A stretch of 59,685 nt of DNA, filler included, from Sluysia triapertura (lineage: Eukaryota), in NCBI GenBank assembly GCA_046118255.1. It is 5 parts of 5 records of this genome, joined end to end, with 100 filler letters (N's around TTAATTAATTAA, not from the genome) between each part and the next. Parts side by side here need not be neighbours in the genome. Positions count along the whole stretch, not along the records: positions 11,272 to 23,229 come from JBJNIA010152716.1; 4 more parts are not named here. The stretch is one strand, 5' to 3'. Each line of letters starts with the position of its first letter. Position 1 is the first letter of the stretch. Below are positions 1-59,685 of the stretch, in pieces. Made by a program: the position numbers and the translations under genes. The notes beneath the pieces were generated by a model. It did no database searches. It was not told the origin of the DNA and was given only the letters and a program-made list of their open reading frames with translations.

Positions 1-302
1 AAAACACTAATTAACGATAAACTAAATAATAGCAATCCTATTAAAATGCGTACTTTTAATAATAAATTAAATCCATGTGCATGTTTTGAATATTTTAACC
101 AAAATAAATAATGACCTTCACTTTGACATAATATATTATTGATGGAACTAAATATTTTATATAAGCCTAATATCATCATAATTAAAAAGTATAATGCTAC
201 CAATGTACTGGGTTTCATATTTTATTATATTATTGATATTATTTTATTAATAAAATTATAATGATTAAAATTTATATATATTAAAACTTTGTTTTAAATA
301 AT

Positions 303-775
303 TTAATAATTTAATAATAATAAGTTGATAGTATCTCTTTTATACTTACAATCATTATTATCGTGTCGGTACCTCTCTGTGCTACTTAATTTTTTAACTA
401 TTCCTTTAAAAGTTCTTGACATAACATAAGTTCTTAAATCTTGACTTAAACCGGTTTTTAATATACTGTTATCATCAGGAAATTTTGCCATTTTACACGT
501 ATTTTAAGAGCGCCATTGAATTCATATATAGCGTTTAGTTAGGCTTTTGTTCCCTTAGCATAATATTTTATGATATCATCTAAAGAAATATCCTCAATAA
601 AAGTATTTACGAAGGTATTCCATATCTGTTTATCTTATTACTTATTTTACTTCAGTTAATTAGTTTTAAAATCTTTTAATTTTTTCGGATTCATTCCAGC
701 AGTTGGAGTCGGTGATAATATCATATTCGAATAAAAGTGGCAGAGATTCTCCTGTGTTCCGCTAATTTCGCAAAT
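303..775 (-). mobile_element. Decayed Ty3/gypsy-like gag ORF (LTR retrotransposon remnant)
   Basis: Minus-strand translation across frameshifts gives SGTQENLCHF/FEYDIITDSNCWNESEKIKRF*...DKQIWNTFVNTF...EQKPN*...MAKFPDDNSILKTGLSQDLRTYV. This follows the retrotransposon gag pattern FSG..FL..YE..N.W.E..K...W..F...Q.P.E..GL..DLR. It lies downstream of a PBS-like site at 1295-1312. Confidence 0.6.
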
Positions 776-1294
776 AATACATATATCGCCCTAACTGGGC
801 CTTATATTTCTTAAAATAGTTAGATAGTGTTATAATAAAAGAAATAATTTTGCAAAGTTTGGATTTGTAATCTATATCAACTTAACTCAATTATTGAATA
901 TGTACCTATCGAACAATTAATAAATCTTAAACTTGTCTTTAATAATTATCTTAAATTAAACTTAAATCAAAATATCAAATATTTAATTCTAACTTATCAA
1001 TGAAAGCAATAACTTATAAGCTTAAAATGTCAGGGAAATAAAACTTATGAAACTTAACAAATTTTACCTTACAACTTAATAATCACTTAAATAAAACTTA
1101 AAACTTACTTGAAATATACATTAAAAAGTTGAGTACACAAATAAAACTTTTATTATGACAATTTAAAGGTTTAAAACCTAAACTTAAAAAGCTAAATAAT
1201 TTAATCTTATAAATATGACTTAAATAACTTAACTTAAAACTTATTAACTTAACTTAACTATAACTTTTATTATTCTTATTTTATTTATCTTCGT

Positions 1295-1312
1295 TCCTCA
1301 CCCTGGGCACGA
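1295..1312 (-). promoter_or_regulatory. Primer-binding-site-like sequence (elongator tRNA-Met type) next to a putative LTR 3' end
   Basis: Minus strand reads ...AATAATAAATCCATCA TAATT TCGTGCCCAGGGTGAGGA: a CA end, a 5-nt spacer, then a 15/18 match to TGGTGCCCCGTGTGAGGA (complement of a tRNA-Met 3' end, from memory). It is on the same strand as, and upstream of, the gag remnant. Confidence 0.5.
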
Positions 1313-2977
1313 AATTATGATGGATTTATTATTAAAAGTGCTTAACTTACAATCATAAAAGAGTAAATTTTCATATTAGTAATTTCTCCTGTGATCCGGA
1401 GTCTCCGCAATTAAGAGATTGTCCGCAGGATTTTGTAAACGTTTATATGGTATTGACGAGATTGCCCAACTGTGGAACAGATGATGGATGGGAAACGCAT
1501 GAAATTACAAGTATGTGATAAATAGAAATAATAAAGTATTGTTGGAGTAAGAATTGTAAAGATGAAAATATCGAAAGTAATGTAGATACTGATGAATACC
1601 TTACAGTTTCAAAGTTCTATATAAGATGTTGAAGCCTCGTTGAAGCTTGAAATTGACTTGGAAAACATTTGAAGGCATTAGAGTGTTTTTGAGCTTGTGA
1701 GCCTTGGGATCATCTAGGACTTTATTGGCTTTTAAGTATTCTTGAAACCTTGAAAAGCACCTAAGATATTCGAGTTATCTTATAAAGTATTTAAAATCTT
1801 TAAAATATTTGAGAAATAGAATCATCGTTATTGGTAAATATAGTATGGTAATAATTAACATAAAGAACTAGAAAAGGAATAACAGAAGTGAAGGTGAAAA
1901 CATATAGAGCCTCCTGAATGCCTTATAAACTACTTAATAACTTTAGAACTTTAATAAAGCCTTTAAACATAGAATAAGATTAAGTATAAAATAGATTAAT
2001 TAATTAAAATCTTAATTAATCCAATTAAGAAAAAGTACGTTTTTGTGAATAACGTTTGGAAGCAGAAAATTAAGTTAAATTTGAAACTGTGTGTGTAGTT
2101 TGTTTTAAAAAGACCTTTCGATGAAGATATAGTTTGACCGAGTTCTTCCAAGGAAAGCTTTATGTTGAGTAAAGTCAAATTTTAATTAATTCTTTATTAT
2201 AAAATGTTGAGTTTTTTATATTAGAATGATGAAAATATAATGAACTGAATATGACATGATTCATATGAAAGAAGGATATCCAGAAGTGAGATTGAAATGA
2301 TTGTAGAGTGGTTTGTTTGAGAATAAGAACCTTAAGCATTTTTAATTAGAAAATTGGATGTGAAAAACTTAAAATCAATTAAATTCTAGAAACTAAAATT
2401 AAATTCATTAATGTTATGAATGTTAACAATGATTGTTGTTTTAATGTGAGAAGTAATTTAAGTAAAGGAAAATAATAGATAATCATAAATCGAAATTTTG
2501 TGTGTTGCACCTAATAAAGTTAGTGAGATTGTACCACGTAATTGTCAAAGTTGTTATTGTCGGATTAATTTTCAAAGAATGTTGCTATGATTTGTGTTGG
2601 GATGGTTTCGGTTGGGGTAAGGTTATGTTAAAATAGGTTATGAAAATAGTAAATCCAAACTTGTTACAATTAAAAAGCTTTATAATCTATTTAAACTTAC
2701 TAAATTTTAATTGTACTTGAAAAACATATTTAAAGAAAATGTGATCGTTACAAATAACATTACTTTTTAAATCTTTTATTAACAAGAAATTGGAAAAATA
2801 AAAGCTAAAACTATTTATTAAAGACACATATCTAGAGTTTGGGATAAAAATTATTTTTTTTCTTGAATACACCTCGAAATCCTAAAAGAATATGAATCAT
2901 ATAAATATGTAATTGATAAAATTAAATTAAATTAAAACTTAGCATTACACTGAGGTCCTGCAAAGTCTTGAAGCATA

Positions 2978-3669
2978 CTATTGATGAGCCAATGTCCGAT
3001 ACCAAGACTCCAATTCTGAAAATATGATCACTAAGGTCGAATGGTGAGCTAAAGAGATCATTAGTTTCAAAAATATCATGACTCTAGATACAGTCCTCGC
3101 CATATCTGGAACACTTTCCGCTTTGTGCTTTTGCATATAAACACAAGCCGCATTTATAATATCTAGATCGAAGAAGATCAATTTGGGAGTTTTTATATGA
3201 TAACTCCTGGTCAACGTAATGATGTTTTGAGTTTACTGCATTTGAACTAACTCTAGGTATATCGTTTTTGTTGTTTGAGCAGCTTTACTTGTGATAAAAG
3301 GTGAATCGACGTCGATAAGAAAATGTAAATGATTATATTTTGTGGTTAATTGTGTAGTTTCAATAAGTGGTACTTTATGTGTGGATAGTTTTAAAATTTG
3401 ATTAAAATTCACCTTTGTAGTATTAATTGTTGAATATCCACTACATGAAGCATACAAATCATTCGTGCGTTTAAAATAAATTTTGATTAAAATTGTTCTA
3501 AAATTGTAGCATGCACTTGAAGCTCGTTGATGGTTATTCCAAAATCAATAAATTGTGGCGAATGTCGATAAGGATGACTTTGTATAAAGTATTGTGGATT
3601 AATTGATAGCATTACTCCAACAGCTTTATCAGATTTGGTATATTTTGGATCTTTTTGATACTTCAACAT
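2978..3669 (-). pseudogene. Disrupted ORF of unknown family
   Basis: Three consecutive ORF-track pieces. 3233-3457 and 2978-3214 share a frame and are split by one TAA. 3487-3669 is in another frame. GC content is above the flanks and no motif was recognised. Confidence 0.4.
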
Positions 3670-4173
3670 TTGTTACGTATTACGAAAATACAATACAGAA
3701 GGAACAAGTTAAATGTAAATAATATAATATAAGAGGTGTTCAAAATGTATTCAACTGAAATTGATTTCCTTATTTAATGTCCATAAAATAAAGCTGGTCA
3801 ATTTTTATTAATTATTAAGCTAATGAATACTTTTATTTTTGTACTATACTTTTTAATTTTTAGTTAAATAATCACGCTGTGCACTGTGTAAAAAAATAAT
3901 CACATCTATTCTATACTTTTAAATATGCTATGAGGTTAAAAGCAGACACACAAAAAAACACTCATAATTCGAAATCTCAACGTTATGCATTATTATTTTT
4001 ATTAATCTCTTTCACTGTGCTTGTGTGTGCATCAACAAACGTGATTATGAAAGTATAAACAATTATCCATTGGCTATTCAACCAGAATAAGTGACAATGT
4101 TGCAAATAGTGATTTCTGGTTGGACAACCAATGAGTCGTTATTCTAACTATTAAAATTGATTTCAACTAGTAT

Positions 4174-4240
4174 CTGTCATCGGTAGACAGCAAACGTGAA
4201 ATGTTAGTTTAGCTTTAATTAATCTGTTTACCGATGGCAG
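4174..4240. repeat. Imperfect inverted repeat (hairpin), probably a MITE-type remnant
   Basis: CTGTCATCGGTAGACAG ... CTGTTTACCGATGGCAG, 15/17 complementary. Confidence 0.55.
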
Positions 4241-5262
4241 CAAATAAATTAAAATTGGTCACGGAGACAAAATAACCCGCAATAAAATGATGACGACAAC
4301 GATATCAAAAATGACAGTTATAATAATAATAATTATAATAATTAAAAAACATAAATTCTTTAATTTTTAAAACACAACACGATGTTTCCTTTAATTTAAA
4401 TATCATTTCTCGACATATAATAAATAAAATTGCCTAAATAATATTATTTGTATCTATGTTATTTGACATTTTTCTAAATAAATTTTGCAATACAAGTTTT
4501 GAATCTTGCTACTTTTGAAAAAGAATTTGTCGAGTAATTACTAAGTTGTGAATTACTAAGCTGATAAGAAAATGTTTGGAGGAAACGATTGATAACTGAA
4601 ATGTTTAAGAAATATTATTTTGATTACAATGCATAAAAATGGTTTCGAAGTGTTAATTTAATGTTTTAAATAATATTAGGGATTGAATGGTGAGGATTAT
4701 GAATTTGAAATGTTTTAAATTAATTTGAAGATAACTGTTCATTAATTTAGGATGTGATTGTGGTTCTAATGTTATAAAATCCTTTATACATATTTTAGAA
4801 GAGTTGTTAGATATAGATTGATAATTTTAAATGAATGTTTAAATAAACATTGATGGCTTTGCGAATCATTATGATTTGGATATTGTAAGCTTGTGAATTG
4901 AGATGTTTTAGATAAACTGTAAATTTTAAATTGATGGTTTTAAATGTAATTGTAATTTGATATTATGAATTATGAGTTGAAATGTTTTAAGTAAAATTTA
5001 ATGTGCGTTAATAGTATGGACGTGAATGAAATTTTAATGTTATGTTTTGAGAAATTTGTAATAAGGTTTTATTGAAGGTAAAGAAGATAAAATATGAAAA
5101 GATTTAGATGTATGAGTATTTAAAATGATATTGAGTTTTATGTTTGAAATGTTTGATGGTATTAAGCGTTGTAAAATGTTATGAAGAGTGACTTTGTTAT
5201 GTCAGAGAAAAAAAAATAAAATTTGTTAAAAGTTATAGATTGGCCACCACATTTATTACCCA

Positions 5263-5600
5263 ATGAATGACTTAAATGATGAAGATTTTATAACATATTT
5301 ACAAAGAAACAATTTAATATTGAGTGAAGTAAAATGAGATGATTGCACCTTGGAAATGCACCTTAAGCCAACACATGGAAACATGGATAAGTGTAATTGG
5401 TGATGTATGATTGTGCATTGTCAGAAATGTAAAAAGACAAACACCTTTTTTGAAGGATTTAAAATGCCTATCAAAAAAATCTTGTTAGAGATCTGTTGTT
5501 ATGCTTCCATTAGCATCTTTTCATGTATCTCTTTATCTTTTATTAGCTCTTTGAAAAAGAAATGAATGAATATTATGAAAGAAGTTAACTCAGATGAATT
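5263..5600 (+). mobile_element. Merlin (IS1595/ISXO2-like) transposase N-terminal zinc-finger region, pseudogenised
   Basis: MNDLNDEDFITYLQRNNLILSEVK*DDCTLEMHLKPTHGNMDKCNW*CMIVHCQKCKKTNTFFEGFKMPIKKIL fits the Merlin pattern L...L....CxxC...M.L....D...WRC...C......TFFE..K(L/M). Confidence 0.65.
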
Positions 5601-7529
5601 AAAGTTAAAAATCGCAATGAGGACACTTTCTCTTGTTGCTATAAGTACAAGCCCATGCAATGGTTATGTTGAACAAAGGTTACGGATCGAACAAATGAAC
5701 CCTTTTAAAATATAACGTTTGAAGTTGTGCCACCAACTTAATAAAAATCATAGCACAACTATAAAAAATATTTCATAAATAAAATAAGCACCTTTTTAAT
5801 AACAAAATGTAACATGAACAATTCTAACTAAATTTTAATTCTTTATATCAAAAATGCAATATTATTAATATTTTTTTAACACGTCGCTGTTATTTAATAT
5901 CTGCTATTTTGCGATTTTGATAGCAGTCTGCTAACGTTATTTTTAATTAACAGCTAAAAAACAGCAGAATACCAAATAGCATAACATCTCTAGTGCACAT
6001 GTATAATTGCTCTATGAATCTGTAAGTATATTTGCTTTGAAATTTTATTCTTGATGATTGTTCTACATCAAGAACGTAAATTATGGAATTCGATGATGGA
6101 ATTACTGGAATTGGTAAAAAAATAACAAAAAATATTCAAAGAAAAAACAAAACTTTGTTTGTAAAATCTAACAATTTTAAAATTTTTAGCACCCACAAAT
6201 TATTATCACGCGTCCCATAGTGGATATTTCTTAAAGTTGGATTTTTTTGTCAACTTGATTGTCGTAATGTGAGTCAGACAGAGTCTGAATATTAATATTC
6301 AAATTCTTAAAATGAACATCAACTTGGAACGGATATCAAATTTATATAAAACATATTTTCAAATAAGTTACATTTTACATTTTTTTAATAAATCAGAAAT
6401 ATTTATATCCATAATTTTACAAAGATCTTGGAGGCGTTTTATTTTCTCCAAGGGCACACCTAAATATAGAATATTATCATTTTTGATTTGATTTGGATGA
6501 AGGTTATTTATCTTGAAGTTTATTTTGAAATGTTTTCATAAAAGAGAGTTTTTTAATAATTTCCGACCTTTGTATTTACCGCTCTTGATAATAATAATAA
6601 AAAAATATCATTGTTTATTTTAATAAAATAAAATAAAAAACACCTAAATACAAAGGAATATTCATTATTATATTTGTATGTAATGACTCGATGTATCTCT
6701 TGATGTGGCGATTAATTAGTAGTGGATTGAGATAAACAAAGTAAATGTAATTTATAATGAGTAATTATTTAACACATTTTACCAAATATTAATTGTATTA
6801 TAAAATCTGCTTGTTTTAAAATCGATGAAAATGTAGTTCGACACACAAAAATTATTGAAACGATTATTAATAAAAAAGCAGATAGAAAAAAAATTAATTA
6901 CGCCAAGCTGATTTAATGGAATGATTCCATATTTAAAAATCAATGATGAATAAAACTATATTTTAAATTGTGTTAATGTGAAATCAATCAATAAATTTTC
7001 AAACTGGTGTGTGTAATACATACATGGAATTACTCATTAGTCTCCATTTAATAAGCACAATATCGCATTGATTGTGCTGAAAAAAAACATTTTTTAAAAA
7101 ATGTAATAAAAAAGTAGTATGAAAAAGCAATTTAAAACAAGAAAAAATAAAACAAAGTTGTAGATTATTGTAAATGAGAGATTCTGTTATGCATGTATTA
7201 AAAGATGAAGAATTAGAAGTTTACTTAAAAACTAATAATCTGCCACATTGAATTGGTGTTTAACTATTATTAAAGAAAGATAAAGAAAATTTCAATGTTT
7301 TGAATCTTAAAATAAATTTAAAAATAAGCTAAATTAAATTAACAAATGACAAATAGTTAATTTTATATACAAATAAAATTTTTTAATGATATTTTTATTG
7401 TTCTATTTTATATTTAATTCCATATTACGTATAAAAACTATGTTTAATTTTATTACCAATAAAATTTTTATGACTAGAATTTCTCTTGTTATAAATAGAC
7501 AGAAAACATTGGTAAGCAAGTCATGATTA

Positions 7530-8245
7530 CTTGTTCGCGAACTACTTGAATTGACTTAACAATATTGGAATAATTGTTTTCGCCATTCGGGATTAATTGC
7601 TTTCTCCTGTCTTCAGAGTTATTTTTTATATCGATTGGATATTCATTAACTGGAACAATATTTATATTTGACTATTCGAAACATTCGAAGCAATCAATGT
7701 CGAAGTCGTAAGTTTATTTGTTATAGGATTTTCCATTCAATTAGTACAGGGTTAAAATTTTACTCAAATTCTCTATTATTTTCAGCTAAAAATAATTCCT
7801 CGCTTATAATTTGTTTAAAATCAAATTGTAAATTAAGGAAATAACCTTTAAATCATCACTACATAAAATTAATTTACACATTGAGTTTAATTTTAGTATA
7901 AAAAGTTTAGCTTCATTTTTATTTGTATTTATTTCATAGAAGGGATAATTGTAAAGTTATTAAGAATTCACATAATTCCATATTGACACAAAGATTAAGA
8001 GAAAATTTTCTCCTTATCCAATCTTTCATTCTAAAAACAATTGTGCCTTCCGTAGGATATAAATGTCAGACTACAGGCGAACCTGTAAGTTATTAAGTTC
8101 ATATTTGTTGAAATAAAAGAAAGAAAATTTCAGCAGAATATATTCTATAAGAGTTTAAGAAAATATATAGTCAAATTAATACCAGTTGTACGAAATAATA
8201 ATGCATATTTAATAAAAGCTGGTCATAAATCACTTTAGAACGAAG
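7530..8245 (+). pseudogene. Possible decayed multi-exon gene (includes Ig-like ..YKCQTTGEP)
   Basis: A run of AG...GTAAGT-bounded segments. 7940-8084 is open and ends YKCQTTGEP|gtaagt. Neighbouring segments contain stops. Confidence 0.3.
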
Positions 8246-8346
8246 GTAATGAATTATTTATTGATGAAAATTTTTCTCCAAAATACAAGATATATATAAT
8301 CGTAAAACACAAAAAAATTAAGTAGTTAACCTCTATGTATGTATGT

Positions 8347-8960
8347 ATGTATGCCGATGATGTGAAAAATATATACTGAATTTGATATCAAAATAACATA
8401 GAAAATAATGTTCAAAGAACAGAAGAACTAGTATCTGAATTAATAAATTGGTTTAGAAATAAATATTTGAAAATCAATGAAGAAAAGTCAGAATTTATAA
8501 TTTTCAGTAATAAAATTAGCCACAATACTAAAATAAACGAAATAAAGTTAAATTGTAGATGGTAAGGTACTGAAAGCGAAACTAAAAGTTGAAATATTTA
8601 AGCTGTTATAAGGATTCCAAATGAATATGGAAGAAAATATTAATTGAATTGTTAAAAAGTGTAAATATCAATTAAAGAAAATATCAAATATTCGAAAATA
8701 TATTAATAAAGAAATAGCCAAACTAATTTTAATAATGGTATATTGTACTAAATTGCATAAAGAACAGTGTAAAAACTACAATTAATAATAAATCAATCAG
8801 CAAGACTAATTTTCAAGTCACAAAGAAGTTACACTGATTACCAAAAAAAAGGAAAGAGTAGAATTCAAAATCATGACAATAATTTTCAAATGCGGAAATT
8901 CTGAATACCTCTTAAAAATAGTAAAATTTCCAAACCCAAAATGAGTATACTGAATCCAGA
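8347..8960 (+). mobile_element. L2/CR1-group non-LTR retrotransposon RT 3' fragment (5'-truncated, decayed)
   Basis: MYADDVK (YADD at 8350-8361)...ELINWFRNKYLKINEEKSEFIIF...IVKKCKYQLKKISNIRKYI...KLQLIINQSARLIF...RVEFKIMTIIFKC, the typical C-terminal half of an L2 RT. Confidence 0.85.
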
Positions 8961-9837
8961 TTGATTGTAAGATAGGTGGTAGGCTATACATCGTTTATGT
9001 TTCAAAAATAAACAACCAACTACTAGATGATTATAAAGGTAACGTTTTTTCTGCTTCAGAAATATTGTAGTAAATGATTTATTTCAAGCAATTTGAGTAC
9101 TGATTTTCCAGTAGATATTAGTGAAATATAAATTAATAGATTATTATTAATTATTATTAGTAGAAAGAAATCACACCATCCCTCTAGAGAGGAGTTGGAT
9201 TAGAGTTCTGATTGGTTAGAGTGAATATAACATTAAATTTGGATTTGGTGTTCATTAATTGGAAAAGGATTTATACGATGCTTATTCTATTTGTACATAT
9301 GTGGTGATTCAAAACCCTAATACGTTCCTTTAAACACAAATTCACATTTAATTATTCACAGTCTTGTCTTTATTTTCACGCTTCCACACATTCATATAAT
9401 TGGAAACTTTCAACAACTCTTCTCTACAATAAAAATCAAATTAATTATTAAAATAAAATATTATTAACTATTGCAATTAAATTACTAAATATTATAATAG
9501 TGTTCAATATCTCATTTCCTCTCACAATTTCTATTTATATAATTGAATTAATATTTTAATCATTACCATCAATATTATTTTATTAAATATTTAATTATTT
9601 TTTATTTTTCGTTATTTTTATCATTTTTATTTTTTTTTCCTTAAATTTTCATAGATTTTTTCTCTATTTTAAATTCGTTATTGAAATTTTTTTGTGCCAG
9701 CTCTCGAAGATTATATTAATTTAGATTCAAATATTGTTGAATATCAAGGATAAAGATATTGATGTTTTAGAAATGAGTGTTGTTAAACATAAAACTAAAG
9801 GTTTAGGAAAAAATTTAGATCTATATGATAATTTTAA

Positions 9838-10204
9838 CCCTTTAAGTACGAGTAACATCAATAAGTGTTGTTTATGCTAGCGTTTGGATATATCAGTTGT
9901 ATACAGTATGATAGAATATTTTAGATTTGTTTGTATCATGTCTATTCCGTACTTAGAATTACGGAAGTCCTAAATAATTTACTAGTCTCATTGCTTCATT
10001 AATTTCATTCAGATTTCTATATTTTTCCAAGTGAGTCATTATCGTTATATCAACTTCTCGCTCTGATGATTCAGACAGTGATGTAAAAGAATACTTGAGT
10101 GAAATAGAAAGTAGTAATAGTAGTGATACCATCAATGAAATTTCACGACGGATTTTTTGCGTTCTGCGAATACGATATTGCGAAATAAACTAGTACAAAA
10201 AGGG
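9838..10204 (+). mobile_element. Non-autonomous piggyBac-type element (367 bp) with TTAA target-site duplication
   Basis: TTAA|CCCTTTAAGTACGAGT ... ACTAGTACAAAAAGGG|TTAA (TIR 13/16). An internal acidic stretch SDDSDSDVKEYLSEIESSNSSD resembles a piggyBac transposase N-terminus. Confidence 0.75.
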
Positions 10205-10719
10205 TTAATAAAGATTTAAGTGTTCCGAATCAAAAAGGTGAAAAGTGTGTGTGTGTTTTATATTTTGAAAGTATTAAATCTAAATATGTATTTGTTCAAG
10301 AAGTAAATAGTGTAAAATTCAAAGATATGTCTACTTTCGAATTAAGTAACATCAAGTCCAGCCAACTTTAAGGCGAAGTCAGAAAGTTTGGTAGAAGACA
10401 ATGAAGATGATTGAGTAAGTTTTGATAATAATAATAATAATAGAAAAATTTTTAAGTGATTGATTATAAGCTTTGTAAGGCAGGTAACCTTTCTGAACTT
10501 TGTAGTATACAAGTTACATCTTAATTTATTAATTCATCCAATTCCTGTTTTAATAAATGTATGTTATATTCATCTAAATTATGAAATAATCTAGGTAAAT
10601 TCGCACAAATTATTCTACTTAAATTACATTTATTAAAAGATCTTTGTCATGATCTTTGACAAGTTTAGTAGCTATGTTTTTTTACACAAATAACATGATT
10701 TTGCTTTATTCAACTGAAA

Positions 10720-10960
10720 TTGTTCGTAATTAGTTGACTTCGTTTCTTTTACATGTTGAACAATTTATTCAAATTTATTTAAATAACTTACTACACATTT
10801 ATCACCAACAAAACTGTAGTATTCCGTTTTTTTGGTCTGCTAATAATAAAGTTTTCGTTTGGCTGGAAGTAATACAGATTCAGTAGTTGCAAAACTAACA
10901 AATAATGGTGATACTGATTTATAGTGACAAATAAAGTCACATTTATTATTCGTTAAGATT
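10720..10960 (-). mobile_element. Possible hAT (Charlie/Buster-like) transposase C-terminal remnant
   Basis: LFVSFATT...QTKKRN resembles the hAT dimerisation motif L.PFATTYLCE.GFS...KTK.R. Heavily decayed. Confidence 0.35.
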
Positions 10961-11171
10961 TTTTCTACACAACTTAATGTGTTTATTAGATGAGATATTT
11001 CTTCTAAATACTCTTAGACACTTTGTACACAACTTACAACTAATTCTTAAAAAGTTCTTCATGTCTACATTAAGAAGTATATTTAAGTCCTTTATAGCTA
11101 TATAATGGAATATAATTTCGTCTTTCAGTAATAATAAATTAATAATTGTTTTACTATTGAACTTATTTAGC

Positions 11172-11271
11172 NNNNNNNNNNNNNNNNNNNNNNNNNNNNN
11201 NNNNNNNNNNNNNNNTTAATTAATTAANNNNNNNNNNNNNNNNNNNNNNNNNNNNNNNNNNNNNNNNNNNN
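11172..11271. other. Artificial scaffold-joining spacer
   Basis: N44-TTAATTAATTAA-N44, a six-frame stop linker. Confidence 0.95.
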
Positions 11272-12452
11272 GTAGTTACAAGTTTTATAAAGAAAGTAGA
11301 ATTGAAGGATATATAGTGCAGACTTTTATAATAAAGATATAATCGAATTTAGATAAAGATTGAAGACCAAGACAGATTTTCACATTGGTGTATAAGTTGT
11401 AAAATAATACAAATCCTATAAAAATATTTATTACACTTATATTTGGTAAGTTTTCATTTAATTCACATTGCATTATTTCATTTAAGGAACATTCTTTAGT
11501 TGAAAAGGATACATACTAATGTTAATGATAATTTGAGTTGATTTTACGGAAATTGCGTTTCAATACAATTACAATTTTAAACTTCAATTTTTAGAACGTA
11601 GAATTATAAATTATTTATAAATTATAAATTATAGCTTATAAATTATTTATGCATAATTGTAATTATTTGACTATAATTCAATAAGATTCACATTTAAATG
11701 GTCTTTTTAATGTTAGATTATTATTAGACTAAATATAAATTAAAATTATAAAGAAAATCAATAAATTGTTTAACAAACAAGGATTTATGTGGAAATTTAT
11801 TTTTATTATATTTATGTTCCATTCTTGTTATAGTAAGTGTTTATTTTAAAATAAAATATAATTTTCAAAACTAAAATTTTCTAAATAAATATATCGTATT
11901 AAAATATTAACAAATCGATATAAATGTAGATTTAATAAAATAAGTTGTTATAAATGAATCCGTTTTTTAAAGTCTTAATCGAAATATTAGCATTCAATAG
12001 GTATTTTTTCTTGTACGACGTATGTTCCGTACACCTTTGCTATGGCGCTCAAAATTATGAAACTTATGACCAATCGTAGGAAATTATTTTTCATTTCAAT
12101 AGAATTTCATTAAGAAAAAATAAAATTAATTTACCCAATTGGGTTTTGAATCATCAGATACCAGAAATTTAAAATTTATTCTGAAGTAATATTAATGAGA
12201 AATGAAAAGCTTCCATACCAGCAAACCACGAAAATCAAAGGGTAATCAAAATTTCTTTATATATGTATCTAACGACATAAAATAAACTTTTATGGGAACA
12301 TTATCAAATAAAATATTGTGTTTCAATTTCATCTCTTTAGATTAAATTTCTTTAAATGTATTTATTGTTTAGCAACCATAAAAAAATTAAACTATTTTAT
12401 CGTATGATAATTAAATATAAAATTTATTTTTATGTTTAACATAATGAAACAG

Positions 12453-13158
12453 GTGCATAAGGCATGAAATATACTATCATTTAGGTAACAATAATAATGG
12501 ATTTTCGTGGTACAGAAATGATAAATATAATAATACATTTGTAATTAGTGGTATTTCTGCAACTTTTTATTGCAAGGAACATAATAAAATTTTCAAAGAA
12601 AAATGTAAATGGACAGATAACAGCAATAGATATACATCAGAATTTATCACGTATGGCCAAGGTTTGGATAAACATAATGGGCATCCTTATTGCTTTATAA
12701 AATTTGAAGCTAGTTCGAATCCTGGAGATTACAATATTTCATGTGTTAAAAATACCTTAACATCTATAAATCTTACAATTACAAGTGTTAGCAACATATC
12801 TACAATTAAAGTCACTTCCGAGGAAAAATCAAACGATTCTCTGTTAATAATTAATTTGGCCTCACAAATTTTTAAGTGTACCTCAAACAGTAAAAGATTA
12901 AATAAAGCATTTTCATTTTATTGGGCTTATGTAAATGAACAATTTAAATACTACAGTAATATTAAAATAGATTTTCTAAATGTTGAAGAAAATGCTAAAC
13001 CAGGAAAATATTCAGCTTTATGTTATGTGTATCTACTTAATTACAATTTATCGAAGCTGTTTGAATTTCATGTTATTACGTATACATCAACTGCTGTAGT
13101 TGGAAATACTTTTCTCAACATATTACTTGTTACTCAAGCATGTCATTATTTGGTGTAA
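12453..13158 (+). CDS. Exon of a cell-surface protein with two Ig-like domains (5' exon not resolved)
   Basis: The frame is open from 12448, with an acceptor aaacag at 12452. It has paired Cys/Trp motifs (FYC..CKW..PGDYNISC; FKC..FSFYW..PGKYSALCYV), several N-glycosylation sequons and a hydrophobic C-terminus. Confidence 0.55.
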
Positions 13159-13640
13159 CTTTAGTAATATGTTTGATATATTCTATGAATTTTGGATATA
13201 CTTTGGCGGCATTAAGTAATTTAGATGAAAGAGTAAAATGCTTACATAAAGCATGTTGTGACATCGATGTAAATATCACAAAGGCAATGGAAATGAAAGC
13301 CACATCTCTCTATGCTAGTGTAACAGCAACATTTACTATATTTGGAACAATAAGTGCTTTTTATCTGGTATAATGAGTGATTATTTTGGACGAAAAAAGA
13401 GTTTAATAATCAGTAATTTTATTGGAGTTATTGGTGGATCATTTGCAGTTTTAAGTTTTGTTAAAATGAATGTAATGTTTTTGTACATAAGTCGTTCTAT
13501 ATTATGTATAAATGCTGGATTGACAAGTGTTATAACACCAATATTTTTGGCAGAAATTCCTCCAACGTTAATTCGTGGTACAATTACAGCATGTCATCAA
13601 TTATCAATTACATTTGGTATTTTTCTTGTCTATTTAACAT
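13140..13640 (+). pseudogene. Sugar porter (SLC2/GLUT-like, MFS) N-terminal half, frameshifted and truncated
   Basis: Motifs NFGY, SDYFGRKKSL, ISR...INAGL, P.FLAEIPP..IRG...HQLSITFGI. One extra T in the T5 run at 13358-13362 restores AFLSGIMSDYFGRK. Similarity stops after about TM5. Confidence 0.85.
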
Positions 13641-13659
13641 TTTATTTTCCGAAAACTAA

Positions 13660-13825
13660 AAAATGTGTATTTTATGACCTCGTTTTAACCATGGCTGGTG
13701 ATTCTTTCGATGGAAATGTGGACGATGCAGAAAAAGGAGAAAGAAAAGAAGCTATAAGTTTTGTTGTTCGAAGTATGTGATTTATGTTAAATGTTAAAAA
13801 CTTTAATTATTTATTGTTCATTTTG
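13660..13825 (-). mobile_element. Possible LINE ORF2 (APE endonuclease) start remnant
   Basis: MNNK*LKFLTFNIN resembles the APE N-terminal L.I.T(F/W)NIN motif. It abuts the truncated sugar porter. Confidence 0.3.
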
Positions 13826-14923
13826 TTAATATTACAAACTTTATATCTATTAGATTTATACATAAATTTGATATTAATAAATCTCGTGGACTACTTAGTT
13901 GTTTTGATTATTTGTTTGTTTATGATTGTTTTGGGCCTTAAGACCTTTTTGTTAAAATTTAAATTAAGATTACTTAATTATTTCGTTGTAATTAAATTTT
14001 TCTTAAAGTTGAATATTTTTAAAAATAAAATTAAAATTAAAAAATGTAGATTGATGCGGCCCTCCACACTTTAAGGTTCTTTTCGAGGGTTCCAGCAATT
14101 TTCAAATTCACACTTCAATCAACTATATCATGTCCCGCGTCTACGATTAGAGGGAACGATTTTCCATCTTCAAAAAACCAATTCGTTCGAAAGGAAAGAC
14201 AATTGGAGATCACCAGCATTCATTATTAATTAATTCCTAAGTTTGTTCTAAATAGTTTGTAAACTCACATTGAGCTAAAATCTGCACTTAAACTATTACT
14301 TTTCACGGTTGGTCATTAAGGCCAGTCATAAAATCAAACTAAAATATAAAATCCTAAACCTTTAGTTGGCCCTTAAGGTCAATTATAAAGTAGATATTGT
14401 AGGGTAGAGTCTTTTGGCTAAACCCTAATTATAATTTAAATATCATCCTTATTATAATTTTGTCTAATTTGGTGTTCTTAATATTCATAATTGCCTATTT
14501 TATTAATTTAAAACAATTTTATTTTATTTTTTTGTGTAATAAAAATATGAGAAAAGTATTGAGTTCCTTTTATTATAGTATAGACTTAATTTGAGCTTAC
14601 GGTTATTTAACTTTAGTAATAATTCGTAATTAATATATTCTTCGCATCAAAAATTACATTGATTTTGATATTTTTTCATTAAATTTTAATAAGAATTATA
14701 AAATTCTACGATCATTATATTAGGATTTGGAGATAAAAAAACGTTACATTTTTTATACCATCGTTAATTATCTGATTTTTCATAAATTAGCGTTGGTCTT
14801 GATTATTTTTTAAGCTAGTTAGATTCAGTTGATATAAACTACGATTTTTGCCCATTATTGTTGAGTTAAGGCAAAGAAATTTTTTGTACGATTAATTTTG
14901 ATAATTGTTTTTTCACTTAATTT

Positions 14924-15017
14924 TACAGGTACGCCATTATTAAGTCGTGTACTGTAAACGAACTCAGAATAATAATTTATTTTGCTATAGGATAGGTTTT
15001 TAGATTAAGAAAAACAC
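14924..15017 (+). repeat. Interspersed repeat (DNA-transposon-like end), copy 1
   Basis: TTACAG.TA.GCC...TAAGTCGTGTACTGTA...TTTATTTTGC..TAG is shared with 35012-35102. Confidence 0.65.
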
Positions 15018-15839
15018 CCAGCATATTGAATGCCAAGCACTGTTCGGTGACATGACAAATTGCCACGTGGTGATATGTTTATGTAGGAGATTTCTTGTTG
15101 AAGGTATGATTTAATTAATTTCTCTTATATTTTTTACTGTCATGCACATATGAATAAATCATTGAGGCATGTAATGTGTTGCAGGAAGAAAAAACATGTA
15201 CCTATTCCATTAATTTAATAAAAACCATAAGTATACAGTTCAGCTGGATCATAATTTATATCGTCATTTCAATTTGGTGATGGCCAAAAGCCAGAAAGAT
15301 CTACGTAAGACAAAAAGAAACCTAGCAATAAGTAAAGTTCCTTTAATGACATTAGAAAATGTTAATATTGATAAATTTTATGTATGGCAAAATATAAAAA
15401 TTAATAATGATATTGCCGTCCTTATACAATAAGATGTTTCGAATCATTGTAAATACAGGAATTACCTTTTATAAGAACTGCTGGTCACTTGATCGACAAT
15501 TAACAATCACAATACTAGTTTGTATTATTGGATACAATTCGCGCTTTGTATAGCACTGTTCAACCTATTACTCATCTTACTCTTATACATCCTGTAAATA
15601 ATAATTTGTCACCATAAAATAATTTAGTAAAGTAGTTAAACCTTATTTATTTATTTATAAGTAGCTTTTTAGGATAATATAGGTAAAGTCCACTGATCCC
15701 ATCTTCGCTGGGTAGTTACGTAAAGTTAAAATAATAAGTTTTAGATTAGTAAAATAAGTTTTGCTTTGAATTATCCTTTTAGCTTCAATTACAAGTTTTA
15801 ATAAAATGATTTGCTATATTTTAGAGAATCTTTAGTTAA

Positions 15840-15990
15840 GTGTTCACCTTAAACAGTTGACACTATTAAACATCCATTTTGTCTTCTTCAGAATAAAAGT
15901 CATAGATTGTAATCTTTTCTTCAAATGTTCTTTCAGAATTTCTTTTAAATTCCAACTGACCTTGATACCATCCATGGACCGTATCGTCTT
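15840..15990 (-). mobile_element. Possible second gag remnant
   Basis: DTVHGWYQGQLEFKRNSERTFEEKITIYDFYSEEDKMDV* is weakly gag-like (W..FE..Y..EEDK). Confidence 0.25.
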
Positions 15991-16732
15991 ATCATTCACT
16001 TACATTTACTCTTTAACAGTGCAAAGTCTTTAGGTAATTACACAGAATGCCCTACTCGTTAAGCAAACCCTTTTATTAAAATTATTAAATATAAATTTTG
16101 ATATTGATACACTCATTTTATGATCTAATTTAATATGTATGTTGTGTCATGTTGCTTACTCTAATCATTTTAAGAATTTATGCTCACATTTTATTATTGT
16201 GCGAAATAACCACTCGTGATTAGCTTTGGAGACAATGTAGAGACCGATTTATATTAACACGAATATTAATCAACGAACATCTAAATTACTGGAATTCCTG
16301 AAACTTATTTTCGTTTAATTTCAGGAAAATAATTAGTTTGTTCAAAAAAACTATAGGTTTCAAGATTAATACATAAATCAGTATTATTTTCGAAAATCAA
16401 ACTTTATAATTAACGCTCTTTATAATTTCGTTGATGAAATAATTAATATATAAAACTTTCAAAAAATATTACGCTAAAGTAATTTGAATAAAATACCTTT
16501 TATAAGCCGCAAATTAATATTGTGCGAAATAATGTTAACCTTATTTGGCTAACAAAGATTCAGTACATTTAGCAACTTGTTAATAGAGTTAAAATATAAA
16601 CTAAAACCTTTTCTTGTTTTCATTAATGATTCCATACATAGCAAAAAATTTAAACATTTAAACTGCATAAACATGAAAAGATAGTATTAGTATATCAATT
16701 AAACATTTTACAATATTACATTACATATAAAA

Positions 16733-17125
16733 TTATTCTCCAAAAAATCGAAAAGATGAAGATAATAATTTCCATTTAGCATCATCATCCTTCTTAGCTA
16801 ATAATGTATCATTAAATAACTTAGTTTTTTGACCGTCATAAACAATTTTACCGGTTACAAAAATTGAAACTGACTTAAATTGACTGGAAATAATAGGATT
16901 AATTGGTTGTGCATTCAAAGATAATATTGTTGTTTTTGAACTTGGTAAACTATCGTAAAATTTTTGTACATCTTGACATTGAACTACATTACCATTCCAA
17001 TTCAATGTTGCTCCTTCAGCAAAATAAGTTACCATATTTGCACGAGTCTGATCATAGTCTTTATAATACGCTGTAGTTAATTTTTCAGCAACTTCAGCTG
17101 CAATTTCCCAATCAGCATCTTCCAT
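16733..17125 (-). CDS. NXT1: NTF2-related export protein (p15), intronless
   Basis: Intact 130-aa ORF with the NXT motifs AE..T.AYY...D, ATLNWNGN.V, FYDSLPSS, L.AQP, V.G.I.YDG.K...FN and WK..S..FRF. Confidence 0.93.
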   Translation of the reverse strand: MEDADWEIAAEVAEKLTTAYYKDYDQTRANMVTYFAEGATLNWNGNVVQCQDVQKFYDSLPSSKTTILSLNAQPINPIISSQFKSVSIFVTGKIVYDGQKTKLFNDTLLAKKDDDAKWKLLSSSFRFFGE

Positions 17126-17474
17126 TATAAATAAATTTAATGTAATTCTAAGAACCCTGTTTTAAATATTGATTATTTAAACAAATATGTATATATATAT
17201 TATACGGTCATAAAAAAATTTTATCAATCAAATTTATATTTTATAATGAAAGTTTATACACATTCACGCTTTATCAAAAATAAAATGATATCAAAATATA
17301 TTAAAGTAATAATTCACATGTACTTAAACAAATTATTTCTTAACATTATATAGATATTTGAATAAAGTTTCTTCTACTGTTTATTACTAATTAATTGAAA
17401 CATTATGAAAGTAATTTTACTTTTATTTATGTATCTGAAAAATTTCTAAGTGTAATTTTTTATTATTTATTTTA

Positions 17475-18113
17475 ATGACAGAAATTGATTTAAGTGACAT
17501 TAAAGTCGAATTAAAAAATATCGAAAGTTTAAAGACTGATGATTGCTGTGAATTAACTAATTTACTGAATCCGACTTTGAAGTGTATTCAGTTGGCAAAT
17601 TCCCAATTAAATCTTCCAAACGCAGAGCTAATTGTAATATTGTGCAATTCACGATTTATTGAGCTTTATCATAAATTATCACAAGAATATATTAAGTCAA
17701 GTCGAGGTATCGCAGTTTGTCACAATTGTAATAAAACAATAGAAAAAGATTTGTATTATCATATAATTAAATCAGAATTCAGCCAACCATTACAGATAAA
17801 ATTCAAATCTAGTGATATTATATTGTTGTATTCATTTGGAATTTTCAATAAATTGTTGGAAAATGTATTTAATAAAACAGGAATAAATTGGGATAATGTT
17901 GAACGAATGCTTAATTCGACTACCAATTTAAATCCGAATTCTATAGAATTATTTCATTACATTCGTAAATCTAATGAACAGATAAAAACTCCTCATGAAA
18001 TTCAGAATCAAATATATGATCAAATTTTATCAAAATTAGATCGCATAGAGTCTCGATCGATTAAAATTGAAGAAAGGTTGAATAATTTTGATGTTTCTAA
18101 TTTAAATAAGTAA
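17475..18113 (+). CDS. Uncharacterised 212-aa protein (CxxC..H motif, C-terminal coiled coil)
   Basis: Long intact ATG-TAA ORF in very AT-rich DNA, with AATAAA about 20 nt downstream. Divergent from NXT1. Contains CHNC...LYYH and the heptad-like tail ILSKLDRIESRSIKIEERL. Confidence 0.7.
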   Translation: MTEIDLSDIKVELKNIESLKTDDCCELTNLLNPTLKCIQLANSQLNLPNAELIVILCNSRFIELYHKLSQEYIKSSRGIAVCHNCNKTIEKDLYYHIIKSEFSQPLQIKFKSSDIILLYSFGIFNKLLENVFNKTGINWDNVERMLNSTTNLNPNSIELFHYIRKSNEQIKTPHEIQNQIYDQILSKLDRIESRSIKIEERLNNFDVSNLNK

Positions 18114-18619
18114 TTTTAATGAATTTATAGAACAATAAATACTTGAATGCAAATATTTTTCGTGTTAAGTTTGTGAACCTTTTAGACAATGTTTTTAAGT
18201 GCATTTTATATATTAAGATACAACGCTTATTTTTGTGCAATACATTTAATTCTTATATTTGATGCAGTATTTATCAGAATTTTGTATTAAGCTTCAATTT
18301 AATTGATTTAATATAATAAATTTCATTTTTAATACCTCTATTAAATAAACAGAATTTTCTTCGAACGATAAAGGTTGTAGTTGTAATTTAATTTTAAAGT
18401 TTGATCTTATGATAAAATGATATTATCCTCGAATTAAAGTAAATTAATTAATGGCAACTGAAATAATTATGATAGTCAACTGAAAATAGGAAGTACTGAC
18501 CAAGTATTTTCTTTTCGAAATATCATTTAAAATTAAAGGGTTGTAATGTTAAACTAAAAATAGTATCTGTATTTTTATCCCTTCGCTTTTGACTTTTAGC
18601 AAGCTGAATTATGAATTAT

Positions 18620-18644
18620 GACCTGATTGGTTGGCACCCTGTAA
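18620..18644 (-). repeat. DNA-transposon terminal sequence with a related copy at ~54484-54508
   Basis: Reverse complement TACAGGGTGCCAACCAATCAGGTC versus TATAGGGATGCCAACCATTAAGGTC. A second TACAGGGTGG start lies at ~18702. Confidence 0.45.
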
Positions 18645-18959
18645 TATTTTACAATTATATGCAAACAATCATGCATGGGTCACTGGCCACTTTGCAAGTA
18701 ATACAGGGTGGTTTTTCGAATTTTAAATGAAACTTATTAATGTCGAGGGTCTATATTGACTTTTAAAAGAAATACTAAAGGGTTTATGAACTTTTTATTA
18801 CAAGAACTTCAAACATTATTTTAGGACAAGTAAAAGTGGAGTGGTAAAGTTCTAAGAAGCACGTCGGCGTAGATAACGTGAAAATTAGTTATTTTAATTA
18901 ATCTTTATAATTTAAAATTAAAGTTAAATATAATAATAATATTATATATTTCTGAAACA

Positions 18960-19460
18960 GAAACAACTTTGCCTTTTCCTTAAATATTTCATAATCTTCC
19001 AGTAATTTGACATTCTCTAGTAGTACTGGTTGTGTATTTTTGAAACATAAACGATATACAACCTATCACCTAGCTCTTATTATCACTGTGGATTCTGTAT
19101 AGATTATTATTGTCTCAATGAAATATTATTCATCTTAGTTTCCAAATTTTTTACCATTTATAAAAGATATTCAGGACTTCCGTGTAATGTAAACATTTGT
19201 AAATTATTGTCATGGTTTTGAATTCTATTCTTGCTTTTATTGGCAACCAATAAGTTGTTACATGAGATCTTCTTCCCACTTGGAGAATTAGTCTTGCTGC
19301 TTGATTAATTGTTCATTGTAATTTTTTCTATCTGAAATTGAGTACAATAAATCATTGTTAAATCTATGTTGCTAGTTATCAATGAATGAACAATAAGTTT
19401 AACTCTAGAATGTCATCGAATAAATATTAGTTTCTGACTGATATTGTTATTATTATGTAA
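18960..19460 (-). mobile_element. L2-type LINE RT 3' fragment, same family as 8347-8960
   Basis: INQAARLILQVGRRSHVTTYWLPIKARIEFKTMTIIYKC. Direct nucleotide similarity to ~8790-8950. Confidence 0.85.
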
Positions 19461-19729
19461 GTGTTATATATAAATGAACAGAGGATTTATATTTCTTTTT
19501 TAGCTTTTAGTATGCGATATTTAAATGGTTCTATACAGTTTCCTCATTCTGAAACGACCTTAATATCGATTGTACAAATATTATTTTATTCTGTAAATGA
19601 CAAACAATGTGGAGTAGAAGTCGAGTATCAACGCGTCCTTTTGCCTGTAGATTTGATAAGTACTAAATTGAAGAAAAGAACTCGCAAGTACTTTGTATAA
19701 GATATTGTATAGGATATTACAATTATCCT

Positions 19730-20206
19730 AACATTTAAAAATGTTCCAGGGACGATAAGATGCTCCAAAAAGCACAAGAAAATATATTTTCTTTGGTGGT
19801 TCTTCAAAAATGTGGCTGAAAGAAGAAAACATCAATAGGAAATTAAACTTTCTACGATGAATCGTAAAGCTACCAGTATGACATTGTAGAAGCAATTAGA
19901 GACTTGCGGAATTCACGTTAGTGCCGAAACTGTCAGAAGGAGACTTGTAGATAATGGTTTGAGAGCGAGACGACCCAGAAGAATGATCAGTAAAACGTTG
20001 GCATGGGATAAGCAACGCCAACATTTAACTGGGGGCGACTGGAGTCACGAATCGTTCTTTCAAGTATTGGATGACAAGACCACCTTTATAAGGAGACCTA
20101 ATGAGGATGATTGTGTCATAGAAGCTACGAAACATCCAACTTTTGATTAATGGTTGAATTTTATCACAGAAATAGTCTTTCTTCTAATAATTTGGCCACT
20201 TCTGTA
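19730..20206 (+). mobile_element. Tc1-family element: decayed N-terminal/central transposase plus right TIR
   Basis: QLETCGIHVSAETVRRRLVDNGLRARRPR...LAWDKQRQHLTGGDW..ESFF...FIRRPNE.DCVIEATKHP. Ends CTAATAATTTGGCCACTTCTG|TA. Confidence 0.85.
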
Positions 20207-20304
20207 ATTACTAGTTAAACCCTTGGTGCTTAAACCTATAGTTTCGATACAAGCCTAAAGTGCAATTTAGAATAGTCATAGTATAACTGACTATAAAAAA
20301 CAAA

Positions 20305-20339
20305 ATTGTTAGCTGATAGCTCAGTTGTCAGATGATCGA
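20305..20339 (+). repeat. Degenerate 5' fragment of the tRNA-Ala-derived element
   Basis: ATTGTTAG-CTGATAGCTCAGTTGTCAGATGATCGA aligns with ATTGTTAGACGGGGCTGATAGCTCAGTGGCAGAGCATCGA (22303-22342) after a 6-nt deletion. Confidence 0.7.
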
Positions 20340-21142
20340 ACTACACATTTTTATTATTTCAAGATAAATTCACACACATTTTGTCATAAATAATCATTTA
20401 CATGTATAAAAATAAAACACGAGTTTACTCGTGGTTGGCAATGGGAATGCAACAGGACTCGATATCCTTTTTGTTATTTATAAAAAAACAAATCATGAAT
20501 CACTCAAATAGATAAAAATATAAAAATACCGAAAAAACGGGACGATTACTTTGCAGACGATTACTTAGATTCTATTTCGTCTCCGAGATAACGGCATCAT
20601 GTAATATTGAACAATTTGACTCTGAGTTTATCTGCAATATCTCTCTCACCAGTAAGCAGTGTAATTTTGTAGAGTCAGATGTAGTACCTGTCAATAAATT
20701 ATTAGTTCGAAAATATACATAACAAATTAATAAATAAAGTAGAATTTTATAAAAACAAGTTTATTTATAGTTTTTTAAAAAGTTTTTAACCTTATACATT
20801 CGTGGTTGGGTTAAGGGATACAATGTTGAACTGCGTGCGTAATTGATGCCTTTCTGTGTTAGATAATTAGGAAATGATAAAGTAGAAAAACATACAAAAT
20901 AACAATAATATAACTTACGAAGATGCAATTAATTACGTAAAATTCAGTAAATATAGTAGTCTACTAACTCAACTGCAAGTTTCATGTCAAGGTTCAGAAA
21001 ACAAACTAACTAAACAAATAGAGAGTTCTGTTTAACGAAAACACGACAACTGTTTAAGAATTTCATTTTCATATTTGATAACACAAATTAATAGCGCGCT
21101 TCCCTTTTTCGTGGTGCATTCAATAATCAAAATTAACCATTT

Positions 21143-22683
21143 TCATTTGACATTTTCTGTTGGCTGTCGAGGATACTTCAAATGTTTCAATTGTTCATAA
21201 GACAAAGGTACAAATCCTGGTTCATTCAACGATTGATAGATTTTAATTATAATAATTATGAGGATTATTAAGGCAAGTAATCCCAGGACGCCCAGTATAA
21301 GAAACACAATACCGATGATTGCCTTCCATCTGTAAAAATAATTACAACACGATGATAATAATAATAATAATAATATAATGTAAAGTATCATGCTCATTTT
21401 AATTCTAAAATCGTGTTAATAAATATCATTCAAAAATTAGTACCATTGAGATCATAATACTTTATATTAAATTAAAGTGAGATTACATAGAGGTAATGAT
21501 AAGTCGTTTGAAGCCAACAAATCAAGTATTTATAAATTATTAAGTAAACAAAATGAAAATCATTTTAAAACTGATAAAATTACGTCAAATGACTTTAAAA
21601 TTTTGTGTATCGAAAGTTTAAAATATACGAAATGGCATTAATAGTTCAAATATTAAATTAGAAATGCAAAAATAGAACATAAACAAATTTTAATTAAAGG
21701 AAATTAATGCGGATGATTTAAAGCAAATTATATCGGAAATTAAAAAAACAAGTTCTATTGACTCAATACCAAACAAACTTATCAAAAAATTCAATTTTAT
21801 TGAAAATTATTAATAATTCATTATATAGTCTAAAATTCCCTTCAAGTGGAAAAGTATCCGTTATAGTACCTCATCTGAAACATGGTGATCCATTGCATTT
21901 AAATAATTTCAGACCCGTATTGTATAATATAAATAATATAAATTCAAAATTTAGTAACAAATAACAATCAATATTAAATTGAAATTTTAAAATCATTTTA
22001 AAGTGAGCTCGTGTAGAGGCAACAAAGTTATTAAAATTTATAAACATCAAACCTTCTATCATTGTTAATAAAATCATTTTAAAATAATTAATAAAAATAA
22101 TATGAAATCAAATTTTAAGAGCTTAATATCCGATTAAAATTATATTAAAAGCAGTATTTAAAATATTAAATTAGGATTAAATAAAATCAATATATAATTA
22201 AAATTTAATAACATTATATTCGATCAAAATTAACTTTAATTTGTTGGGATAAAATGCCTAAAAAGTGCCAAGTAGTATAATTGAATATATTAAAAAAATG
22301 AGATTGTTAGACGGGGCTGATAGCTCAGTGGCAGAGCATCGACTGCGCAGACGATGCTCCCGGGTTCGATCCCCGGTCAGTCCATTTTACGAAGTCTAAC
22401 AAATTAAAGATTAGATAAAATAGACAAAAATTATATACAATTAATATTTAGAAGTATTTTGATCTACTAAAATCATTTTAAACTGAAATTATATAGAAAT
22501 AATATTAAATTAATAATGAGTTAATAATTAGTTAATGTAATTAATAATAATTACATTCTTCATACTATGTGATTTGAAAATAAAAATAAAAGAACTATCA
22601 TTTACATAACTCATTACAACAAAAAAGGTTTCTGTTGGACGGAGAAATTAATTGGAAATTGATGCAAGTTATCCATATCCGTG
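21143..22683 (-). CDS. Last two exons of a single-pass membrane protein (22618-22683, 21143-21329)
   Basis: A phase-2-compatible GT/AG junction gives TDMDNLHQFPINFSVQQKPFLL/WKAIIGIVFLILGVLGLLALIILIIIII-KIYQSLNEPGFVPLSYEQLKHLKYPRQPTENVK*. Upstream exons were not found in this scaffold. Confidence 0.6.
21690..22100 (+). mobile_element. L2/CR1-group LINE RT N-terminal fragment, decayed
   Basis: KEINADDLKQIISEIKKTSSIDSIPNKLIK / LLKIINNSLYSLKFPSSGKVSVIVPHLKHGDPLHLNNFRPV, the IN.SL..FP..WK...P..K....N(Y/F)RP motif. Confidence 0.8.
22305..22401 (+). mobile_element. 97-bp element with TG...CA inverted termini enclosing the tRNA-like cassette
   Basis: TGTTAGAC (22305-22312) and GTCTAACA (22394-22401). 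The non-tRNA flanks are conserved in the copies at 20305 and 48046. Confidence 0.7.
22314..22384 (+). tRNA. tRNA-Ala(CGC)-derived pseudo-tRNA with an aberrant anticodon loop
   Basis: Acceptor stem GGGCTGA/TCAGTCC with G3:U70 and A73. D-arm GCTC-AGTGGCA-GAGC. T-arm CCGGG-TTCGATC-CCCGG as in animal tRNA-Ala. Anticodon arm TCGAC-TGCGCA-GACGA (6-nt loop, G at 33, A:A mismatch). TTTT follows. Confidence 0.8.
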
Positions 22684-23229
22684 CTATTTAGAATAGAATT
22701 ATATTATCATTGATTCAAAGCAGAGAAGTTTCGACAAAACTACTATCAGAGATAGAGTTCATTTAAACACATTCATAAACTTATAAATTACACAATAATA
22801 ATAATATTATTATTATTAATAAAATAATATTAATAAATTAAAATTGTACAAAATATCTACTAATGTCAATAAAAATTAAAAAACTTATTTTAATGTATTT
22901 TACATATGTAATTAATTGATTTTTAATATTTAAATTTAATAATTGAAATTTTAAGTATATGAACAGCTGTCATTTTGAAATCAGAAAAATAGCATATAAA
23001 TCAAGCAAATTTTACAATAAAAACACAAAAACATTGTTTAAAATGTTACAGATTCTTAGTGAAACATTAATTTATCAATTGTAATCATTGACAGGTGCAC
23101 CCGCAGAGGGCCCAGGCCCGAGAGAGGTACGACGAAAATTTCTCCCAAAAAGTACAGTGCATTTTATGACGTCAAGCATCTAGTGTACTTTGTATTTTGT
23201 TTGGTTTTTATAATATGTGTACTTTTTGA

Positions 23230-23329
23230 NNNNNNNNNNNNNNNNNNNNNNNNNNNNNNNNNNNNNNNNNNNNTTAATTAATTAANNNNNNNNNNNNNNN
23301 NNNNNNNNNNNNNNNNNNNNNNNNNNNNN
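23230..23329. other. Artificial scaffold-joining spacer
   Basis: N44-TTAATTAATTAA-N44. Confidence 0.95.
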
Positions 23330-23452
23330 TTGAGTAGAAAAAACTCTGACAAATTATTTTCTTTATGAGGTTCAGGAGGAGAAACATGAGGTTCCTTCAC
23401 GAAAACATGGGCTCGAAGGGTTCCTAGAAGTATAAAAGGTTGAAGACCCCTG
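23330..23452 (+). mobile_element. hAT (Charlie-like) element 3' end
   Basis: Ends ...GGGTTCC...AAAAGGTTGAAGACCCCTG, a typical Charlie/MER-type terminus. Confidence 0.55.
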
Positions 23453-26227
23453 GTATAAGAGAAATGAATAATGATTACCAGCAAACATTATTTAAATCAC
23501 AATATAATCAAACAAATATTGTAGGATAAAATTAATAATATATTTGTGAAAAGCTAACCAAATTATCATGTAAATGCCTAAATTAAAATCATTTATATAA
23601 TTGAAATTAACTGTAGAAAAATATTAAAAAATGATATTCAAGAAATTATTGTCCACAGTATTATAGAGTGAAAACTAAAAAATAATCCAAAGTTTCTCAA
23701 TAATGATAATAAAATATTGATTATTTTTAAAATTATTTGTGGTATTTTCACCGAAAAATACAATGTTCAATAAATCTGTATCAGACTAGAAATTTCGGAT
23801 TCATAAATAATAAATTGTTTCATTATATAATTTTAATTTATTTGTATTATTCGTGATACGATTTTAAATTGGAATGGTTCATAATATAATTTGGATTTAT
23901 TCGTGAATTTAAGTAGATTTGTAAGATTATTTCAGTTGATTTGATTTGACAATAAACTAAACTAGATTAAATAAATAAAATTGTTGTTAAATATAAATAT
24001 TTAATTACATGTTATCCCATTCTGACATATAATTTTATTGGTTATTTACTTCGTTGTTAAATGTAGAGTAATGTTTTAACGATTTAATTTAATTTGAATA
24101 TACTGAATTAAAAATTTTAAAATAAACCATCATGTATGATCAGAGACATAACTTCATTAACTCAGTATATCTGGAATTAAAAAGGCATTCAATTATAACA
24201 ATAAAAATTATAAAAGCCGCAATAATCTTTTACAAATTTTGATTATACAATTTTTAATAAAATTTTAATCAGCAAACTTTCTGACATGAATTGTGAGAGA
24301 ATAATGGTAACTTTTATTTTAGTTATTTATAATGGGACTCTACTATTCGTTTCAAAAAGGCTATCGAAAATTTTATAAAATACAATTGTCACTGATAAAC
24401 GCAAAATACTGATGAGGCATTTCATAAGTCATTTGTGCCAAATTATACAAAGCTCTTTATGAAGTCTTGTTTCAGCCTTCATTTTTATTGGATTTACAAA
24501 TTATAATTTATTCAAAAATGGGAACAAATTTATTCAAACAAAAGATTATCAAATTATGTTTAGTTATTTGACTTCAAAATTTTGAATTTTAAAAATTAAA
24601 CCTCCGACAAAAAAAAATTTTTACCTTCACAAATGAACGATGATACCATCTACAAATATGTCGTAATCATTTGATTTCCTATTACACAATACAAATGTTT
24701 ACAATGCAAATAAAAAGTAACATCTAAGGTCATTACAAAGATAATACTGTACTAAAAATAGTAAACAGTAAATATTCAAACAAACAAATTCAAGATTAAT
24801 AATAATAATAATAATAAAATTAATAATTATTATTACTAATAATAATTATGATAAAAGCATTTAATGCTTAGTGGTAAGTTTATGTCAATATTTATTTGAT
24901 AAATTTGTATTAGATTTTGATAAATATTTGAACTTCATGAAATTGTGCTGTGTTAGCTCGCCACACTGAATACCGAATCAAACGAGAAAGCAACATCTAA
25001 AATGTAAGGAAATTATTTTATTTGAAAGATCTATTATAAGATCTATTATCTGTTTCTAAGATAATTAAATAGCAAGCCTTTATTTTAAAAAAGAGTGCAA
25101 AAATTTAAGAATATATAGATTGCTTCATTGAGATCTTTTGTAACAAATTATGGACTTCTCAAAGTTTCTCAAGATGAAGAAATAAGTAAAAAAGAGGTGA
25201 TATTGAACTGATACGCTCGAATTGATAAAGTGGAATGCTTATCCATATGAATGGAGATGTTATTCAAATTATATATACTTTAACTTCCCATGTTTAAATA
25301 TACTACTTTGACGTGTTTTTCTTTTCAATTTGAATCATTTTCAAGAATTTTGTTGACATTCTAAATTTTTGTTATCCAATCATTTATAAGGTGGAAATTT
25401 ATTGATTTTATCAACATATATTTCAATAACTAATAACGTGTGTGTTTCGATATTTAAATTTAAAGAATCTCCACTATATTAAAACAAAATTGGATAAAAA
25501 TGCAATAGTTTTCTTACAATCAACTGTTATTCATTTATGAAATGTTAAAGGATGACTTCACCTATAAATAACCTTACTGCAGGCATATTTGTAAGATTTT
25601 ATTAAGTTTAATGTTGAGTTAACTCGTACAATTGAATATTGCTGAAGGTAACTTGTTTTAATTATGTTACAAGTTACACTTATTCTTAACAAATCATCAA
25701 ATATCTTACCAAGCTTTGTCGAAAATCATAATAATTAAAATATTGTACAATATGTGATCTTTTATATAATCCTTTAAACTAGAGTTTTAATATATAATAT
25801 AACAAATGTAATATTATATTTAATTTCATTAAATATTACAAATTATAAAATTACTGAGTCGATGTACAAGTAATTTTAGTAATACGGTTTCACTTTACTT
25901 GTGTATACATAAGAATTAAAATTCATTATATGAAACTGCTTTAATATTTGTTTTATATTAGTGCAATATCAATGTATAACGTTATCTATATATTATATTT
26001 CAATTTAAAATTAATTTTTTGCAACTTTTTAAGACAACTTTATTAATTTAAAATTTAAAATTATATTTAGTATATGATTGTTTATTTTTGCTTCGATTTT
26101 ATTCGATTTATTTTTATTAAAAATATAATATGTAAAAACAAAATTCTGATTTTTTAATATTTGCTCTTTAAAAATTATTTTCTTAATTAAAACAATGCAT
26201 TAAAACAAATAATTAATTGATGAGTTA

Positions 26228-26230
<3 letters not shown>

Positions 26231-26273
<43 letters not shown>
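26231..26273. repeat. (AT)n microsatellite
   Basis: About 21 perfect AT units. Confidence 0.95.
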
Positions 26274-26276
<3 letters not shown>

Positions 26277-26643
26277 CACATGTATATTAATATCAACTGT
26301 CTAATTTTCACAAAATAATTGATAATTTTCTTAAATTTTATTATTTAATTTTTACTTTATTATTTTGTAACTCTGATTTGTTTAAATTATGATTTTAATT
26401 TTAAAGTTAGATTGTGGTGGATCAACTCTTCGCTCATGATTATATGTATCACGAGGGCTACGTGCACATACAGAACTTCATCCCGAAATCATTAAATCGT
26501 ACTCAATGTCCATCATCACATAACATCGATAACGCCTCCTAAATCGTATATCATATAACACTTATATCACCTTTGAAATCCTTCCCTCACCTAAAAAATA
26601 CATTTTTATGCAATATATCTACTAAATAACTCAAAATATTTAG

Positions 26644-27240
26644 CTTAAAGATGTCGTCATTCTTAATGTTATCACCACTGGCACCATTAGTCCTACAGTA
26701 AGCTAAAAGATTATCGAGACTCGATGTTAATTAATTAATTTTTTTCTTTTCCATTTTTATTTCTACTTTTTGTGTTAATTCTAATTCGAACAAATCACTA
26801 AATGGTTGAAAAATTAAAGAATTTATTCATACTGACGGATTAAAATGTATTCATAAGAAACTGAGACAGTTATTACAAAATATCTAATGTTACTTATGAA
26901 AAGAAATTAACCCATTGAAACAGAAAACTGCTTTTGGTAACTATTCAACAAGTAGTAGTCCATTTAAGAAGACATTAGATGAAGTCGTTAAATCAAATAG
27001 TGAATTTAGTACAAATAATAATGTTTGTTAACAAATATTGAATCGAAAGAAGATTTTTTTGCAACTCAATTGATTTATTTAAAGTTTTATTAAACAAAGA
27101 TTTTGTAAGTACATTTAGTCAATATACAACTCATGTTGAAGGCAAAGTCGGTGGTGATTTTGCATTATTCTGTAGTGATGTAACGGAAATATTTTTAGAA
27201 GTCGAAAACAATTCTTGGCAATTGGTGAAAATGGAATCTG
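26644..27240 (+). pseudogene. AHSA1: Activator of Hsp90 ATPase (Aha1) partial, disrupted copy
   Basis: Exon LKDVVILNVITTGTISPT|gtaagc, then KIKEFIHTDGLKCIHKKLRQ (end of N-domain) and IESKEDFF/CNSIDLFKVLLNKDFVSTFSQYTTHVEGKVGGDFALFCSDVTEIFLEV (START-like C-domain). Contains stops and frameshifts and lacks both termini. Confidence 0.72.
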
Positions 27241-29199
27241 AATTTATAAATTTAGAAACTCGATTAAGTTTGCATCATAAAGGTGTGTCGTAAAAGACGA
27301 ATTTATTATTATTGCAAAATTATTTCAATTCAATTAAAATGACATTTGGTTATAGTGGACGGACGAATGTTTTAAAATGCATGTCCATTTAAAAAATCAT
27401 ATCCGTTTTGAAATCCGTTTTACTTTATTTAATAATAAATCAATAAAACTCAATTAAGAATTTTATACTGACCTACATTCCACAATGTTGGCTTTCTCAA
27501 TGAAATTTTATTTTCAACAAAATTACGAATATTTAAATTTAAATTCGAATATTGTGATTTAAACCATTTGTGTTTATAGTTTTATTTGAAAAGGAATAAA
27601 ATGTCTGTACTTACTATTTTTACAAGATAATTTGCTTTAATTTTCTTGTCATTCAAAATGATATTCCGTAATTCAGCATTTTTTGAATAATAACGTCAGT
27701 TTATAATACCTGTTCATTTAACGCGGGAAATAGACTAAATTTTTTAAAAAACACAATATATAAATCTATAAGTATGAATCTGAAGAATCTGAAGTATGGC
27801 ACCTATAATCAAGCCATTGAACAGTGACGTAACTGACGAAGAATTCGCGGAAAGGTTTTGTTTTATGTTTTAATTATTACGTTTAGAAAAATGTCTGTTG
27901 AAGTGTTCCAAGATCATAAGGTAACGATTTGTAACCTGTTTTCAGTTGCAATGGTATTAACTCTTGCTACATTTTTCAATACTCGTACTGTAAAAGAAGA
28001 AACGCGTGCTGTCCCAATCATTCATAAATTTACGCCAAACTTACCTACAAATATTCCATACACATCACAACCTCACCACATTTTATACAGACTTTAAGAC
28101 CTAAAATAGAATTATTAATATATACATAGGCTATAACGATTGATCATACTAGTATCACAGTTAGTTCGCCATTCGCGTTAGTTCCATTCACGTTAACATC
28201 GTTCTGAATAACACTTACAGGCTTTGCGTTACACTTTTTTGTTCGTTACAAATCGTTTCCATAGAATATCAAGAATTATTAAAAGAGATGTCAAATGATT
28301 CAATTCAATGTCACAAAACAAAACCTAGGTATATTACAGAAACAAACATTCAATAAAAACATGAATTTGTGATCAAAAGAGTAACTTTTGCATTAAATAT
28401 CTCTTTACAGAATTTCTTAGAAAGGAATAGTAACCATGTAAAAATGAAAGTTTAAATGTTATAACAAAGAATCAACACGTTTAACTATGACCATATTGTC
28501 TTGAAATTTATGCTAGTGTAAGATGTACTCTCAATTAACAAATTAAATTGTTATATTTTCATTTTTGAAATATTTTCATTTTGAAATAGAATTTTCTGAT
28601 ATGCGGAATAAACACTTTATCAGTATGTTTTACTATTAGTTGCACTGAAAATTTTATTGGATATTAAGACAAAACGAATCCAAATATTTTAAAAGCAGAA
28701 ATCAACCTTACGTTACGATCCAGTATCATGATAAATATATTTGATAATTATTATATGTTTATTTATTATTCAATGTTAATTGTTAATAGTCCAATGAAAG
28801 TAATGCTTAACTTTGAGTTTTGTTTTTTTAAAAATAACCTTTATTCTTTGTGTAATGAAAATGTATAAAATGAAGATGTGATTTTCTTAATATATTAAAA
28901 GAATTCTAAGTTTTAAAAAATTTTGTGTTTTTTGAAAACCAACATTACGAAATGATTCAAATCAATGTTAATATTACTAAGTATATCAAATGTCATTCTA
29001 AAATTCTGAATTCAGTTACATTTGGACAAACTCGATTTCATATTGACAAAATACTTAAGCAAAATTTGACTCTGAAATTTGAAAGGTTATCAGGAAAATG
29101 TAGCGGACTCCCAGTTTCATTTAATCATGAAGACAACAAAGATTTTAGTTCTTAAATTATTGACATCGTCATCGTGTGAGTTGTTTGTTAATTTTAGTA

Positions 29200-29480
29200 A
29201 TAATAATTCAAAATCAATTTATATGATCCTTGTAGAACCACTGAGTTGTACGCAATATATCTATGAATTAGTTGTAGTTTATTTCAGTCTAATACCAGAA
29301 ATTTCTTCAACTTTAGTTCATAATACATTCGATAAATTTTAACGGAACGAAAAGTTATCTCAAACTCGAAGGTACATCTCACGTTGGATTTTCTATGAAT
29401 CACTAGGTCACGGTAACATCTTGATATACCCGTGCAATCATACATCGTTCAATCCAGCAAGCTATAAGATATGATGTCGA
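29200..29480 (-). mobile_element. hAT Charlie/Buster-type transposase remnant
   Basis: TSYLIACWI ... LSNVL*TKVEEISG...YCVQLSGST matches the order ASY..A..IA ... LSN.T..RRI.EIS ... F..QLDEST. Confidence 0.5.
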
Positions 29481-30988
29481 AACTTTAGATTATATATTTT
29501 TGTATTTTTAAAACATAAATTACTTTGCTTACATCGAAACTTTAAGTCGGAAAAAAGAATTACGATTTTATCTGAACACAAAATTCATTGTTCCAAGAAA
29601 CTGTATCATTATTATGTCAGTTTGAAAAATAATTGAGCTTTATTTTGAATTTTATTTTGATTTTTATTTTAAATTCATTTGTCTTTTGAGAAAAGGCCTT
29701 AAACCGATTTTTAATGATTTGAATTTTCGAAATTTAAATAATAATATTAGTCAATATTTTAACTGAGTAAATGGACTTTAAATCCATGCATGGTAATATT
29801 AATTGCTGTAACCTTAATTAATTAATTAATTAAAAACTTAATGCACATTTGAAACTATTAAAATACCCTGGCTATCATAAAAAGGTTGTAGATTGCGATA
29901 AAGCCGACAAAACCTTACAAGCTCATGAAATTTAGATTATAATTTTAGATTATAATTTTTATATTTAGTGATATTAGAATTTACGCTTGTTATTTTGTTT
30001 TTGGTATGAACATAAATGTGAAACATAATTTTAAATATAATGTAAAGTGCAATATAAGAAAAAATTTTTAATAAATTAAATTCTATTGCTTATTAATAAT
30101 AATAAAGAACACAAGAGACAATTTCGGAATTACTTCAAAGTGCTTTAAGTACTGTCAAAAACGTAAATTCCCTCACAATTTTATATTGAAATTTGATTTA
30201 TAAAACATGAAAATGATTTTTAAGTTTAGAGTTGTAAACATTGTAATTAATAAATTGTAAATAATAATTATGGCACTTTGGGAAATTTAGAAATAAGGTT
30301 AACAATGGACTTGATAATCTTTATTGTAAAACTCGAAAAACTATAGACTTATTAAAATTATGATAACACTATAAGTAATTCGATTAATTCAAAGATTTAT
30401 ATTTATGCCAACTGAATCTTTATAAATCGTAAAATTTAAATTACAAATTTGGGCAACTTAAACATCTAAAACGTAACACACATAACACATATTTATAAAA
30501 GGCTTAAATCTGACTTTGTCATTATTGAAAATAAAAATTAAATCGAACAAATTAATGCAATAAGTTTGTAAGACTTTATATGCAACTCCACGTGAATCTT
30601 TTTCGATGAAATGTATCCTCAACTATACCACAATCAATCTCTAATAAAACATCAAACTTTTGCTATTAAAGATTCCAAGAAAATCGACATTTCATTTAAA
30701 ATGTATAAACTCCACTTGTCGTATCGAACATAATTGATAGCCTTGTGATTTATATAAATCATATAAAATAATAGTTCCTTTAATAACATAATTCTTGATC
30801 CAAAAGTGCTACATTTTATTGAATTGTACATGCAGTCAAATTTTAATTCTGTTTCGGAAACTTTTTAAAATTTTGTATAATTCCTATGGTATTGAAGTGA
30901 TATATCTGCCAAAGGATTCAATAATTAATTTATAATAATTCTTTTAATACCTCAACTTTTAATTTACCGTTTTTATAATAGCACTTGA

Positions 30989-30990
<2 letters not shown>

Positions 30991-31038
<48 letters not shown>
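30991..31038. repeat. (AAT)16 microsatellite
   Basis: Perfect tandem repeat. Confidence 0.95.
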
Positions 31039-31039
<1 letters not shown>

Positions 31040-32689
31040 TCTCTGCATAGCTGAGATTATTTGTTCCTAAATAGAAAGCACTTAATTGCGACATAGTTAC
31101 AGTATCATCTGAATACGATGATTTTTCTAGGCCAAATTGAATTGTGTTGTTATAAAATTTTCGATAAATTAAACATTTTTAAAAATAATATAATAAACTA
31201 TTTTTAATGCTTTACATTATTAAAGAATAAAAGAAAATCATAAATTTACTTTAAGTTTTATTACTAGAACTATATTTTATTAATATTTAATTAAAATTTA
31301 AGCTATGTATTTGATTTTGAAGAATATGCGATAATAAAACAAAAAAATAAAGTAATAATTATTCTAATTATAATTATAATATAAATTTTTAATAATTAAT
31401 AAGTAAAATTAATTTAATTAAAAATAATTTAATTTAATATTTATTACAAAATAATTTGATTTAGTGATGTATCATTAATATTAATGTATAATGTAAACGT
31501 TTAAAATGTAAAAGAGAAAGTAAAATGATGAACGAGAATGTAAATTTATTGTTTAACGTATTTATAATTATATTATTTAATTATTTATAATTATATTTAT
31601 GATGGTATATAGACGTTTTGAATCATCGCAATGGGACATACAACACAATTTAAAAATACAATACATATTATGGTATTTAATAATAGATTCTCTTGATGAC
31701 GATTGTGTCAAATATTTACGTTAAGTAAACATATAATTTTCAAATAAGAAAATTAGAGTTTTTAAAAATGTTATTTTCGTGGTACATAATTTTTATTCAC
31801 ATAATTCAAATATTACATTCAATCCACATTTATTGGATACTATATTTAATATACATTTATAAATTATATTATGTTTCGATTGTAGAGTTTTAAAATAATT
31901 GTGCCACACCTTTAACGTCATATTTCAATCATAATACCTTAGGGTGAAGGATTTATTTAAGTACAAATTACTATTTTAAGAGACTTAAAAGAATAAAATA
32001 TAAAATGTTCTCTTCTAGTTATTTTCATCAGAAAATCATTTTGGTGATTAAAACAAATATAATTAATAAATCTTTCTGTAAATAAATCAAACAACTTTTA
32101 TTGTAAACAAAAATATTAATTACTAAGTCCATTATAAATCATCAATATAATTCAACTTTCAAAACTATATTTTAAAAGATTGTGTTTATCACAATAAGAA
32201 TACAAATATTATTTTATTAAATAAGTAATGGTAGTAAAAGCAACATTTCTTGAATCGAAATAGTTTTAATATTACGCATTTAGGATATAAGAAAAATTAA
32301 AAAAATTTCATACTTAATTTTCATTACAAAAAATAGAAATTGCATTTATGTAAAGTACCTTCCAAGGTAAGTGTGTCTTATTACTATAAATTTAATAAAC
32401 GTTTAAAATAAATAAAAATTTACTTCCATATTTACTTTCAATACGTATAAAATCATTTAAAAAATGGAAAACAATATTTTTAAAAATAAATTAGATTTAG
32501 ATTACAATAAAAATTAAACATATGATATAAGAGGTAATTATTTATTGAAAATATCATCCACACCAAGTTAAATAGCAAATCTTAATAAATCAGGTGTTTT
32601 CTTGGTGCATCTTACCGAGAAAAGTTTTAATTTTGCTAAAAAGATAGACAACTAAGATTTTCAAATTCGATATTCTCTGAGTAATGTAC

Positions 32690-33545
32690 TTAGGATACAT
32701 TTGAGTTTATATGTAACACGGGACTCTGTCTGGATGCCTAACAAATGAAATAAATAATAGACATTTCATAAAAACTTTTAAATTTTAAAACTGAGACTCT
32801 ATTTACACTCTCAGCGGTTTCTGTCCTGTAATCATCTGAAACTGCTACTTCTAGCATACGATTTGATCAGCATCAACGTTTGGATTTTGTGATCCACAAT
32901 TTCTGAGAACGCTGGTATTGTACGCACAACAAATTTTTGAATTTTGCTCCTGGAATTGGACAAATGTGTCATCATTTTTCTCTTTTCAATAAATACGTGC
33001 ACTGTTTCTTCTGATTCATCATTTTGTTACTCTCTAAAACACATTTGAAATCTCTCGAAACTTTGAATTGCTAATAAAGACCTACTTTTAATTAAAATAA
33101 CTGAATATACAAAATGTTAAACGATGTATGTACTTGAACATTTTTCAAAAATCCCTCATTCACTACCGAAACGTTGGAAGTACTTCATTACCTAATATTT
33201 ATCTACAAATCAGTTGAAATCGGTATTAGTTAAAAGATTTTAGTACTATTAACAAAACTTTTGCAGATTTAAAACATATTAAAACTGTAAATAAATACAT
33301 TTAATTTTTATGTTAAAACGTAGTTGGATACAACTTTTGAACCCCTTACGTGACTAATAAAATATTTTAATAAACCTCCATACCTAATACACTGTGGTAT
33401 GTATAAAAAATGTGTACATAACACATGGATGTGTCGCGATAATTATTGTTGATAAATATGGGAAGTTGAGCAGCAACAGCACATGATTGTATGGGATTAG
33501 TCAATGCAGGAACGTATCGGGATAGTCGCGGAAGGATTTAAATAA
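32690..33545 (-). pseudogene. Decayed multi-exon gene of unknown identity
   Basis: Four GC-richer segments, most with AG/GT borders. The first is open (LPRLSRYVPALTNPIQSCAVAAQLPIFINNNYRDTSMCYVHIFYTYHSVL|gtatgg). Later ones carry stops or frameshifts. Confidence 0.4.
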
Positions 33546-35011
33546 ACACTTTTTATTTTCACTTTAATATTTAATTCTAAAAAAGAATATAAATTCCTAG
33601 AAGGAAAATTTCCAATTAATTTTTAATTTTTTCATTTATAAAAATACCTACATTTTAATAATCAATATATTTTAATTAAAAATTCATTTGAAAAACCATT
33701 TGATGTTTAAAAGACATACTTTGTATTTCATATTTTAATGATTTTATTTGAAATGGAATAAAACATTTTTTCATACTAAAAAGGTTTAAAAACTTTACGT
33801 AGCACTGATCGCTTCTTTCAATTATTTGTACTTTTACATATATTTTTTTAGAGTAAATAATGCGTAATTTTTATTTCCACATAGTTTATATTAAACTGAT
33901 TTTTTGGAAATAAAAGTTTGTACCTTATGAAATAAATATAAAGAAGAATTATTAAATATTCATATTTTTGTTTAATTTTAAATTTTATTCAATCTTGCAA
34001 TATGTGACAAAACAAAATATAGAGATTTTAGTAATATTGCATCACTATTTGATAAAACAGACAAGCAACCGAAGCTACAATGACATTAACAAAGTAATGA
34101 TGCTATAACTTTGAAAAATTTAAGCTTTGAAAGTCCAAACCACTTAATATGCATCAATAAGGATTTCTGCAGAAATTAATCCGCTACTAATCAATGGTCG
34201 TAAATTATTTATTTTCGATAAATAAGTTTAAATCAATAGTACATAATTTAACTCGAATACATCCTCAAAATATCTTAGAATTAAAATTTATAAAACCATA
34301 ACAGGAATTCAACTATATAAAATTTTTTTCAAGAGAATTGTTTGGTGTGATGGAAATTCGCATATATACTTATATGAAAATGGTAAACCCCAATTTATAA
34401 TAACAATCAAAACTTTTTATAAAAATCTTATGATTCCACAATTATCCAAGCTATGATTGGCCTATGCTACTACATAAAACTACAGTTGAATCATAATATG
34501 GACACGGCATAAGAAGAAAACAAGATATAAAAATTTTGGTCGCCATATTGGAAAACTTTTACCGATCAATATATTCATCAAGGCAGGTTTTATTTTTGCT
34601 ACGTTATTTATTCCATGCTTTTTTGGTAAGTTATTTACGATAAGATGAAATTAACTCTAGGAGCTTATTTTTTAAACTCCAATTTACTGAGAGTCAAAAT
34701 CATTTTTAAAATTTATTACATCATTACAAAATTAAAGATTTTAGCAGGTTTGAATTGCAAATTATTTATATTTTTTTGTTATTACTCTATCTTTCTATAC
34801 TTCCTGTAAAAATATGTATTATTTGTCTTGTAATAAACCTTAATTATTATTTTTTATTAATTGATTTTGTGAATCACTCACTATTGGTAAACATTTAATT
34901 TTTAACGCAAAAATTTATTTGTAGTGAATTAATTAAAGAGCCAAATCACATATTTTTATTAGTAATTTAAGGTGTTTTTTTTACATTTACAAAAGTATTA
35001 ATTTTAGAAGT

Positions 35012-35102
35012 TACAGATAAGCCCACTTCACGTCATAAGTCGTGTACTGTAGCCTGACCCTGTTCAATTTTATTTTGCCGTAGATTAAGAGTTAAAAAAC
35101 AC
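35012..35102 (+). repeat. Interspersed repeat, copy 2 (see 14924-15017)
   Basis: Shared TAAGTCGTGTACTGTA core and TTTATTTTGC..TAG. Confidence 0.65.
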
Positions 35103-36691
35103 ATTAAAATAAATATATTGTATTCTTATTCATTTTACTCTATAATTTTGTACATTTTTTATTAAAATATCAGCAGAAAGTGTTTCACTCATTTTAGAAG
35201 CAATTCTGAAAGTTTATATTAAAATAATTAATCTATTTTTATTATACTAAAGATTAAACATAATGCTATTTAATTAATTTTAAGATGTTCATTTTATTAT
35301 AAATCAATAAACATTGATTTTTTAAAATACATTAAAATGAGCAATTTTATAATAAAATTTATTTATAAAATTTTATTTAGTTCTAATTTTACTTATTATT
35401 TTACTAGTTATTTAAATTGTTTTTCTAACAAAAAGCTGTCTAAATAAATTTGTACAATTTGTATATATTTTTAATAAAAAAAGTTTATTTAGAGTGTTGT
35501 TATTTTTTTAAAGATTTGCATATAAAATTTATGCGCAAAAAATAATTGAAATCATTAAAGAATATTGATTAATTTGCAAAATAAGAATTAAATCGAAAAT
35601 AATTTAATCAATTAATAATAATTTTTATTATAATTTATGACAAGGAAAAATAATTATTTATAATTTTAAGATTGGTGAGTTCAAAGTTATATTATAAACA
35701 ATATTAAGAGATATTTTTGTAATTTAAGAAAATTTAAAAATATGACATATTTTTCTGTTGAATTAACATTTCTAATGTTTTGTCATTTCTTCATTTATAT
35801 ATTAACTAAACTTTGAATTATAATTAAATTGAAATAAATTTTTATTTTAAAAAATGTTTTTAATTTTATTATATCTTAATTTTATTAACAAAAACAATTT
35901 TCAAAAGACCTAAAAGGTAAATAAATTTAAACATATTTTTAAAAAATTACAGTTAAATAATAGTAAGTAATAATAAAGTATTTATTAATTAATTTTTACA
36001 TTCGTCAACATTTTCATTTTTAATTTTTTTAAATTTAAAAATTTGGGCATTTTTTTCCTTAAATGTTTTTATAACAATAATTATTTAAAACCAAAACATA
36101 TTTTATAAATAATTAAATATTAAAATGTAAAAAAAACACAAATTATAATTATGAATAGTATTATTGTATTATGTTGATTAAATAAAGCAGAAAATAAAGA
36201 TTTATTCTCAATATATTTTTTGAATATTTTTTATAAACCTGATACTACATAAATACATTATGCTTAATTTCTTCGATTCCGTCTAATACATTAGTTTTAC
36301 TACATTTTGCTTTCTTTTTTCATCGGATTTCTATATATGATAGTTTAGTGATGTTACAAATGCAACAGATATTTTTCTCTTTCACAAAAATTATTTTTAG
36401 ACTAATTACTATATTAATTTAAACTTCATTCATAATTATAAAAACTTTTTACAATATGTTGAACACTAATATGCAAAATAAATTTGAAAAATTATGTTGT
36501 TTTTTATATTTTATATTTTTATTAGTACAATATAATTAATCCTGCTAACGAAAATATATCAAAATACATAATATTCATTTTTTAGATAAATTATCAATTT
36601 GAAAAAAATAATCATTATCTAAAATAATTGATAATGTAAAAACAAAAGTTTATTTATCCAGTCAATAAATTATTTGATGATTTTTGTTAAA

Positions 36692-36791
36692 NNNNNNNNN
36701 NNNNNNNNNNNNNNNNNNNNNNNNNNNNNNNNNNNTTAATTAATTAANNNNNNNNNNNNNNNNNNNNNNNNNNNNNNNNNNNNNNNNNNNN
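36692..36791. other. Artificial scaffold-joining spacer
   Basis: N44-TTAATTAATTAA-N44. Confidence 0.95.
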
Positions 36792-37069
36792 AACCTAAAG
36801 GAGAGCAAATCACCGAGTGAAAATAAGACAGAACCAAACCGAGTAAACAAATATCAAAAAATAAAATACAACATAATAAAAAATATATAACATAAAGAAT
36901 TAAAATTTAATTTTGTTAATTTTTCTCTATTTTTGCTAAAGAATTAGAACTATTGTTTTCATAATATTTAATTTATAAGAAACATAGCAAAATACATTTT
37001 GTTATTAAAAAGGTGTCTATTTTATTTATGAAGTTTTTTTTATAGTAGCATTATAATTTTTTATTAAGT

Positions 37070-37132
37070 AGGGAGCGCCAAAAATAAATTTGTTGAAATG
37101 GGGGCACAACGTAAAAAGTTTGTACATGCCTA
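37070..37132 (+). mobile_element. Possible hAT element 3' end
   Basis: GGGGGCACAACGTAAAAAGTTTGTACATGCCTA resembles Charlie-type AAAAAGTTTG...CCCCTG termini. Confidence 0.4.
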
Positions 37133-37282
37133 ATTTAAACAATACTTCATAAATCACTCTTTCTATTTGTCAATTATGAATTAATGTCACATTTCAATTA
37201 TTCAATTTTCAGTTGATTAATAATTAGGACATGTTTTTGAAACATAATTATTCAATATCATATTTATCAACCATTGTTAAAA

Positions 37283-37348
37283 TTATAATTTATATTGTAC
37301 ATATACATCTATTTTATAATTTATATTGTACATATACATCTATTTTAT
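37283..37348. repeat. 31-bp tandem duplication
   Basis: TTATAATTTATATTGTACATATACATCTATT twice. Confidence 0.9.
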
Positions 37349-37378
37349 GGCAATATTGTACAAACTGAAATTACTAAC

Positions 37379-39431
37379 CTGACCAATGTCGGATAAAGTT
37401 CAAATGTGACAAAATACACAACACTGTACGACATGGATACAGTAAATTTTCCCAGAATAGCAAATATAGCTATAGGTACTTTGTGTTCTAAAAAGGAAAT
37501 AATTAATTAAAAAGCGTTGAAACTTAAAAAATATTCTTAAAACAGTACAAATAAAATCAATTCGTAATTGGATGAGACGTTTTTTGTATTTTTTGACTGC
37601 AATATATATTTCATATTTTCCATCAAGCCCGAAGATACAAAGACTAAAATTATCATTTTACTGGGATTATAATATTTTATCGTTACAGTACTGCATATTA
37701 TCTTTGTGTACTTAGCATCACAACCGTCATTTGTATACAGTATTGTGACTTTCGTGACCATCTTGTATTTTTGTACACAGTATTATAATCGCCATTTATG
37801 TTTGGTAAAGCACTGACACCTGCTTCACAGAGACGTTTATACAATTTTTATAGTTTGTGTTTTAATAAAGCTTTAGCCGCCATTTTATGGATTTTTTTAT
37901 AAACAATAAATTGTGTGTACATTACGTTGGCCAATTTTTATTGGTTTCTTACGAAAATTTTTGTTCACATTTGGCATTTAATGAAATTTATCGATATTTT
38001 GAATGAATTATTATTATTATTATTATTTCCAATTGTTCACGACAATAAAAGTACAGCAGATAATAAAATCAACGTAAACGAATCAGACAAATCATAAACA
38101 CACTTTATCTCAACTCAATATTAAGACTACTTTTGGAAGTATTGTTCTAACAGTAAAAAAAATTGGTTAGTTTTAAAATCAAATCAAGAAATCTTTAAAA
38201 TTTAAATGTTTCAGATAAACACTGTTCATAATCGAAGTTTTAAATGTAATATAGTATTAAGAAAGCTTGAATAATTAGACATGATTGATTTAGTGTCAGA
38301 TAATGTTAAGAAAATTAAAAATGAAAATTGAATTCTTTGGTTTACGAATCATTTTAAAGCGAATAAAAACTTTACGTTATATAGAGAGTGGTCAGTAGAA
38401 AAGCGGAAATTTTGAGGGTCAGATGAGATCATGAATAAAACGCGTGCTTACTCATTTGATACCAACATCATGGAAGGAAACAGGAACCTCCTTTCAGACT
38501 TTCAAAGGCAAGTGTGATTATTCTTTACAAAAGTGAAAATTCGACTTGGAGACTATGTTAAAGCGCTGCTTTGAAAAGCATCTATGAGTATAATATAACA
38601 GTGTCTTTACAAAACTTTGTTAAAATAAATAGCTGTTTGATACATTTTCCGCTTTTCTAGCTATCCATCTTGTATAACACAAGACTTATTTCATTCCAGA
38701 CACGAAAATGTTTATCAGATATAATAAACAAATCTATAACATATTAAAATTCATTTTACAATATATGTTTAATTGTTTTAAATAAACATTTTTTCAAGTC
38801 TGTAATTATATTCTTTCAAACATTAGTAATTAATTATCTAATCAGGTATCAATTCATTTGTATTTTATATCTAAAAATAACTAACCAATAGGAATAGATC
38901 CTGCTATTAAACAACAAGCACCAGTACATAAAAGAGTTAAAATTAACAATTTACGACGACCCAAACGATCTAACAAAACCATATTCAACAATAAAGATGG
39001 TATTTCTACAAGACCCATTATTGCAAAATTAATATATAAATTGAAACCAAGATTTTCAGTATTATAAATAATACCATAATAAATTAATGAATTAACAATC
39101 CTAAAAAGGAAACAAATATTTTCATAATTTAAACTATTGATAATTGTAAGTAACTAAAATTATCCAATTATTATATATCATATAAAAAATTAAAACCAAC
39201 AATTACCAATTAAATGAAACATTTAAAGTTAATAATGCCATTGTTTTGGATTTAAATAGATCTAAAACTGAAGATTGTTTTGTTTGTTCATCATTTTTAT
39301 GTTGTAATATTTGATTTCGTAATTCTGTTGGTATTTCACGACCATTTCTTTTACCTACTGTTGCAATGATTTTGTAAGCTTCTTCGACACGACCTTTTGA
39401 TAAAAGCCATCTTGGACTTTCATGACAAATA
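37379..39431 (-). CDS. SLC22/organic cation transporter-like (MFS), three internal exons: 39207-39431, 38886-39100, 37379-37487
   Basis: The exons splice in phase: ESPRWLLSKGRVEEA...SVLDLFK...FNW/IVNSLIYYG...GLVEIP...LDRLGRR.../...LGKFTVSMSYSVVY..TFELYPTLVR. 5' and 3' exons were not found. Confidence 0.9.
38378..38676. mobile_element. Tc1/mariner-type MITE (~300 bp) in an SLC22 intron
   Basis: Imperfect TIRs TATATAGAGAGTGGTCAGTAGAAAAGCGGAAA / TTTCCGCTTTTCTAGCTATCCATCTTGTATA, flanked by TA. Confidence 0.7.
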
Positions 39432-39462
39432 CTGAAAAAATAAGGCATAATATGATATCGTG

Positions 39463-39970
39463 TATATTATGAACACATTATTAGACTAAAGACCATTTTT
39501 GTGATAAAATTCAACATTTTTCAAGGATACTATGAAACTATTAATCAAAAGTGTAAAATGTAATACGTTGGAAAATAACTACTTTCTCCAAAAAAAATCT
39601 GGTGAAAGTAAAATAAAAGATAAAAATACTGAGATCCAAAACATACAGAAATTTTATTCATGTAGAATGATAACACAATTTACTATAAATCAAATATGTA
39701 CAAATTGTGTATCAGTACTTTGTTTGCCCTCCTTTGTTATCCAATAATTTCCTGATCCTCAAAGGCATGCCACGGATGAGCTTGGGTACAAGTCTTTGAT
39801 TTCGTCATCGTGATGCCATACTTTTATCAGGGTTTCAATAAGTTCCGTCCTGGTGGTTGGTTTATGGGTAGAAACTTTCCTTTTGACAATGTCCATAGAT
39901 TTTCTATGGGATTCATGTCTAGAAAAAGACACTTTTCATGTTTTAGTCTAATAATTTGCCCACTACTATA
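39463..39970 (-). mobile_element. Internally deleted Tc1 element with both TIRs and the transposase C-terminus
   Basis: 39712-39922 reads DMNPIENLW/IVKRKVSTHKPTTRTELIETLIKVWHHDDEIKDL/LIRGMPLRIRKLLDNKGGQTKY*. Both termini share ATTATTAGACTAAA in inverted orientation. Confidence 0.85.
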
Positions 39971-40629
39971 TATATACTCTCAAAATTGCATTTTTCCACG
40001 TCTACAGTCTCTCTGATAGGTTGGAAACAACGATAGTATGAAATATATTTATTAATACTGTATCGGAAATATTGATCAAATACCAACCAAACTTATGAGA
40101 AATAATTTAATTTTTACAATATTCATTCCGGTTTTATTAACCATTATTAATCATTCATTGTATCAACTAAAATTGTCGTCCATTGAAAAGTATTCGTTCT
40201 ATTAGCTTAAGGGTTACTTGTAGATAACTAGAGACCTATATCAAATATAATATTCTTATCAAAAATGATTGAAAAAGTTCCAGACGAAAATAAACTGCGA
40301 TTGATGAATCAGTCTTCTACAACTGAAGAATAAATTGTGACATCGTCAATGGTTTTAGAGTGATGTTACTCGATGTGTATATATCCAAAGATTATACTTC
40401 TCATTTAAGCAATAAATTAGTTTGAATCGTATTTACAAGCATGTTTATTAAATAATGTTAAGTCAAATGAGGCGCATGTAAAGTTAGATCAATACTTGGT
40501 CTATTATTATTTATCAAATATTATATATTAGACTCATTTCCATGGAGAAAAATTTGTTTGAATCATTCAGCAAAAATAATTTTCAAATAAAATGAGATTT
40601 CATGTAACACCTCATAATAAAAAATTGCA

Positions 40630-40794
40630 NNNNNNNNNNNNNNNNNNNNNNNNNNNNNNNNNNNNNNNNNNNNNNNNNNNNNNNNNNNNNNNNNNNNNNN
40701 NNNNNNNNNNNNNNNNNNNNNNNNNNNNNNNNNNNNNNNNNNNNNNNNNNNNNNNNNNNNNNNNNNNNNNNNNNNNNNNNNNNNNNNNNNNNNN
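40630..40794. other. Intra-scaffold assembly gap
   Basis: Plain N run without a linker. Confidence 0.95.
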
Positions 40795-41103
40795 CAATAT
40801 TTACAGAATGCACAGTACTAATACGGCATGTGATAGGATTACAATCTGCTGCAAGAGAATGTCAAATCACTGGAAGATTATGAAATATAATGAATGATGC
40901 ATTCTAAGCGCATTTTGTACACTTATTTTTGTAATAGATATTAGCTCTGTTTCAATTAATTCATCATTATTGAAAAATGATAGGCATAATTTTCTCCCAA
41001 TTTTGAAATAGAAACTTATTAAATCAACATGAAGTTTCTCATTATACACACACGCACACACAGACCCAGTCTTTCCATCACTTCGCAAATCAATGTTTAT
41101 TAC

Positions 41104-44100
41104 CTTCTAGCAGATATTTCTGAGTAATTATCTTCTTCCGAATTCAGAAGTCTCCTATTTTTTGAATTCCTCGAGTTCGATCTGTGCGAGTTGATTGAAG
41201 TCTTAGTAATTGCACTGTCATCATCGTCATCAATGTCACTGTTATCGATTATTCTATTCCATGTCTTTGTTTTCTTCTTCCAAGGTACTGATCTTAATTG
41301 ATAATAATAATAATGATAATAGTAACAATGATAACAATAATAATGATAATGATAATAGTAATAATATCATTATTCTTCAAACAAGATAATGTTAGAAATT
41401 AAATAATTTATTCAGAATAATGATGTGACTACTAAGTTCGTGCTGAGTCTAGTGACACTATCCACAAACCTGCCTACCTCGCAAATTAATTAATAACTCT
41501 ACAGCTTTAAGAAAATCCGTCTTAGTTCATTATTTATATTTTTATGTACTTCCTGTCATTTATTGCAACTGTATACTTCTAGTCAGATTTTCCATCATTC
41601 ATATCAAACAATCGAACCTTTTTTGTTTCAAATGCGATTTGTCAGCTAGATCGTCATTATCACTATTGGAAGATTCCAATCCCTGTCGAACACCAATTCT
41701 TGTCGATTTTGTATAGTTATTAAAAGAGCGAAACCCATTCCGACTTGATGATGAAGCGACAGACCGAGCAGGAGAAGATTCCCTTGATCTGTCTGATCCA
41801 GAGTTGATTCTGGTTTGAATTTCTCGTCTCCTGATTGGTAAATTAAAATATCCAATAAGACTCGGTATAATAATATAAAGTTTAAATTTTGTTTACTAAT
41901 ATTGATTATTTGATCTGTATCAAATAACTACTCAGACAAATAAAGTATCTTATTTAACAAACATACCTCCTTTCTTCAATCTGTTTTCTTTTCACTTGCT
42001 TCTCCTGAACGTAGGCAGTTGGATCGAACTTCCGAATTGGAGAACCTAGTAATTAACACAATCAATAACAAATCCACAAATTATTTCAATAAAATTAACT
42101 TTTACGATCATTGCAAATTCTGTGACTGATGATCCTTGATGATTTATTAACATAGATAGATGTTTTAAAATTCCACAGAGAGAAACTGATCAATAATTTT
42201 ATGATAAGCACTAACTAATATTTCGAAGATCCAGTAGGTGTTGTACAAATTAATAAAACACATAATCCACACGCTGCATATTCGATTATGTGGGCTCAGA
42301 AAGGCTTTAAGTGTAGGATTATATGAAGATTCACACAGATTTTAAAAAGGATCTCTGATTGCTCAAACTAAAAGATGAAATACCGAACTTAGCAAGCTTT
42401 GCTGAAGATGTGCATCCATGTTTATTTAGGATTTTTTCACTTACTTACAAGCAAACACACAACAATAATATCTATGGTAAAGAAAATATACCAACAATAC
42501 AAGTGGAAAAGATCTATTATGATAGAGAATTTAAATATGCTATTCTATATTTCGGATTATTTGATTTTTTACTTTTTAGCGGCTTCATAAATTGTGGATT
42601 TATCTGCACAAGATCTGGAAATAAATCTTCAAGGCTTTTGAATCAATAAATTCCTTCCACTAGAATGGACTTCCATACAATGCGGCATTACGTTCCCACA
42701 TGGGAATTCTCATTGTGTTTAATGTATTGTGTGAAGAGTTCGTAAAATTTCGAACGTTGCTATCGCACATTGCTATAGACAAATATGAGAAATTTAAATT
42801 TCCAAGACAAATCTCCAACCAGCTAAATTGTGATATAATGATATTTATTTAAGAAGTACAAATCAGTAGCGAAAATAACTAACAAAGTTTGTATCGATCC
42901 AGCGATGATGTACGATAAGTGCGGTTATATCGGGACGTACGAAGATCTTCGGGATCTGAATGTCTATGTGTACTTCTAGATCGTATTTTCAGATGATCAG
43001 ACGAACGCCGCAGATGCTCCAATGAGGTTTTAGGTGATTCTGGGGCTTTGGGAGGACGGGGTGATGTTAGAAGTTGGTACCGTCTACCGAATATAAATGA
43101 TAATTAGCATAATAAAAAACATCTGAATTTATATAATGAATGGAACGGTAAGCCGAAGTCTTATTAATAATTAATAACATTGATGATAATAATAATAATC
43201 TTAAACAACAACTAATTCATAATATATTCATAAGCTATCTGAAAATCATGAATCATATTAACCTTTAGTGTACGAATGTTATTTATATCTAACATTTATA
43301 AAATTTAATTCAAAAGACAAATATTATATATAAAATCGTCCAGAGACAGTTATGATTGTTCATAAACAATGGTTTAAGCATACTTTGCAGTTTTTAAATT
43401 CATATACTAAAGGTTAGAAAATGAGAAATCCATCGACATATTTATTAATGTAAAATTATTATTATATTATTATAGTGTATATTTTTACGTTTATAGAACC
43501 TCTTCTAATTCCGAGTATCTGACTAAGTACTCGGCCCCAATCTAACCTTCTTTTAAAAGTAGCCAATTCGTTTGTGAGACTATTGATTCGAAAGTTCAAA
43601 TTTCTTTTTATTTCTTTCAGTTCTGTCACTTCTTCCAACAATTCTTTTATTTCATCGTTCTTTTTCATCAAAATTCGACCATGTTTAGCTCGTTCCTCTG
43701 TTATGTCTTGTTCCAGAGTTTTAACGATAGATCGAGTTGCTTCCAATTCTTTCTGGAGTGATTCCACATTCGGACCTGAATTTTGATCCAGCAGACGCTG
43801 GTACTTTGAGAGTTGAGAAGTCAGCTCATCACGTTCTATTTTTAATTGCAGAATTCTGAATATAAATGAGGGAAATGTAGCACGAAATATTTCTATCTAC
43901 ATCTCTTCTATCAAGTGAAAATTAAAGAAATTACTCTTCAGTACGATATAGTTTATACGAGATCCAGTGAAGCTGGTGATATTAGATTAAACAGTGAAGC
44001 CGGCAACAAATCAAAAGCATTTCCAAAAGCATATATTTATCATATTGAAGTGGCTAGTAAAATAGTGACATGTAAAGCTGATTATGAATAACCTGAGTAA

Positions 44101-46887
44101 AATAATCTTTAAAATTTCGAAGTTTTATGAATGTGTTATTAAATTTCTTTCACATTTTTATTTATGTTTTTCTAATATTTCAAGATTTTTATAGTAAATC
44201 TTTGTTATTCGGAGGTGATACAGATTTTAATGATATTAAAAATTGCGAATCAACATAAGTTGGTAGCTGCTCAAACTAACGCATATTTTATCGGCATTCT
44301 TTTCGGCTTTATCGTTACCAAATGGTTATACAGAGTTTTAAAGGAATATTAGGTACAACATACCAGAAATTATGTGCTTTGCTGAATTAAATTTAGATTA
44401 TATAAGTTGTTTATTGTGGCTTCTTTCATATGCAGGTATTGCTCTGTTCCTTCTGACGATTACCAGGGATTCCATTAAGTAGTTGTAAAAATTAACTTGT
44501 TCCTTATTGCTCAATATTTTGCATATTTGTTTCTAGTTTAGGTCAATTTTTCTTTTACAGTACTCAAATTATCTGTCATACAAATCAGATAATCGCCTAT
44601 CATTCAATTTATGGCATCTAAAACAAATGAAATTAAAAATCAAAATTAAAATGATAAAATACTTATAATTAACTGGACCTTTCGGTGATTCGGATATTGT
44701 TTCGGCATCAAGTGTAATCTCTTCTAATGGGTAGACATTTTCTTTTCGGACTTTAATTGTCCAATAAATGTCTCTTCATTTCGGCCTCATCACGGACAGC
44801 TACCTGGTATTGGTTGTATTTTTGTAGAAGATCCATTTAATTCATAATAATTAATAATGATAAAATGATTTTCGAAATACACTAATTAATAATTTTTTAT
44901 TTGAAATTATCCAATTATAAGTGAACTGCAAGTTTTTAATACCAAGCACAATTATTATAGACACACAAAAGATTGTATTTCAAATAACGCAGATAAGGAT
45001 GCATTTCAACCGTATATTGGTTATAAAGCTTAGTTGATAGGTTGTGACTGCATATGATTGTGTATGATCAATTTGGGTTCTGATTGGTTATGAAATTTAT
45101 TTTATTGGTTTTCCACACTCCATAATTATTCACTTACCATTTACAAAATAACCAATGAATAATCTTTTAATTTGCAAACATATTGTTTTGGTTTCCATTG
45201 ATTAAATTTTAAATGACTATAATCTAAAATGTGGCCTTTGTAATTAATACTTACTAACAAATGATTTCTTTGTACCTACTTATACACTCAGAAATACCGC
45301 TAGCATAACACATATTAACAAAGAAATGGCTCAATTATTTGTTCCATTTATGTGTGCACGCACTTTGAGTAGAAACTTTTTTCTGTCAATGTATGCAAAG
45401 TAAAAATTTTTGTATAAATATGAGGCGTGTTTTCTCGTGTATCATGTTCCTACACAATGATATAAATATACCAACTTTACAAAAATCGCCTGGTATATCA
45501 AAATTCACCGCACACCAAAAGTGTCATCCAATGGTAAACGAAAATTCCTGTTCGATGCAGATATGCATTAGATAGATTTAGAATACAAGGTAAAAGATGT
45601 TATACATCAACAATATATGGCACTATTTATGCTATTGATCAAACTCGAACTTGATCAATCGCAGTAAGAAATTTTTATTAAAGACAACAATAATTACGAT
45701 GAATCTTATGATTTTTGGGATCAGTAACTCTATTTTATGTTTTTGTGACAAATTGAAAGTATTTTGGTTTTGGTTCAAAAGATGCGAAAATAGAGTGGAT
45801 TCTTCTTAAACCTTAATGATATTCTTCAATATTTGAAACTGATAATAAAGTTGTGGAAAAATCTAAATTAAAAGATCACTATCAAGCCAACCGAAGATGG
45901 AATTAGTAAAACAGTGTACAAAAATCAAATAATATCAATGTTTCATTATGAAAACAAATTTTCTTTCCTAACAAATCTTTTAACACAAATATACTTTTTG
46001 AGTAAAACAGCTTTTGTGTTGGAATGGCGGGACTGAATTTACAATGCATATTTACTTAGTTTGAAGAGAAAATTGAGTGACACCTCAGGACATTGATATA
46101 TAAATTATATAAAGAGAATTCTCTGCTACAATTCAGATCCAAATTCATCTTGAAACAAAATAGAATTTCATATTTGAAAAAATGACGCATAAAATATGTT
46201 AAACTTCTGTTTCAAAATAAAATTTAAAAATTACTTTTTTTTCATTTCACAATTTTCAAATTTATCAAAATCGTTTCCACCCTGTAATAATAATAAAAAT
46301 AAAATGTTAGAGTAAACAAACTGTCCCATCACTCATGTGCTGCTGTCTCAAAGCAATAATGGTGTCTTTCAATTGACGAATGTCCGGAACTCCTTTGAAA
46401 CTCAGTGGTAATGGATAATGAATTTTATCAAAATTGGTGGTATATGTCAAAATTAAATAACGTTTATTAATTTTGTTACGATCAAAATTAGAATTATCTT
46501 GAACTTTTCCAGTTGAACCCACCTTCAGTTTACGAAGTTCTTCTAAATCACCATACGTCATTAAATCCAATTTGAGAGTTTCATTATCCTTAATTGATAA
46601 GTTTCAAAAAAAATTATATAAAACCTCTGTCAAAACTGTATGAAGCATTGAAGAAAATACATCAAACGACTTATAATTACCGGTTTTTCTAGTTAATTCT
46701 TCTATATCTTTAAAAGATAGTAAAATAAAACAAATTTACACTCTGCATTAAATGCACCATTCCATTCATTTAAATTAGATTTATCCTCTATTTCCAATTT
46801 TACTGTACTATTATTCGATTCAATATAATATGTTATGCGATATTCTTTACCGCGAAATAAATAATCCACGCAAATTATTTTGTCCAT
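41104..46887 (-). CDS. CCDC61: Coiled-coil domain-containing protein 61 (VFL3, centrosomal). Exons 46740-46887, 46625-46707, 46322-46588, 46235-46281, 43547-43855, 42884-43083, 41967-42045, 41618-41830, 41104-41292; last exon unresolved
   Basis: All GT-AG junctions are phase-compatible and the frame is open throughout. Hallmark motifs: DYLFRGKEY, W.GAFNAEYIEELTRKTGNYKSF.VFSSML, LDLMTYGDLEELR, KRYLILTY...FDKIHYPLPL, SLTNELA.FKR, KFDPTAYV. Confidence 0.93.
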
Positions 46888-48045
46888 TAAATTATATAAA
46901 ATTATTTTTTTGCTACTATTACTAATTTAGTTATAGCACAATAAATTATTTAAATTATAGAAAAAACGTATTTTTCCAAATATATTTTATATTAATTATT
47001 AATAATCCTAATCATTCAAATTGACTTTATTAAACCTCAGTTGTTAAGGTAAATACATTACATTAACGAAAATTAAAACATCTAAAATCCAATTTATATT
47101 ATTAAGATACATATCTTTTACATAAGTTTGTAAAGTAAACGTAAAACGGATTTTTCACTATATTATAAGCTTATTTTATTGTCGATAATATGCACAAAAG
47201 ATGATTTGGGAAGTTTGCTGCGCAATATAAGACATAAGACAAATACGAAAAATGATTGAAATTGATCTCTAACACGTGAAAATACGTTGGATGTTTAAGC
47301 ATAAAAAGTGCCAATAATGGAAACTGCATAAATAAAAAAGAATTAAACATAATAAAACAGCTAATTCCAACCAATCCATAGTAAATAATGTATATAATGC
47401 AAAAAAACGAAATTAATTTAATAATATATCTTAATGTTTTTATTATGTCTTTAATTTCATAATTTAGAAGATTCTAATGAAAAATGATTGCTCAAATCTC
47501 AAGCAAAATGGAATATTTTATAATACAATAAAGCTAATTCAAGGCTTAAACAGGGTTTCTACTAAACACTTATAAAATATAAACAATCTCTAATGTTAAT
47601 AGCTCATTAATGTTATACGTGTAACCCAAAATAACTACTTGATTTTTCGAAATTGTACACTTTTTCATTAAAACTAAAAGTTTGTGTTCAATAAAACTTT
47701 ACATAAAAATAGCTTCTACAGATATACAAAATAAAGAAAAATGACCAGAAAATAAAGTTACTAAATTACTTGATTATAAATAAAAGCACTCATTTGTCAA
47801 ATATTTATAATTAAAATAGGAGAAAAGTTGGCATTTCTCAGTGAAACAAGTTTTAATAGTATTTGAAAAAATGCTTAAGTTTTACTCTTCAAATATAAGA
47901 AACACATAAATGTGTTCTAATTTCTTTTACAAACCTTTGTTTTTAGAAAATTGAGTCGCATATATTATTTATTCTTAAACAGTAGAACAATTATTTTCAA
48001 TGAAATCATGTTACGCGTTTGAAATTTTACTTTTACTTAAATAGA

Positions 48046-48123
48046 ATTGTTAGACTTCGTAAAATGGACTGACCGGGGATCGAACCCGGGACCATCGTCT
48101 GCGCAGTCCGAATGCTTTACCAC
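48046..48123 (-). mobile_element. Second copy of the tRNA-Ala-derived element, cut by the scaffold end
   Basis: Reverse complement GTGGTAAAGCATTCGGACTGCGCAGACGATGGTCCCGGGTTCGATCCCCGGTCAGTCCATTTTACGAAGTCTAACAAT. Identical to copy 1 from the T-arm through the 3' terminus. Confidence 0.85.
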
Positions 48124-48223
48124 NNNNNNNNNNNNNNNNNNNNNNNNNNNNNNNNNNNNNNNNNNNNTTAATTAATTAANNNNNNNNNNNNNNNNNNNNN
48201 NNNNNNNNNNNNNNNNNNNNNNN
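48124..48223. other. Artificial scaffold-joining spacer
   Basis: N44-TTAATTAATTAA-N44. Confidence 0.95.
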
Positions 48224-50674
48224 GAAAGTTTTTGATGGATAAATACAATAAATACAATAAATATTTTAAGATGATTTTATTTTCGATTTCAGATGATAGC
48301 ATTAGCTATAAGGTAAGACATTTAAGAATTTACTAAAATTATTTATAAAAAGTTTCCTTTACGTTTCTAAATTTTTTGTTCAAACATTTTATGTATTATT
48401 TATTTTAAAATTGTGTCAGATATTTTTATTATATAGCCTTAATTTATTAAACAAAAAGTATTTTGCATTTAACAAACTATTATTGCACACCACTCAATGT
48501 ATTGGCTTACAAATCAATTAGGAAGTGAGATTAACTGTTGAGAAATACATCAACAGTATATTTAAATTCGAGACATAGTCAGAATAGTAAATCTTGTGCG
48601 AATTAAAAATGATCAGTGCACAATTAGAGAACAATCAATTATCATGCAGTATCAATAGTAATAGTTTTATGTTTTTTGTGGATATTTATAATACAATAAT
48701 GGCAGTTGCTTAGTTAGTATTATTTTTACACCACCAGTGAAATCACTTTACACAAAATATGCACACACTAAGGCTATTGCACAAAAATTATTCAAAATGT
48801 ATTAATTTTCTAAATTATTTTGATTAAGAAGTGCACTTAATTCTTGTCGACAAAATTTGTAAAAGTTAATAAGAACGATTGTAGTTTGGTAAATTTGATT
48901 GTATTCTGACTAATGATGTTTTGAGAATATGAGCAAGTTAGGTTTTCTTAATTATGGAGTTATTTAAGCCTGTAAAAAGAGAAAGATTTCCAAAAAATTC
49001 CAAGCAGTTAGCGACATTTTGACAAATCAGTGCATGTCTTCATAATTAGTTTCTGTGTCACATGGAACATTATTTTCGATACTTCTGAATTTCTCACAAC
49101 TTCATTTTTTGATTAACTGTTGTTATGGTATTATATCTTTCTCTTCAAGCTTCTTTAGCTTTTTATAGTTCTTCATAACATTGGCGAATAACATCGACCG
49201 TTTTATTAATTTCACAGTTATGATGTACTTGTTGATGAAACCCATAGTTATTTATCATTAACTAAAATGACAAAAAGTGAAGACCATGCGGCGTAACATG
49301 TACTTATGGAATCTCCTATTCAAACGAAGTCAATTACAAGGAGGTAATATGTAAATATATTGAATGTTATATTTATTTTATTTGATTGATATTTACAATA
49401 TTAGTATCAAAAAAATGTTTGATTAATACAAAATACAAAAGTTATTATATTTTCGAATATTATATAACAAAATATGTTATAATTGTATTATTTTAAAACA
49501 TAAATTATAAATTATTTTAACTTTTTTTACAATAAACAGATATTTATCATAATTTAAATAGAGGTAAGTATAAATAATGAATTATTAATATTAACAATAA
49601 CCATAACAGCTTATTAACAATGAAAGATATTTATTAAAAACATGTCAAAAAACTATTTTTATACAGATTTTTTTGCCAAACCACTTATTCAGAGAGTGTT
49701 TTGTCAAAGAATTATGAGTCTCACTTTTCACAATACTTTTTAACTGTTTGTTTTCTTGAGATTACTGAATATATAGATGTAATTGGGAACTTAATTTGAA
49801 CTCTGTGACAGATTGGGACTATCGCAAAACAAATTTAGACAATTTTTCAATATTAGGGAGCAGCATTGTTTATTGAGGCGTTGATATGGATATATTCAAA
49901 TGATAGGTTTTATTTGACTAATTAAAAACGCTACTAAATCACTATAATTATTGTGTTTCCTGGGCAAAAGTGTTTCTTGATAACATTTCAAATAAAGAAG
50001 ATTTTGATTTTTTGATGTAATCCGGAATCAATTATGTTTTCCGGATAAATTTCGTTATTTAAAAAGTATATCAATAAATAAAATAAATTTATTTTGTAAA
50101 CAAAGAATTAAAAATAATTTACTTAGTGTAAATAGTAAATTATAATAGACAAATATTTTAAAATTAAATTCTATTAATCAATTATTAAAATAAATATTTT
50201 CGATTGGGAATACATGATCCTAATACTTGATTGTAATATATGGCTGTACATACTTTTCTTGCTTTCCTTTAAAATCGTCAAATATTTCTCTACTGTTTTC
50301 TGAAATAATAACCACTATAAGCAACCGATTTTGATTTGTACTGAAATTAAAATTATTAAAAATAGTTCCGATAGTTAGTATATAATATAATATAATAGTG
50401 TTGTTAGAATTGTTAATACTGGTTATATTTATAATAGAGTCGAATTATTTTTATGAAAACTTGAGTTAATATTAACGTATGAATGGTTTATGAACAATTT
50501 AAAATACGATACTAGTGAAGTATTGATAATATGAAGTTTTAGGTTCGGATAGCTTGCATTGCAGCATTAGTGATAGATGGAAGATGTTTATATTGTTGCA
50601 TTTATATTTTCAATCGATTGTGGTGTATAATTTTAACTAATTCTGAAATTATTTTTATGTATACATATAATCAG

Positions 50675-50819
50675 GTTGTCCGGAATTACCTCATCGATTG
50701 ATTGCAATTTGTGATATATCAGCTGATCCAGGAGGATCTATCGAATTTGTTAAAGAATGTACTACTATTGATAAACCATTCTGCTTATACGATGCCGAAC
50801 AGAATATGAGTTATGAAAA
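50675..50819 (+). CDS. AASS: Single exon of alpha-aminoadipic semialdehyde synthase (lysine-ketoglutarate reductase domain)
   Basis: aatcag|(G)[47 protein letters not shown]|gtaagt, the highly conserved LKR segment. Missed by the ORF track. Confidence 0.9.
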
Positions 50820-51899
50820 GTAAGTTTAAAAATTCAACGAATTATAATAAGTTTTTTAGATACGTATAAAAGTACAGTCATAATTCATTTAGTGTTACCT
50901 CTATAACGAAGTCCACATTTTCAAAACATACTTAAAGTATAGAAATTGTACATTGTATATACTCTATTCATAAAACTATCGAATGACTATTTCAAACTAT
51001 TCATGCATGTATATTTTGTAATGCAGAAATGCGTATAACGTATTGAACCATTGACTGCAAATTATGGACACGTGGCAGTTGATGTTTTATCATTAATTTT
51101 CTTCAATTAAATAAAAATCATAATCAATTTCTAATATTTGACAAGTCGTATTTATATTGTTTTACAAAAACTTGTGAATAACAAAGTTTAAGAAAATTAT
51201 TTTATTTTATTACATTCATAATATTGCAGAATGTTTGTTTACATACATTTCATTAAGAAAACATTGCATTTGGTTTACTTGTGATAAAATTAAATATTTC
51301 GGCGTTTGCCATGATAAAAGAAAATATATGTATCAAGTTATAGAATAAAAGAAACAATAGATTAAAAGAAAAACCATCAAATAAAAAGAGTTTAATAATA
51401 ATTCCGATTGATTCATCTGAAAGAAATGGTAGAATTTCGAAAATTGTGTTATAAAATTTGTTTATTTTATGATAAAGTTGAATTGAAGAAATTTCTATGT
51501 TACAATATTAAAAAAACGTTAATAAATATATAGTAATAAAAACTTTTGAAATGCGTTTTATTTTAATTTTTATGATCTTTGTATTTTTATCAACTAATAT
51601 TAACTGCAGATGGTAATTTTTACTCATTACTGAGTAATTTTTTGTGAATTTTATGAAGTTTAGAGTCATACTTTAAGGATCACCTAAAAAAACTAGAAAT
51701 CTTAATTTAAATAAGTTCTTATATCTAGAACTTATATCTAGCTTTGGTATTTAACATAGTCACCGTGTTGAAAATATTGAAAAAAGAATTAACAATATCT
51801 AAGTATTCAGATAAAATTCATTGCTAACTTTAATTTTACATGCATTAACTCAGTAATCTAATAAAAAAGTTGAACAGAAAAAGTCAAGATTTATTTACA

Positions 51900-52980
51900 A
51901 TCATCGAATGATAAAAATACTACTTGAATGTAATTTCATAAGATGTAGAAAGTAACCATCTTCACTTGGAATCATCAAGGCATTTCGTAGCTGAAATTGC
52001 ATTTATCCGGATTAGTAGAAAGCTCTTGATTTCATTTTCTTTATTTTTCTCTAAATAGGCAAAATTCACTTCTAAATTTACGTATAATCTTAATCTGAAA
52101 TTTAAATTTTGAACTGCATTTTTCATGGCATCAACGAGTGACCTCGAAATACTAAATGTTTGATAAGTTGTTTTGTCAAACTATTCATGTACATCTAGTA
52201 TAAATTCAAAATGAATCATCTGTGTTGTTCTCGTTATCACTTTTGTTAACATTATTTGAATCATTGATACCTTCTTGAATGAAATTTGAATTTTTTATGG
52301 GTTGCAATAGAACCATGTTCATTTGTATGATCGAATGAACTCAATTTCCAATCTGCGGATTTTATCACAAAAATCGTATCCAATCGATCATAATCATGTC
52401 GTAATTTACTAAATTTTTGCTTCAAATATGTTTCCAATAGAATACCTCTTTCGGTCACAATAATTACATCTACTTTTTGTGTTTCATGACCATCTACCAA
52501 ATAAATAATATGTTTAATAGTTTAAAGGTCTGACTCTTTTAAAGCATTTTGAATTGACTGCAACTTATAATTTGTTAAGTCGGTGTTATTAAAAATTGAA
52601 AATTTATATCTTTTTTTGTCCAAGCAATCTGATAATGTCCAAACATTAGTCAAATTCCGATAAAAAAAGTATACATCGAGATATCCTTAGAACTATTACT
52701 GGTTATTTCAATTTTGAAATCCATAAACCCACAACTTCTGCTGGCCTAGATGCCTCATTAGTTATGAAACGAGTAAAAAAGTCAAATATTTGATATAAAT
52801 TTCGATCGCCAATTCCAGATAATTTTCATGATATAATATTCTCTCACAATTGCGGTGTTCAGATGTCCATATAATAGCATTTTTATAGCTATGCATGAAT
52901 CTACATATCCAACAGCTTGATATAGTCGTTATTCTGGAGAAGAAATTGCAGTTCTAGTATTATAACGAATGGAAATTATT
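51900..52980 (-). pseudogene. Long disrupted ORF of unknown family
   Basis: About 1 kb of coding-like sequence. Open stretches such as DVYFFYRNLTNVWTLSDCLDKKRY...ESDL*TIKHIIYLVDGHETQKVDVIIVTERG... are broken by stops and frameshifts. Confidence 0.45.
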
Positions 52981-55222
52981 TTTAAACTAGACAAGAATTT
53001 AATTTGAAATTCAAAATTTGATGTTTTCAATCATTTTCATTAAAAACACAAAAAAACTATTTTTAAATTTAAATCAAATTAAATTCTTAGATTTTATTTT
53101 GAAAAGTTTTACATCTTTACTGGAATCAAATAAATTAATATTAATCGTTTCATTGTCAATAAAACAAATTATATTTTAAATTTAATGATTATTTATATGA
53201 ACTCTATAATCTGTAAATATCTAAATAATAATATTAATACTAACAATAATCGCACTAATTATAATAGTAATAATAGTAATGATAATAACAACGGTGTCAA
53301 TAATTGTTAAGTTATAAAATTCATATTTTTGGGATTGTAGAATACAGTGTAAAATGTATTGCATGTTTTGTAGGTTAGTGAAGAATTTAGAGAGGTATAC
53401 TAGGTGTTAAGTGTGATTTGATGTACGTTGTCACTAAAATCTGAAACAAAACTTTCAATTTTATTTAATCCTAGTTTTTGTGCTTTAACTCTGTAAGTTT
53501 GTGTAAGACGATCAACACAATACTTTTCATATTAAACTGGACTCCATTTTAAACCGATTTAGTATTAGTTAAAAAACAATAGAAAACGACTACATTTAGA
53601 TTTGAATTATTAAAATATTTAAACAAAAAAGTAAATCATAACTTTAATATTCATTAGATATTATTAAAATATTGCATTTATACATTTTCTGCGTTATTGC
53701 ATTTATACTTATACATATATCCTTCAAAACTCATGTACAATCATCTTAAAATTCTCTTCGATTCTGAGTACATATGACGCTGATTTGAAAAACAACATTG
53801 TAAAATCTTGACATCTATCCGATATAGCTTTGTTGAAAGATCCTTTTACGTCTTGCTTTGCTCGCTGACGCGAATTCAATTGAATAAGACCATAGTGACA
53901 TGATGACAACGTAAATATTCATTGCGTTTATGATTAACATGATTTTTATCAAAATGTGTATCACGAAAATGATCAAGTATCGGCATTTCATGACTTGATT
54001 GTAAAAGACTTATGTTGTTAGTAAAGATAAATGATTATTTATACAATTAGTAATAACTCGAAGGATAAAAAATATAAATAATTCACGAGAAGAGAATGTA
54101 GTGATGCTAAAACGGATGAGAGAGGCGTATCGACGAAGCTGATTATGATACAAATACAATCAATTATAATAGTTTATGTGTCAATGATTTTATTTTGGGT
54201 TTTGTGATCTGGGTGATACGAGATGAGGTTACGAAATTTAGGAAATATTAGTAAGTGGATTTTATGTAAATATGTGACTGAGCGTGATAACAAAAGTACA
54301 GTATACTACTGTGACACCACAAATGAAGTTTAAGTTTAAAATCCAAATATTATTTCATTTAACGGAGTAATTATTCACAGACCCTATTGAAATTACGAAA
54401 ACAAAAATTAAATTCCCATGAATTGCTTATTTCTTTTGCGAGGGTTTCGTGTAAAAACTAATTACTTGTTGTTGGTGTCTTAAGACCTTAATGGTTGGCA
54501 TCCCTATAACTTTATAATTTTATAGATTACTAGTGGGTCTTTTTACCACTTTAAAACTATTAAAACTAAATGCTGAAGGTCCAAAACAAAAAAGCAGAAA
54601 TTTAAATATATTTGCACTAGATGCGTAAAATTTAACTTGATGCTAATTAATGCAAAATTTATCTTGATACTGAACCTTAACTTATTTCTACTATTTTTAT
54701 GTGAAATTCACTTAATTTCCACTTTAATTTCCAAAATTTACTATAAATTTAATGTGTATTTCTTTATTAATATAATGAAAACTTGTGTAGCACAATGACG
54801 GATAATTAAATGCATATATGCCAAGGAAAAGACGATAAAAATAAAATTAATTGTTAAATATTATAATTTTTAATTAGATTTTAAGGCAGTCATTAAAACT
54901 GTCAGAAAATAAATATTAGTTTATGTTGATTTTAAACTTTTAAAGAGGTATAACTTTAAGGGATTAAGTATTCACTAATATTGTCCTCAAAATAATCAAA
55001 AGTACTGGTTTCGTATAATTTTAAAACAAAAAGATTTTTAACTATAAAATCTTACTAATTCAAAATTTTTACTTTTTTTCAATACATTAAAAAATTTCTT
55101 GACAACTATTTTCATCTCTATGCTGATTATATCAGATGTATAATCTTTTGAATCTATTCACATCTATGAAATGGTTTCACAAAAACAAAATTGTATTTTT
55201 TGATCTAATTTAGTGTCTTTAA

Positions 55223-55288
<66 letters not shown>
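55223..55288. repeat. (ATT)22 microsatellite
   Basis: Perfect tandem repeat. Confidence 0.95.
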
Positions 55289-55290
<2 letters not shown>

Positions 55291-56164
55291 AATTATTACA
55301 ATTCTGAGGAACGCGGCCTGTGATAGTAATGAACTTATGTCTAAAGTAGTGCATTTTCAATTATAATTTGTTAACAATATTATTAAGATGTGAGTAACAA
55401 TTATAACACTTGCAACGAGAATATTATTTTAATTTTAATTATCTACATTTATTCTATTTTCGTGGGCTGATATATACTTTTAATTGAATTTCGTAATCCA
55501 AATATAAATATCAAAATCTTCTTATAAACATAATCTCAAACTAGTATCACTCAATATTTATGTTTATTTTGATAAACATATTTTCAACTAATAATATGAT
55601 GACTAACTTATAATATTTGAAAGTTCATAGTATACAATTAAATTTAATTAAAAATGTTAAATAATTTTAAAATTTTGAAAATAGTGTATGTAATTATTGT
55701 GTAGCAAAAAACAGAACATCTTTAATAATAATAACAATTTCATGTGTAACAGTAAAATGTGTCTACAAATACCTATTTGTTATTAGAAGATAAAAACAAC
55801 TTTCATTCAAAAGCATGGTTACTGAAGTTAGATCTAGTGAGAAAATATCTCTGATACAGCAGCAGAACGTGATGTTCTTAAAACATAATTGTAGTTTGAA
55901 CTGTATTAAAAAGTTCAAAATAATATATAAGAATCCTACAAAAATTTAAAAAATAGAACGTATTGATTTTTCTAAAACAATGCTACTAATCGAGAAGAAT
56001 ATCCTGAAAATATTTTATTCAAGAATGGAAATAATTCTGAGTTTCGGTTATTTTGGTCTGAATGACGAACAAAAGAAACAATATTTATACAACATAAGTT
56101 TGATAAATTCGTGTTAGTTTGAGGTTCCTTAAATTCTAATGGATATTTAATTTTAAATTTTTAA

Positions 56165-56319
56165 NNNNNNNNNNNNNNNNNNNNNNNNNNNNNNNNNNNN
56201 NNNNNNNNNNNNNNNNNNNNNNNNNNNNNNNNNNNNNNNNNNNNNNNNNNNNNNNNNNNNNNNNNNNNNNNNNNNNNNNNNNNNNNNNNNNNNNNNNNNN
56301 NNNNNNNNNNNNNNNNNNN
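56165..56319. other. Intra-scaffold assembly gap
   Basis: Plain N run. Confidence 0.95.
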
Positions 56320-57264
56320 TAATATTAATTCCAGCTTTATTATTATTATTTGTTTTAATTTACGATGTTCTCTAAATTATTTGCATATCAAATTATGTAA
56401 TTTCTCAAGGTATTTCATTTTAAAACTATAAATTTTAATGATTTTAATTGTAAAAGTATACATAAACTTACCAATCTGACCAATATATAGGCTACCATCT
56501 TGTGCATGATTATAACTTAGTTCATACGAATATATATACTTATAAGTTTATTTTCTTCTATGTAATGATTTATATTTCCATTGGTTTATATAGTTATATA
56601 GTTATATGGTTTATATAGTTAGTAATGAGTTCTACCAATTTGAATTATGGTTTCAAACATTTTGTGTATCATTATAAACAACATTTCAGCATGATTACAT
56701 GGAACATTATATAATCTACATTAAAATTAATAATAGTAATTATTTTCGTGATAATTTTTGGGGTGACAAATAATTCTTTTTCAGTTTACTTTTTTTGACT
56801 AATGCTATATAATGCACCTTTTCTTAACCTTGTAAAAAAATGTTTTACTTTTTGTTTTTCATTGAAGTTAGTATAATGAAATTTATCACAAAACTTTAGA
56901 TATTACTTTTATGAAAATATATTAACACTATTTCTACCAAAAGTGACAAAAGACACACCTTTTAACATTTTAATTTGAAATTATTTTCTAAGTTTGACCA
57001 TTTTTTCTTTGTTCATGTGTTGACTTTTCGTATAATAATTTTTAAATTTATTTAGCGGTATAATTTTCCTTCAGCTCATCCTTGATCTAAATATAAACTG
57101 TTTGGTCGAAATAGGTATACACAAATTATGCATTTTATAAGAAGCTCTTGTAGAAGTTCTATAATAATAGCGAAGGCACTAAAAGCGAGAGCAAAATTAA
57201 TCATAATTGAAGAAATAAAGACAACATAATGAAAAAACGGATAAAAGTGCAGAAGGAAGCAAAG

Positions 57265-57266
<2 letters not shown>

Positions 57267-57322
<56 letters not shown>

Positions 57323-57360
57323 TAAGAATAATAATAATAAGAATAAGAGTAATAATAATA
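57267..57360. repeat. Imperfect (AAT)n microsatellite
   Basis: AAT units with AAG/GAT interruptions. It creates the spurious poly-Tyr ORF. Confidence 0.9.
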
Positions 57361-58032
57361 CTGCAACTTATCAAGATAAAAAAGGATTCTGAAAAGATTG
57401 TTCATTATTGTCAGAGATAAAACTTCAACAAGAAAATAGAACAAGTTACAACTGACAAAATTTATGCAAATAGATGCAACTGGAAACAATTTAAAATACT
57501 TAAGCCACACAGTTAGGAATACTTTTTTTCAAAATCAATTAAGAATATAATCAAACTTTAGAAACGCAATCAAAACATCATTAAAATTAATTAAGTTCAA
57601 ATAAGCTATTGAAGGAATCTTAACAAATGTGTAGTTAGCATACTAGATTTATTTTGATGAGCTTTGTTTAATATGATTCTTTGCTTTTCACTTTCGTAGA
57701 CAATATATAAAAATAAAATTCTCGTTTCAATTATAAAAAACGAATATAAGCATTCATTTAAACTGATGCATTTTCTTTAAACATGATTAAAATAATGACT
57801 TATAGCAATTTTGATTACACAAGGTCAAAAACATTAAAAAAATGATACATATTACCAATTTATAATATTATTATTAATAATATCACGTAACATCGTGGTC
57901 CATATTCAATTAGTAATTTGATATTAACTTCATTTTACAATATGATAATTGTGTTAGATTATGTAAAGCGAATTTGGTTTTAATTTCAGTTTTCGAATCA
58001 CCGTGATTTATTATCGAAGTATCTTTGTTAAA

Positions 58033-58049
58033 TAAAATTTAATGAATGG

Positions 58050-58108
<59 letters not shown>

Positions 58109-58133
58109 GAATAATAATAATAATAATAATAAT
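58033..58133. repeat. (AAT)n microsatellite
   Basis: About 33 units with one AAG interruption. Confidence 0.95.
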
Positions 58134-59685
58134 CTGAGAGTAATAATTTTAAATTAAGGAAAAATAATAAAATATAAATTAGCAAAAATAAAACAAATAT
58201 AAAATAAACAGTTAACTTTAAAAGATACTTTTTAAAAATTCTAAAAATATCTAAAAAAATGTTCGTAAATTAAAGAATAAACAAAAACAGAATACGGAAT
58301 GGTGGGAGTAAAACTCGCCATACTGAATTAGCAAATAGAGAATCTAACGGATCAGAATGAAAAACATATGATTTTATTAAAATAGAAATGAAAAACATAA
58401 TTAAATGCTCGTATATGAATGTATAAATAAATTATTACATACCAATCCAATATTATCGAAGAAAATTAATTAATACGTAGATGAATTTAATCATATTATC
58501 GCATATATTACAATATCAATACATTTATTACTTATATTAAATTCATTTATATTATTGGCTGTATAATGGAAATTGAACAATTTATTGACTATCGCATAAT
58601 ATCAGTGAAAAATACTATACAACGTGGAGTTTTCTATAAGTAAAGAAGAAAATGTTGAATTAGTGTTTCCATTGATTAAATTAAAGTTTGAATTTTCTTC
58701 TTTGCTATCAGAGTTCGCAACTAATCTTTCGTTACAGAAACTTAATTGTAAATCGTTTCAATTGTAAGAATAAGATTAATTAATTTGAAAAAAGATAATT
58801 TTAAATGACAGATAATCTTAAAATAATTTAGTTGAATCTTATAAATCCTAAATTAAGAAAGAAATACTTAGAAGAAATAGCAGAAAGCAAATGCAGAATG
58901 TTAAGAAGGTGAGTTGAACTCATAAGTTACTTAGGAATGAAAAAACAGTACGGTCATTTAGTTTGCTTTTGAGTACATTATAACTTCGCACTTTAGAATT
59001 TATAATGAATCAATTATAAATTAATTTATTTGATAAACATTTAAAATTAAAACACAATATATAATATATTATTATTTTAACATTAAATTAATAAATAGAG
59101 TAATGTCTTTTCTTGCATAATTAATATAATTTAAACAAAGTATTAAGTTGCTCATCATATTTTAAAGTTAAACGTTCATAATATTTAAGACTATTCAAGA
59201 AATACAACTATAAAATATTACATTATTAAATTATTATTTTTTAGCATTCTAGTAAAATTACATTAAACAATGAAAAGTAAAATTTATTCATTTAATATAA
59301 TTTAATGTGATAAAAAATAAACTAATTAAAATTTTCATTATATTACCACTACGATTACTTTTATTATTATTATTATTATTATCATTACTACTACTAATAC
59401 TACTAGTAATATTATTATTATATAATTCGTCGAGTTCAAATGAGTCATAAAAGGTTTTGTTAGTATGCTGAATATTGGTATTAATTTAATATTAGTTATT
59501 TCAATTGCGAATATTGATGAAATTAAATAAAATATTAATTGAGTTTGAATCAATTTTTGTTATTTATGAAACATCTCTTTATTGATTTATTGATCGCTTG
59601 GGATTCATTATTTGATAAATAACTGATGTATATAATGTAGTAAAAATATTCTTAATTTTATTCCGACAATTTTATAAAATATTAT

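Follow-up and report, generated by a model that had tools for sequence, protein, structure and literature searches.

Helenus elements are TRIMs that carry tRNA-derived sequence in their LTRs, and they have been grouped as 'TRIMp3' together with Cassandra and Ajax, both of which carry 5S sequence (Kojima 2024, PMC10886601). The LTRs of Helenus are 104-323 bp in length and keep boxes A and B (TRGCY..YGG and GGTTC), and most Helenus families are unable to encode a functional tRNA (PMC10886601). Their TSDs are 4 bp long in animal families and 5 bp long in fungal and plant families, solo LTRs are common, and the largest family that has been counted consists of 5,575 LTRs (PMC10886601). In the supplementary consensus sequences, TGT... 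opens the LTR and is followed by a leader and the tRNA-like part; a T-run often comes next, and a short tail leads to the final CA (PMC10886601).

Another example of this layout has been found in Sluysia triapertura (GenBank assembly GCA_046118255.1), in a window that comprises the whole stretch of DNA analysed, 59,685 nucleotides with filler. The unit in question lies in the 12-kb piece at positions 11272-23229 (JBJNIA010152716.1), and it is estimated, with a probability of roughly 60%, that 22242-22401 is the solo LTR of a non-autonomous, tRNA-Ala-carrying miniature LTR retrotransposon, that is, of a Helenus-type TRIM ('TRIMp3'). Within its 160 bp the order is TGTTGGG, a 72-nt leader, the tRNA-like part, TTTT, a 13-nt tail and CTAACA, and the features referred to below are as follows.

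22242-22401, + strand: LTR-like repeat unit, TGTTGGG...CTAACA, 160 bp, delimited by sequence, a scan of TG starts, contig depth and joints
22238-22241, + strand: left TSD copy, AATT, identical to 22402-22405
22402-22405, + strand: right TSD copy, AATT, identical to 22238-22241
22242-22313, + strand: leader, 72 nt, AT-rich; it can be aligned with copy B, 31 contigs have a loose-end consensus similar to it, and the depth places its edge near 22240
22305-22312, + strand: TGTTAGAC, internal arm of an 8-bp inverted repeat, inside the unit and not a terminus
22314-22384, + strand: tRNA-Ala-derived sequence, 71 nt, from Rfam tRNA, ARAGORN and the fold
22321-22331, + strand: A box TAGCTCAGTGG, read from the sequence, perfect
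22334-22359, + strand: near-palindrome in place of the anticodon stem-loop, a 26-nt self-inverted match at 92% and a hairpin in the fold
22363-22373, + strand: B box GGTTCGATCCC, read from the sequence, perfect
22385-22388, + strand: TTTT, resembling a Pol III terminator and immediately following the discriminator A
22389-22401, + strand: tail, 13 nt, ACGAAGTCTAACA, ending in CA, with the outer arm of the inverted repeat as its last 8 nt
22394-22401, + strand: GTCTAACA, outer arm of the 8-bp inverted repeat and 3' end of the unit
20241-20347, + strand: copy B, the degenerate 5' two-thirds of the 160-bp unit, from a local alignment with 22243-22349 (blastn E 6e-7)

The unit shares with Helenus its TG...CA ends, its leader, a tRNA-like part with A and B boxes, the T-run and the short tail; its 160 bp fall inside the range of 104-323 bp, its TSD is 4 bp as in the animal families, and its tRNA-like part is no credible tRNA. 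It differs from Helenus in the source of the tRNA, which is Ala-like with a palindromic anticodon arm, and in a copy number that exceeds the largest reported family about tenfold, and no full-length element (PBS, internal part and PPT) was seen in the 12-kb piece. The original prediction had not recognised this architecture as described, whereas TRIMs with a tRNA in the LTR have been published as 'Helenus' (TRIMp3), with a matching LTR layout (Kojima 2024, PMC10886601). The unit is probably a new, very abundant member of that architecture. When it was compared with the published Helenus consensus sequences, no similarity was found beyond the generic tRNA boxes, and the supplementary consensus sequences contained none of the words from its leader junction, anticodon region and tail. 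Apart from generic tRNA words, they have in common with it just tgttgggat and gtctaaca, short words from its ends that occur there in unrelated contexts. Helenus families are lineage-specific, and sequence similarity between families is not required. The plant TRIM Cassandra and the nemertean TRIM Ajax are similar to the unit in holding a Pol III small-RNA gene or promoter within the LTR of a miniature retrotransposon; in contrast to the unit, their LTRs carry 5S instead of a tRNA, and their TSDs are 5 bp (for Ajax, PMC10886601) as opposed to 4 bp.

All depths and joints given here are based on contigs of one public run, mapped on 20000-23229 at 80% likeness, for which the single-copy reference depth is ~17 (a depth of 15-18 for contigs matching perfectly in unique parts). 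On this scale, the summed depth of the bin 22268-22375 is 1.2 million, individual positions of the tRNA-like part reach ~0.8 million, and by contig depth the family has roughly 10^4-10^5 copies. The 12-kb piece itself holds one full and one partial copy, and the three copies in 60 kb that had been counted at first are a great understatement. The 3' edge of the unit was located where 231 contigs leave the window sequence, directly after 22401 and with a median of 255 nt onward; the consensus of these flanks reaches an agreement of 0.42, which is AT-rich background only, and therefore the unit has a sharp 3' end at ...GTCTAACA, with its copies situated at unrelated sites. The unit is dispersed and multi-copy, with unrelated flanks. 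It had been proposed to ask whether the likeness runs past the termini, as in a segmental duplication, and the divergence of the flanks directly behind 22401 in the 231 contigs ruled that candidate out.

While the 3' end was as predicted, the 5' end was not. A unit of 97 bp beginning at TGTTAGAC had been proposed, but copy similarity and contig depth reach 63 nt further upstream to 22242, giving a unit of 160 bp; thus, of the two proposed termini, GTCTAACA holds as the 3' end (231 contigs) and TGTTAGAC does not, being internal to the unit. Copy B can be aligned with the unit from 22243 on, including ~60 nt upstream of TGTTAGAC, and where 31 contigs fit only from 22296, the consensus that precedes this point still resembles the upstream sequence of the window. 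The mean depth is 210,000 in the bin 22160-22267 and 9,000 at position 22123, and with a family depth of ~0.8 million the former value means that ~26-28 nt of the bin belong to the unit, which places its edge near 22240. Unlike for the 3' end, no row of loose ends for a 5' end at 22242 was present among the matches listed (the best 6 of 1,273).

The original prediction had seen no clear TSD, and this changes once the 5' end is taken as 22242, where the unit is flanked by AATT on both sides. In a scan from 22180 to 22319, position 22242 was the sole TG start giving a 4-bp TSD with an end at 22401. Identity of 4-bp flanks at the spacing of the unit occurs by chance at 0.98% of positions in the 11272-23229 piece, and the TSD call comes from one copy (AATT/AATT) together with joints from three contigs only. 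These joints are of two independent types; in the first, 22230-22400 (171 nt) is skipped and 7 other letters are inserted, and in the second, 22242-22410 (169 nt) is skipped and 5 other letters are inserted, such that both show a net loss of 164 nt, which equals the 160-bp unit plus one copy of the 4-bp duplication. Since the sequence on either side of the unit is moderately repeated as well (depth 9,000 and 750), the two types are read as host-repeat paralogues that never got the insertion, i.e., as empty sites, with the shorter side of the joints measuring 26-30 nt at 80% likeness, a length at which joints can be spurious.

A retroviral-type integrase produces TG...CA ends whose inverted repeat is short and imperfect, together with a 4-bp duplication. 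Such ends are also those of Ginger-type DNA transposons and their MITEs, which have the pattern TGTNR...YNACA with 4-bp TSDs; the unit, which ends in TGTTG...TAACA between 4-bp TSDs, matches this pattern, having TGT...ACA termini as these elements do. The main rival to the LTR reading is a MITE, a non-autonomous cut-and-paste DNA element with a tRNA-derived gene in it by chance, whose movement would depend on a Ginger-type DDE transposase or another integrase-like one. MITEs typically reach very high copy numbers, the 12-kb piece showed no full-length TRIM, and in one contig a copy begins at the internal TGTTAGAC immediately behind another copy, as could happen with an alternative transposon end. 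However, MITEs normally have terminal inverted repeats of 10 bp or more, and those of Ginger-type elements are long, whereas the perfectly inverted termini of the 160-bp unit amount to 4 bp only (TGTT/AACA). When both ends were aligned, no terminal inverted repeat of ~10 bp or more was found, and the best local alignment of the first with the last 40 nt scored 7, against a null mean of 7.2. Moreover, the layout of the unit is that of published Helenus LTRs, and the position of its tRNA-like part and T4 relative to the ends is meaningless in a DNA-transposon model. The choice between a solo LTR and a MITE, which the original prediction had offered, has thus shifted toward the LTR, which is favoured by the TG...CA ends, the 4-bp TSD, conservation on both sides of the tRNA-like part and the lack of a SINE tail, while the MITE alternative is weakened and is now rather unlikely. 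As a separate observation, TAAAATG/CATTTTA is present in both ends of the unit (22242-22256 and 22383-22401) at slightly different distances from the termini, and is not significant in the end-to-end alignment.

The tRNA-like part was found where it had been predicted, between TGTTAGAC and GTCTAACA; Infernal matches it to the Rfam tRNA model at 22314-22384 (+) with 47.9 bits (gathering score 29, E 7e-8), and the two arms of the inverted repeat lie, again as predicted, upstream of the tRNA start (22305-22312) and beyond the TTTT that follows the discriminator A (22394-22401). Read by hand, it has an acceptor stem GGGCTGA/TCAGTCC with a G3:U70 pair and the discriminator A73, and the letters CGC are present in a loop. 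G3:U70 and A73 are the identity marks of alanine. Its TAGCTCAGTGG matches the A box consensus TRGCNNAGTGG as well as the TRGCY..YGG pattern kept in Helenus. On the same span ARAGORN reports 'tRNA-???' with a 4-base anticodon, Infernal pairs only 3 anticodon-stem positions around a 10-nt insert, and the MFE fold has acceptor and T arms along with a long hairpin where the anticodon arm is expected; a canonical 5-bp anticodon stem with a 7-nt loop was not found in 22314-22384 by any of the three. Because a near-palindromic hairpin replaces the anticodon arm, 22314-22384 is, as judged from its sequence, a tRNA-Ala-derived Pol III unit and no working tRNA.

These details also bear on another explanation, in which a plain tRNA-Ala gene or pseudogene, or else a segment duplicated locally, has an inverted repeat around it by chance. 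The Rfam score above the gathering score and the combination of G3:U70 with A73 are what such a gene would have, and an 8-bp inverted repeat around a 71-nt segment is met by chance at ~1% of positions in this AT-rich piece. A stronger point than the ~1% figure is that both arms are part of a hugely repeated unit; depth is ~800,000 as opposed to ~17 for single-copy sequence, flanks diverge after 22401 in 231 contigs, and a canonical anticodon stem-loop is lacking, all of which makes this explanation scarcely credible. The candidate of an ordinary tRNA gene was ruled out by the copy number and the broken anticodon arm. The piece 11272-23229 has ~25% G+C, and 22305-22401 forms a G+C-rich island within it.

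A type-2 Pol III promoter directs transcription from about +1 of the tRNA to TTTT. The leader and the tail would then lie outside the transcript, and yet the 72 nt that precede +1 and the 13 nt that follow T4 are both conserved at family depth. A Pol III transcript would be unable to carry these two parts, and an LTR with a U3-R-U5 structure would regenerate them. This is of importance for a further alternative, in which the unit is a tRNA-derived SINE or retroposon of an unusual kind that relies on a LINE for its movement. SINEs of the tRNA-derived type (SINE2) are like the unit in that they are short, have a Pol III promoter derived from a tRNA and reach very high copy numbers, and mobilization by a LINE would also be in keeping with the deeper 3' end of the family and with the high-copy LINE-like remnants nearby. 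In contrast, SINEs have their tRNA-related head first, a LINE-related or A-rich tail and TSDs of variable length, while the unit has its tRNA-like part at the 3' end and not at the 5' end, a conserved leader upstream of it, which over its 72 nt is as deep as the core, and TG...CA ends with a short 4-bp TSD. As the original prediction had noted, a poly-A or simple-repeat tail is absent; no A-rich, simple-repeat or LINE-derived tail was found at the end of the unit, which after 13 conserved nt past the terminator closes with ...TTTTACGAAGTCTAACA, and the flanks diverge at once. The 3' position of the tRNA-like part, the conserved leader and tail and the lack of any such tail therefore make a SINE distinctly improbable.

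The family is not uniform. The last 26 nt of the unit (22376-22401) are ~2.6 times as deep as the rest, and 255 contigs fit only from 22358 on, preceded by a diverged version of the anticodon region, which points to subfamilies or 5'-incomplete copies. Most copies differ from the one at 22242-22401 in three letters, having A at 22302, T at 22332 and G at 22357, and the T at 22332 produces the usual GGTA D-loop. In some contigs the leader continues through TGTTAGAC (22296-22312) and is then followed by AGGAAGAACAGCGAAT in place of the tRNA-like part; these may represent a tRNA-less variant of the unit, which would suit the proposed origin in which a tRNA-derived element was inserted into an older LTR. 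The second copy that had been predicted near 20305 was confirmed as copy B, ~2 kb upstream of the full unit, which shares the upstream TTGTTAG and more. Copy B extends from the leader into the tRNA-like part as far as the anticodon region and has no 3' part; it is without ACGGGG, has an 11-nt insertion in its leader and resembles the diverged anticodon-region version of the 255 contigs, and in one contig a leader of the B type is joined to an intact tRNA-like part.

Outside the genome, an exact scan with two family-specific words gave 0 matches for each in metagenome contigs, bacterial and archaeal genomes and viral contigs, and a word-based protein search found no homologues of a 44-aa ORF that by coincidence runs across the unit. 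A 16-mer taken from the unit was not found in the literature, nor did a search for literature on genomes rich in tRNA-Ala pseudogenes give anything useful.

Under the preferred reading as a Helenus-type solo LTR, the layout of the unit fits a clean U3-R-U5 structure in which R is the Pol III transcript. In the full-length element, transcription would start at the tRNA-like part of the 5' LTR, would sometimes have to read through the T4 of that LTR, and would end at the T4 of the 3' LTR, from which it would follow that the tRNA-like part is R, the 72-nt leader U3 and the 13-nt tail U5. An autonomous, probably Gypsy-type, element would supply reverse transcriptase and integrase, by which the element would be copied and inserted with a 4-bp staggered cut, and recombination between LTRs would leave solo LTRs such as 22242-22401. 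For the element, the tRNA-like part would serve as promoter, not as a decoding tRNA. Paired LTRs in direct orientation with PBS and PPT were not found in the 12-kb piece, and the flanks of the unit show neither PBS nor PPT, which agrees with a solo LTR. A contig in which the unit is followed by sequence like that from 21925 onward was considered as a candidate for an internal region and rejected, having no PBS or PPT and single-copy depth. Among the findings that stand against the LTR reading are a copy number that exceeds the largest published Helenus family ~tenfold and is more typical of SINEs and MITEs, the ~2.6-fold greater depth of the 3'-terminal stretch, and the lack of likeness to published Helenus consensus sequences beyond generic tRNA boxes.

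If the LTR reading is true, sequences that mimic tRNA-Ala and keep their Pol III boxes intact occur in this genome by the tens of thousands, such that tRNA gene prediction would be swamped by copies of the unit and potential binding sites for TFIIIC and Pol III would be scattered through genes and repeats. The Helenus/TRIMp3 group would be extended by a family ~ten times larger than any reported. Because the unit fits U3-R-U5 with R as the Pol III transcript, the proposed Pol III-driven LTR retrotransposition would be directly testable. A more far-reaching view, which is regarded as doubtful, is that the unit represents either no LTR but a miniature element of a new class, mobilised by an integrase or a DDE transposase, in which a Pol III gene travels within one 160-bp unit and 4-bp TSDs are made, or, if it is Helenus, the TRIM family with by far the greatest success on record (10^4-10^5 copies, ~1% of the genome), in a lineage from which no Helenus has been reported. 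To readings other than an LTR, a MITE, a SINE, or a tRNA gene or local duplication, only a small share of the probability is given.

Several other repeats and coding sequences were noted in the same piece. Directly upstream of copy B, at 19890-20147 (+), there is a Tc1/mariner-type transposase remnant with a match to HTH_Tnp_Tc3_2 (E 8e-7, just under the Pfam cut-off) and a contig depth of 5,000-10,000. The truncated copy B is followed at 20348-20755 by a repeat with a depth of 7,000-20,000 and several length variants around 20396-20489, for which a Pfam search gave no match. A stop-free stretch of 79 aa at 21722-21958 (+) has, by eye, a motif like that of the N-terminus of LINE reverse transcriptases (...GD....NFRP...); Pfam found nothing in this LINE-like remnant, and its contig depth of 70,000-325,000 marks it as another very abundant repeat.

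Among the coding sequences, an ORF of 130 aa at 16733-17125 (-) has an NTF2 domain (Pfam E 1.9e-10) and looks NXT1/p15-like, and an ORF of 212 aa at 17475-18113 (+) has a weak PAAT-like match. Neither of these two ORFs had a homologue in a word-based protein search, and the genome would seem to belong to a lineage that has been little sampled. Further upstream, at 13373-13780 (+), lies a sugar transporter exon-like ORF that matches Sugar_tr with an E of 3e-21.
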